From the IMG/VR virus record IMGVR_UViG_2698536454_000005, positions 1 through 5,991 of that record: a stretch of 5,991 bases of DNA. The stretch is one strand, 5' to 3'. Shown piece after piece: positions 1 through 5,991 of this stretch. Source of the DNA: a virus. Its lineage: Duplodnaviria; Heunggongvirae; Uroviricota; Caudoviricetes. Both the position numbers and the translations under genes were made by a program. How positions within the stretch are numbered: position 1 is the first letter of the stretch; the number at the start of each line of letters is the position of its first letter. The notes beneath the pieces are model-generated. The model did no database searches. It saw only the letters and a program-made list of their open reading frames with translations, and was not told the DNA's origin.

Positions 1-1
1 G

Positions 2-659
<658 letters not shown>

Positions 660-662
660 TCC

Positions 663-995
663 ATGCATCGTATAGACACGAAAACCGCGCAGAAGGATAA
701 GTTCGGCGCGGGTAAGAACGGTTTTACCCGTGGTAACCCCCAGACCGGCACACCTGCCACCGATCTGGATGATGACTACTTTGACATGTTGCAGGAAGAA
801 CTCTGCAGCGTGGTGGAGGCATCCGGTGCCAGCCTGGAGAAGGGGCGGCATGACCAGCTGCTTACCGCGCTTCGTGCGCTGCTGTTAAGCCGCAAGAATC
901 CGTTTGGCGATATCAAATCTGATGGCACGGTGAAAACGGCTCTCGAAAACCTTGGTTTGGGAGAAGATCAGTTCAACACTATTGTTTCAGAATAA
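663..995 (+). CDS. Tail-fibre protein, constant N-terminal part (Sc-like), ending in a 9-codon stub after a crossover-site copy; truncated in this arrangement
   Basis: ATG 663 is preceded by GGAG with 6-nt spacing. The N-terminus [21 protein letters not shown] is what I recall from Mu-like/e14-like fibre N-termini. Codons ENLGLGE (946-966) are encoded by the crossover core that also begins both variable cassettes. After the core the frame runs only DQFNTIVSE then TAA. Confidence 0.75.
940..965 (+). other. Site A: 26-bp invertase crossover site inside the fibre constant-part codons (ctctcgaaaacc tt ggtttgggagaa)
   Basis: Near-palindromic 12+2+12 layout. The right half plus next base is identical to 2510-2522 and to the reverse complement of 5912-5924. 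Central dinucleotide tt at 952-953. Same orientation as site B. Confidence 0.6.
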
Positions 996-1046
996 TCACT
1001 TAACCCCATTTATGTCGGTTGAGGTTATAAGTCACGGAGACCAGAT

Positions 1047-1391
1047 ATGTCCTTAAAGTATGCACATGAAAAATTTCATACTGCAGTACTTACTCTTGCG
1101 GGCCATGGAAGTATTCAAGAACGCTTGATTAATTCGTATGTTTTTAGCCTTGGGCATCTTAAAACAGCCGATGATATTCCAAATGCCTTACAAAGCAGGT
1201 TCGATGAATTATGTAAGGAACTGACTAAGTTTGATGCCACTGGCGATGAGGGGCGAGTTCAAGCAACAGTATCAAAACTTAACGATTTCGAGATCAATAA
1301 ACTGATCGAAGATATTGTCAGTCTTAACGATGATATTTGCATGAAATTGGCTCTGACGGATGAGACTTACCAAGACATACACCAAAGTTAA
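1047..1391 (+). CDS. Hypothetical small acidic protein (114 aa), AT-rich cargo gene of unknown function
   Basis: ATG 1047 preceded by GGAG 1036-1039 with 7-nt spacing. A hand-counted 100-bp sample at 1047-1146 is about 35% GC, against about 55% for 701-800. Hand count gives 19 Asp+Glu versus 11 Lys+Arg. No motif I can assign. Confidence 0.65.
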   Translation: MSLKYAHEKFHTAVLTLAGHGSIQERLINSYVFSLGHLKTADDIPNALQSRFDELCKELTKFDATGDEGRVQATVSKLNDFEINKLIEDIVSLNDDICMKLALTDETYQDIHQS

Positions 1392-1418
1392 TTGATTAAA
1401 TTCAAAAAGTTAACGTTC

Positions 1419-1441
1419 AACCAGCCAGTTTTTGGCTGGTT
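1419..1441. terminator. Putative bidirectional intrinsic terminator between the convergent 114-aa and 70-aa genes
   Basis: Perfect 9-bp stem aaccagcca (1419-1427) / tggctggtt (1433-1441) with a 5-nt loop. T-rich tract follows on the plus strand (1442-1450). On the minus strand it is followed by an A/T-rich tract containing a T5 run (complement of 1403-1407). Confidence 0.5.
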
Positions 1442-1475
1442 TATTGTCTTATAATATTCTTGCTCGAATGATGCA

Positions 1476-1688
1476 CTATTTATGATGTAATCCGGACATC
1501 AGTTCATGGACAAGATTATCTCTTTCATTGTGTTGCAACCGTAAATGCATAGCAAAAAGGTGAGCACTATCCTCATTCCTCTTCAAGCCATGCTGTTCAA
1601 GATACCCGAAAAAACGGCTTCTCTTATCCGCTATTTCCTGAGTCTGACGTGCAACATTTACCAAATTTTCTAGCGTTTTTCTTGGCAT
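1476..1688 (-). CDS. Hypothetical small His-rich protein (70 aa), cargo gene downstream of the invertase on the same strand
   Basis: ATG is the complement of 1686-1688. A perfect AGGAGG Shine-Dalgarno (complement of 1696-1701) lies 7 nt upstream. AT-rich. Seven His, no Cys. No recognisable motif. Confidence 0.65.
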   Translation of the reverse strand: MPRKTLENLVNVARQTQEIADKRSRFFGYLEQHGLKRNEDSAHLFAMHLRLQHNERDNLVHELMSGLHHK

Positions 1689-1886
1689 ACTATTTCCTCC
1701 TGAAATTGTTGTAATTCACTAGGATATTCATTTTAATTTGTATCATTTAGTACCAAAACCGCTATCAATTAACAAAGCCATCGTTGTGGTTTACCTTGCA
1801 GCCGTTTTTTGTCATTGACTCTATGTGAAAATAATGAATCATCATGAGATTGGCTCACACGTTCTTGAATTCGACGAGCTGTGTCT

Positions 1887-2441
1887 TTATTTATCTCCTG
1901 CCGGAAACCTCTGATACAAAGTCGATACGCCAACATCATAGATAATCGCAACTTTCTGGCGCGGAACTCCTGATGCAATTAATCGTCCGGCTTGTGCCCA
2001 TTGTTCTGGTGTAAGTTTGGGACGACGTCCACCAATTCGTCCCTGTGCGCGAGCAGCTTCCAGTCCAGCTTTTGTTCGTTCAACAATCAGTTCTCGTTCC
2101 ATTTCAGCCAGGGCCCCCATCACATGAAAGAAAAAGCGCCCCATTGGGGTACTGGTATCAATTGAATCCGTCAGACTACGAAAGTTGATGCCTCGTTCGC
2201 GCAACTCCTCCACCAGCACGACAAGATGCCGCATACTGCGCCCCAGTCGGTCCAGTTTCCAGACCACCAGCGTATCGCCTGCCGATAATGTCCTGAGCAG
2301 TTTTTTCAGTCCCGGCCTTTCGGACTTTGTACCGCTTATCTTGTCTTCAAAAATCAGCTCGCATCCTGCACAGTTCAGCGCATTACGTTGTAGATCTGTG
2401 TTCTGGTCATTTGTTGACACACGTACATAGCCAATAAGCAT
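1887..2441 (-). CDS. pin: Site-specific serine DNA invertase, Hin/Gin/Cin/Pin family
   Basis: Starting from the MLIGYVRVSTNDQ methionine (complement of 2439-2441) gives 184 aa. Catalytic serine lies in the RVSTNDQ context near the N-terminus. Conserved blocks LVVWKLDRLGRS and GRFFFHVMGALAEMERELI are present, with a C-terminal helix-turn-helix (GVSTLYQRFP). AGGGAG sits 7 nt upstream. The ORF-track start at 2477 adds 12 residues encoded by the inverted repeat and is probably not the real start. Confidence 0.93.
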   Translation of the reverse strand: MLIGYVRVSTNDQNTDLQRNALNCAGCELIFEDKISGTKSERPGLKKLLRTLSAGDTLVVWKLDRLGRSMRHLVVLVEELRERGINFRSLTDSIDTSTPMGRFFFHVMGALAEMERELIVERTKAGLEAARAQGRIGGRRPKLTPEQWAQAGRLIASGVPRQKVAIIYDVGVSTLYQRFPAGDK

Positions 2442-2442
2442 G

Positions 2443-2522
2443 GTAGATCTCCCTGACAAAAGCAGGAATGATGCCATTTGCTCGTTATTTCTGCATTTTC
2501 ATAAACGTTGGTTTGGGAGAAG
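2443..2522. repeat. Left inverted repeat (80 bp) of the invertible segment; contains the invertase RBS and site B
   Basis: 2443-2522 is the exact reverse complement of 5912-5991, compared base by base. Identity ends at 2523/5911. Confidence 0.9.
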
Positions 2523-2962
2523 CGGCAAAACGAAATGTGGGCAACGGGGAAAACCAAATCCCTGATATGTCTTTCTGGACGGTTACTGGTGGCAATGGAA
2601 ATTTTGTGATTCGTCAACCTGACGGGCTAATCATTCAGATGGTTACTGTAAGTATAAGCGGTCCAGTGGCGATGAATGGAATGACTGATAATGCTTATGC
2701 CATTACAGGTTCTAATAAGTCTTATATTGCCACAGCCACATTGCCCTTTGTATTTCCTAATAAGGTGCTGGGCGTTATCCCTCTGGTATCAACAACAGCT
2801 TATGGTGGTGTATCCAGTAATATTACAGGTTCATACGCGACGGCGGTTTGTTCTTTTGCCGCTGTCAGGGGGAATAATACGATTGTGTTCAAAGTCGACA
2901 AACCACTGAATGCAGCCTTTCCTTCAGATACCAGCGTCTCAGCGTTAATCATTGGACGGTAA
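2468..2962 (+). CDS. Tail-fibre C-terminal variable cassette Sv1; the first 18 codons are encoded by the inverted repeat and the cassette is not joined to the constant part in this arrangement
   Basis: The frame is continuous with the GLGE codons of the crossover core and unique sequence starts at 2523. Gly/Thr/Ser/Asn/Val-rich 146-aa tip. Stop TAA 2960-2962 is followed 2 nt later by the ATG of a tail-fibre assembly gene. Confidence 0.65.
   Translation: MMPFARYFCIFINVGLGEAAKRNVGNGENQIPDMSFWTVTGGNGNFVIRQPDGLIIQMVTVSISGPVAMNGMTDNAYAITGSNKSYIATATLPFVFPNKVLGVIPLVSTTAYGGVSSNITGSYATAVCSFAAVRGNNTIVFKVDKPLNAAFPSDTSVSALIIGR
2496..2521 (+). other. Site B: 26-bp crossover site (ttttcataaacg tt ggtttgggagaa)
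   Basis: 12+2+12 layout with central tt at 2508-2509. Resembles hix/gix-type sites as I recall them. Lies at the inner end of the left inverted repeat. Confidence 0.7.
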
Positions 2963-3978
2963 GAATGAACTCAGTATTCTTTTCACCCGCAAGTAAAAGT
3001 TTTTATCTGCAAGAATTGTTTCCAGAATATGAGGATGCGGGAACGCTTCCTGATGATGTTATTGAAATTACCAGAGAAACATATGAGCAATTTCTTGGGC
3101 TGCATCCAGAAGGGAAAGAAATTGGCGCTGACAGTTCAGGACGGCCAATATGGATTAATTCCCCGCCGCCTTCAAAAGAGGATGAGATGCTGGCGGCTGA
3201 AATGAAAAAGATATCTTTGGTTTCAGAAGTCAATACCTACATCAATACCCATCAGTGGCCTGGCAAAGCTGCTATTGGTCGTCTGAAAGGTTACGAGCTG
3301 GAACAATATAATTTATGGCTGGATTATCTGGACGCACTGGAACTGGTTGATACCTCCAGTGCTCCAGATATTGAATGGCCTACGCCTCCGGTAGTTCAGG
3401 CCAGATGACATCCGGCGCGGTGCTGGTATCTGTTGCAGTCACCGCGTCAATGTAATCCAGCACAGCGTTAAGCCGGGTTGTTTCTGCCTGCGTCAGCTTC
3501 CGCCCGGCCTGCAATTTCAGCTGAATCAGACTAATGGAAGCCATAGCAGCATCAATCAGTGACTGGCGCCGTACTTCTGCCGCGTCTACTGCGGCGTTAT
3601 GCTGTGCCTCAGTATCGGTCACCCATTTCTCACCATCCCATTTATCGTATGACGTTAACGGGGCGATAGTGGTTGTATTTTCAGGGTAATCACCCGGAAC
3701 TGTGATTTCTTTTGATTCTCCTGTTTCGGTGCTATAGACGATTTCACCGCGATGGTCTGGCACATATTCCCATGAGTTAAAATCTGCAGAACGGCAAATT
3801 GCATAACCAGCTTTATATGAGCCAGGAGCATCTAAACAGGAACATGCCGGGATACCAACACCCACAGCAAGATATTCAGTTGATGTGGAAATATATTCCC
3901 GTGTTTCACCATCATAATTATAAACGGTAATGTCTCCGGCCTTTGTGGCGATGAGTTCATTATTTAATACAGCTTTAC
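2508..3978. repeat. Tandem direct repeat, copy 1 (1471 bp)
   Basis: Matches 3980-5450 at an offset of 1472. Supported by identical translations of three ORF pairs and by reading the boundary regions and one ~470-nt internal stretch directly. Base 3979 matches neither flank. Confidence 0.85.
2965..3408 (+). CDS. Tail-fibre assembly chaperone (Tfa; Mu U / P2 G family) partnered with Sv1
   Basis: C-terminus DTSSAPDIEWPTPP matches the conserved Tfa C-terminal motif (compare APDVIWPELP in the other Tfa here). Coupled immediately downstream of Sv1. Confidence 0.8.
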   Translation: MNSVFFSPASKSFYLQELFPEYEDAGTLPDDVIEITRETYEQFLGLHPEGKEIGADSSGRPIWINSPPPSKEDEMLAAEMKKISLVSEVNTYINTHQWPGKAAIGRLKGYELEQYNLWLDYLDALELVDTSSAPDIEWPTPPVVQAR

Positions 3979-4000
3979 ATTGGTTTGGGAGAAGCGGCAA
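3380..4000 (-). CDS. Tail-fibre assembly chaperone (Tfa) copy whose native ATG start is replaced by the duplication junction; possibly non-functional
   Basis: Identical to the 4852-5457 product from KAVLNNELIATK onward. The native MIS start is absent and the only in-frame start is TTG at 4000, inside the crossover core. Its 3' end overlaps the convergent Tfa gene by 29 bp (3380-3408). Confidence 0.45.
   Translation of the reverse strand: MPLLPNQCKAVLNNELIATKAGDITVYNYDGETREYISTSTEYLAVGVGIPACSCLDAPGSYKAGYAICRSADFNSWEYVPDHRGEIVYSTETGESKEITVPGDYPENTTTIAPLTSYDKWDGEKWVTDTEAQHNAAVDAAEVRRQSLIDAAMASISLIQLKLQAGRKLTQAETTRLNAVLDYIDAVTATDTSTAPDVIWPELPEA
3968..3993 (+). other. Site C: hybrid junction carrying a crossover core half-site (tacagctttaca tt ggtttgggagaa)
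   Basis: The right half and central tt are identical to sites A and B. The left half is the start region of the Tfa gene and does not resemble a site half. Probably a recombination product junction rather than a functional full site. Confidence 0.5.
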
Positions 4001-4434
4001 AACGAAATGTGGGCAACGGGGAAAACCAAATCCCTGATATGTCTTTCTGGACGGTTACTGGTGGCAATGGAAATTTTGTGATTCGTCAACCTGACGGGCT
4101 AATCATTCAGATGGTTACTGTAAGTATAAGCGGTCCAGTGGCGATGAATGGAATGACTGATAATGCTTATGCCATTACAGGTTCTAATAAGTCTTATATT
4201 GCCACAGCCACATTGCCCTTTGTATTTCCTAATAAGGTGCTGGGCGTTATCCCTCTGGTATCAACAACAGCTTATGGTGGTGTATCCAGTAATATTACAG
4301 GTTCATACGCGACGGCGGTTTGTTCTTTTGCCGCTGTCAGGGGGAATAATACGATTGTGTTCAAAGTCGACAAACCACTGAATGCAGCCTTTCCTTCAGA
4401 TACCAGCGTCTCAGCGTTAATCATTGGACGGTAA
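3985..4434 (+). CDS. Duplicate Sv1 variable cassette with no start codon; expressible only if fused to the constant part at site C
   Basis: Translation identical to Sv1 from GEAAKRNVG onward. The frame is closed upstream by TGA at 3952-3954 and has no ATG. Begins at the crossover core. Confidence 0.5.
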   Translation: MGEAAKRNVGNGENQIPDMSFWTVTGGNGNFVIRQPDGLIIQMVTVSISGPVAMNGMTDNAYAITGSNKSYIATATLPFVFPNKVLGVIPLVSTTAYGGVSSNITGSYATAVCSFAAVRGNNTIVFKVDKPLNAAFPSDTSVSALIIGR

Positions 4435-4436
4435 GA

Positions 4437-4880
4437 ATGAACTCAGTATTCTTTTCACCCGCAAGTAAAAGTTTTTATCTGCAAGAATTGTTTCCAGAAT
4501 ATGAGGATGCGGGAACGCTTCCTGATGATGTTATTGAAATTACCAGAGAAACATATGAGCAATTTCTTGGGCTGCATCCAGAAGGGAAAGAAATTGGCGC
4601 TGACAGTTCAGGACGGCCAATATGGATTAATTCCCCGCCGCCTTCAAAAGAGGATGAGATGCTGGCGGCTGAAATGAAAAAGATATCTTTGGTTTCAGAA
4701 GTCAATACCTACATCAATACCCATCAGTGGCCTGGCAAAGCTGCTATTGGTCGTCTGAAAGGTTACGAGCTGGAACAATATAATTTATGGCTGGATTATC
4801 TGGACGCACTGGAACTGGTTGATACCTCCAGTGCTCCAGATATTGAATGGCCTACGCCTCCGGTAGTTCAGGCCAGATGA
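4437..4880 (+). CDS. Tail-fibre assembly chaperone (Tfa), duplicate of 2965-3408
   Basis: Translation identical to the 2965-3408 product. Confidence 0.75.
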   Translation: MNSVFFSPASKSFYLQELFPEYEDAGTLPDDVIEITRETYEQFLGLHPEGKEIGADSSGRPIWINSPPPSKEDEMLAAEMKKISLVSEVNTYINTHQWPGKAAIGRLKGYELEQYNLWLDYLDALELVDTSSAPDIEWPTPPVVQAR

Positions 4881-5457
4881 CATCCGGCGCGGTGCTGGTA
4901 TCTGTTGCAGTCACCGCGTCAATGTAATCCAGCACAGCGTTAAGCCGGGTTGTTTCTGCCTGCGTCAGCTTCCGCCCGGCCTGCAATTTCAGCTGAATCA
5001 GACTAATGGAAGCCATAGCAGCATCAATCAGTGACTGGCGCCGTACTTCTGCCGCGTCTACTGCGGCGTTATGCTGTGCCTCAGTATCGGTCACCCATTT
5101 CTCACCATCCCATTTATCGTATGACGTTAACGGGGCGATAGTGGTTGTATTTTCAGGGTAATCACCCGGAACTGTGATTTCTTTTGATTCTCCTGTTTCG
5201 GTGCTATAGACGATTTCACCGCGATGGTCTGGCACATATTCCCATGAGTTAAAATCTGCAGAACGGCAAATTGCATAACCAGCTTTATATGAGCCAGGAG
5301 CATCTAAACAGGAACATGCCGGGATACCAACACCCACAGCAAGATATTCAGTTGATGTGGAAATATATTCCCGTGTTTCACCATCATAATTATAAACGGT
5401 AATGTCTCCGGCCTTTGTGGCGATGAGTTCATTATTTAATACAGCTTTACTTATCAT
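4852..5457 (-). CDS. Tail-fibre assembly chaperone (Tfa; TfaE / Mu U' type) partnered with Sv2
   Basis: ATG (complement of 5455-5457) overlaps the Sv2 stop in an ATGA arrangement. C-terminus TSTAPDVIWPELPEA carries the conserved Tfa motif. Confidence 0.85.
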   Translation of the reverse strand: MISKAVLNNELIATKAGDITVYNYDGETREYISTSTEYLAVGVGIPACSCLDAPGSYKAGYAICRSADFNSWEYVPDHRGEIVYSTETGESKEITVPGDYPENTTTIAPLTSYDKWDGEKWVTDTEAQHNAAVDAAEVRRQSLIDAAMASISLIQLKLQAGRKLTQAETTRLNAVLDYIDAVTATDTSTAPDVIWPELPEA

Positions 5458-5966
5458 GCAGCCCTCACAATATAATTAAAGGCGATGTTACGGGAGCGGG
5501 TTTCAGATGCTGTGCGAACTGAGCGAGATGCGTCGAATGTCCAGTTATAAGCGCCATAACCCTCAATAATTTCGGCTTCCTTTAGACCTGTAGATAATAC
5601 TTGCCCATGTTGACTAAATGGCCCTGAACTAAGTACGTCTCTAAAAAGCTGGGTACGCCCAAAAGAACCAACAATATTCTGAATTGCATCATTCTGTGCA
5701 GATAATAAGTTACGACCAGAGTCAATCCCGCGCCCATCATCCCAGCCACGAATAAATTCACCGCGTAAATCTGGTAATTTTAATGTTGGGTAAGCCTTTG
5801 CCAGATTTGGGTACTTTTCAGAAGAAAATACTGCTCCGTTACATTTTAGCCACCCCGTTGGCGGAGTGGCGGAAGGCCACGGAACAGGCACACCAACGGG
5901 TAATGCCGAACCTTCTCCCAAACCAACGTTTATGAAAATGCAGAAATAACGAGCAAATGGCATCAT
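5454..5966 (-). CDS. Tail-fibre C-terminal variable cassette Sv2 (receptor-binding tip of the P2 H / Mu S / Stf type); first 18 codons encoded by the inverted repeat
   Basis: Carries conserved tail-fibre tip motifs: PWPSATPPTGWLKCNGA, YPNLAKAYP, LPDLRGEFIRGWDDGRGID and the C-terminal NIAFNYIVRAA. In frame with GLGE of the crossover core. Confidence 0.85.
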   Translation of the reverse strand: MMPFARYFCIFINVGLGEGSALPVGVPVPWPSATPPTGWLKCNGAVFSSEKYPNLAKAYPTLKLPDLRGEFIRGWDDGRGIDSGRNLLSAQNDAIQNIVGSFGRTQLFRDVLSSGPFSQHGQVLSTGLKEAEIIEGYGAYNWTFDASRSVRTASETRSRNIAFNYIVRAA

Positions 5967-5991
5967 TCCTGCTTTTGTCAGGGAGATCTAC
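5912..5991. repeat. Right inverted repeat (80 bp, cut by the window end)
   Basis: Exact reverse complement of 2443-2522. May extend beyond position 5991. Confidence 0.9.
5913..5938 (+). other. Site D: 26-bp crossover site (ttctcccaaacc aa cgtttatgaaaa), inverted relative to A, B and C
   Basis: Reverse complement of site B, with central aa at 5925-5926. Confidence 0.7.

Follow-up and report, generated by a model that had tools for sequence, protein, structure and literature searches.

Invertible tail-fibre loci of the Gin family

The sister systems of the e14 P-segment with its Pin invertase are Gin (Mu), Cin (P1) and Hin (Salmonella). The enzymes of this family have an N-terminal resolvase catalytic domain with a nucleophilic serine and a C-terminal HTH, and act on two 26-bp imperfect dyads (12-2-12) that share the same core dinucleotide and are inverted around the segment. 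DNA is cut at the central TT, and deletion between direct sites is disfavoured. Their enhancer, which usually lies within the 5' part of the invertase gene about 100 bp from a site, comprises a pair of Fis sites spaced by 48 bp. In the Hin/H-segment system, the invertase gene and enhancer lie inside the segment, in a native and conserved arrangement that flips a promoter. The kind of switch analysed here is already known and was described in the 1980s. The crossover repeat of e14 in E. coli K-12 is TTGGTTTGGGAGAAGG (PMC12529663). Multi-site relatives are also known, with a three-repeat locus in the P2-like prophage of EPEC E2348/69 (PMC4272514) and a six-site Min region with multiple inversion on p15B (attributed to Sandmeier 1992).

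Composition of the window

The window is the whole stretch of DNA that was analysed, 5,991 nt in length. Its features are listed below, with matches to the complete genome L002.

1-99, minus strand: end of an IS3-family insertion sequence, truncating ymfQ; context, outside the switch
96-659, plus strand: ymfQ, Mu Gp48-like baseplate protein (Pfam PF10076, E=1e-26; ymfQ in the L002 annotation)
663-966, plus strand: Sc, the constant portion of the gene for the side tail fibre, which reaches the crossover site with ...ENLGLGE; identical to L002 6663-6966
940-965, plus strand: site A, complete 26-bp site CTCTCGAAAACC-TT-GGTTTGGGAGAA whose outer half is the one native to the Sc side
967 (966/968), no strand: joint J1, single A templated by neither partner
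968-2507, minus strand: inverted pin-cargo copy, equal to L002 10438-8899 at 100% identity
968-995: last 28 nt of a 343-aa gene, within the inverted pin-cargo block
1047-1391, plus strand: orf114, cargo gene
1476-1688, minus strand: orf70, cargo gene
1887-2441, minus strand: pin, with Resolvase and HTH_7 domains
2357-2419, minus strand: putative recombinational enhancer within the pin 5' end, made up of two matches to the Fis consensus
2496-2521, plus strand: site B, complete 26-bp site TTTTCATAAACG-TT-GGTTTGGGAGAA whose outer half is the one native to the pin side
2522-3978, plus strand: first, partial segment copy, equal to L002 6967-8422
up to 2962: Sv1 tip, first copy, within the partial segment copy
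2965-3408, plus strand: tfa1, first copy, within the partial segment copy
3380-3978, minus strand: tfaE', first copy, without its first codons and without its partner Sv2
3968-3993, plus strand: site C, core and inner half only, the outer half TACAGCTTTACA being tfaE coding DNA
3979 (3978/3980), no strand: joint J2, one A without a template, placed between codon 2 of tfaE' and the 15-mer described below
3994-5911, plus strand: complete invertible segment, equal to L002 6966-8883
up to 4434: Sv1, second copy, within the complete segment
4437-4880, plus strand: tfa1, second copy, within the complete segment
4852-5457, minus strand: tfaE, within the complete segment
5454-5911, minus strand: Sv2, within the complete segment
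5912-5991, plus strand: beginning of the region upstream of pin in a second, forward copy, matching 2443-2522 perfectly as an inverted repeat and reaching the window end
5913-5938, minus strand: site D, complete 26-bp site carrying the outer half of the pin side, in the orientation opposite to that of A, B and C

The multi-copy IS match stops at window position 99-103 and ymfQ homology begins at 96, leaving ymfQ N-terminally truncated; a terminal inverted repeat of the IS is found at L002 6074-6099. The Sc ORF of the window (663-995) enters a 9-codon stub (DQFNTIVSE-stop), which truncates the fibre at 110 aa; in L002, Sc continues into Sv1. At the crossover, the GLGE end of Sc joins in frame with either AAKRN... 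(Sv1) or GSALPV... (Sv2). Pfam assigns the alternative tips and chaperones to Caudo_TAP (twice), Collar and Gp53-like_C, with Gp53-like_C and Caudo_TAP on the partial segment copy and Caudo_TAP and Collar on the complete segment. The cargo genes had no match in Pfam and PADLOC searches. The window ends 2 nt short of the expected pin ATG (pinE starts at 8965 in L002).

The canonical locus and its relationship to e14

In complete genomes, the order of the locus is ymfQ, Sc, site, Sv1-tfa1-tfaE'-Sv2', site', pin, orf70, orf114, the 343-aa gene and ssrA, with two inverted sites only and none at the 343-aa gene. Exactly two sites are present in each of 11 intact natural relatives and none or one in four degraded relatives; more than two were seen in none of the relatives examined. 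The neighbourhoods of exact orf114 protein matches are likewise canonical (10/10). Both flip states occur in complete genomes at 99.9-100% identity (Sc::Sv2 in L001, Sc::Sv1 in L002 and L003). The prophage is a remnant, with an IS-truncated ymfQ and, in L002, no other tail genes.

The locus shares with the P-segment/PinE system of E. coli K-12 the crossover repeat, the order of ymfQ, stf constant part, Sv-tfa/tfa'-Sv' segment and pin, a Gin-like Pin, the occurrence of both orientations in nature and, within the 5' end of the invertase gene, a pair of Fis matches resembling an enhancer. Unlike e14, it is located beside ssrA within a prophage remnant, away from the e14 site, and it carries orf70, orf114 and the 343-aa gene as cargo, where e14 has mcrA. 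An extra 3,028-bp duplicated block sets the window alone apart from e14 and from the natural relatives.

Crossover sites

In the e14 P-segment/Pin system of E. coli, the 15-mer TTGGTTTGGGAGAAG makes up the core and inner half of the 26-bp crossover site. A sequence-only reading of the window had reported four copies, three direct and one inverted, and exact copies were indeed located at 952-966, 2508-2522 and 3980-3994 on the plus strand and at 5912-5926 on the minus strand. Two of its coordinate pairs were right, while 951-966 and 3980-3996 were off by 1-2 nt. By chance, 0.19 copies are expected with at most three mismatches, and four copies were reached in 0 of 200 shuffles. The true crossover site is 26 bp long (12-2-12), with the crossover at TT, the first two bases of the 15-mer.

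Sites A, B and D match the natural outer-half consensus at 9-10 of 12 positions, compared with 4/12 for site C and 5/12 for the weakest natural sites. The 26-mer of site A recurs on the Sc side in L001-L003, L008-L010 and L012-L014. The TT core and an identical inner half GGTTTGGGAGAA are common to both the B/D and the A/D site pair. Next to its core, site C reads TTACA, one base apart from the TTACC of a natural P1-like site, and it could be weakly active if the window DNA is real. The DNA to the right of site A and that to the left of site C are non-native flanks. The sequence-only reading had overlooked these flanks, the 26-bp length of the site, the inverted copy of 2443-2522 at the window end and the tandem repeat that starts at site C.

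The geometry that had been proposed also holds, with A, B and C direct, D inverted, and pin and the cargo genes between A and D. Recombination of A with D would fuse Sc in frame to Sv2 as predicted, Sc ending in ...ENLGLGE and the reverse strand at D reading ...VGLGEGSALPVGVPVP; B with D would invert the inner segment, which is the ordinary P-segment flip. The deletions envisaged between A and B or A and C, however, run contrary to the preference of the family for inversion over deletion. As in Hin, the invertase gene is within a segment; in contrast to Hin, the layout here results from secondary duplication, and what appears to be another pin copy begins right after D. Enumeration gives four isomers with A, B and D active and 12 with all four sites active.

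The Pin invertase and a putative enhancer

Pin carries PF00239 (1.5e-51) and PF02796 (3.6e-13), matches Gin (3UJ3) over its full length (E=1.3e-93) and has Ser9 within VRVSTNDQ; by these features, it is an intact Gin-like small serine recombinase. The candidate enhancer was scored with a Fis consensus. The two matches are centred at 2412 and 2364, 48 bp apart and 96.5 and 144.5 bp from the site-B core; a pair of such geometry arises in 0.7% of shuffles, and the match is at motif level only.

A duplicated block with non-canonical joints

Relative to the canonical L002 locus, to which it is otherwise 100% identical, the window carries an additional 3,028 bp inserted at the Sc-side site. It resolves into four pieces, each 100% identical to L002, with no remainder except a single A at 967 and at 3979. 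The block consists of an A, 3,011 nt of exact copy of the flipped isomer, another A and a second copy of the 15-mer. The 3,011-nt part begins with the final 28 nt of the 343-aa gene, continues through orf114, orf70, pin and a site, and then takes in Sv1, tfa1 and the sequence up to tfaE codon 2, so that an inverted second pin-cargo copy is joined to a partial segment copy. This insertion accounts for the foreign right flank of site A, for site C, and for a perfect 1,472-nt tandem repeat (2508-3978 = 3980-5450, zero divergence between the two copies of 1,471 nt) with site C at the repeat start.

From family knowledge, the top-strand cut is expected at 953/954, and J1 is 13 nt to the right of it. 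At J2, the extra base directly precedes the TT core. Both joints are flush with the ends of the 15-mer and away from the TT at the centre of the crossover site, and judging from these positions the two outer joints of the block are not products of the invertase. BLAST with 81 nt across each joint gave no joint-spanning match in 5,426 complete E. coli genomes, and searches of GTDB representatives, JGI metagenomes and IMG/VR for the exact joint sequences found none. No phage or plasmid record reaches 80% coverage of the window, and the two chimeric ORFs are absent from a 153-billion-gene index.

Public databases contain assembler artefacts of the same segment, deposited as 1.92-kb 'plasmids' whose breakpoints fall 0-3 nt away from where these 15-mer repeats end. 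The records are CP148528.1, NZ_CP148539.1 and NZ_CP148540.1. These eject the segment as a circle, whereas the window has an insertion/duplication whose far ends (tfaE start, 3' end of the 343-aa gene) are off the repeat edges.

Origin of the four-site arrangement

With a probability of roughly 0.7, the window represents a known two-site e14-type Pin tail-fibre switch of an E. coli prophage remnant, in an arrangement that is a chimera or mis-assembly of an inversion-isomer mix or some other construction artefact. We infer this artefactual origin because the joints are not invertase-made and the arrangement is unique to one sequence. By analogy with the family, Pin and a Fis-bound enhancer inside pin would bring two inverted 26-bp sites into synapsis; cutting at the central TT and strand rotation would flip the Sv1-tfa1/tfaE-Sv2 segment, and the constant tail-fibre N-terminus would be joined to one tip or the other. 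The four-site picture comes from the placement of the 3,028-bp block in the Sc-proximal site. Several observations sit poorly with an artefact. No assembler or library mechanism that can be named gives exactly one untemplated A per joint, and the lack of errors in the remaining sequence speaks against a sloppy consensus. A test of the duplicated unit as an assembly-graph repeat node failed in the one example examined. The source could also be an isolate outside the searched collections, so absence elsewhere is no proof of artefact.

In a rival reading the DNA is real, and one isolate recently underwent inverted duplication of pin and cargo and partial tandem duplication of the segment by illegitimate recombination not involving Pin, leaving a nested three- or four-site system. 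This is rather unlikely, and such a very recent duplication is less likely than an artefact. In its favour are the complete natural 26-bp sites A, B and D in workable orientations, the intact Pin with an enhancer-like Fis pair in cis (at motif level), the enumerated isomers, the otherwise flawless sequence, and the precedent of Hin for an invertase within its own segment. Pin would flip A x D (with its own gene, enhancer and cargo), B x D and perhaps C x D, and only some of the isomers would fuse Sc to a tip. However, no mechanism is apparent for two joints that abut the two ends of a single 15-mer and both contain an untemplated A, and the arrangement is absent from all other genomes and contigs searched. 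The fibre is truncated in its current state, and in a prophage remnant of this kind tail-fibre switching would not be under selection for virion function. It is likewise unlikely that the window faithfully represents the chromosome of one isolate in which a non-recombinase duplication placed a second, inverted pin-cargo module and a partial segment copy at the crossover site and in a single step made a two-site switch into a nested three- or four-site system, Pin inverting its own gene, enhancer and neighbouring cargo through 4 to 12 isomers.

It is highly improbable that J1 and J2 reflect Pin action on quasi-sites at the 343-aa gene 3' end and the tfaE start, as with Cin at quasi-cix sites. 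By eye, the former is weakly half-site-like (TTGAAAAGG vs TCGAAAACC), and the latter, GCTTTAC-TT-ATCAT, offers TT as a possible core. A quasi-site crossover would nevertheless give a hybrid site joined at TT, which neither joint has: core exchange should leave the quasi-site right half at J1, where a perfect GGTTTGGGAGAAG is found instead, an extra A separates GCTTTAC from TT at J2, and reciprocal products are absent. The sequence as given refutes this origin; to rescue it, nine additional substitutions would have to be assumed at J1, together with an insertion at J2. An evolved multiple-inversion system like Min of p15B or a shufflon, with extra sites selected for more fibre variants and the invertase and cargo under inversion control, is barely credible. 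The sequence-only reading had favoured a multiple-inversion architecture over a simple G/P switch on the strength of the four core copies. Min and the EPEC three-repeat locus likewise have more than two Gin-family cores per tail-fibre locus, so that natural precedents exist and nested inversions are formally possible. In those systems, though, each extra site heads a distinct tip, whereas here site A leads to the 9-codon stub and site C to an exact Sv1 duplicate. The extra sites thus add no coding diversity, and the tips are still two. The duplicated copies are 100% identical, intact relatives are two-site with the four-site layout conserved in none, and the block joints are off the crossover points and seen in one sequence only. 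This architecture is already largely refuted.

Implications

The new-biology value of the locus is little. Invertible loci are a recurrent source of mis-assembly, this segment having even been deposited as bogus 1.9-kb 'plasmids', and it is therefore advisable to confirm that the joints at extra 'sites' are compatible with the recombinase before interpreting such sites as architecture. If the window is real chromosome, it would be a snapshot of the possible birth of Min-like multiple-inversion regions. A recent study reports that products of e14 P-segment inversion block the adsorption of phage T2 (PMC12529663), and intact Pin modules in prophage remnants may thus still serve the host, a possible benefit that concerns the canonical module and not the four-site layout.

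The invertible locus next to ssrA

The DNA of the window comes from E. coli and belongs to an e14-like prophage remnant of the Mu-baseplate type that adjoins ssrA. In complete genomes the order of the locus is IS3-family element, ymfQ, Sc / site(+) / Sv1, tfa1, tfaE', Sv2' / site(-) / pinE, orf70, orf114', 343-aa gene, ssrA, where Sc is the constant tail-fibre part, Sv1 and Sv2 are the alternative tips, and tfa1 and tfaE are their chaperone genes. This canonical order is present in the reference locus L002 and in L003; comparison locus L001 is identical in order but with its segment flipped, and thus both isomers occur in nature. The segment cassettes consist of tail-fibre tips (Gp53-like_C, Collar) and Caudo_TAP chaperones. 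Pin carries Resolvase and HTH_7 domains, and its whole length can be aligned to Gin (PDB 3UJ3, E=1e-93), with Ser9 within VRVSTNDQ. The 5' end of pin contains a Fis-consensus pair with a spacing of exactly 48 bp, at distances of 96.5 and 144.5 bp from the core of site B; a comparable pair is found in only 0.7% of shuffles. At the level of motifs this is the enhancer geometry of the family, making the pair a putative enhancer. The genes tfa1 (+) and tfaE (-) are convergent and share 29 nt where their 3' ends overlap (3380-3408 and 4852-4880), and an imperfect 18-nt inverted repeat near the overlap (3318-3335 / 3444-3461) is possibly a shared bidirectional terminator.

Prophage context

The IS3-family element, which has a transposase with programmed frameshift, is inserted in ymfQ, with all upstream DNA gone (window 1-99, L002 4842-6099). 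All that this lineage retains of the prophage is ymfQ', the fibre switch, pin and three cargo genes; Mu-like baseplate genes gp45-gp48 are kept in other lineages (L008, L010, L012-L014). The conserved cargo genes, of 114, 70 and 343 aa, lie between pin and ssrA (window 1047-1391 (+), window 1476-1688 (-) and L001 5000-6031, respectively). Prophage ends are a frequent place of moron or defence genes, and the cargo genes occupy such an end. None of them has a Pfam or PADLOC match, and the 343-aa protein matches only phrog_6191 (function unknown); the exact orf114 protein is listed in 5,504 blocks of a public collection. In some genomes (L007, L011 and L015, at about 6841-7600) pin is missing or shortened to 115 aa, and the cargo adjoins lambda-like tail-fibre genes (phage_tail_N, Peptidase_S74, Ail_Lom), suggesting that the ssrA-proximal block was kept while the adjoining prophage was swapped out.

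The Sv1-tfa1-tfaE'-Sv2' cassette is also found nearly unchanged in a P2-like prophage (L004 4005-5951, only a few mismatches in about 1.9 kb), and a P1-like plasmid has a diverged version of it (L005 4006-5946, 435 ungapped mismatches). In each case the cassette is fused to another constant part and accompanied by another invertase. The pattern is the classic one of fibre tips exchanged horizontally between phage families.

Crossover sites and repeats

The 15-mer TTGGTTTGGGAGAAG, comprising the TT core and inner half of a 26-bp 12-2-12 site, occurs exactly four times. The expectation by chance is 0.19 with up to three mismatches, and four copies were seen in 0/200 shuffles.

952-966, plus strand: 15-mer of site A, CTCTCGAAAACC-TT-GGTTTGGGAGAA; complete site
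2508-2522, plus strand: 15-mer of site B, TTTTCATAAACG-TT-GGTTTGGGAGAA; complete site
3980-3994, plus strand: 15-mer of site C; outer half is tfaE coding DNA
5912-5926, minus strand: 15-mer of site D, TTTTCATAAACG-TT-GGTTTGGGAGAA; complete site

The four core copies of the sequence-only reading are present as exact matches, with its coordinates correct to 1-2 nt, and the in-frame fusions it proposed agree with the translations. The outer half of site C matches the natural consensus at 4/12 positions, and two natural pin-side sites themselves reach only 5/12, so site C may or may not be active. The published repeat of the e14 P segment, TTGGTTTGGGAGAAGG, is the same as the window repeat (PMC12529663). 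A repeat search additionally found two features absent from the earlier reading: a perfect tandem repeat of 1,472 nt (2508-3978 = 3980-5450) and an inverted repeat of 80 nt, likewise perfect (2443-2522 / 5912-5991), which reaches the right end of the window.

Departure from the canonical locus

The window was decomposed into exact matches against L002, with every piece 100% identical:

1-966: L002 6001-6966
967: single A (joint J1)
968-2522: reverse complement of L002 8884-10438
2523-3978: L002 6967-8422
3979: single A (joint J2)
3980-5991: L002 6952-8963

The window therefore amounts to 2,963 bp of canonical sequence into which 3,028 bp have been inserted at the Sc-side site. In order, the inserted DNA consists of an A, 3,011 nt, a second A and a second copy of the 15-mer. 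The 3,011 nt are contiguous in the flipped isomer; they begin with the final 28 nt of the 343-aa gene and continue through orf114, orf70, pin, a site, Sv1 and tfa1 into tfaE as far as codon 2. This one inserted block accounts for the foreign right flank of site A, for sites B and C, for the tandem repeat, and for an implied second pin after site D. The joint sequences that distinguish the insertion from the canonical path are GGGAGAAGATCAGTTC and GCTTTACATTGGTTTGG.

The novel joints

Serine invertases cut at the central dinucleotide, which in site A is the TT at 952-953. J1 falls after base 966, behind a perfect inner half-site, with the expected top-strand cut 13 nt to its left, and at J2 the additional A separates tfaE DNA from the TT core. 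Neither partner provides a template for either A. Judged by where they lie, J1 and J2 are not recombinase products. Crossover by Pin at quasi-sites was also rejected as their source, since it predicts a hybrid site whose halves meet at the core, and the joints lie off the core. A third natural site was sought in the 343-aa gene and none was found, the best match (3-4 mismatches) being located elsewhere. Where matches to the J2 query extended a few bases past the left edge of the 15-mer, they proved to be P1/P2-like sites with TTACC/ATACC flanks, a chance resemblance.

Both joints are flush with opposite ends of the maximal perfect repeat, a result that independent random breaks would be very unlikely to give. 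On reasoning, tandem-inversion-duplication, MMBIR, transposition with 15-bp target duplication, A-tailing and adapter read-through were each set aside, as none predicts flush joints together with the A's.

Distribution and origin of the layout

The four-site arrangement is found in 0 of 5,426 complete E. coli genomes, and neither joint is found there. The exact joint sequences are also missing from GTDB species representatives, JGI metagenomes and IMG/VR. The gene index has neither of the two chimeric ORFs, and no phage or plasmid record covers at least 80% of the window. The exact orf114 protein was examined in ten distinct neighbourhoods, all of them canonical, and 15 natural loci have exactly two sites when intact and 0-1 when degraded. 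NZ_CP180607.1 (assembly GCF_040271735.2, strain PS1Thumoskin9), one of two genomes matching all window pieces at 100%, is a second assembly version.

An artefact, either a chimeric or mis-assembled picture of a mixed-isomer locus or some other construction, is favoured because the layout is unique to the window, the copies show zero divergence, the joints are ones that no recombinase would make, and a second pin copy is required. There is also precedent: three database records present the same segment as a 1.92-kb 'circular plasmid', with cuts that lie 0-3 nt from the edges of the 15-mer. The alternative, a real and very recent illegitimate duplication in one isolate, is unlikely; it keeps a small share of the probability because two assembly-based ideas failed. 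The 1,472-nt unit is not supported as a repeat node common to several prophages, since identity runs on through Sv2' in L004, and the window ends are not equal de Bruijn k-mer overhangs (the left end has 99 nt of IS, the right end 80 nt of repeat). Segment-less assemblies with the Sc context of the window, the counterpart of the 'plasmid' artefacts, were searched for and none was found.

The three deposited records (CP148528.1, NZ_CP148539.1 and NZ_CP148540.1) are 'complete circular plasmids' of 1,920-1,923 bp that contain solely the invertible tail-fibre segment, with their ends at the inner borders of the crossover repeats. Almost certainly they arose as assembler artefacts from a locus present in mixed orientations, and they have propagated into PLSDB and RefSeq.

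Capacity for multiple inversion

If the DNA is real, the window could formally act as a multiple-inversion system, as judged from its sites; enumeration by inversion only gives four isomers with A, B and D, and 12 if site C is active. The extra sites bring no new coding diversity, with A leading to a nine-codon stub and C heading a duplicate Sv1, which argues against the multiple-inversion reading. In Hin the invertase already lies, as a rule, within the segment that it flips. The Hin system is described in PMC3798978. The proposed A x B and A x C deletions go against a bias of the family, which favours inversion over deletion when sites share an orientation, as stated where PMC11850598 cites Johnson 2015. 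The invertasome mechanism underlies this bias. Natural multi-site relatives are already known in the EPEC P2-like locus, with three repeats (PMC4272514), and in Min of p15B, which PMC11850598 cites.

The observation behind the sequence-only reading is confirmed and its interpretation only partly supported. The locus is the already known e14-type Pin switch with a unique and probably artefactual duplication.

What the first reader, a model, noticed from the sequence alone, without database searches (positions are those of the whole stretch)
663..995. No intact tail-fibre gene in this isomer: the constant part ends in a 9-codon stub
The constant part runs through the crossover core and then stops after DQFNTIVSE. 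Both variable cassettes lack a connected constant part. Either this is a captured OFF or scrambled recombination isomer, or the prophage is defective for fibre production, or the module has been repurposed. The stub sequence after site A (967-995) matches nothing else in the window.
Basis: seen in the sequence. Interest (0 to 1): 0.55.

Follow-up and report, generated by a model that had tools for sequence, protein, structure and literature searches.

The report
Truncated fibre gene is a mis-join
The cut-short tail-fibre gene is really in the sequence, but it most likely arose when pieces of an ordinary, well-known invertible (flip-switch) locus in an E. coli prophage remnant were joined wrongly, not from a new "off" state.

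Summary
The ORF at 663-995 exists as described. It has 101 codons of the StfP-type constant part, then DQFNTIVSE and a stop. The locus is the known e14-type PinE/P-segment switch: PinE is 98% and the constant part 100/101 identical to E. coli K-12.

The stub is the in-frame last nine codons of a neighbouring 343-aa gene, which normally lies beyond pin on the other strand.

Removing one 3,028-bp block from the window leaves exactly the ordinary locus of strain PS1Thumoskin9, with an intact 247-aa fibre gene. The block is 'a', then 3,011 nt copied from the other orientation isomer, then 'a', then a second copy of the 15-nt site core.

- Neither new join lies at the TT crossover, so this is not a Pin isomer.
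- The block's outer limits (966 and 3980) are exactly where short-read contigs of this locus end when a culture holds both orientations.
- Both joins carry one orphan 'a'.
- Neither join occurs in any collection searched.

Best reading (about 0.6): three assembly pieces were abutted, and the real locus has an intact fibre gene. A real duplicative rearrangement is the main rival (about 0.25). Interest is low.

The parts
1..95 (-). End of an IS3-family element. The first 9 codons of its transposase lie at 27..1. It truncates the prophage just upstream of ymfQ.
   Evidence: the IS3 CDS reaches L001 6027, which is window 27; genomes without the IS match only from window 96.
87..659 (+). ymfQ (Mu Gp48-like baseplate or tail protein)
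   Evidence: RefSeq annotation of the identical sequence. Pfam PF10076, E = 8.7e-27.
663..995 (+). The ORF of the finding. It has the StfP-type constant part Sc (663-965, 101 codons), then a 9-codon stub (966-992) and a stop (993-995).
   Evidence: Sc is 100/101 identical to K-12 StfP residues 1-101. No Pfam hit.
940..965 (+). Crossover site A, intact: CTCTCGAAAACC TT GGTTTGGGAGAA. The core is at 952-953 and the shared 15-mer at 952-966.
   Evidence: Same sequence as the e14 site in K-12 and as published (PMC12529663).
967..967 (.). Orphan base 'a' at join J1. Both parental sequences have c or g here.
968..3978 (+). Interposed 3,011-nt piece, 100% identical to NZ_CP189657 (L002 6004-9014). It is contiguous only in the other orientation isomer, and it is inverted relative to ymfQ.
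968..995 (+). Last 28 nt, including the stop, of the 343-aa ORF WP_021530618.1. This is the source of the stub.
1047..1391 (+). orf114 (WP_000054185.1), function unknown. It normally lies just downstream of the 343-aa ORF.
   Evidence: No Pfam or PADLOC hit. A terminator-like hairpin follows at 1419-1441.
1476..1688 (-). orf70 (WP_001137529.1), function unknown.
1887..2441 (-). pinE serine invertase, intact, 184 aa.
   Evidence: Pfam Resolvase and HTH_7 domains. 98% identical to K-12 PinE.
2496..2521 (+). Crossover site B: TTTTCATAAACG TT GGTTTGGGAGAA. It has the same orientation as site A.
2468..2962 (+). StfE-type ORF: the pin-proximal leader MMPFARYFCIFINVGLGE followed by variable part Sv1 (copy 1).
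   Evidence: Annotated as WP_001115559.1 in L002.
2965..3408 (+). Tail-fibre assembly gene U1 (copy 1).
   Evidence: Pfam Caudo_TAP, E = 6.4e-27.
3380..3978 (-). tfaE copy 1. It lacks its first two codons and one further base.
3979..3979 (.). Orphan base 'a' at join J2. The parental sequences have t, c or g here.
   Evidence: In 18 related loci the base before TT is always c or g.
3980..3994 (+). Site C: only the core and the right half-site. The left half is tfaE sequence and matches the site consensus at 5 of 12 positions, which is chance level.
3995..4434 (+). Variable part Sv1 (copy 2).
   Evidence: Gp53-like_C in the fused 247-aa protein.
4437..4880 (+). Tail-fibre assembly gene U1 (copy 2).
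4852..5457 (-). tfaE, full length.
   Evidence: Pfam Caudo_TAP, E = 6e-32.
5454..5966 (-). StfE-type ORF: the same 18-aa leader followed by variable part S'v (Collar domain).
   Evidence: The Collar domain is seen in the fused 253-aa protein.
5913..5938 (-). Crossover site D, the only site inverted relative to A, B and C.
5927..5991 (+). Second, inverted copy of the pin upstream region, cut by the window end 2 nt before where the pin ATG would start. It is part of the 80-nt inverted repeat 2443-2522 / 5912-5991.

Best explanation
The 110-aa ORF is a join artefact at an ordinary e14-type PinE invertible tail-fibre locus.

**Shown**
- The window equals the normal locus of a 100%-identical relative: IS3, ymfQ, Sc fused to Sv1 (247 aa), U1, tfaE, S'v, then the pin upstream region.
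- One 3,028-bp block is interposed. It consists of 'a', then 3,011 nt, then 'a', then a second copy of the 15-nt site core TTGGTTTGGGAGAAG.
- The 3,011 nt are copied from the opposite orientation isomer. They comprise the end of the 343-aa ORF, orf114, orf70, pinE, a site, Sv1, U1 and 5'-truncated tfaE.
- The stub is the last nine codons of the 343-aa ORF, which happen to be in frame.
- The two host-side limits of the block (966 and 3980) are the exact bases where de Bruijn-graph contigs of this locus end, because cultures contain both orientations and reads diverge just outside the shared 15-mer.

**Inferred**
- The window is three assembly pieces abutted, each join marked by a one-base placeholder: 1-966 | a | 968-3978 | a | 3980-5991.
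- In the cells, Sc is fused to Sv1 or to S'v as usual, and Pin flips between the two.
- I cannot name the software step that made the joins.
For: 1. Deleting 3,028 bp restores L001 6001-8963 exactly. The middle piece is 3,011/3,011 identical to L002 6004-9014.
2. Five independent Logan contigs and the NCBI KTE64 scaffold end at ...TTGGTTTGGGAGAAG|, which is window position 966. In KTE64 the contig after the gap starts exactly at the 15-mer.
3. More than 100 database proteins are 'partial' copies of Sc that stop at or shortly after GLGE. One 101-aa cluster has 609 members.
4. The invertible segment alone appears as 1.92-kb 'circular plasmid' records, so assemblers do mishandle this locus.
5. 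The window holds pin:Sv1 (one orientation) and S'v:pin (the other) together. That needs DNA from both isomers. About 30% of a wild-type K-12 culture is in the inverted state (PMC12529663).
6. Both non-homologous joins carry one orphan 'a'. No natural site in 18 related loci has that base there.
7. All duplicated parts are 100% identical.
8. Neither join occurs in 5,426 complete E. coli genomes, the GTDB species representatives, JGI metagenomes or IMG/VR. No phage or plasmid record holds 80% or more of the window. The 110-aa and 206-aa products are not on record.
9. Neither join is at the TT core, where serine invertases cut (2-nt 3' overhangs, PMC6007550).
Against: - The outer ends of the middle piece are not known contig-break points. 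One is at 968, inside the tail of the 343-aa ORF. The other is at 3978, in tfaE codon 3.
- No partial tfaE starting at codon 4 is on record.
- Other tfaE copies I fetched are only about 85% identical there.
- No local repeat sits at those ends.
- The window shows 'a', not 'n', at the joins.
- A plain de Bruijn assembler does not normally emit the same 1,471 nt twice.
- I have no reads and do not know the source record.
Confidence: 0.62

Rival explanations
1. The rearrangement is real and happened in the cell. A 3,011-bp copy of the adjacent DNA, running from pin to the end of the 343-aa ORF plus part of the invertible segment, was inserted in inverted orientation at site A. Two template switches at a Pin-bound or Pin-cut site could do this. 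The result is an OFF arrangement with two pin copies, three full sites and a half-site.
For: - The middle piece is the reverse complement of a stretch that lies directly downstream in the other isomer, as an inverted-duplication event would give.
- Each join can be read as 2 nt of microhomology (AG, AC) followed by one changed base.
- Site A stays intact and pinE is intact. In silico, A x D inversion gives the 253-aa fibre, and A x B or A x C deletion gives the 247-aa fibre, each identical to the relatives' proteins.
- The outer ends of the piece are not typical contig ends.
Against: - Both host-side breakpoints fall exactly on the limits of the 15-mer, not on the TT core. That is expected for assembly unitigs and is very unlikely for a random or Pin-cut break.
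- The same orphan base sits at both joins.
- The configuration needs donor and recipient in opposite orientations, or an extra inversion through the crippled site C (5/12 left half).
- It is seen in no other genome.
Confidence: 0.25
2. A Pin-made isomer. Site A recombined with a secondary (quasi) site near the end of the 343-aa ORF, giving a natural OFF phase of the switch.
For: - The stub follows a complete crossover site.
- Invertase sites do occur outside fibre genes. In P2/186-like prophages the same site lies in the first codons of a small regulator gene.
Against: - Exchange at the TT core would leave the donor's own sequence directly after TT. Here 13 nt of the genuine right half-site follow the core before the donor starts.
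- The donor context ...GCTGTTTCTATAGG|TCAG has no site resemblance.
- Mismatched cores do not give recombinants (PMC6007550).
- All 18 related modules have exactly two sites.
Confidence: 0.05
3. The 110-aa protein is a complete, functional or repurposed product, for example a fibre stub or a phage-defence factor.
For: Proteins encoded in the e14 P segment can act in phage defence: StfE2 blocks T2 adsorption (PMC12529663). The ORF keeps its native start and ribosome-binding context.
Against: - None of 625 homologues carries the stub.
- The exact protein is not on record.
- The nine residues are simply the C-terminus of an unrelated ORF.
- All fibre domains (Gp53-like_C, Collar) lie in the missing part.
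Confidence: 0.03

Closest known systems
e14 P segment with PinE (stfP-tfaP / tfaE-stfE) of E. coli K-12
   Same: - PinE is 98% identical.
- The constant part is 100/101 identical to StfP residues 1-101.
- The crossover sequence TTGGTTTGGGAGAAG is identical (PMC12529663).
- The gene order is the same: ymfQ, Sc:Sv, tfa, tfaE, S'v, pin.
- The same pin-proximal leader gives StfE-type ORFs.
   Different: - The module sits in an IS3-truncated, Mu-like prophage remnant next to ssrA, not at icd.
- The genes beyond pin are the 343-aa ORF, orf114 and orf70 instead of mcrA.
- The cassettes differ.
- In this window the constant part is not fused to a cassette.
Mu G segment/Gin and P1 C segment/Cin host-range switches (Din family of serine invertases). 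The comparison with Mu rests on my own knowledge.
   Same: - A constant 5' part of the fibre gene ends in a 26-bp site.
- Two opposed variable 3' parts each have their own assembly gene.
- A Resolvase/HTH_7 invertase lies next to the segment.
- A P1-like plasmid carries the same site and the same Sv1-type cassette.
   Different: In those phages the constant part is about 1,000 aa long and both orientations give a working fibre on a live virion. Here the constant part is 101 aa and the prophage is a remnant.
Min multiple-inversion system of plasmid p15B (six sites, many isomers). This comparison rests on my own knowledge.
   Same: More than two crossover sites lie in one array, so some arrangements could leave cassettes unfused.
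   Different: The extra sites here come from an exact duplication of one cassette block, not from distinct cassettes. One of them is only a half-site. All related loci have two sites.
Assembly breaks and mis-joins at invertible segments
   Same: - Contigs end exactly at the edge of the shared 15-mer.
- Hundreds of 'partial' Sc proteins are on record.
- The segment has been deposited as 1.92-kb 'circular plasmids'.
   Different: I found no other record in which the pieces were abutted in this particular order.

Membership tests
Din-family (Gin/Cin/Pin/Hin) invertible tail-fibre switch | A serine invertase with a Resolvase catalytic domain and an HTH_7 DNA-binding domain lies next to the segment. 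| tested here: met
   PF00239 E = 1.5e-51 and PF02796 E = 3.6e-13. 98% identical to K-12 PinE.
Din-family (Gin/Cin/Pin/Hin) invertible tail-fibre switch | Two 26-bp imperfect-dyad crossover sites with the same central dinucleotide lie in inverted orientation around the segment. | tested here: met
   Sites A or B versus D share the TT core, and their left halves match the reverse complement of the right half at 8-9 of 12 positions. The window also has extra direct copies (B, C), which none of the 18 related loci has.
Din-family (Gin/Cin/Pin/Hin) invertible tail-fibre switch | The constant 5' part of the fibre gene is fused in frame, at a site, to one of two alternative 3' parts. | tested here: not met
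   In the window Sc is followed by 9 foreign codons. The feature is met in the 100%-identical relatives, with 247-aa and 253-aa fusions. It is restored by in-silico A x D, A x B or A x C recombination.
Din-family (Gin/Cin/Pin/Hin) invertible tail-fibre switch | Each variable part is followed by its own tail-fibre assembly gene. | tested here: met
   Caudo_TAP in U1 (E = 6.4e-27) and tfaE (E = 6e-32).
Din-family (Gin/Cin/Pin/Hin) invertible tail-fibre switch | A Fis-dependent recombinational enhancer lies in the 5' part of the invertase gene. | not tested
   It is inferred only from the 98% protein identity of pinE to K-12 pinE. No enhancer model was run.
Product of canonical Pin strand exchange (a true isomer) | New joins lie at the central dinucleotide, and each new site is made of two half-sites. 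| tested here: not met
   J1 lies 13 nt to the right of the core. At J2 the left half is tfaE sequence (5/12 match) with an extra base before TT.
Multiple-inversion systems (p15B Min type) | Three or more functional sites separate distinct cassettes. | tested here: not met
   The two Sv1 blocks are identical over 1,471 nt, and site C lacks a left half-site.
Assembly or scaffold mis-join | Breakpoints coincide with contig ends seen in independent assemblies of the same locus. | tested here: inconclusive
   This is met for the two host-side limits, 966 and 3980. It is not shown for the outer ends of the middle piece, 968 and 3978.
Assembly or scaffold mis-join | No reads span the join. | not testable with these tools
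   No reads and no source record are available.

The most novel reading that the evidence does not exclude
The joins are real. An aberrant event at a Pin-bound crossover site copied 3 kb of neighbouring DNA, including pin itself, into the site. This would create a three-state switch: OFF as seen here, and ON with either fibre after one Pin reaction. It would have two invertase copies and would encode both StfE-type proteins at once. That could matter, because an e14 StfE-type chimera has been reported to block phage T2 adsorption.
Probability: 0.12. Interest if true: 0.45.

Novelty: not a real feature. Interest (0 to 1): 0.15.

Why it matters
It matters little for biology. The underlying system is the long-known e14/PinE fibre switch in a dead prophage.

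The practical lesson is for genome scans. Invertible segments are sequenced from mixed populations, so contigs break at the edge of the shared crossover core. Pieces joined across such breaks can look like 'scrambled isomers', duplicated cassettes or truncated genes.

If the joins turned out to be real, they would give a rare view of a non-canonical rearrangement at a serine-invertase site.

Tried and rejected
- **Quasi-site recombination by Pin.** Rejected. The donor contexts at both ends of the middle piece do not resemble a half-site, and the joins are off the TT core.
- **Integration of a Pin-excised circle at site A.** It reproduces the layout, but it requires the odd join to exist already, so it explains nothing.
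- **A parent strain with 'AGATCAG' at the end of the 343-aa ORF, or a natural site in front of tfaE.** None was found. All hits have 'AGGTCAG'. The P1-like plasmid's 'TTACC TTGG' only resembles J2 by chance.
- **Locating the source contig.** I tried exact DNA patterns, exact proteins and whole-window searches of phages and plasmids. Nothing was found.
- **Restriction-site, TA-cloning or A-tailing chimeras as the origin of the orphan bases.** None of these accounts for the coincidence with the 15-mer limits.
- **Local repeats at the outer ends of the middle piece that could cause graph branches.** None was found.
- **Function of the neighbouring genes.** Pfam and PADLOC gave no hit for the 343-aa ORF, orf114 or orf70.

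Full report
**1. What is in the window**

The window is an e14-type, PinE-driven invertible tail-fibre module of E. coli. In order it holds:

| Coordinates | Strand | Feature |
|---|---|---|
| 1 to about 95 | - | End of an IS3 element |
| 87-659 | + | ymfQ |
| 663-995 | + | ORF of the finding |
| 1047-1391 | + | orf114 |
| 1476-1688 | - | orf70 |
| 1887-2441 | - | pinE |
| 2468-2962 | + | Site B, then Sv1 |
| 2965-3408 | + | Assembly gene U1 |
| 3380-3978 | - | 5'-truncated tfaE |
| from 3980 | + | Site C |
| to 4880 | + | Sv1 and U1 again |
| 4852-5457 | - | Full tfaE |
| 5454-5966 | - | S'v |
| 5913-5938 | - | Site D |
| 5927-5991 | + | Inverted second copy of the pin upstream region |

PinE is 98% identical to K-12 PinE. 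The constant part is 100/101 identical to StfP residues 1-101. The crossover sequence is the published e14 one (PMC12529663).

**2. Check of the observation**

The ORF is exactly as described. It has 101 constant codons ending ...GLGE across site A, then DQFNTIVSE and a stop. The 29 nt after the site are unique in the window. No cassette is joined to the constant part.

One correction is needed. There are three cassette copies, not two, because Sv1-U1-tfaE(5') lies in an exact 1,471-nt repeat: 2508-3978 = 3980-5450.

**3. Where the stub comes from**

Two complete genomes are 100% identical to every part of the window but have the ordinary layout.

- NZ_CP180607 (L001): ymfQ, Sc:Sv1 (247 aa), U1, tfaE, S'v, pinE, orf70, orf114, then a 343-aa ORF.
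- NZ_CP189657 (L002): the other orientation, with Sc:S'v (253 aa).

The stub is the last nine codons of that 343-aa ORF, in its own frame and with its own stop. In 10 of 10 independent contexts the 343-aa ORF directly precedes orf114 at the ssrA-proximal end of the prophage.

**4. Exact anatomy of the rearrangement**

A BLAST and string comparison shows that deleting one 3,028-bp block from the window gives L001 6001-8963 without a single difference.

The block has four parts:
- 'a' at 967;
- 3,011 nt at 968-3978, identical to L002 6004-9014;
- 'a' at 3979;
- a second copy of the 15-mer TTGGTTTGGGAGAAG.

The 3,011 nt are contiguous only in the opposite orientation isomer, and they are inverted relative to ymfQ. 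So the window contains a pin:Sv1 joint and an S'v:pin joint at once. One ordinary locus cannot hold both.

**5. Not a Pin isomer**

Serine invertases cut at the central dinucleotide, leaving 2-nt overhangs. Sites with different central base pairs do not give recombinants (PMC6007550).

- J1 lies 13 nt to the right of the TT core, just outside the 26-bp site.
- At J2 the whole left half-site is replaced by tfaE sequence, which matches at 5 of 12 positions (chance level). An extra base sits before TT.
- The donor contexts show no resemblance to a site.
- All 18 related loci I collected have exactly two sites. In all of them the base before TT is c or g.

**6. Why I read it as a mis-join**

The two host-side limits of the block are the last base (966) and the first base (3980) of the 15-mer shared by all sites.

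These are the positions where reads from a culture holding both orientations start to disagree. Graph assemblers therefore end their contigs there. Five independent Logan contigs and the KTE64 scaffold end at exactly the base equivalent to 966. The KTE64 contig after the gap starts exactly at the 15-mer.

Other signs that this locus is routinely broken or mis-built:
- More than a hundred 'partial' Sc proteins are in the protein collection, including a 101-aa cluster with 609 members.
- 1.92-kb 'circular plasmids' consist of the invertible segment alone.
- Mixed orientation in cultures is documented, at about 30% inverted in wild-type K-12.

Further points in the same direction:
- Both non-homologous joins carry the same single orphan base.
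- All duplicated parts are identical.
- Neither join, nor the 110-aa or 206-aa fusion product, is found in 5,426 complete E. coli genomes, the GTDB species representatives, JGI metagenomes, IMG/VR or the protein and contig index. No phage or plasmid record holds 80% or more of the window.

A biological event would have to hit both limits of the 15-mer exactly, miss the Pin cleavage point, and add the same base twice.

**7. What speaks against the mis-join reading**

- The outer ends of the middle piece are not positions where I could show contigs to break. One is at 968, inside the tail of the 343-aa ORF. The other is at 3978, in tfaE codon 3.
- The joins show 'a', not 'n'.
- I cannot name the program that would abut the pieces this way.

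A real inverted-duplication event, made by two template switches with 2-nt microhomologies (AG and AC), therefore stays open at about 0.25.

If that event is real, the state is reversible. In silico, A x D inversion gives the 253-aa fibre. A x B or A x C deletion gives the 247-aa fibre. Each product is identical to the relatives' proteins.

**8. Function**

Whichever reading is right, the element is a remnant. IS3 replaces everything upstream of ymfQ in this lineage, whereas other lineages keep Mu-like baseplate genes. No virion fibre is at stake.

The 110-aa product lacks all receptor-binding domains and has no counterpart elsewhere.

**9. Verdict**

The sequence observation is confirmed. Its reading as a captured recombination isomer is not. 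The most likely explanation is a wrong join of assembly pieces at a known switch. Interest is low.

Noticed in passing
window 2508-3978 and 3980-5450: An exact 1,471-nt direct repeat (site core, Sv1, U1, tfaE down to codon 3), with the two copies separated by a single 'a'. It is part of the same interposed block as the stub.
   Followed up: yes
window 2443-2522 and 5912-5991: An 80-nt perfect inverted repeat (pin upstream region plus site), cut off by the window end 2 nt before where a second pin ATG would start. The sequence beyond the window may hold a second, opposed pin copy.
   Followed up: partly
window 2468-2962 (+) and 5454-5966 (-): Two StfE-type ORFs share the 18-aa pin-proximal leader MMPFARYFCIFINVGLGE, one fused to Sv1 and one to S'v. 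In one ordinary locus only one of them can exist at a time. A K-12 chimera of this type (StfE2) is reported to block phage T2 adsorption (PMC12529663).
   Followed up: partly
window 968-1688; L002 5000-6724: The 343-aa ORF, orf114 and orf70 form a conserved block between ssrA and pin at the prophage end. They have no Pfam or PADLOC hit. orf114 is listed in 5,504 blocks of the contig index. Function is unknown, and the block occupies the position that mcrA has in e14.
   Followed up: partly
window 1-95; L001 4850-6095: An IS3-family element sits directly upstream of ymfQ, so this lineage keeps only ymfQ, the fibre switch and pin. Other lineages have Mu-like baseplate genes there (L006, L008, L010-L012, L019).
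   Followed up: yes
plasmid records CP148528.1, NZ_CP148539.1, NZ_CP148540.1 (hits H89-H91): These 1,920-1,923-bp 'circular plasmids' of E. coli consist only of the invertible segment and are 99.6% identical to window 2520-5914. They are probably assembly-graph artefacts rather than replicons.
   Followed up: partly
L017 5996, L021 797, L022 9397: In P2/186-like prophages, one of which (L022) also carries a retron Ec67-family gene, the same crossover site lies in the first codons of a 57-58-aa regulator gene next to the CII-family gene. Sv1 (L017, L022) or S'v (L021) is beside it, no constant fibre part is nearby, and the regulator's N-terminus differs between the two states (LPLLPNQRY... versus MPNLLPNQRY...). 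Whether this is a large Pin-type inversion inside the prophage was not worked out.
   Followed up: partly
L015-L020: The same Sv1 protein (149 aa, exact), U1 and tfaE block occurs in P2-like, Mu-like and other prophages with different constant parts and different S'v partners. The cassette block moves between phage types as a unit.
   Followed up: no

Follow-up and report, generated by a model that had tools for sequence, protein, structure and literature searches.

Serine DNA invertases of the Hin/Gin/Pin class act through an enhancer-dependent (Fis) invertasome, in which the crossover sites are aligned for inversion (PMC3798978), and inversion in the e14 prophage is driven by PinQ (PMC12529663). 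Variable defence hotspots have been described in temperate phages and satellites of the P2/P4 type (Rousset et al. 2022, PMC9122126). Here, we have analysed a stretch of 5,991 nucleotides (IMG/VR record IMGVR_UViG_2698536454_000005; hereafter, the window), in which two small genes at positions 996-1886 (the island) lie between a fibre gene and a pinE-type invertase. The original prediction, made from the letters alone, regarded the island as a horizontally acquired two-gene cargo at home in that place and perhaps mobile together with the invertase. On the basis of current results, we consider it fairly probable that a three-gene moron region, AT-rich and acquired horizontally, has left its invertase-proximal two-thirds at 996-1886, was displaced here by an insert and may serve as conflict cargo.

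Gene content and composition of the region

The features of the window are shown in Table 1. The island contains two ORFs, orf114 and orf70 (114 and 70 aa, respectively), in convergent orientation. Shine-Dalgarno sequences could be read upstream of both ATG codons (GGAG at 7-8 nt for orf114 and AGGAGG at 8 nt for orf70), and the predicted pair of small genes with good ribosome-binding sites in an AT-rich stretch is thus present. The terminator-like hairpin common to the two genes has a 10-bp stem. A T-run comes after this stem on the plus strand, whereas the sequence after it on the minus strand, TTGAACGTTAACTTTTTGAA, is rich in T and has no T-run comparable to that of the plus strand, so that bidirectional action of the hairpin is an assumption. 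Neither orf114 nor orf70 showed a convincing sigma-70 promoter, and an Rfam search of the whole window gave no RNA family in the island.

The GC content of the island was 37.8%, as against 57.2% in ymfQ, 55.3% in the fibre constant part and 49.7% in pinE; the hand count behind the original prediction (about 35% versus about 55%) was close to these values for the island and for ymfQ and the fibre (55-57%). A similar difference was observed at third codon positions (GC3 0.34-0.37 in the island versus 0.62 in ymfQ; tail genes 54-57% GC overall), and a third cargo gene described below, encoding a 343-aa membrane protein, had a GC content of 39.6%, again versus 54% in tail genes. A composition off the phage backbone, as expected of a moron, was therefore found for the island. 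Searches against Pfam, PHROG, PADLOC and NCBIfam assigned no family to orf114 or orf70, which agrees with the expectation that neither resembles tail or recombination proteins. Horizontal acquisition also survived its checks, as the composition differs and no match to conserved phage structural or regulatory families was obtained. Taken together, the data support the island as compositionally foreign accessory DNA without tail or recombination function. By contrast, a host-modification role like that of mom beside gin in Mu, which had also been suggested, was not borne out: no DNA-modification homology (Mom or other) was found for the island proteins in Pfam, NCBIfam or PHROG.

Table 1 Features of the window, with positions counted from its first letter
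Feature	Position	Strand	Remarks
IS3-family element, terminal sequence	1..95		Replaces prophage upstream of ymfQ
ymfQ, Mu Gp48-like baseplate/tail gene, 5'-truncated	48..659	+	Pfam Phage_Mu_Gp48, E 1e-26; ymfQ in relatives' annotation
Chimeric ORF: fibre constant N-terminal codons 1-101, 9 codons (DQFNTIVSE) and stop of 343-aa gene	663..995	+	
Crossover site A, fibre constant side, AAACC TT GGTTTGGGAGAAG	947..966	+	Repeat family D2, inverted pair I2
Junction J1, illegitimate: fibre/site A to 3' end of 343-aa gene	966..967		
3,028-bp insert relative to natural remnant	967..3994		
Remnant of 343-aa membrane-protein cargo gene, last 9 codons and stop	967..995	+	PHROG 6191 family
orf114, member of an uncurated family of ~100-aa all-helical proteins	1047..1391	+	
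Terminator-like hairpin between orf114 and orf70	1419..1441		
orf70, orphan small protein, predicted helical hairpin	1476..1688	-	
Pin-side boundary of variable cargo slot	1858..1886		
pinE-type serine DNA invertase	1887..2441	-	Resolvase + HTH_7, E 1.6e-51; PHROG DNA invertase, E 2.5e-97; annotated pinE
Crossover site B, flipped-state Pin joint: pin-proximal half-site and variable part 1	2503..2522	+	
Crossover site C, third direct copy of core	3975..3994		
Junction J2, illegitimate: tfaE 5' end to site C	3978..3979		
Crossover site D, sole copy inverted relative to A, B and C	5912..5931	-	Inverted pairs I1-I3

Since the prophage is cut short upstream of ymfQ and gives way to the terminus of an IS3-family element, the locus represents a prophage remnant. 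Most related genomes match the window only from position 96, while window positions 1-966 are 100% identical to positions 2284-3249 of the related locus L007, in which genes for HTH_Tnp_1 and rve transposase proteins lie just upstream. A weak isrC-like Rfam match at positions 1-31 (E 0.035) was under the gathering score.

Natural position of the cargo and structure of the window

Among 5,426 complete genomes, 46 carried the cargo. In all 46, which are E. coli genomes with at least 99.3% identity, the order was prophage end, 343-aa gene, orf114, orf70, pinE, invertible segment and fibre constant part, and an identical order was read from the gene index in each of 10 distinct other contexts. The 343-aa gene and orf114 are co-oriented in this natural layout and orf70 is convergent on both. 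The cargo block stays with pin even where another element separates it from ssrA, and it has been kept intact in the lineage of E. coli 042, where pin is frameshifted. All natural copies lie outside the invertible segment, between the invertase as last conserved phage gene and the prophage end, as expected of a moron. The cargo is naturally at home just past pinE, at that end of an e14/SfV-type E. coli prophage or remnant which bears the attachment site.

This slot is variable, as the original prediction had anticipated: next to the invertase, K-12 e14 carries mcrA, strains A38, 1504D004 and SL124 carry a LEM-3-like GIY-YIG nuclease, and other close relatives carry the present cargo. Different genes at the same position in close relatives are a further property of morons. 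In the carriers of the GIY-YIG nuclease, homology to the window resumes at position 1858, 1862 or 1886.

The window was the sole case of the order fibre, island, invertase; in all other copies, the island is found past the invertase at the end of the prophage. The place predicted for the island, with the fibre constant part on one side and the invertase on the other, is thus contradicted by 46 of 46 genomes and 10 of 10 contexts. The position was altered in the window by a 3-kb insert. The bounds assigned to the island, namely the fibre stop at 995 and the invertase stop at 1887, were half correct, since pinE does run from 1887 but the stop at 995 is that of the 343-aa gene. Positions 967-995 are identical to the 3' end of this gene in another locus (L001 8000-9031) and are fused in frame to the N-terminal part of the fibre; PHROG tail-fibre families cover only residues 1-102 of the chimeric ORF. 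Because the other copies lie beyond the invertase and the stop at 995 with positions 967-995 is the tail of the 343-aa gene, the island is not a self-contained two-gene unit: two genes are indeed present, but they are what is left of a three-gene region whose largest gene has been cut off.

Outside the insert, the window (1-966 and 3995-5991) matches CP180607 and L007 at 100%, with one base off at each junction. The insert itself copies the flipped state without interruption: it starts in the last codons of the 343-aa gene, runs via orf114, orf70, pin, site B, variable part 1 and tfa, and stops at the 5' end of tfaE. An 18-bp duplication, AC[C/A]TTGGTTTGGGAGAAG, borders the insert on both sides, and its positions 2505-3968 duplicate 3977-5440 with 100% identity (1.46 kb). 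Matches to all 46 natural copies break off at window positions 965-968. Junction J1 has a 2-nt microhomology and one odd base, and the microhomology at J2 is likewise 2 nt. Since J1 lies 14 nt 3' of the crossover dinucleotide, it is not a Pin crossover product. A Pin-mediated origin of the junctions in general was ruled out, the breakpoints being off the crossover dinucleotide and the flanks unlike half-sites. Comparison of the sequences shows that the window consists of the natural remnant and a 3.0-kb inverted-duplication insert with two junctions of non-Pin, microhomology type. The insert deletes all but nine codons of the 343-aa gene and truncates the fibre.

Of the four copies of the crossover core, three (A, B and C) are direct and one (D) is inverted. 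The island comes to lie between site A and the inverted site D solely through the insert, and it is not a flipped cargo. Site B is a true Pin joint, which recurs in the natural genome H56; therefore, both inversion states existed in the source. It should be noted that serine invertases of this class have a preference against deletion. A 2,637-bp RefSeq "plasmid" carrying pinE and the three cargo genes, the sole "circle" in RefSeq with pin and cargo, was considered as an excised form and ruled out as an assembly artefact, because a 1,830-bp "plasmid" of the invertible segment occurs in the same assembly.

Two origins come into question for the insert, namely a very recent rearrangement and an assembly chimera of the two inversion states, and the unique placement of the island between fibre and invertase is probably due to one or the other. 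The alternative that competes best with our reading takes the rearrangement as genuine, that is, as a very recent microhomology-mediated inverted duplication in a cryptic prophage, by which pin and cargo became invertible between A and D and phase variation came to affect both fibre completion and orf114 transcription driven by the fibre operon. Inversion between A and D would turn round 967-5911, with the island in it, and would yield an in-frame fibre (GLGE-GSALP...) again, the 2-nt microhomology at both junctions is as in template-switch events, and the Pin joint at site B agrees with both inversion states in the source. However, the duplicated 1.46 kb are fully identical, the region demonstrably breaks assemblies, and the IS-truncated remnant has no tail to bear the fibre. 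Moreover, the junctions are without record in any collection searched: the J1 string was absent from genome_contigs and metagenome_contigs, and exact look-ups found neither the 110-aa chimeric fibre product in the 153-billion-gene index nor the 206-aa fusion ORF arising from J2. We regard a genuine phase-variable rearrangement as possible but on the whole doubtful.

The three cargo proteins

By chance, an ORF of 114 codons is expected with P ~0.03 in shuffles of the same composition. That orf114 is a real gene follows from 540 full-length homologues (representatives at E<=1e-3, 31-48% identity), 40 of which reach E<=1e-10 and cover residues 1-100. The family motif is Y-x-W/H-E-K-F ... R-L-x-x-A ... 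D-L-P ... G-x-E-G-x-x-x-A-T, of which orf114 keeps R26, P45, E68, G69 and A73 (position 30 is S, usually A); alignment A1 backs both the start codon and the conserved motif. According to these alignments, orf114 belongs to a real, uncurated family of ~100-aa helical proteins. No match to Pfam, NCBIfam, PADLOC, PHROG or PDB was obtained for orf114, and no Pfam, PHROG, PADLOC or NCBIfam family could be assigned to 71 of its relatives, among which PADLOC touched three families with one member each (E 0.006-0.0075). A word-index search returned near-identical or frameshifted copies only. By tblastn, no match was found in 50,697 phage records, and plasmids gave only relatives from Deinococcus and Methylobacterium. 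A single-sequence AF2 model of orf114 was poor (pLDDT 52).

Several relatives of orf114 have neighbours of a defence type, including Peptidase_C14 (caspase), TIR_2, SLFN/AlbA_2 (in an overlapping operon) and MUG113/T5orf172, and others are fused to Mrr_cat, the N-domain of HicB (a cluster on 68 contigs) or RHH; no HicA gene was seen beside the HicB-fusion member. Such defence-type neighbours occurred at a handful of ~30 loci. Many relatives stand alone beside umuDC or partition genes, and no conserved partner was observed except recurrent convergent umuD/umuC-like genes, whose association looks positional. All four IMG/VR matches of the family lie at the ends of prophage contigs.

The evidence for orf70 is of a different kind. 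Its length alone carries no weight, since an ORF of 70 codons is expected with P ~0.45 in shuffles of the same composition. Homologues were limited to clusters with at least 95% identity: the word-index search gave near-identical or frameshifted copies only, and tblastn found no match besides orf70 itself in 50,697 phage records or in plasmids. The gene is supported by its ribosome-binding site, RefSeq annotation and a confident single-sequence AF2 prediction (pLDDT 82.5) of a hairpin of two long helices, for which Foldseek found no significant fold match. According to this model, orf70 is an orphan predicted helical hairpin of a lineage-specific kind. We also considered that orf114 might be the sole gene of the island and the 70-codon ORF a chance frame in an AT-rich spacer, the pin 3' UTR or regulatory DNA. 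The chance expectation for its length, the absence of divergent homologues and a ratio of 1 synonymous to 1 non-synonymous SNP (too few for a selection test) are consistent with such a possibility, but a consensus AGGAGG at ideal spacing, the AF2 score, a frame intact in 46 of 46 genomes and thousands of index blocks, and the lack of any Rfam match in the region make it unlikely.

Even less probable is that orf114 and orf70 form a self-contained regulatory or toxin-antitoxin-like pair, functional without the 343-aa gene. The two genes are always adjacent, both encode small proteins predicted to be helical, and orf114 relatives are fused to the antitoxin-type HicB-N and RHH domains. However, unlike a type II toxin-antitoxin operon, they face each other across a terminator and match no toxin or antitoxin family, the HicB-fusion member lacks an adjacent hicA, and no orf70-like neighbour was found beside orf114 relatives elsewhere.

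In two lambdoid prophages of Yersinia, homologues of the 343-aa protein are encoded directly after CI and on its strand, a location corresponding to the rex slot, and other members of the family were found within a tail module and at the ends of prophages. Judging by these locations, the family behaves as a single-gene moron. No PADLOC match and no HNH or other known domain were found for the 343-aa protein, and PDB profile and sequence searches of the cargo gave no match. The families of orf114 and of the 343-aa protein co-occur solely in the E. coli block, and a functional pairing of the two therefore lacks support from co-evolution.

Proposed role and comparison with known systems

The region is most likely lysogen-expressed accessory cargo, truncated in the window, with conflict as its putative function. 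We infer that the 343-aa membrane protein could be the effector of a phage-exclusion-type function and that orf114 could act as a small helical accessory to it (a regulator, neutraliser or sensor); the widespread orf114 family appears to accompany diverse defence-type effectors. As for orf70, it would be a lineage-specific helical-hairpin protein transcribed in the direction of pin. The two-gene module in the window is probably inactive, since the 343-aa gene and its promoter are missing.

A defence-type role for the island is plausible. The original prediction of a defence, anti-defence or modification module gains from the conflict domains of orf114 relatives and from the rex slot of the 343-aa homologues; on the other hand, no known family was matched. 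Against PADLOC-DB 2.0, orf114, orf70 and the 343-aa protein all remained without a match, and profile, sequence and PDB searches found no known family that would give a function to any of the three. A bolder interpretation, which at present we would not expect to hold, is that orf114 represents a widespread unrecognised module of several bacterial phyla, serving as regulator, neutraliser or sensor for caspase, TIR, Schlafen/AlbA_2, Mrr and membrane effectors, and that together with the 343-aa protein it would constitute a new two-component phage-exclusion system in an e14-like hotspot.

It is most improbable that a complete two-gene island is native between fibre and invertase and mobile with the invertase through direct sites A and B, for although the window does show fibre, site A, island, pin and site B in this order with A and B direct, no other copy has such an order, J1 lies 14 nt off the dinucleotide with nine foreign codons fused to the fibre, the junction is in none of the collections searched, invertases of this class align their sites for inversion via the Fis/enhancer invertasome (PMC3798978), and the sole circle with pin and cargo is an artefact. 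What stands of the mobility proposal is that direct crossover copies flank the island; movement with the invertase gained no support, given the off-site J1, a class built for inversion and the artefactual circle. With a unique, probably rearranged or chimeric placement and its largest gene missing, the window is unfit as an argument for invertase-coupled cargo mobility.

If the three-gene moron reading is true, the invertase-adjacent end of e14/SfV-type prophages would be a further hotspot of conflict genes in E. coli (mcrA, the GIY-YIG nuclease and the present block), and orf114 would open the way to an uncurated protein family, comprising more than 500 sequence clusters, whose members travel with effectors of a defence type.

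The nearest known arrangement is the pinE-mcrA end of e14, with which the locus shares ymfQ, the fibre constant part, the invertible segment and pinE, followed by cargo before the attachment site; natural copies of the island sit in exactly the slot of mcrA. In contrast with e14, the cargo is unrelated to McrA and has three genes rather than one, the carriers lie beside ssrA and not icd, and the copy in the window is both truncated and out of its usual place. With the variable hotspots of P2/P4 the slot has in common a fixed position among conserved phage genes and swapped foreign genes that include known nucleases, whereas it belongs to the e14/SfV group with a Mu-like tail, and its three cargo proteins have no PADLOC match. 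The likeness to lambda rexAB consists in the 343-aa homologues in the rex position downstream of the CI repressor in the two Yersinia prophages; the 343-aa protein has no similarity to RexA or RexB, however, and nine of its codons are left in the window. Finally, the invertase of the window and its sites (TTCTCCCAAACC-AA-CGTTTATGAAAA) belong to the class of Gin, Cin, Pin and Min (the Mu G, P1 C and e14 P segments) and switch the fibre C-terminus, whereas the island is no part of the inversion machinery, its natural copies lie outside invertible DNA and, in contrast with the multi-site design of Min-like systems, the extra sites of the window come from duplication.

Natural position of the cargo block

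The window comes from an e14/SfV-type E. coli prophage with a Mu-like baseplate and covers its tail-fibre end. The end of an IS3-family element (1-95) stands in place of all DNA upstream of ymfQ, and thus the locus is a prophage remnant of ∼5 kb, like e14; an Rfam isrC match at 1-31 was weak and sub-threshold (E 0.035). At the other end, an 80-nt perfect inverted repeat (2443-2522 versus 5912-5991) covers the pin upstream region and the crossover site, and the window stops exactly 2 nt short of the expected second pin start codon, in the opposite orientation. The end at this repeat may be a contig or graph boundary. An inversion joining site A and site D, the sole inverted site, would again give an in-frame full-length fibre (663-995 with 5454-5966, ...GLGE-GSALPVG...); the island and pin would be turned round with it.

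Features of the window and their coordinates
Feature	Position	Strand or orientation
ymfQ	48-659	
Tail-fibre constant N-terminal part	from 663	
Crossover core TTGGTTTGGGAGAAG, site A	947-966	direct copy
orf114	1047-1391	+
orf70	1476-1688	-
pinE-type serine invertase	1887-2441	-
Crossover core TTGGTTTGGGAGAAG, site B	2503-2522	direct copy
Crossover core TTGGTTTGGGAGAAG, site C	3975-3994	direct copy
Crossover core, site D	5912-5931	sole inverted copy
Alternative fibre C-termini and tail-fibre assembly genes	remainder of window	

The island carrying orf114 and orf70 was found by megablast in 46 of 5,426 complete E. coli genomes (99.3-100% identity), and all matches ended at window positions 965-968. 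The order in these carrier genomes is ssrA (tmRNA), a gene for a hypothetical 343-aa protein, orf114, orf70 (opposite strand), pinE and the invertible segment, followed by the fibre constant part, ymfQ and the baseplate. When contexts were retrieved via the exact orf70 protein, pin, orf70, orf114 and the 343-aa gene were kept as a block in all 10 distinct ones, including those where another integrase-bearing or P4-like element separates the block from ssrA, where a truncated pin adjoins a lambdoid fibre and where the remainder of the prophage has been lost. A 36-nt ssrA 3' fragment, or the ssrA-distal spacer, accompanies the block. Together with the block order, this places the cargo at the attachment-site end of the element, past the invertase and not within the invertible DNA. 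In the 042 lineage (L071, E. coli 042, 2388-2889), pin is frameshifted and a lambdoid-type long tail fibre adjoins the block, whose three cargo genes are intact.

The original prediction had placed the island between fibre and invertase. The order in the 46 genomes and 10 contexts is different, and this placement does not characterise the prophage family. The stop at 995, previously assigned to the fibre, belongs to the 343-aa gene, whose last nine codons and stop (967-995) are fused in frame to the fibre. The proposal of an accessory slot adjoining the invertase was supported by comparison. In e14 of K-12, mcrA sits between pinE and the displaced icd fragment, whereas a LEM-3-like GIY-YIG nuclease replaces the cargo in A38, 1504D004 and SL124, whose pin and fibre modules are ∼98% identical and in which homology to the window restarts at 1858-1886. 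This variable slot resembles the P2 and P4 defence hotspots (PMC9122126). The island is accessory DNA of foreign origin that derives from a variable slot at the prophage end and is here displaced and truncated.

Insert and junctions in the window

Positions 1-966 and 3995-5991 are 100% identical to strain PS1Thumoskin9 and to L007, an IS3-truncated remnant in which ymfQ', the fibre switch, pin and the cargo are all that is left. Between these two stretches, 3,028 additional bases (967-3994) repeat the flipped-state sequence contiguously, running from the 343-aa gene tail through orf114, orf70, pin and site B (here a genuine Pin joint) to variable part 1, tfa and the 5' end of tfaE. An 18-bp duplication of site A flanks the insert. 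Two copies, at 2505-3968 and 3977-5440, in direct orientation and 100% identical, form a 1.46-kb duplication that holds variable fibre part 1, tfa and most of tfaE and was found in no complete E. coli genome.

A Pin crossover as the origin of the 966/967 junction could be ruled out because it lies 14 nt from the crossover dinucleotide. Excision between the direct sites A and B was without support; invertases of this class line up their sites for inversion within an enhancer-dependent invertasome (PMC3798978). The novel junctions (966/967 and 3978/3979) each show 2-nt microhomology and one odd base, and neither the junction string nor the two fusion proteins had a record in any collection searched. 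The arrangement is either a very recent template-switch rearrangement or an assembly chimera of two inversion states, and the odd placement of the cargo is probably an artefact or a one-off. Assemblies are known to fail in this region. In the RefSeq entry for strain Z1323HEC0010, the pin-plus-cargo block and the invertible segment are given as two tiny 'circular plasmids', NZ_CP148395.1 (2,637 bp; pinE and three cargo genes; L068) and NZ_CP148396.1 (1,830 bp; the invertible fibre segment; L070), and the island is missing from its chromosome. The invertible DNA has almost certainly produced both records as assembly artefacts.

Cargo genes and their relatives

The features first noticed in the island are real: both ORFs, their good Shine-Dalgarno sequences, which can be read directly, and a low GC content (37.8% versus 57.2% in ymfQ, 55.3% in the fibre constant part and 49.7% in pinE). 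In composition-matched shuffles, a 114-codon ORF was unusual by chance (P ∼0.03) and a 70-codon ORF was not (P ∼0.45). A strong hairpin (1419-1441) lies between the convergent genes. A single sigma-70-like match in the island region (TTGACT-16-AATCAT, 1815-1842, plus strand) reads antisense into the pin 3' end, and one match against 3.4 expected is no more than chance.

Neither protein had a match in Pfam, PHROGs, PADLOC or NCBIfam, and a word-index search with orf114 returned near-identical copies only. Across 1.84 billion representatives, an exhaustive HMMER scan identified 540 orf114 relatives at E<=1e-3 (40 at E<=1e-10), all ∼100 aa long and matching over the full length at 31-48% identity. 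In their alignment, which supports the orf114 start codon, a motif is conserved (Y-x-W-E-K-F, R-L-x-x-A, D-L-P, G-x-E-G-x-x-x-A-T). The family to which orf114 genuinely belongs is broad, uncharacterised and uncurated: neither searches with individual members nor profile searches gave a match in Pfam, NCBIfam, PADLOC or PDB. Its hosts include Enterobacterales, Alphaproteobacteria, Bacteroidota, Deinococcus and cyanobacteria. Genomic contexts were heterogeneous, with a tendency towards mobile and conflict DNA. The four IMG/VR matches all lay at contig ends, and convergent umuD/umuC-like neighbours occurred at six to eight loci; at L060-L063 (IMG/VR), L029, L031 and L025, relatives with such neighbours lie at predicted prophage or island ends. 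At single loci, a relative directly follows a caspase (Peptidase_C14) gene, lies near a TIR_2 or a MUG113/T5orf172 protein, or shares an overlapping operon with a Schlafen/AlbA_2 protein. Longer relatives are fusions to Mrr_cat, RHH or a HicB N-domain, the last cluster being on 68 contigs. No conserved partner emerged across the contexts read. The orf114 family is the single lead worth pursuing from this locus.

For orf70, a confident two-helix hairpin was predicted, with no meaningful fold match and no relatives below 95% identity. The 343-aa protein, hydrophobic in a central segment, is a member of PHROG 6191 (unknown function), a family of 76 clusters across Enterobacterales. Its homologues act as single-gene morons at prophage ends, within a tail module, in islands and after CI, and elsewhere no relative of orf114 or orf70 ever accompanies them. 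In the Yersinia case, two lambdoid prophages (L017 and L018, 5001-6026), a homologue (47% identity) lies immediately downstream of the CI repressor gene, on the same strand and before the N gene region, the position occupied by rexAB in lambda. An Enterobacter homologue (L019) is flanked by a small S24-peptidase and 79-aa pair, the same pair as near orf114 relatives.

Possible function and comparison with known systems

The 343-aa gene and orf114 lie on the same strand with a 51-bp gap and a terminator only after orf114, which suggests that in the natural block they may form one lysogen-expressed unit; orf70 would be read in the pin direction. The 343-aa membrane protein might be an exclusion-type effector, and orf114 its small regulatory or neutralising partner. 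In the window, the gene upstream of orf114 is gone, presumably along with the promoter, and orf114 lies downstream of a truncated fibre gene within a remnant cut short by an IS element, so that the module here is probably inactive. We hold the structural account of the locus with high confidence, and the functional one is tentative.

With the tests available, no membership in a known defence, toxin-antitoxin or modification family was found. The cargo is no part of the Pin inversion machinery, which has itself been linked to phage defence via e14 P-segment inversion (PMC12529663). In working and position, the locus is like the pinE-mcrA end of e14 and prophage defence hotspots generally, and it is prophage-end cargo of an already known kind.

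What the first reader, a model, noticed from the sequence alone, without database searches (positions are those of the whole stretch)
1047..1391. 114-aa acidic protein of unknown function (candidate anti-defence or defence effector)
Good Shine-Dalgarno, clean ORF, net negative charge by hand count (about 19 acidic versus 11 basic residues), no Cys-rich or nucleotide-binding motif visible. It is on the late-gene strand with no obvious sigma-70 promoter of its own, so in this arrangement it may be read through from the tail operon. Small acidic phage proteins are often DNA mimics or inhibitors of host defence, but this is speculation from composition only.
Basis: inference. Interest (0 to 1): 0.6.

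Follow-up and report, generated by a model that had tools for sequence, protein, structure and literature searches.

The report
Small helical prophage cargo protein
The 114-residue ORF is a real gene from a previously undescribed, widely scattered family of small four-helix-bundle proteins carried as cargo on mobile elements; it shows no sign of being a DNA mimic or known anti-defence protein, and its link to the tail operon is a one-off rearrangement in this sequence.

Summary
The ORF (1047-1391, +, 114 aa, GGAG SD, 19 acidic/11 basic, pI 4.9) is confirmed and is a real gene. An exhaustive HMMER search finds 540 cluster representatives (30-48% identity, about 100-110 aa), and a 32-sequence alignment gives a confident AlphaFold model (pLDDT 93.8) of an up-down four-helix bundle. 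The family is absent from Pfam, NCBIfam, PHROGs, PADLOC and PDB. Fold searches return only generic helical bundles. It is absent from 50,697 sequenced phage genomes. In E. coli it normally lies in a low-GC cargo block (343-aa membrane protein > 114 aa > terminator < 70 aa < pinE) at the ssrA end of a Pin-bearing Mu-like-tail (SfV/e14-like) prophage, on the strand opposite the tail genes. The window's join of the tail-fibre gene to the last 9 codons of the 343-aa gene occurs in no other sequence searched, so tail-operon read-through is not a property of the gene. The 343-aa neighbour occurs alone elsewhere, and distant homologues have no conserved partner. Some are fused to Mrr-nuclease, HicB-N or RHH modules. 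Best guess (confidence 0.4): a protein-binding module of toxin-antitoxin/defence-type systems expressed in the lysogen. The anti-defence/DNA-mimic reading is not supported. Interest is low to moderate.

The parts
1047..1391 (+). The 114-aa ORF (identical to RefSeq WP_000054185.1, 'hypothetical protein'). It is a member of an undescribed family of about 100-aa four-helix-bundle proteins.
1036..1039 (+). Shine-Dalgarno GGAG, 7 nt upstream of the ATG
   Evidence: read directly
1419..1441 (.). G+C-rich hairpin (10-bp stem) between the convergent 114-aa and 70-aa genes; terminator-like on the + strand
   Evidence: fold z = -2.5
967..995 (+). Remnant of the normal upstream gene: the last 9 codons plus stop of the 343-aa gene (WP_021530618.1), here fused in frame to the tail-fibre N-terminus
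947..966 (+). Pin crossover site at the end of the constant part of the tail-fibre gene. The private junction lies at its outer (right) edge, at 966/967.
663..995 (+). Truncated tail-fibre ORF (110 aa): StfP-type N-terminal constant part joined to DQFNTIVSE*
966..1900 (.). Low-GC cargo island (37% GC; GC3 of the ORF 0.34) set against 55-57% GC tail genes
1476..1688 (-). 70-aa basic ORF (pI 9.4; WP_001137529.1). It is always present with the 114-aa gene in E. coli, lies downstream of pinE, and has no recognisable family.
1887..2441 (-). pinE serine invertase (184 aa as annotated in RefSeq)
2503..2522 (+). Pin crossover site next to pinE. Its centre (2507/2508) is one end of the 2,637-bp circular record.
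1272..1290 (+). Pseudo-crossover site inside the ORF (TCAAAACTTAACG|ATTTCG). In another E. coli isolate the ORF is broken here and joined to the pin-proximal sequence (protein P0005).

Best explanation
Shown: the ORF encodes a soluble, mildly acidic up-down four-helix-bundle protein. It belongs to an undescribed family that is phylogenetically broad but sparse (Enterobacterales, cyanobacteria, Chloroflexota, Deinococcus, Alphaproteobacteria, Bacteroidota). In E. coli it is one gene of a low-GC cargo block (343-aa single-pass membrane protein, 114 aa, 70 aa) that sits beyond pinE at the ssrA end of a Mu-like-tail (SfV/e14-like) prophage. That is the kind of position that holds lysogenic-conversion or defence genes in related prophages. 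It normally lies 51 nt behind the 343-aa gene on the same strand. Inferred: it is co-transcribed with the 343-aa gene in the lysogen, not with late genes. It has no catalytic-looking motif and no DNA-binding features, so it most likely acts by binding another protein, as a small regulatory, sensing or neutralising module of a toxin-antitoxin-like or phage-exclusion function. This inference rests on where relatives are found (next to integrases, a serine recombinase, ParA, Phd/PIN and HicA genes and TIR proteins, on plasmids and integrative elements) and on fusions of the domain behind an Mrr-type nuclease domain, a HicB N-terminal antitoxin domain and a ribbon-helix-helix domain. The tail-operon linkage seen in this window is a private rearrangement or assembly product, not part of how the gene works.
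For: Real gene and fold. Usual context is 343 aa > 114 aa > hairpin < 70 aa < pinE next to ssrA. Low-GC island. Distant homologues sit in accessory regions of mobile elements: next to tyrosine integrases (L013, L015), next to a serine recombinase 37% identical to PinE plus an XRE regulator (L019), near ParA (L015, L018, L019), and among TA and TIR genes (L014, L015, L017, L034). Domain fusions: Mrr_cat-X (P0042, E 7e-5, above Pfam's cutoff), HicB/UPF0150-X (P0060, E 7.5e-6), RHH-X (P0140, E 2.4e-4), and a membrane anchor-X (P0112). The neighbouring 343-aa family is a typical prophage moron: it occupies the rexAB position after cI in Yersinia, lies inside a tail cluster in Klebsiella, lies at a prophage end in Enterobacter, and occurs in temperate phages phi458 and PhiR12. 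From general knowledge: e14 carries mcrA beyond pinE and SfV carries gtrABC beyond its tail-fibre genes.
Against: No partner is conserved. The 343-aa family occurs without any 114-family gene, and eight distant loci share no neighbour family beyond recombinases and ParA. The RHH-fusion gene has no toxin gene in an operon with it. Three Enterobacterales homologues are solitary chromosomal genes. The HicB and RHH fusion hits fall just under Pfam's curated cutoffs, and two further 'RHH-like' extensions were not confirmed. No PADLOC model matches. There are no expression or phenotype data. The context sample is small: about 13 independent loci out of 540 representatives.
Confidence: 0.4

Rival explanations
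1. Anti-defence protein: a small acidic inhibitor, by DNA mimicry or direct binding, of a host restriction, CRISPR or other immune system, made by the mobile element to protect itself.
For: It is small, 94% of family members carry net negative charge, and it is carried on prophage, plasmid and integrative-element DNA. One member weakly hits Pfam Tad5.
Against: Charge is modest (-8; pI 4.9). There is no structural match in BFVD or PDB. Tad5 hits 1 of 149 members, which is chance. There is no copy in 50,697 phage genomes and the family is on only 3 of 72,556 plasmids. It sits at the distal cargo end of a prophage next to a lysogen-type moron, not in an early or leading region. Fusions are to a nuclease, HicB-N and RHH, which are defence/TA-type parts.
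Confidence: 0.12
2. The domain is itself the toxic or effector moiety of a TA-like or abortive-infection unit. Upstream RHH, XRE or HicB-N modules, fused or separate, would be the neutralising or autoregulatory part. In E. coli it would be a stand-alone effector kept in check by expression level or by the 70-aa or 343-aa neighbour.
For: Its size and its position downstream of small DNA-binding modules mimic the antitoxin-then-toxin gene order: RHH-X fusion P0140, XRE then X in L019, HicB-N-X P0060. It occurs in TA-rich neighbourhoods.
Against: It is acidic, with no catalytic motif. The only near-invariant polar residues are R26 and E68. Most members stand alone with no candidate antitoxin. The exact protein is present, unchanged, in thousands of E. 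coli assemblies.
Confidence: 0.15
3. Accessory factor of site-specific recombination: it modulates Pin or integrases, for example directionality or site choice.
For: A recombinase gene lies within about 1 kb in 4 of 8 loci compared: pinE in E. coli, a PinE-like serine recombinase in L019, and tyrosine integrases in L013 and L015, the last overlapping the gene's stop. Several aberrant Pin-type rearrangements surround the E. coli gene.
Against: The recombinases belong to two unrelated classes, and many loci have none nearby. The protein is acidic and unlike known DNA-bending directionality factors. Proximity to integrases is expected for any cargo gene.
Confidence: 0.07
4. A passenger gene with a cellular role unrelated to conflict (for example a stress or metabolic adaptor), which merely hitch-hikes in variable regions.
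For: Solitary chromosomal copies lie beside a transporter, a porin, and umuDC/SRAP in Pantoea, Atlantibacter and Serratia. No defence or anti-defence model matches.
Against: The distribution is sporadic across phyla, the E. coli island is low in GC, mobile-element contexts recur, and the fusions are of TA or nuclease type. No LexA box supports an SOS link.
Confidence: 0.2

Closest known systems
Cargo ('moron') genes at the distal end of Pin/Gin-type prophages, e.g. mcrA beyond pinE in E. coli K-12 prophage e14, or gtrABC beyond the tail-fibre genes of phage SfV (from general knowledge)
   Same: The position is the same: beyond the tail-fibre inversion module and its invertase, next to the attachment site. 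The block has foreign base composition (37% against 55-57% GC) and its own terminator, and it varies between related prophages.
   Different: The proteins are unrelated to McrA or Gtr. No function is known, and the block holds three small or unknown genes.
DNA-mimic anti-restriction proteins (T7 Ocr, ArdA)
   Same: Both are small, acidic and carried on mobile elements.
   Different: Those proteins have extreme negative charge arrayed to imitate DNA (pI about 4 or below, from general knowledge). This one has net charge -8 and pI 4.9, a compact four-helix bundle, no fold or sequence match, and is absent from sequenced phages.
Modular type II antitoxins (RHH or HicB N-domain plus a second domain)
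   Same: Some family members have exactly that two-part layout, with this domain as the C-terminal part. Relatives lie among TA genes.
   Different: No cognate toxin gene is adjacent, either to the fusion examined or to the stand-alone genes. The E. coli protein has no DNA-binding part.
Generic up-down four-helix bundles such as HPt/CheA-P1 phosphotransfer domains
   Different: No histidine is conserved in the family, identity is 8-12%, and equally good matches go to cytochrome oxidase subunit 3 and designed bundles. This is fold convergence, not membership.
Recombinase-activated phage inhibition by PinQ/e14 (Kirigo et al., NAR 2025, PMC12529663)
   Same: It involves the same kind of Pin-invertible tail-fibre module in a cryptic E. 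coli prophage, and it shows that Pin-driven rearrangements there can create new products that affect phage infection.
   Different: That effect comes from a chimeric tail-fibre protein (StfE2). Nothing links the 114-aa protein to it, and the window's junction is not a clean Pin crossover.

Membership tests
DNA-mimic anti-restriction proteins (Ocr/ArdA type) | Very high negative charge density (pI about 4 or lower) arrayed to mimic the DNA backbone | tested here: not met
   19 acidic against 11 basic residues, net -8 over 114 aa, pI 4.91; family median net charge -6 and pI 4.94
DNA-mimic anti-restriction proteins (Ocr/ArdA type) | Sequence or fold similarity to a known member | tested here: not met
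Known anti-defence families (e.g. Pfam Tad5, Thoeris inhibitor) | Reproducible profile match across the family | tested here: not met
   Tad5 matches 1 of 66 and 1 of 149 members and does not match the window protein
Known anti-phage defence system components (PADLOC-DB v2) | Match to a defence-system protein model | tested here: not met
   No hit at E<=1 for the 114-aa, 70-aa or 343-aa proteins. Newer DefenseFinder and AntiDefenseFinder models could not be searched.
Type II antitoxin | Adjacent, co-oriented toxin gene forming a two-gene operon | tested here: not met
   No neighbour family is shared among 8 loci. The RHH-fusion gene stands alone beside a complete Phd/PIN pair.
Type II antitoxin | DNA-binding domain (RHH, HTH, AbrB or Phd) | tested here: not met
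   The window protein is the bare helical domain. Only rare relatives carry RHH or HicB-N.
HEPN four-helix nucleases | Conserved R-x(4-6)-H motif and a match to HEPN profiles | tested here: not met
   R26 is near-invariant, but no His is conserved anywhere in the family. No HEPN Pfam hit in 149 members.
HPt/CheA-P1 phosphotransfer domain | Conserved phospho-accepting histidine on a solvent-exposed helix | tested here: not met
Prophage moron / accessory cargo gene | Lies in a prophage outside the core modules, has atypical base composition, and is variably present among related prophages | tested here: met
   37% GC against 55-57%. It lies between pinE and the ssrA attachment end. It is present with >=80% query coverage in 46 of 5,426 complete E. 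coli genomes, while the flanking tail-fibre and pin sequences occur in about 1,500.
Prophage moron / accessory cargo gene | Own transcription signals (promoter and terminator) allowing expression in the lysogen | tested here: inconclusive
   A terminator-like hairpin is present. No convincing sigma-70 promoter was found by consensus scan, and the number of sites does not exceed shuffled controls. No expression data.

The most novel reading that the evidence does not exclude
The 114-aa protein is the E. coli representative of a new, promiscuous 'conflict-system' domain. It would act as a stand-alone sensor or neutraliser, alone or with the neighbouring 343-aa membrane protein, and give the lysogen a previously unrecognised anti-phage or plasmid-exclusion function. 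In this lineage the whole cargo block (pinE + 70 aa + 114 aa + 343 aa) could also be moved, excised as a 2.6-kb circle, or rewired to the late tail operon by off-target Pin recombination.
Probability: 0.15. Interest if true: 0.6.

Novelty: new member of a known kind. Interest (0 to 1): 0.3.

Why it matters
If the binding-module idea is right, this family is one more uncatalogued part of bacterial toxin-antitoxin and defence toolkits: about 540 representative clusters, no Pfam entry, and a confident fold. The exact protein is on record in thousands of E. coli assemblies and the block is present in pathogenic E. coli strain 042, so it is easy to test. It also shows that 'small and acidic' is a poor predictor of anti-defence function. 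For annotation, it warns that gene order inside Pin-invertible prophage regions in draft assemblies can be private or artefactual, so operon inferences there need checking against other genomes.

Tried and rejected
- **Single-sequence family scans.** Pfam, PHROGs, NCBIfam and PADLOC found nothing.
- **First AlphaFold run.** With 4 near-identical sequences it gave pLDDT 49 and was unusable. It was replaced by a run on a 32-sequence alignment.
- **Profile against PDB sequences.** Only chance hits, the best being a dynactin peptide at E 0.08.
- **Tad5 lead.** It matched 1 of 149 members, so I rejected it.
- **'The 343-aa and 114-aa proteins are an obligate two-gene system'.** Rejected. 343-family genes in Enterobacter, Yersinia, Klebsiella and metagenomes, some of them 65% identical to the E. 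coli protein, have no 114-family gene nearby.
- **'SOS-regulated gene'.** This was prompted by umuDC/SRAP neighbours in Serratia and Atlantibacter. No LexA box lies upstream of any of 12 loci, so I rejected it.
- **'The 74-aa gene before hicA in L017 is a split HicB-N'.** No similarity.
- **'The window junction is a Pin crossover with a site in the 343-aa gene'.** Rejected. The break is at the outer edge of the half-site, not the central TT, and the 343-aa gene has no site there.
- **'The window junction is a k-mer graph mis-join'.** Unlikely, because the two parents share no long k-mer.
- **Searches for the junction.** None in IMG/VR, JGI metagenomes, 5,426 E. coli genomes or the exact-protein index.
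- **The search for related loci with broad alignments.** It failed for lack of a conserved 7-mer. A narrow alignment gave only 3 genomes.
- **AFDB50 fold library.** Not available.
- **Rfam scan of the window.** No RNA family.
- **70-aa and 343-aa proteins against PDB sequences.** Nothing.

Full report
**1. The observation**

ATG is at 1047, the TAA stop ends at 1391, and it encodes 114 codons. GGAG lies at 1036-1039, seven bases before the start. The hand count is right: 19 Asp+Glu against 11 Lys+Arg, 2 Cys, pI 4.91. No Pfam, PHROG, NCBIfam or PADLOC model matches the protein. In the window it shares a strand with the baseplate and tail-fibre genes. No promoter-like or terminator-like site lies between the upstream stop (995) and its start, and a 10-bp-stem hairpin follows it at 1419-1441.

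**2. It is a real gene and belongs to a large, undescribed family**

- **Homologues.** A word-seeded search found only six close clusters. An exhaustive HMMER scan of 1.84 billion cluster representatives found 540 proteins at E<=1e-3 and 40 at E<=1e-10. Nearly all are 97-126 aa, with 30-48% identity over the whole length.
- **Conserved positions.** Alignments of 66 and 149 members show Y5, (W)7, E8, K9, A13, R26 (99%), A30, P45, E68-G69 and A73.
- **Fold.** With four near-identical sequences AlphaFold gave pLDDT 49. With 32 diverse homologues it gave pLDDT 93.8 and pTM 0.85, an up-down four-helix bundle with a conserved 'GDEG' loop before the last helices.
- **Alleles.** The E. coli alleles differ by two synonymous changes only.
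- **Charge.** Mild acidity is a family trait: 94% of members are net negative, with median net charge -6 and median pI 4.9.
- **Carriers.** Named carriers include Serratia, Yersinia, Pantoea, Atlantibacter, Chroococcidiopsis, Dictyobacter, Deinococcus, Methylobacterium and a Chitinophagaceae MAG. All are annotated 'hypothetical protein'.

**3. What it is not**

- **Known protein families.** No Pfam, NCBIfam or PHROG family recurs among 66 or 149 members.
- **Tad5.** The single Tad5 (Thoeris inhibitor) hit is 1 of 149 members, so it is chance.
- **Motifs.** No histidine is conserved, so neither HPt nor HEPN chemistry applies.
- **Phages and plasmids.** tblastn with the protein and with the family consensus finds no copy in 50,697 phage genomes. 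Only three of 72,556 plasmids carry it.
- **Conclusion.** With net charge -8 this is not a DNA mimic of the Ocr/ArdA type, and nothing ties it to a known anti-defence or defence protein.

**4. Its real genomic setting**

- **The cargo block.** The ORF lies in a low-GC island: 37% GC at 966-1900 and GC3 0.34, against 55-57% GC and GC3 0.62 in the tail genes. From window 965/968 onward, the sequence through the 114-aa gene, the hairpin, a 70-aa basic ORF (1476-1688, minus strand) and into pinE (1887-2441, minus strand) is 99.7-100% identical in 46 complete E. coli genomes.
- **The usual upstream gene.** In those genomes the upstream sequence is not a tail gene. It is a 343-aa hypothetical gene (WP_021530618.1) that ends ...[14 protein letters not shown], 51 nt before the 114-aa gene. 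The whole block lies next to ssrA, and the tail-fibre cassettes and baseplate genes lie on the opposite strand beyond pinE.
- **How consistent this is.** The exact protein is indexed in 5,504 blocks of public assemblies. All ten places shown have 343 aa > 114 aa > < 70 aa. In some, the adjoining prophage has lambda-like tails and pin is truncated or missing. In one, a P4-like satellite lies between ssrA and the block. Five IMG/VR proviruses show the same block.
- **Interpretation.** The gene is prophage-end cargo. This is the position that holds mcrA in e14 and gtrABC in SfV (general knowledge).

**5. The window's arrangement is private**

- **The junction.** In the window the constant part of the tail-fibre gene (663-966) ends with its Pin crossover site (AAACCTTGGTTTGGGAGAAG, 947-966). 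It is joined directly to the last nine codons of the 343-aa gene, giving a 110-aa truncated fibre ORF.
- **Where else it occurs.** Nowhere that I searched: 0 of 5,426 complete E. coli genomes, the exact-protein index, IMG/VR and JGI metagenomes.
- **A near-identical contig.** IMG/VR scaffold L035 is 99.95-100% identical to pieces of the window, yet it has the normal 343-aa gene and the normal fibre junction.
- **Nature of the break.** The break is at the outer edge of the half-site, not at the central TT where serine invertases cut. It can be read as a join at an AGGT/AG microhomology between GAGAAGGTTCGG and CTATAGGTCAGTTC. It carries one base that neither parent templates.
- **Other signs of trouble in the window.** There is a 1,472-bp tandem duplication whose junction abuts a half-site and again has an extra A. 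The terminal 80 nt are an inverted copy of the pin-proximal sequence, which is what a graph walk through a population mixed for the inversion state would produce.
- **Conclusion.** Without reads I cannot decide whether the junction is a real rearrangement or a chimera. Either way, 'read through from the tail operon' is not a property of the gene.

**6. Partners and neighbourhoods**

- **The 343-aa neighbour is independent.**
  - It has one central hydrophobic segment and an Enterobacterales-only family of 76 clusters.
  - In Yersinia prophages it lies directly after cI, the position rexAB holds in lambda.
  - In Klebsiella it lies inside a tail cluster, and in Enterobacter at a prophage end.
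  - It occurs in the temperate phages phi458 and PhiR12.
  - None of those loci, nor metagenomic homologues about 65% identical to the E. coli protein, has a 114-family gene nearby. So the two are stacked cargo genes, not an obligate pair.
- **Distant 114-family members have no conserved neighbour.** They lie in mobile or accessory DNA:
  - beside tyrosine integrases (L013; L015, where the stop overlaps the integrase start, on a plasmid-like contig with Rep, Mob, ParA, PIN and TIR genes);
  - after a PinE-like serine recombinase and an XRE gene on a Methylobacterium phage-plasmid-like replicon (L019);
  - near ParA and a T4SS coupling protein on a Deinococcus plasmid (L018);
  - among Phd/PIN, SieB and TIR genes in an integrative element (L014);
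  - after hicA (L017);
  - before a DUF5677 gene (L016).
- **Enterobacterales copies.** The Serratia, Atlantibacter and Pantoea copies are solitary chromosomal genes. Two of them lie near umuDC or SRAP, but no LexA box is present.

**7. Domain fusions**

Among the longer hits, P0042 has an N-terminal Mrr_cat restriction-nuclease domain (E 7e-5, above Pfam's cutoff). P0067 and P0025 look like decayed versions of the same fusion. P0060 has a HicB/UPF0150 antitoxin N-domain (E 7.5e-6). P0140 has a ribbon-helix-helix domain (E 2.4e-4). P0112 has membrane helices, and P0023 and P0065 are tandem duplications. The RHH-fusion gene stands alone next to a complete Phd/PIN pair, so it is not a classical antitoxin with a downstream toxin. 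These fusions place the domain among the parts used by TA and defence-type systems.

**8. Most likely mechanism**

- **Shown.** It is a soluble four-helix bundle, it is prophage-end cargo, it is normally co-oriented 51 nt behind a membrane moron, it has no enzyme-like or DNA-binding signature, and it has mobile-element and TA-type associations.
- **Inferred.** It is expressed with the 343-aa gene in the lysogen and acts by binding a protein, as a regulator, sensor or neutraliser in a TA-like or exclusion function. Confidence is 0.4.
- **Rivals.** A passenger with an unrelated cellular role (0.2), a toxin or effector moiety (0.15), an anti-defence protein (0.12), and a recombination accessory factor (0.07).

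**9. Novelty and score**

The sequence is already in RefSeq as a hypothetical protein, but the family has no Pfam, NCBIfam or PHROG entry. By kind it is one more prophage cargo gene of unknown function, so I rate it a new member of a known kind. Interest is 0.3. It is not surprising to a specialist, but it has a well-defined fold, a large family and an accessible E. coli model. The aberrant Pin-linked rearrangements around it (section 5 and the items noticed in passing) are arguably more curious than the protein.

Noticed in passing
L020 (NZ_CP148395.1, 1-2637) = L001:5904-8540; window 2507/2508: A 2,637-bp record deposited as a circular E. coli plasmid consists of exactly pinE + 70-aa + 114-aa + 343-aa genes. 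One end is the exact centre of the Pin crossover site next to pinE (TTTTCATAAACG|TT...). The other end is a weak pseudo-site just 3' of ssrA. It looks like a Pin-made excision circle of the cargo block, though an assembly artefact is not excluded.
   Followed up: partly
window 1272-1290 (inside the ORF); protein P0005 (E. coli ACE450_004465): In another E. coli isolate, residues 1-79 of the 114-aa protein are followed by VYGNAEITSKWHH.... That is the minus-strand reading of the pin-proximal sequence beyond the crossover centre (compare ORF 2375..2617, minus strand). This fits an inversion between the pin-proximal site and a pseudo-site TCAAAACTTAACG|ATTTCG inside the ORF, which destroys the gene.
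   Followed up: partly
window 947-995: The private junction joins the tail-fibre constant part and its complete crossover site to the last 28 nt of the 343-aa gene. The break is at the outer edge of the half-site, with one base (A967) templated by neither parent. It is found in no other sequence searched, not even in the near-identical IMG/VR scaffold L035.
   Followed up: yes
window 2505-3976 and 3977-5448: A perfect 1,472-bp tandem duplication of a tail-fibre C-terminal cassette plus two assembly-chaperone genes. Its junction (GCTTTAC-A-TTGGTTTGGGAGAAG) abuts the left edge of a crossover half-site and also carries an extra A.
   Followed up: partly
window 5912-5991 versus 2443-2522; L037: The last 80 nt of the window are an exact inverted copy of the pin-upstream sequence plus its site, so both ends of the invertible segment are joined to 'pin'. 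IMG/VR contig L037 likewise has two inverted copies of 70 aa-pin. This is what an assembly walk through a population mixed for the inversion state would give.
   Followed up: partly
window 2468-5966: A multi-cassette invertible tail-fibre system: alternative C-terminal cassettes (gp53-like C domain; Collar domain) with two tail-fibre assembly genes, and four copies of the crossover sequence (947, 2503, 3975 on +; 5912 on -). Related genomes carry different cassette sets.
   Followed up: partly
L001:5997-7028 (normal upstream neighbour; only its last 9 codons are in the window at 967-995): The 343-aa single-pass membrane protein family (Enterobacterales, no Pfam) behaves as a stand-alone prophage moron. 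It occupies the rexAB position after cI in Yersinia, lies inside a tail cluster in Klebsiella, and occurs in phages phi458 and PhiR12, where a 26%-identical relative is annotated 'T2SS GspM containing protein'. It is a candidate exclusion or abortive-infection gene.
   Followed up: partly
window 1476-1688 (-): A 70-aa basic ORF (pI 9.4) about 200 nt downstream of pinE is always present with the block in E. coli. It has no match in Pfam, PADLOC, PDB sequences or phage genomes.
   Followed up: partly
L019 (Methylobacterium aquaticum pMaqPC2) 5041-6315: A distant homologue of the 114-aa protein lies directly after a serine recombinase 37% identical to PinE and an XRE regulator, on a 38-kb replicon that also carries tail genes and ParA. 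The recombinase-then-cargo layout therefore recurs in an unrelated lineage. That plasmid and the Deinococcus plasmid each show two matching places.
   Followed up: no
L006 1-8204: In one E. coli genome a P4-like satellite (Psu, Ogr/Delta, AlpA, primase) lies upstream of the cargo block, in the place occupied by ssrA and its chromosomal neighbours in the other genomes, so the ssrA site was apparently used again.
   Followed up: no

Follow-up and report, generated by a model that had tools for sequence, protein, structure and literature searches.

A small gene family that appears to keep its place beside the attachment site in enterobacterial prophages

Introduction

In the stretch of prophage DNA analysed here an open reading frame for a protein of 70 amino acids lies downstream of the tail-fibre invertase gene pinE, and the two genes are read in the same direction. 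Does this closeness mean that the small gene takes part in inversion, or is it a gene of another kind which merely occupies that place? A preliminary description of the DNA, made from the letters alone, considered that the gene might modulate recombination or serve a cargo function. The question is not peculiar to this locus; the map of phage Mu also has a small ORF downstream of the invertase gene gin at the phage end. In the invertase systems that have been studied, Gin, Hin, Pin and Cin, the reported need is for Fis and an enhancer within the invertase gene and for nothing else. In the following "the window" is the whole stretch of 5,991 nt.

Layout of the window

The window contains the tail end of an e14-like E. 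coli prophage. On the plus strand it begins with a Mu Gp48/YmfQ baseplate gene (48-659) and the constant N-terminal part of the tail fibre StfP (663-995), followed by an orphan cargo gene for a protein of 114 aa (1047-1391, from the ORF list and RefSeq). The 70-aa ORF is convergent with the 114-aa gene; it was correctly placed at 1476-1688 on the minus strand with an ATG start, and both the ORF list and the RefSeq annotation contain it. A stable GC-rich hairpin (1419-1441) lies between the two convergent genes. On its upstream side the 70-aa ORF is separated by a spacer of 198 nt (1689-1886) from the stop codon of pinE, which begins at 1887. The pinE gene itself (1887-2441, minus strand) codes for a serine DNA invertase of 184 aa (Pfam Resolvase 1.8e-51, HTH_7 4e-13; named pinE by RefSeq), and from there to the end of the window follow the invertible cassettes for tail-fibre tips and chaperones.

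The base composition changes along this map. The GC content is 0.565 in ymfQ and the constant part of StfP (baseplate and fibre), 0.50 in pinE, 0.40 in the 70-aa ORF and 0.376 in the block 966-1886, and the 200-nt windows which cover the spacer have 0.345-0.36, in agreement with the earlier statement that the spacer is AT-rich. The composition of the 70-aa ORF is thus distinct from that of the flanking phage genes, as is found for morons.

Some junctions in the window are odd. At 965-968 the constant part of StfP is fused to the sequence that precedes the 114-aa gene, and what has been joined to StfP is the 9 codons and the stop codon with which a 343-aa cargo gene ends in canonical genomes. 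In these genomes the 343-aa gene occupies the place of the window's StfP join; the gene is absent from the window. The join was found in 0 of 5426 complete E. coli genomes and is also missing from species-representative genomes, from metagenome and viral contigs and from a gene-position index. Its position is just beyond the right half of the crossover site (940-965) and not at the 2-bp TT core of that site; for this reason the idea that Pin simply produced it from the canonical arrangement was rejected. Further to the right a unit of 1472 bp, which comprises a fibre tip, one chaperone and the greater part of another, is duplicated in tandem (2505-3978 equals 3977-5450) with a 2-nt AC overlap at the junction and one G-to-A difference between the copies. 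The window ends with 80 nt (5912-5991) that repeat 2443-2522, the stretch upstream of pinE together with the crossover site, exactly and in inverted orientation. Such an arrangement would be expected of a contig assembled from mixed inversion isomers or of a chimeric read. The join, the duplication and the inverted end may represent a strain-specific rearrangement or a chimera made during assembly or amplification. Positions 968-2507 agree with the canonical arrangement, so the 70-aa gene is unaffected by these oddities.

[quoted passage not shown] NZ_CP148395.1 (H81/H82) is an E. coli "plasmid" of 2637 bp obtained by single-cell sequencing, with pinE, the 70-aa gene and other hypothetical genes. 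It stops at the Pin crossover site (2507 in the window) and probably represents no plasmid but a contig that broke at the invertible repeat.

The protein and its family

The exact 70-aa protein is annotated by RefSeq as hypothetical (WP_001137529.1). It has a mass of 8.3 kDa, a pI of 9.4, 7 His and 0 Cys. The preliminary description called it His-rich; this is not a trait of the family, in which most of the His residues are unconserved: H33, H43 and H61 recur in 8-11 of 16 members and the remaining four in 2-3 of 16. It was right to set the protein apart from Com-like zinc fingers, since Cys is missing here and is conserved nowhere in the family.

A HMMER scan of 1.84 billion representative proteins gave five small relatives with 40-58% identity, and two profile searches of 5.8 billion proteins reached saturation at about 18 sequence clusters. 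The members come from Escherichia, Salmonella, Citrobacter, Pantoea and Scandinavium and are all called "hypothetical"; as sampled by these searches the family is a small one, found only in Enterobacterales. A narrower locus search with the family alignment returned solely the Scandinavium locus which was already in the set. When over-long start calls are trimmed the members have 67-76 residues. The homologs are 37-58% identical over 66 codons without gaps, the alignment of 16 members has no gap over 66 positions, and M1, A13, L30, A42, A46, R56, L59, V60 and L63 are invariant in it.

Nine gene sequences were compared codon by codon. The dN/dS values were 0.08-0.51 where dS was measurable, the other synonymous sites being saturated, and the differences were distributed over the three codon positions as 929/791/1484, an excess at the third position. 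Low dN/dS together with the third-position excess points to selection on the protein; judged by these comparisons the 70-aa ORF is protein-coding and under purifying selection. The view that a small protein is really encoded here, and that its gene has a strong ribosome-binding site, therefore stands, given the RefSeq annotation, the homologs and the dN/dS values.

AlphaFold predicts two long helices (3-32 and 39-68, pLDDT 82) from the single sequence and three helices (4-33, 39-48 and 53-65, pLDDT 78) from the 16-sequence alignment. In these models the product is a small, soluble, all-helical protein, predicted to be cytoplasmic. Neither the 70-aa protein nor its homologs had a significant match in Pfam, PHROG, NCBIfam or PADLOC; there was no significant PDB match, and fold searches with the 70-aa protein gave nothing above noise. 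The homology and structure search proposed in the preliminary description has thus yielded a small homologous family and an all-helical model, but no significant relation to a characterised family or fold. Neither the gene nor a detectable relative was matched, at the DNA or the protein level, in 50,697 sequenced phage records, which means that the gene has so far not been seen in any virion genome. In the searchable literature no paper contains the RefSeq accessions of the three cargo proteins (70, 114 and 343 aa).

Two specific identities were tried and discarded. An anti-sigma factor of the T4 AsiA type was suggested by phrog_1166 at E = 0.11 and by a resemblance seen by eye; 1 of 16 members matches, hhalign gave a probability of 0.7% against the AsiA sequence, and AsiA was not among the results of the PDB profile search. 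An antitoxin of a type II toxin-antitoxin system was rejected because the neighbouring gene is convergent and unconserved in other members and no partner is present in the same operon.

The block in E. coli

In complete E. coli genomes pinE and the 70-aa gene are read in one direction, the 114-aa and 343-aa genes follow in the opposite direction, and then comes the intact tmRNA gene ssrA. The 70-aa gene is present in 46 of the 5426 complete genomes, with an identity of at least 99%, and a public assembly index lists it in 4933 blocks of its collection. At least 1225 complete genomes have a pinE-like gene that spans 80% or more of the query, and partial matches number 2540. In e14 the order is stfE, pinE, mcrA and then the icdC remnant (PMC4444293). 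The many genomes with a pinE-like gene against the few with the block, together with the presence of mcrA in e14, indicate a variable cargo slot. Related prophages either have or lack the 70-aa gene at this fixed slot, again as is found for morons, and the word cargo in the preliminary description names the right category.

In strain EC1515, whose record is NZ_CP021844.1, the block closes a complete prophage of about 35 kb. The far end of this prophage carries the integrase and a canonical excisionase (phrog_2917, E = 7.7e-44), and between the ends are lambdoid early genes, an HK97-type head, a Mu-like contractile tail and invertible fibres.

The block has also been kept in less regular surroundings. 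In two loci (L003 and L008, the latter at 7248-9725) the pinE-70-114-343 block is retained and the remainder of the prophage is different. The pinE gene of L003 is truncated (115 aa) and follows a lambda-like J, Lom and a long tail fibre. The pinE gene of L008 comes immediately after gap-pgk-fba of the chromosome, a hint that a large rearrangement of the chromosome had one of its ends at the Pin crossover site.

The 114-aa and 343-aa genes (the latter at 10965-11996 in L001) form a co-directional AT-rich pair. The 114-aa gene has no family match. For the 343-aa protein the family is phrog_6191 (E = 6.8e-38), known from phages and of unknown function, and by eye one hydrophobic segment can be seen in the protein (WQKMLVIITMVGAASTCGYHYI). 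The pair is a candidate for an exclusion or defence module at the prophage end.

Homologs and attachment sites in other genera

Eleven distinct contexts outside E. coli were read, two of them cut by the contig end (L012/L013 and L028). In none of the eleven is an invertase gene found beside the family member; the only trace of one is an HTH_7 remnant about 4 kb away in L016. The invertase thus does not accompany the homologs as it would have to if the family were accessory to it. Homologs of the 114-aa or 343-aa genes were not found near any family member outside E. coli.

What recurs is the attachment site. In most contexts the family gene is the last ORF of the prophage or prophage remnant before the host genes, and wherever the boundary is visible it is the last ORF before the attachment site, marked by an icd or a tRNA-Leu fragment. 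Directly downstream of the gene there is a 50-codon 3' fragment of icd in L013, L015, L016 and L019, an attachment junction of the e14/phage-21 type, and in L014 and L021 a partial tRNA-Leu(UAA) 3' half followed by the host terminator; host genes follow after these att relics. About 75-135 nt upstream of the gene the reverse complement of a tRNA-Pro(GGG) 3' fragment is found in L014, L015, L016, L019 and L022, and at the corresponding distance in L012 that of an ssrA 3' fragment. The upstream fragments are, from their sequence, evidently fossils of earlier attachment sites. Across L012-L022, then, the family gene has a fossil core upstream and the live att core 150-350 nt downstream. In L019 a tRNA-Leu-type arm sequence is also retained between the gene and the icd fragment, so that three generations of attachment sites stand in a row. 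The enclosure of the gene between fossil and live sites and the three generations in L019 suggest that new att-int modules were repeatedly added outside older ones.

Some of the neighbourhoods have structure of their own. In L022 two tRNA-Pro 3' fragments in the same orientation (4209-4239 and 5879-5926) flank a 1.6-kb segment with a 142-aa gene, upstream of the family gene; it looks like a decayed nested integration. Genes for UmuDC, Abi and DarT-Macro occur near homologs. In L029 a DarT-domain gene followed by a Macro-domain gene (929-3230), a defence pair of the DarTG toxin-antitoxin kind, belongs to the same cargo block as the family gene and a SRAP gene.

Read over all these contexts, the terminal position next to att is kept across prophages which use different integration sites, and no partner gene is conserved with the family. 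By this comparison attachment-site sequences are its only constant companions. The 70-aa gene of E. coli has the terminal slot between pinE and ssrA, and from this its tie to pinE is read as a positional one.

Signals around the gene

A perfect Shine-Dalgarno sequence, AGGAGG, is located at 1696-1701 on the minus strand, 7 nt before the ATG, as first reported. The homologs have AGGAG or GGAGG 6-9 nt before their ATG, so that a strong ribosome-binding site is present in all members.

The promoter is less clear. Two -10-like boxes on the minus strand, TATCCT (1721-1726) and TAAAAT (1730-1735), make up a candidate promoter; the second is the hexamer pointed out earlier. A scan for two-hexamer consensus promoters gave nothing in the window nor in L014, L015, L019 and L021. 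By eye a -10-like box can be seen in all members: the Citrobacter homolog (L021) has AAAATGAATATACT at the place which matches the boxes at 1721-1735 in the window, and in other homologs the box reads TGTATAAT, GTATACT or GTAAAAT and is placed 24-35 nt ahead of the ATG. The homologs in L014 and L019 have an intrinsic terminator immediately upstream, and these copies would therefore need a promoter of their own if they are expressed. A LexA box (CTG-N10-CAG) is not recurrent upstream of the members; there are two isolated matches far upstream (in L012 and L021) and none in the window. A LexA-controlled SOS gene or antirepressor was rejected because the promoter regions of the members have no recurrent LexA box.

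In the window the gene could also be transcribed from pinE. The minus strand between the two genes was scanned without finding a terminator-like site, the RNA of the spacer folds no better than shuffled sequences (z = +0.82), and Rfam has no match to an RNA element in it. With the two genes co-directional and no terminator between them, read-through is possible, as was proposed.

The spacer does not look like an ordinary operon junction. Its 88 pinE-proximal nt (1799-1886), read on the plus strand, resemble yedL with 76-81% identity by blastn, and a pairwise alignment with the yedL 3' end gives 85% mean column identity. They correspond to the last 49 nt of the chromosomal yedL and its downstream flank (3001-3084 in L027). 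On the chromosome yedL is placed after yedK (SRAP) and before prophage debris consisting of a DUF5503 pseudogene and an integrase fragment, an adjacency seen in L027. This relic means that at least part of the spacer looks like a scar of recombination or deletion rather than an operon junction.

The stem-loop at 1419-1441, described as following the gene, was confirmed: it has 10 pairs and -18.6 kcal/mol, with z = -3.3 and 0 of 200 shuffles equally stable. On the plus strand the stem is followed by TATTGTCTT and on the minus strand by GAACGUUAAC. The T-rich tail (U-tract) on the plus-strand side suits the 114-aa gene better than the 70-aa gene. From its sequence the hairpin is likely to be a terminator which is better tailed for the plus strand, and by the same reading it is a poor intrinsic terminator for the minus strand.

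What the gene may do

The explanation we prefer, with moderate confidence, is that the 70-aa gene is a stand-alone cargo gene of the prophage end, a "moron", and that its small soluble helical protein acts by binding another protein. In E. coli its slot is at the end opposite the integrase, with the tail-fibre invertase gene pinE on one side and the attachment site at ssrA on the other, which is the position of mcrA in e14. In the lysogen the gene would be expressed from a weak promoter of its own, with a -10-like box about 30-40 nt before the ATG, or by read-through from pinE, or by both, and the AGGAGG sequence would ensure efficient translation. The protein would then act alone, a helical surface binding to a host or phage protein; its size and fold suggest such a protein binder and neither an enzyme nor a regulator that binds DNA.

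The constant closeness to att may mean more than a place for cargo. Temperate enterobacterial phages could have in this family a dedicated factor of the att-proximal region, which has been kept through switches between tRNA-Pro, ssrA, tRNA-Leu and icd as integration sites, and which controls excision or integration, or the adjacent SRAP/SOS cargo. We regard this as improbable, although the recurrent SRAP neighbour and the closeness to att could reflect a functional link; they are treated here as shared ancestry.

In a narrower form the protein would be a component of the integration or excision module, a new kind of directionality or anti-excision protein acting on the adjacent P arm. The position beside att agrees with this. 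The E. coli prophage, however, already has its canonical excisionase beside the integrase, and the family does not match excisionase profiles (E = 0.15 for 1 of 16 members). A winged helix is not predicted either, the model being all-helical. Furthermore, one family is found with unrelated att specificities, whereas known directionality factors track their integrase. Together these points make the proposal quite unlikely.

A second proposal makes the protein a partner of SOS-type cargo, especially a divergently expressed regulator or inhibitor of the SRAP/YedK-like peptidase. A SRAP/YedK-like gene is the divergent upstream neighbour of the family gene, directly or with dinI between them, in L014, L016, L019/L020, L021 and L029, and it flanks the gene in L022. 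DinI and UmuDC genes occur within the same blocks, and the relic in the window's spacer derives from the chromosomal neighbour of yedK. Against this, the SRAP gene is absent from the E. coli block, which with the 4933 listed blocks is the most widespread member of the family, and from L015, L017/L018, L024 and L028. The lack of a recurrent LexA box, with its two isolated matches, speaks against SOS control, and descent of a single prophage-end block from a common ancestor can account for the synteny. We give the proposal a low probability.

Equally doubtful is a regulator or antidote of the convergent 343-aa and 114-aa pair, the possible defence or exclusion module of E. coli. The 70-aa, 114-aa and 343-aa genes do travel together there (10 of 10 places, 46 genomes), and the phrog_6191 assignment of the 343-aa protein and its hydrophobic segment would suit such a module. 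Neither of the pair has a homolog near other family members, however; the convergent arrangement makes no operon, and PADLOC gave no match for these neighbours. In one E. coli locus (L004) the 343-aa gene is split and the 70-aa gene intact.

Behind the suggested role in recombination was the idea of an accessory or regulator of the Pin invertase: co-transcribed with pinE, it would influence how the tail-fibre segment inverts, in the manner of a directionality or enhancer-type factor. The ORF is co-directional with pinE, 198 nt downstream of it with no terminator between, and in E. coli the adjacency survives replacement or rearrangement of the prophage (L003, L008). The eleven contexts from other genera are nevertheless without an invertase gene, most E. 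coli genomes with a pinE-like gene lack the 70-aa ORF (at least 1225 against 46), and about half of the spacer is the yedL-like relic on the other strand. Nor do the studied systems leave an obvious need for another component besides Fis and the enhancer. A role of this kind is very unlikely, and the linkage to the invertase does not carry the suggestion.

That the ORF is non-functional or decaying and owes its conservation to recent spread alone, for which the near-identity of the E. coli copies and the absence of any known function or expression might be cited, is hardly credible when divergent members hold length and frame over 66 codons at saturated synonymous sites with dN/dS well below 1 and all have a strong ribosome-binding site.

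Comparison with known systems

The closest resemblance is to the morons at prophage ends such as mcrA of e14, which has the same slot between the invertase and att, opposite the integrase (order from PMC4444293). The 70-aa gene shares with morons that it is AT-rich compared to its flanks, patchy among related prophages and followed by a hairpin. It differs in that its protein has no relation in sequence or fold to McrA or to characterised moron products and in that its promoter is only a candidate.

The com-mom region of Mu offers another parallel. Like com, the 70-aa gene is a small ORF directly downstream of, and co-directional with, an invertase gene of the Gin/Pin family at a phage end. 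However, Com is a Cys4 zinc-finger translational activator whose gene is followed by mom, whereas the 70-aa protein is without Cys and no gene in the same direction follows its ORF; moreover, its homologs are found without an invertase.

In size class, solubility and helical content the protein is similar to DinI, to anti-adaptors such as IraM and to AsiA of T4, and several of its homologs sit among SOS-type cargo (dinI, umuDC, SRAP), but there is no detectable homology between these proteins and the family. TorI of KplE1 likewise comes from a small gene, which lies at attR and so at the other end from the integrase, a position like that of the 70-aa gene. The family differs from directionality factors of the TorI type in being all-helical and without a match to an excisionase profile, and in E. 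coli a xis gene is already present beside int.

What the finding means

By itself the finding matters little. It adds a small gene family under selection to the far-end cargo of e14-like and lambdoid prophages, a region known for defence and fitness genes, and it corrects a case of guilt by association, as adjacency to the invertase implies no role in inversion here. The enclosure of the gene between fossil and live att sites would be a useful marker for the switching of integration sites by phages. Were the protein found to act on incoming phages, on excision, or on SRAP or the SOS response, it would count as a new and compact modulator. Should the reading as an att-proximal factor be true, the family would represent a new class of modulators of prophage stability or of the response to DNA damage, and not a passive passenger.

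Follow-up and report, generated by a model that had tools for sequence, protein, structure and literature searches.

[quoted passage not shown] The window, the whole stretch of DNA analysed, is 5,991 nt long. Our analysis suggests that the duplication is probably an assembly or scaffolding artefact of mixed flipped forms rather than a biological duplication, and that it is most likely absent from any single DNA molecule.

The tail-fibre switch and its crossover sites

This locus carries an ordinary tail-fibre switch, worked by the serine invertase Pin, that lies beside ssrA in the remnant of a defective E. coli prophage; its gene order is IS3-ymfQ-Sc-site-[Sv1 tfa tfaE' Sv2']-site'-pinE. The features of the window are given below; L001 and L002 are related loci that carry the switch in opposite orientations.

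1-99: tip of an IS3-family element (ISEc31-like, multicopy), which cuts ymfQ short; the window opens exactly 99 nt inside it
87-659, plus: ymfQ (Mu Gp48-like baseplate gene), part of the prophage remnant (PF10076, E=8.7e-27; annotated in L001 and L002)
663-966, plus: Sc, the constant 5' part of the tail-fibre gene, ending in a crossover site (100% identity to L002 4663-4966, also to L001)
940-965, plus: crossover site A, CTCTCGAAAACC TT GGTTTGGGAGAA, the 26-bp site as in L001, L002, L004, L007, L009 and L012 (top-3 PWM score)
967: joint j1, an unmatched A between Sc with its site and the 3'-terminal 28 nt of a 343-aa hypothetical gene
968-2442, minus: pin flank in the orientation of the L001 isomer, colinear with L001 4001-5477
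968-995, plus: 3' end (last 28 nt) of the 343-aa hypothetical gene
1047-1391, plus: 114-aa ORF
1476-1688, minus: 70-aa ORF
1887-2441, minus: pinE, serine invertase (PF00239 Resolvase, E=1.5e-51; PF02796 HTH_7, E=3.6e-13)
2443-2522: left arm of an 80-nt perfect inverted repeat, pin upstream region plus 15-mer (repeat search)
2496-2521, plus: crossover site B, TTTTCATAAACG TT GGTTTGGGAGAA (site list and PWM)
2508-3978, plus: repeat copy 1, with the 15-mer, Sv1 (2522-2962), tfa (2965-3408) and a 5'-truncated tfaE (3380-3978, minus) (exact identity run; Pfam Gp53-like_C and Caudo_TAP)
3968-3993, plus: joint J ("site C"), TACAGCTTTACA TT GGTTTGGGAGAA, in which base 3979 is the unmatched A
3980-5450, plus: repeat copy 2, with the 15-mer, Sv1 (3994-4434), tfa (4437-4880) and most of tfaE (4852-5457, minus) (exact run; 100% identical to L002 4952-6422)
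5454-5911, minus: Sv2, the alternative tail-fibre C-terminal cassette (Collar PF07484, E=1.3e-15)
5912-5991: right arm of the inverted repeat, made up of site D and 60 nt from upstream of pin (repeat search)
5913-5938, minus: crossover site D, core TT/AA

The pinE gene was found to be intact; its product has a resolvase catalytic domain at the N-terminus and an HTH at the C-terminus, and the identical protein is named pinE in RefSeq. In such genes a Fis-bound recombinational enhancer usually lies inside the coding sequence. The fibre cassettes are mirror-arranged, as in an invertase switch: Sv1 and tfa are on the plus strand, and Sv2 and the full-length tail-fibre-assembly gene tfaE (201 aa, Pfam Caudo_TAP) are on the minus strand. 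The segment is bounded by two inverted 26-bp sites with a matching 2-bp core, 2496-2521(+) and 5913-5938(-), and the bounding sites recur in 12 related loci. Sc continues into Sv1 in L002 (744-nt CDS) and into Sv2 in L001 (762-nt CDS), and in the window it is fused to 10 foreign codons (ORF 663-995). The hypothetical genes between ssrA and pinE, searched for a defence or other function, gave no Pfam or PADLOC matches.

Our analysis also showed how the window ends. At the left, positions 1-99/100 are matched by other copies of the IS in thousands of genomes and homologues of ymfQ match from 96; an IS3 transposase is annotated beside ymfQ in L001 and L002. At the right, the last 80 nt are an inverted repeat of sequence within the window, which stops 1 nt short of where L002 has the pinE ATG (match to 6963; pinE from 6965). 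An IS interior and a self-inverted repeat are both typical places for short-read contigs to end. The two ends did not agree on a single k, since the left indicated 99/100 and the right 80/81.

The repeat and the two joints

A perfect 1.47 kb tandem duplication with one unmatched base at its joint had been reported in the preliminary description of this DNA, and both observations were confirmed. In a period-1472 self-comparison, 2508-3978 and 3980-5450 formed one exact run of 1471 nt with zero mismatches, and the spacing of 1472 was likewise returned by the repeat search of the window. Identity over this length is far beyond chance. TRF was silent on the repeat because the longest period that it covers is 500. 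The unmatched base, 3979, is A, and its register partners are G (2507) and T (5451). Each copy opens with the 15-mer TTGGTTTGGGAGAAG, which occurs four times in the window and in none of 200 shuffles; the copies of this conserved half-site comprise three direct and one inverted.

It had also been claimed that the joint leaves a Tfa copy without its ATG and a second Sv1 without a start. This is correct at the level of the genes: in the first copy, tfaE lacks codons 1-2 and its codon 3 is changed from AGT to TGT, and no in-frame ATG lies upstream of the second Sv1 cassette. The functional weight of both is nil; a missing start is the normal state of any silent Sv cassette in Pin-type switches.

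A second joint of the same kind, j1, was found at 967. This position is G in every complete genome with the same 3' end, where the matches begin at 965 with one mismatch. Both single-base joints, A967 and A3979, adjoin an edge of the 15-nt repeat, at which the unitigs of a de Bruijn graph of mixed isomers end. The sequences that cross the joints are ...GCTTTACATTGGTTTGG... and ...GGGAGAAGATCAGTTC, and also ...AATACAGCTTTACATTGGTTTGGGAG... and ...GGGAGAAGATCAGTTCAAC...

Joint J was absent from 5,426 complete E. coli genomes, phages, plasmids, GTDB genomes, JGI metagenomes and IMG/VR, so that no independent assembly in these collections contains it. Joint j1 was absent from the same 5,426 genomes, GTDB genomes, JGI metagenomes and IMG/VR. 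An exact-protein look-up of the chimeric ORFs returned zero records.

A mosaic of two isomers and the origin of the joints

Two complete genomes match the locus at about 100% identity, one in each orientation, and the repeated unit is single-copy in both. The unit was single-copy in each of the three best-matching complete genomes and in 10 of the 10 draft loci inspected. Except for A967 and A3979, every base of the window is 100% identical to genome CP180607 in one or the other orientation. In-silico inversion of L002 between the cores reproduced L001 exactly, and both orientations occur in nature.

The window holds both the pin-upstream|Sv1 junction of the L001 type and the Sv2|pin-upstream junction of the L002 type, which a molecule with only one pin gene cannot contain together. 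A toy de Bruijn graph was built from L002 and its in-silico inverted isomer (identical to L001) at K=31, 55, 81 and 99. At all four values the only k-mers of the window missing from this two-isomer graph were those spanning 967 and 3979. The window is thus a walk through the graph that takes mutually exclusive junctions. At every K tested, 966 is an exact unitig end and 3980 an exact unitig start. Position 966 is the point at which Sv1 and Sv2 diverge; this is a boundary of sequence information, and it lies 14 nt from where Pin cuts.

We infer that software, and not the cell, made the joints. In an E. coli culture, Pin would flip the tail-fibre segment in some cells, and both inversion isomers would be sequenced together. 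The assembler or scaffolder may then have threaded one path through the tangled graph, running from ymfQ and Sc to the branch point at 966 and jumping over one filler base into the other isomer, which it would follow for 3,011 nt (968-3978) through the pin flank, site, Sv1, tfa and most of tfaE. A second jump over a one-base filler would return the path to the start of the invertible-segment unitig at 3980, from which it would pass through the segment into the pin upstream region, meet its own reverse complement and stop at 5991. The 1,471 nt common to the second and third pieces would in this way be laid down twice and appear as a perfect tandem repeat. The filler A's could be a 1-nt gap character, a miscall at a contig end or the product of a gap-closing step. 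Positions 968 and 3978 are not branch points in the local two-isomer graph, and for this reason a pure unitig-concatenation model cannot account for the start and end of the middle piece. Several other sources of the filler bases were considered, namely microhomology, A-tailed ligation chimeras, MDA chimeras, insertion with a 15-bp target duplication, circle integration and specific assembler behaviours, and none of them fits both joints.

Of the two origins proposed in the preliminary description, an artefact of mixed inversion isomers is thus the one that we favour, and recombination at a crossover site proved only half right. It is possible, if doubtful, that joint J was real in the sample, either as a recent tandem duplication of Sv1-tfa-tfaE' or as an unrolled 1,472-bp excised circle; an illegitimate, one-sided event associated with Pin would then have linked the core of site B to the start of tfaE. 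The half that stands is that the identity starts exactly at the TT crossover core (2508/3980). In addition, 1472 is the distance from the core of site B to the TA at 5452-5453, where a crossover would give the correct length; the hybrid "site C" retains the conserved half-site, through which it ranks 4th of 5966 positions on the PWM; and pinE is intact, with both isomers natural. Counting against an artefact, most de Bruijn assemblers would emit such a loop or path only if reads containing the joint were present.

The proposed partner, however, does not behave as a crossover site. The supposed quasi-site at the start of tfaE is unremarkable and not site-like, ranking 2196 of 5966 on the half-site PWM with a right half of -14 bits. 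A clean Pin crossover there was tried in the registers 5451-2, 5452-3 and 5450-1, and only 5452-3 gave the right length; even this register demands a change of T5451 to A, since a clean exchange predicts T at 3979 where A is observed. A paralogous cassette as donor of the A was rejected, as none of L003-L013 has A at the position equivalent to 5451. Wild-type invertases, moreover, work through a Fis/enhancer complex and not by simple collision, and such a complex promotes inversion within one supercoiled molecule rather than deletion or exchange between molecules. The exchange would also pair a TT core with a TA core, and such a mismatch has been shown to block ligation by Hin (PMC4817059). 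Given the rank of the quasi-site, the unlike cores and the untemplated A3979, joint J is explained neither by site-specific crossover nor by microhomology, and it was seen nowhere else in the collections searched.

The twin joint weighs in the same direction. The novelty at j1 begins at 967, beyond the 26-bp site and outside the core, and the 343-aa gene of L001 has no site at the corresponding place, so that j1 cannot be a product of Pin. A real joint J would therefore call for another odd event, unrelated to the first, that fell at the same edge of the repeat and left the same filler base. That both joints are real is improbable: Pin, or breakage at its site, would have made a site-anchored tandem duplication or a 1.47-kb circle, and a second rearrangement would have put pinE inside a larger invertible or deletable unit. 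If this were so, a two-site system would have become a four-site one, giving a snapshot of how Min-like multi-inversion systems could arise and an in vivo example of an illegitimate by-product that a serine invertase leaves anchored at its site.

A genuine Min-like multi-site system, with A, B, C and D all working as sites, pin enclosed in a larger invertible segment and the repeat as a stable part of the architecture, could draw on the four copies of the half-site and on the tolerance of natural sites for very degenerate outer halves, but it is very improbable, as the units are 100% identical with no distinct cassette, the sites at J and j1 do not recur in the collections searched for each, the inspected complete genomes have the plain two-site arrangement, and Sc ends here in foreign codons.

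Relation to known systems

The switch resembles the P segment and Pin of e14 in its 184-aa serine invertase, its two inverted 26-bp sites with a TT/AA core, its constant Sc joined to either of two mirror-image C-terminal cassettes, each with its own assembly gene, and the occurrence of both orientations in complete genomes. Pin is related to Gin of Mu, Cin of P1 and Hin. Unlike e14, the window carries its switch in a different, IS-truncated prophage remnant next to ssrA, and its cassettes (Sv1 gp53-like_C and Sv2 Collar) form a module common to P2-like, Mu-like and other prophages. The duplicated unit is foreign to the canonical Pin layout. As the underlying Pin tail-fibre switch is textbook, the biological weight of the locus is little.

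The Min multiple-inversion system of plasmid p15B was reportedly described by Sandmeier in 1994, in work to which PMC4134206 refers. More than two crossover sites and several Sv/tfa cassettes, as in Min, would allow many isomers. In p15B, however, distinct cassettes lie between the sites and the arrangement is reproducible, whereas the extra "site" of the window arises where two identical copies meet and occurs in this window alone.

The locus matters mainly for quality control, as invertible prophage segments from mixed populations can give rise to chimeric contigs, false duplications and deposited "plasmids", which can pass for amplified genes or for mobile elements and multi-site switches of a new kind. 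Three deposited 1.92-kb "circular plasmids" (CP148528.1, NZ_CP148539.1 and NZ_CP148540.1) are bogus, each being the interior of the segment studied here. The closest precedent is the EC958 genome of Forde et al. (2014), in which mixed invertase isomers in the culture gave additional or chimeric contigs where prophages carry tail-fibre switches; the authors reported that tail-fibre inversion isomers led to spurious contigs and warned that merging them gives artefactual duplications in phage regions (PMC4134206). The window differs from EC958 in that the isomers are fused in one contig, with two single-base joints and a direct repeat, rather than placed in a separate alternative contig.

The repeated unit and the tail-fibre switch

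Self-comparison of the window at an offset of 1472 gave a sole exact run of 1471 nt, in which 2508-3978 equals 3980-5450, and a repeat search of the window also returned a spacing of 1472. The coordinates of the perfect tandem duplication in the preliminary description were therefore right to the base, and its lone unmatched base at 3979 was confirmed as A, with G2507 and T5451 as register partners. TRF gave no output for this repeat because its maximum period is 500, as against 1472 here.

Genes of the locus (Pfam assignments; the hypothetical genes are those between ssrA and pinE)
87-659: Mu Gp48/YmfQ
1047-1391, plus: 114-aa hypothetical gene
1476-1688, minus: 70-aa hypothetical gene
1887-2441, minus: invertase, resolvase + HTH_7 (pinE)
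2522-2962: Sv1, gp53-like fibre C-terminus
2965-3408: tail-fibre assembly protein
4852-5457, minus: tail-fibre assembly protein
5454-5912, minus: Sv2, Collar-domain fibre C-terminus
3000-4031 of the CP189657 locus: 343-aa hypothetical gene

When searched by megablast in 5,426 complete E. coli genomes, the locus mapped to a prophage remnant adjoining ssrA. The gene order in CP180607 is IS3, ymfQ, Sc+Sv1, tfa, tfaE (minus), Sv2 (minus), pinE and the three hypothetical genes, which have no Pfam or PADLOC match; Sc is the constant 5′ part of the tail-fibre gene, and Sv1 and Sv2 are its alternative C-terminal cassettes. In CP189657 the stretch between both 26-bp crossover sites, CTCTCGAAAACC-TT-GGTTTGGGAGAA and TTTTCATAAACG-TT-GGTTTGGGAGAA, is inverted, so that Sc is joined to Sv2, and inverting CP180607 in silico between the site cores recovered CP189657 exactly. 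The locus is a standard tail-fibre switch of the Pin/Gin/Cin type. The repeated unit is single-copy in both genomes and in all 10 draft loci with the Sv1-tfa-tfa′-Sv2′ module. This invertible module (L003-L012, at about 9984-12000) recurs at 94-99.7% identity in prophages with P2-like, Mu-like and other backbones; the coding half of its crossover sites, GGTTTGGGAGAA, is invariant and the non-coding half very variable.

Composition of the window

With the exception of two bases, the whole window matches one or other orientation of CP180607 at 100% identity, and it falls into three pieces.

Pieces of the window
1-966: piece one; IS tip, ymfQ, Sc, site
967: A, filler base
968-3978: piece two, 3,011 nt, colinear with the CP189657-type isomer
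3979: A, filler base
3980-5991: piece three, arranged as in the CP180607-type isomer

Piece two contains the last 28 nt of the 343-aa gene, two small ORFs, pinE (minus) and the pin upstream region, then site B, Sv1, tfa, and tfaE without its first codons. Piece three contains a 15-mer, Sv1, tfa, tfaE, Sv2, site D and 60 nt of the pin upstream region. The 15-mer, TTGGTTTGGGAGAAG, is the overlap between pieces one and three, which together make the canonical CP180607 sequence (a span of 2,963 bp in two best-matching genomes, H2 and H3). The 1,471 nt common to pieces two and three are the "tandem duplication".

The left end of the window lies exactly 99 nt within an IS3-family element (ISEc31-like) that occurs in multiple copies and has truncated ymfQ; this end looks like a short-read contig end. 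At the other end, 5912-5991 repeats 2443-2522 perfectly in inverted orientation over 80 nt and reaches the last base, so the window holds the junctions of both inversion isomers: pin upstream with Sv1, and Sv2 with pin upstream, each from a different isomer. It stops 1 nt before the place where the pinE ATG follows in CP180607.

Since pieces also meet over one unmatched A at 966-968, the duplication joint has a twin there; in both, the A lies against an edge of the 15-mer. At this second joint (940-995), Sc and the whole crossover site continue in frame through A967 into the last 9 codons of the 343-aa gene, which is located beyond pinE in complete genomes. Neither joint was found in the 5,426 complete E. 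coli genomes, where the query halves match separately, nor by exact-pattern scans of JGI metagenome contigs, GTDB genome contigs and IMG/VR; the duplication joint was also absent from phage and plasmid collections. None of the chimeric ORFs is recorded as a called gene.

Origin of the joints

De Bruijn graphs at K=31, 55, 81 and 99 were made from CP180607 and its inverted isomer. At each K, the only window k-mers missing were those over A967 and A3979, and unitigs ended at 966, 2522 and 5926 and started at 2508/3980 (a further start, at 5912, appeared at K=31 and 55). Thus 966 and 3980, each flanking one of the anomalous joints, are points at which an assembler facing a mixture of isomers can no longer follow a single path. 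The first of them, 14 nt away from where Pin cleaves, stands out only because the Sv1 and Sv2 sequences split there; this makes it informationally rather than biochemically special. Neither 968 nor 3978, on the opposite sides of the joints, is a branch point in the local two-isomer graph.

Of the two origins offered in the preliminary description, a mixed-isomer artefact is favoured by the two-isomer mosaic: assembly or scaffolding of mixed Pin inversion isomers is the best-supported reading and a fairly probable one, and the duplication is probably not real as a feature. That the sample did contain a head-to-tail joint, through a recent duplication or as a 1.47-kb circle, is unlikely but kept in consideration because graph assemblers normally require reads holding the joint; moreover, no explanation accounts for the two filler bases, nor for two of the four breakpoints.

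The other origin, crossover at a site, is disfavoured. The repeats become identical from the TT core onwards, and the TA at 5452-5453 lies one period away from it, so a crossover at that TA would yield the right length. Its putative partner, TACAGCTTTACT-TA-TCATGCAGCCCT, ranked 2196 of 5966 window positions on a PWM derived from 14 natural half-sites; the cores are unequal (TT vs TA), and in Hin a single core mismatch stops ligation in the recombinant configuration (PMC4817059). A T is expected at 3979, where A is present, and the second joint, which falls outside the 26-bp site, cannot have come from a core exchange. Just to the right of that joint, at 969-994, is a weak site-like CAGTTCAACACT-AT-TGTTTCAGAATA (rank 67 of 5966), off the joint position and probably due to chance. 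Microhomology, A-tail ligation, MDA chimeras and circle integration were considered, and none accounts for both joints. A stable multi-site inversion system is essentially excluded.

Probable and reported artefacts at such switches

Among the hits of our plasmid search were three records deposited as "complete circular plasmids", 1,920-1,923 bp long (CP148528.1, NZ_CP148539.1 and NZ_CP148540.1), that consist solely of window 3992-5914, the interior of the invertible segment. Two are from one strain, in opposite orientations, and assembly error is almost certainly the source of all three public records. The underlying switch biology is already known. [quoted passage not shown]

What the first reader, a model, noticed from the sequence alone, without database searches (positions are those of the whole stretch)
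5912..5991. Right inverted repeat duplicates the invertase 5' region and abuts the window edge
The 80-bp repeat includes the invertase Shine-Dalgarno and ends 1 nt before the invertase ATG on the left side. On the right side the same sequence reads outward and stops at the window end. If identity continued, the next bases would be c then ATGCTTATTGG, meaning a second invertase gene on the plus strand in the canonical position. The present gene at 1887-2441 could then be an inverted extra copy that travelled with the cargo.
Basis: inference. Interest (0 to 1): 0.45.

Follow-up and report, generated by a model that had tools for sequence, protein, structure and literature searches.

The report
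Pin invertase site, chimeric two-isomer contig
The repeat at the window edge is the ordinary right-hand recombination site and pinE/stfE leader of the well-known e14-type invertible tail-fibre segment of E. coli, and it looks like an 80-bp duplicate of the invertase 5' region only because this window splices both flip states of that one segment together, most likely as an assembly artefact.

Summary
The 80-nt perfect inverted repeat (2443-2522 / 5912-5991) is real. It consists of the 26-bp Pin crossover site, the start of the stfE ORF and the pinE Shine-Dalgarno.

In complete E. coli genomes that are 100% identical to the window here, the right arm is followed by c+ATGCTTATTGG, which is pinE.

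Those genomes have one pinE. The window breaks down exactly into:
- the P(+) isomer (1-966 plus 3980-5991);
- a 3,011-nt fragment of the P(-) isomer read on the other strand (968-3978), inserted at the 15-nt core TTGGTTTGGGAGAAG;
- one unexplained 'a' at each joint (967 and 3979).

The internal invertase and its "cargo" are simply the native right flank. Both joints sit at the first base where the two isomers differ. They are not at the Pin cleavage centre, and they occur in no other sequence searched.

A simulated mixed-isomer de Bruijn graph breaks at the same positions, and k=81 ends a unitig at 5991. Public records of this same locus also include bogus mini-plasmids cut at or within the same core.

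Verdict: this is known biology in a probably chimeric contig. A real inverted duplication with a second pinE is not excluded (about 0.25).

The parts
1..99 (-). End of an IS3-family (IS911-like) insertion sequence, including the first 9 codons of its transposase (27->1). The window starts inside this element, which is often multi-copy.
   Evidence: PGAP annotation of L002 4850-6027. L002 4840-6099 matches 100% in unrelated contexts, median 2 and up to 17 places per genome. The terminal TG...CA and the IS911 resemblance are my own reading.
87..659 (+). ymfQ (Mu Gp48-like baseplate/tail protein), left flank of the invertible system
   Evidence: Pfam PF10076, E=8.7e-27; annotation
663..966 (+). 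Constant N-terminal part of the tail-fibre gene (Sc, StfP-type). In this window the ORF runs on to a stop at 995 after 10 foreign codons, giving a 110-aa truncated product.
   Evidence: PHROG tail fibre families, E=6e-55. Identical to L002 6663-6966. The fusion protein is not on record.
940..965 (+). Left crossover site (pix) in the tail-fibre gene: CTCTCGAAAACC TT GGTTTGGGAGAA. The core 15-mer is at 952-966.
   Evidence: The e14 P-segment repeats TTGGTTTGGGAGAAGG / CCTTCTCCCAAACCAA are given in PMC12529663.
967..967 (.). Junction base 'a' (J1) between the P(+) left flank and the inverted right-flank block. The two isomers have C or G at this position.
   Evidence: Blast decomposition and sequences. 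The junction is absent from every collection searched.
968..2522 (-). Exact reverse complement of the native right flank. It holds the last 28 nt of a 343-aa hypothetical gene (968-995), a 114-aa hypothetical ORF (1047-1391, +), a 70-aa hypothetical ORF (1476-1688, -), pinE (1887-2441, -), the leader (2442-2495), the crossover site (2496-2521) and the last core base (2522).
   Evidence: 1555/1555 identity to L002 10438-8884; annotation
1887..2441 (-). pinE, a small serine DNA invertase (184 aa, MLIGYVRVSTNDQ..., catalytic Ser9)
   Evidence: Pfam Resolvase 1.5e-51 plus HTH_7 3.6e-13. Mu Gin 3UJ3, E=1.3e-93 over residues 1-181. Same protein accession, WP_000904997.1.
2443..2522 (+). Left arm of the 80-nt inverted repeat: pinE Shine-Dalgarno/leader, stfE-type start codon (2468) and crossover site B (2496-2521)
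2468..2962 (+). StfE2-type chimeric ORF (18-aa leader MMPFARYFCIFINVGLGE fused to Sv1, gp53-like C-terminal domain). This is the product of the P(-) isomer.
   Evidence: Pfam Gp53-like_C, 5e-05, 24.2 bits, just under Pfam's 24.9-bit cut-off. Same ORF is annotated in L001 7507-7998. The exact protein is found on 24 public contigs, all in the ordinary P(-) arrangement. StfE2 is described in PMC12529663.
2965..3408 (+). Tail-fibre assembly chaperone for Sv1 (first copy)
   Evidence: Pfam Caudo_TAP, 6.4e-27
3380..3978 (-). tfaE copy lacking its first 3 codons; end of the inserted P(-) fragment
3979..3979 (.). Junction base 'a' (J2) between the truncated tfaE and a core 15-mer. The natural left neighbours of the core are C (tail-fibre side) or G (pinE side).
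   Evidence: The junction is absent elsewhere.
3980..5926 (+). One complete invertible P segment (1947 nt, core to core): Sv1 (to 4434), tfa (4437-4880), tfaE (4852-5457, -) and Sv2 (5454-5911, -)
   Evidence: 100% identical to L002 6952-8898; Pfam hits
2507..5450 (+). 1472-nt tandem duplication (2507-3978 / 3979-5450), identical apart from the junction base (g2507 vs a3979). It arises because the P(-) fragment and the P(+) segment both contain Sv1-tfa-tfaE'.
5454..5966 (-). StfE ORF (same 18-aa leader fused to Sv2, tail-collar domain). This is the product of the P(+) isomer.
   Evidence: Pfam Collar, 1.7e-15; annotated in L002 8426-8935
5913..5938 (-). Right crossover site (pix): TTCTCCCAAACC AA CGTTTATGAAAA as read on the + strand, i.e. 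the reverse complement of site B, so inverted relative to site A
5912..5991 (+). Right arm of the 80-nt inverted repeat (the finding): core, half-site, stfE start (5966) and pinE Shine-Dalgarno (5981-5985). In reference genomes pinE starts 2 nt further on.

Best explanation
Positions 5912-5991 are the normal right end of an e14-type P invertible tail-fibre segment. They hold the 26-bp Pin crossover site (5913-5938) and the short leader from which stfE (leftwards) and pinE (rightwards, just past the window edge) diverge.

PinE is a Gin-like serine invertase. It pairs this site with the inverted site inside the tail-fibre gene (940-965), cuts both at the central TT/AA dinucleotide and flips the 1.95-kb segment. 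The flip swaps which C-terminal cassette (Sv1 or Sv2) is fused to the tail-fibre N-terminus and which is fused to the stfE leader. This step is inferred from homology and from the literature.

Naturally the two sites share only the 15-nt core. The repeat is 80 nt long here, and an inverted pinE sits inside the window, because the window is a composite. It is the intact P(+) isomer (1-966 plus 3980-5991) with a 3,011-nt piece of the P(-) isomer, read on the opposite strand (968-3978), inserted at the core, plus one stray 'a' at each joint.

I think this composite is technical. It could be an assembly, scaffolding or consensus chimera from a culture holding both orientations, with ambiguous C/G or N bases rendered as A. 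On that reading the underlying genome has a single pinE, and the internal copy and the copy predicted beyond the edge are the same gene.
For: 1. Exact decomposition. Window 1-966 = L002 6001-6966. Window 968-2522 = L002 10438-8884. Window 968-3978 is collinear with L001 6004-9014 (the aligned stretch 965-3978 has one mismatch, at 967). Window 3980-5991 = L002 6952-8963. Only 967 and 3979 are unaccounted for.
2. L001 (P-) and L002/L003 (P+) are the same ssrA-linked locus in the two orientations, each with one pinE. The hyp1032/hyp345 junction of the right flank is single-copy in all 46 genomes that have it.
3. The joints lie at the 3' and 5' edges of the core. Bases 967 and 3979 are the first positions at which the isomers differ (C vs G).
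4. A de Bruijn graph simulated from a P(+)/P(-) mix ends the left unitig at 966 and starts the segment unitig at the core (=3980) for every k from 31 to 127. With k=81 the segment-to-right-flank unitig ends exactly at 5991, so 80 = k-1.
5. The left window end is 99 nt inside an IS that is often multi-copy, a typical contig break.
6. Neither joint nor either fusion ORF exists in 5,426 complete E. coli genomes, GTDB representatives, IMG/VR, JGI metagenomes or the protein index.
7. Assemblers demonstrably mishandle this locus. Three 1.92-kb 'circular plasmids' are the segment alone (CP148528, CP148539, CP148540). A 2.64-kb 'plasmid' is pinE to hyp1032, starting at the base after the core (CP148395).
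8. Both e14 orientations coexist in clonal cultures (PMC4272514; PMC12529663).
Against: - I have no reads and do not know the assembler.
- I could not reproduce this exact path. A plain de Bruijn graph gives no edge from the left flank to position 968.
- The outer ends of the inserted fragment (968 and 3978) are not at any branch point I could identify. The hyp1032 tail is single-copy. No copy of tfaE in other genomes shares a boundary at that position.
- The left end is 99 nt, not 80 nt, inside the IS, so k=81 fits only one end.
- The conversion of N or S to A is conjecture.
- Perfect identity of the duplicated blocks is equally expected for a very recent real rearrangement.
Confidence: 0.65

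Rival explanations
1. This is a real complex rearrangement, which is essentially the first reader's idea. The source chromosome carries an inverted duplication of the right flank (site, leader, pinE, two hypothetical genes) inserted next to the left crossover site. It also carries a 1.47-kb tandem duplication of Sv1-tfa-tfaE'. The original pinE still lies just beyond 5991. There would then be two pinE genes in inverted orientation and four core sites. StfE and StfE2-type proteins could be made at the same time.
For: - The right arm continues into pinE in all close relatives.
- The internal block is an exact inverted copy of that flank.
- Each joint shows 2-nt microhomology followed by a base change (AG then a; AC then a). 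This is the kind of scar seen after replication template switching; that comparison rests on my own knowledge.
- The locus is a dead prophage remnant, with an IS upstream and only ymfQ and the fibre genes left, so a truncated tail-fibre ORF costs nothing.
Against: - It needs at least two illegitimate joins plus one Pin-type join within 3 kb.
- Two of the four break ends fall exactly on core edges, and both odd bases are 'a' at the C/G isomer-discordant position. Biology gives no reason for either.
- The joints are not at the central dinucleotide where serine invertases cut (952-953; 3980-3981 is approached but has an extra base), so Pin did not make them.
- No series of Pin inversions can change copy number.
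- A 1.5-kb perfect inverted repeat and a 1.47-kb perfect tandem repeat would be unstable in a recA+ host.
- Nothing similar occurs in 5,426 complete genomes.
Confidence: 0.25
2. This is a natural multi-site inversion system of the Min/p15B or shufflon type. In it the invertase gene itself lies inside one of several invertible segments bounded by the four core sites.
For: There are four exact copies of the 15-nt core in 6 kb. Multi-site Din-family systems exist (my own knowledge; a multi-variant P2-like prophage is mentioned in PMC4272514).
Against: - Three of the four cores (952, 2508, 3980) are in direct orientation, so the pinE block cannot be inverted between them.
- Site C has no recognisable left half-site (TACAGCTTTACA against TTTTCATAAACG / CTCTCGAAAACC).
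- The extra sites arise only from duplicated blocks that are 100% identical to a two-site locus.
- No other genome has the arrangement.
Confidence: 0.03
3. This is a chimeric DNA molecule made in vitro, by ligation of two ~3-kb fragments during library preparation or cloning, possibly with dA-tailing supplying the extra A. It was then read as one accurate long read or clone.
For: The two components are of similar size (2,963 nt of the P(+) isomer and 3,011 nt of the P(-) isomer) and lie on opposite strands. A single extra A at each joint is what a dA-tailed end would add; that is an inference.
Against: Random fragment ends would not fall on the core edges. One fragment is inserted into the other rather than joined end to end, which needs three pieces and two ligations that restore the P(+) isomer perfectly around a duplicated core.
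Confidence: 0.05

Closest known systems
e14 prophage P segment with pinE (E. coli K-12; Plasterk & van de Putte 1985; Mehta et al. 2004; PMC12529663)
   Same: - The core repeat is the same: TTGGTTTGGGAGAAG(G) / (C)CTTCTCCCAAACCAA.
- The gene set is the same: tail-fibre N-terminus, Sv-tfa, tfaE'-Sv', pinE.
- The stfE leader is the same and gives StfE or StfE2-type chimeras depending on orientation.
- Both orientations are seen in nature.
   Different: - The locus here is a remnant next to ssrA with an IS3-family element upstream. It has different genes downstream of pinE (three hypothetical ORFs; in K-12 e14 the downstream gene is mcrA, from my own knowledge).
- tfaE is about 84% identical to K-12.
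- The window adds an inverted copy of the pinE flank and a tandem copy of Sv1-tfa-tfaE' that e14 does not have.
Phage Mu G segment / Gin and phage P1 C segment / Cin
   Same: PinE aligns with Gin over residues 1-181 at E=1e-93, including the catalytic serine motif. The pinE 5' coding DNA is 72-74% identical to gin and cin. The logic is the same: an invertase outside the segment, and alternative tail-fibre C-termini with chaperones inside it.
   Different: The crossover half-sites differ, as do the Sv cassettes. Mu and P1 have no stfE-type ORF starting in the invertase leader (my own knowledge).
P2-like phages with an invertible fibre segment (pro483, Fels-2 Fin, phage 'P2' of O157:H43 T22)
   Same: The whole site-leader-invertase 5' block (323 nt) aligns end to end at 80-86% identity, with the tail-fibre gene and the invertase adjacent. 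The Sv/tfa cassettes are 89-90% identical.
   Different: These are complete functional phages with one invertase in the canonical position.
Mis-assembled records of this same locus (CP148528, CP148539, CP148540, NZ_CP148395)
   Same: They are fragments of the identical locus, cut within or right after the core repeat, and deposited as 1.9-2.6-kb 'circular plasmids'.
   Different: Each of them holds a single graph segment. The window strings three pieces together.

Membership tests
Din-family (Hin/Gin/Cin/Pin) serine DNA-invertase switch | Small serine recombinase: N-terminal resolvase catalytic domain with the active-site serine, and a C-terminal HTH | tested here: met
   Pfam PF00239, 1.5e-51, and PF02796, 3.6e-13. 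Gin 3UJ3, E=1.3e-93. The query has S9 where the crystallised Gin mutant has A9.
Din-family (Hin/Gin/Cin/Pin) serine DNA-invertase switch | Two 26-bp crossover sites in inverted orientation, with an identical 2-bp centre, flanking the segment | tested here: met
   Sites at 940-965 (+) and 5913-5938 (-). Both have centre TT/AA and the inner half-site GGTTTGGGAGAA. The core matches the published e14 repeats.
Din-family (Hin/Gin/Cin/Pin) serine DNA-invertase switch | Invertase gene immediately outside one site | tested here: inconclusive
   Met in the reference genomes and in P2-like phages. In the window itself the only visible copy is the inverted one at 1887-2441. The canonical position lies beyond the edge.
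Din-family (Hin/Gin/Cin/Pin) serine DNA-invertase switch | Both orientations of the segment exist | tested here: met
   CP189657 (P-) against CP180607 and CP182220 (P+), with identical flanks. The window itself contains both junction types.
Din-family (Hin/Gin/Cin/Pin) serine DNA-invertase switch | Fis-bound recombinational enhancer in the 5' part of the invertase gene | not tested
   The only evidence is 72-74% DNA identity of the pinE 5' coding region to gin and cin. No Fis-site analysis was done.
Din-family (Hin/Gin/Cin/Pin) serine DNA-invertase switch | Segment encodes alternative tail-fibre C-termini with their assembly chaperones | tested here: met
   Gp53-like_C (24.2 bits, just under Pfam's 24.9-bit cut-off) and Collar domains, plus two Caudo_TAP genes in opposite orientation
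Multiple-inversion systems (Min of p15B, shufflons) | More than two functional sites in mixed orientation bounding independently invertible segments | tested here: not met
   Cores at 952, 2508 and 3980 are direct. Site C lacks a left half-site. The extra cores come from exact duplicated blocks.
Assembly chimera of two inversion isomers | Every block is identical to one or the other isomer of a single-copy locus | tested here: met
   5,989 of 5,991 bases are accounted for at 100% identity. The locus is single-copy in complete genomes.
Assembly chimera of two inversion isomers | Breaks lie at the positions where reads of the two isomers start to disagree | tested here: inconclusive
   Met for 966/967, 3979/3980 and (for k=81) 5991 in the simulated graph. 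Not met for the fragment ends at 968 and 3978.
Assembly chimera of two inversion isomers | Novel joints are unsupported by reads, and read depth is single-copy | not testable with these tools
   No reads or source record are available. The joints are absent from every collection searched.

The most novel reading that the evidence does not exclude
The arrangement is a real, very recent rearrangement of a Pin switch. An inverted duplication gives two pinE-leader modules facing each other across the segment. A tandem copy of Sv1-tfa-tfaE' adds two more core sites, four in total. The cell could then make both StfE and the StfE2-type chimera at once. In K-12 the StfE2 chimera is reported to block phage T2 adsorption, and normally the two proteins are mutually exclusive.
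Probability: 0.2. Interest if true: 0.45.

Novelty: already known. Interest (0 to 1): 0.12.

Why it matters
The main value is cautionary. Invertible segments that exist in both orientations in a culture produce contigs, scaffolds and even deposited 'plasmids' that mimic duplicated invertases, long inverted repeats and cargo. This window would be mis-scored as a new architecture if it were read at face value.

If the arrangement were real, it would be a rare case of a phase-variable switch fixed so that both alternative StfE-type products are encoded together. That would bear on the recently reported anti-phage role of e14 inversion. It would still be a private variant of a known system.

Tried and rejected
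1. Pin-mediated recombination with pseudo-sites as the origin of the two joints. Rejected because the exchange would be at the central TT (952-953, 3980-3981). J1 is 13 nt away from the centre, and J2 has an extra base. hyp1032 has no pix-like sequence.
2. Deriving the layout from the canonical locus by any series of inversions. Rejected because copy number changes.
3. A simple tandem duplication or an integrated circle. This would need a parental site 'CTTTAC-A-core-A-TCAGTTC' that exists nowhere.
4. Finding the source contig so as to read past 5991. I tried an exact look-up of the two fusion ORFs, junction patterns in GTDB, IMG/VR and JGI, and the whole window against E. coli genomes, phages and plasmids. 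Nothing was found.
5. Explaining the fragment ends 968 and 3978 by boundaries of repeated copies elsewhere in E. coli genomes. Not supported.
6. Fitting k=81 to the left end. It fails: the left end is 99 nt, not 80 nt, inside the IS.
7. A sigma-70 promoter in the leader. No match was found.
8. Family assignment of the three ORFs downstream of pinE. Pfam and PADLOC gave nothing. PHROGs gave only one unknown-function family, for the 343-aa protein.

Full report
**Observation.** The window contains a perfect 80-nt inverted repeat, 2443-2522 and 5912-5991.
- The left arm starts one base after the start codon of a minus-strand ORF (ATG = 'cat' at 2439-2441).
- The right arm ends on the last base of the window.
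- The ORF is a 184-aa small serine recombinase, with Pfam Resolvase and HTH_7 domains. It aligns with Mu Gin (PDB 3UJ3) at E=1e-93 over residues 1-181.
- The inner 15 nt of the arms, TTGGTTTGGGAGAAG, occur four times in the window (952, 2508 and 3980 on the + strand; 5912 on the - strand) against 0.01 expected.
- This is the published inverted repeat of the e14 P segment (PMC12529663).

**What the locus is.** Whole-window searches hit thousands of E. coli genomes. Three complete genomes give the reference structure at 100% or near-100% identity. The locus is a prophage remnant next to ssrA, with this gene order:
- an IS3-family element;
- ymfQ;
- the tail-fibre gene (constant N-terminus, crossover site, Sv1);
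- tfa;
- tfaE (minus strand);
- Sv2 (minus strand);
- the second crossover site;
- a 54-nt leader, then pinE (+);
- a 70-aa ORF, a 114-aa ORF and a 343-aa ORF;
- ssrA.

CP180607 and CP182220 hold the segment in one orientation (P+). CP189657 holds it in the other (P-). The flanks are the same and each genome has one pinE. The segment carries two alternative fibre tips (a weak gp53-like C-terminal match and a tail-collar domain) and two Caudo_TAP chaperones. This is the classical Pin/Gin/Cin design.

**The edge prediction.** In CP180607 the right arm (L002 8884-8963) is followed by 'c ATGCTTATTGGCTATGTACGTGTG...', which is pinE. P2-like phages keep the same contiguous site-leader-invertase block. 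The canonical position of the invertase is therefore just beyond 5991.

**What the window really contains.** A blast decomposition accounts for 5,989 of the 5,991 bases at 100% identity:

| Block | Window | Matches |
|---|---|---|
| P1 | 1-966 | L002 6001-6966 |
| P2 | 968-3978 | L001 6004-9014 (the P- isomer read from the pinE side) |
| P3 | 3980-5991 | L002 6952-8963 |

- Within P2, window 968-2522 is also the exact reverse complement of L002 8884-10438.
- P1 and P3 overlap by the 15-nt core. Together they are the uninterrupted P(+) isomer.
- The window is thus the P(+) isomer with 'a' + 3,011 nt of the P(-) isomer + 'a' inserted at the core.
- The internal pinE and its 'cargo' are the native right flank. 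They are not a travelling module.
- The 1472-nt tandem repeat arises because both pieces contain Sv1-tfa-tfaE'.
- The window simultaneously encodes the StfE ORF (5966-5454) and the StfE2-type ORF (2468-2962). In a single-copy locus these are alternative products of the two orientations.

**The joints.**
- Neither joint is found in 5,426 complete E. coli genomes, GTDB representatives, IMG/VR or JGI metagenomes.
- Neither fusion ORF is in the protein index.
- The joints are not at the central dinucleotide where a serine invertase cuts.
- hyp1032 has no pix-like sequence, so Pin did not make them.
- They lie at the 3' edge (966/967) and the 5' edge (3979/3980) of the core.
- The two unexplained bases are both 'a'. 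Each sits at the first position where the two isomers differ (C against G).

**Why I favour an artefact.**
- I simulated a de Bruijn graph from an equal mix of the two isomers. For every k from 31 to 127 the left-flank unitig ends at 966, the segment unitig begins at the core (=3980), and the right-flank unitig begins at 5912.
- For k=81 the segment-to-flank unitig ends exactly at 5991. On that reading the 80-nt repeat is a k-1 overlap.
- The left end of the window lies 99 nt inside an IS that is often multi-copy, which is a typical contig break.
- Public records show assemblers failing at this same locus. Three 1.92-kb 'circular plasmids' are the segment alone. A 2.64-kb 'plasmid' is pinE to hyp1032 and starts at the base after the core.
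- Both orientations are known to coexist in clonal cultures.

**What does not fit.**
- I cannot reproduce the exact path.
- The outer ends of the inserted fragment (968 and 3978) are at no branch point I could find.
- The left end does not fit k=81.
- Rendering N or S as 'a' is conjecture.

A real and very recent rearrangement, with a second pinE beyond the edge, therefore remains possible at about 0.25. It would require two illegitimate joins that happen to sit on core edges with the same odd base. It would also require unstable perfect repeats of 1.5 kb.

A natural multi-site inversion system is rejected. Three of the four cores are in direct orientation, and one lacks a half-site.

**Verdict.** The feature is the known pix site and pinE/stfE leader of an e14-type switch. 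The extended repeat and the inverted invertase most likely reflect a composite of the two inversion isomers. Reads or PCR across 950-990 and 3960-4000 would settle the question.

Noticed in passing
window 2507-3978 and 3979-5450: A 1472-nt tandem duplication of Sv1-tfa-tfaE' (lacking the first 3 tfaE codons), identical apart from the first base (g2507 vs a3979). It is explained as overlap between the P(-) fragment and the P(+) segment. It is absent from all complete genomes searched.
   Followed up: yes
window 967 and 3979: The only two bases not accounted for by reference genomes are both 'a'. Both sit where the two inversion isomers have C or G. They may be ambiguity codes or Ns that were converted to A.
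   Followed up: partly
window 1-99 (L002 4840-6099): The window begins inside an IS3-family, IS911-like element that truncates the prophage remnant upstream of ymfQ. The element is 100% identical in many unrelated contexts, with up to 17 places per genome.
   Followed up: partly
CP148528.1, NZ_CP148539.1, NZ_CP148540.1 (L005) and NZ_CP148395.1 (L006): Deposited 'complete circular plasmids' of 1.92 kb and 2.64 kb are only the invertible segment or the pinE-hyp1032 flank of this chromosomal locus. They are cut within or right after the core repeat and are very probably assembly-graph artefacts in public databases.
   Followed up: partly
window 1047-1391 (+), 1476-1688 (-); L002 10411-11442: Three ORFs lie between pinE and ssrA (114, 70 and 343 aa). 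They have no Pfam or PADLOC hit, and only one unknown-function PHROG (for the 343-aa protein). The tested hyp345/hyp1032 junction occurs in 46 of 5,426 complete genomes. Their function is unknown.
   Followed up: partly
window 2468-2962 (+) and 5454-5966 (-): Both arms carry the ATGATG start and first 18 codons (MMPFARYFCIFINVGLGE) of an stfE-type ORF that diverges from pinE. Depending on orientation it is fused to Sv2 (StfE) or Sv1 (StfE2-type). In K-12 the StfE2 chimera is reported to block phage T2 adsorption (PMC12529663).
   Followed up: partly
L007-L014 (e.g. CP006830.1 1808018-1820512): In other E. coli genomes and metagenome contigs the identical StfE2-type ORF sits in a full Mu-like tail module. 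In several of them only a 42-aa resolvase remnant is called where pinE should be. Next to it lie GmrSD, DpnII/MboI-like and GIY-YIG genes, which look like a defence-gene cluster.
   Followed up: no
L004 (NZ_CP074704.1, 95-kb P1-like plasmid) 2986-3041 and 4917-4972: A P1-like phage-plasmid carries the same Sv1/tfa cassette (about 94% identical) fused to a 1,107-aa tail fibre. It has near-identical core sites (one is TTGGTTTGGGGGAAG) and its own invertase. This shows that these cassettes are exchanged between very different phages.
   Followed up: no
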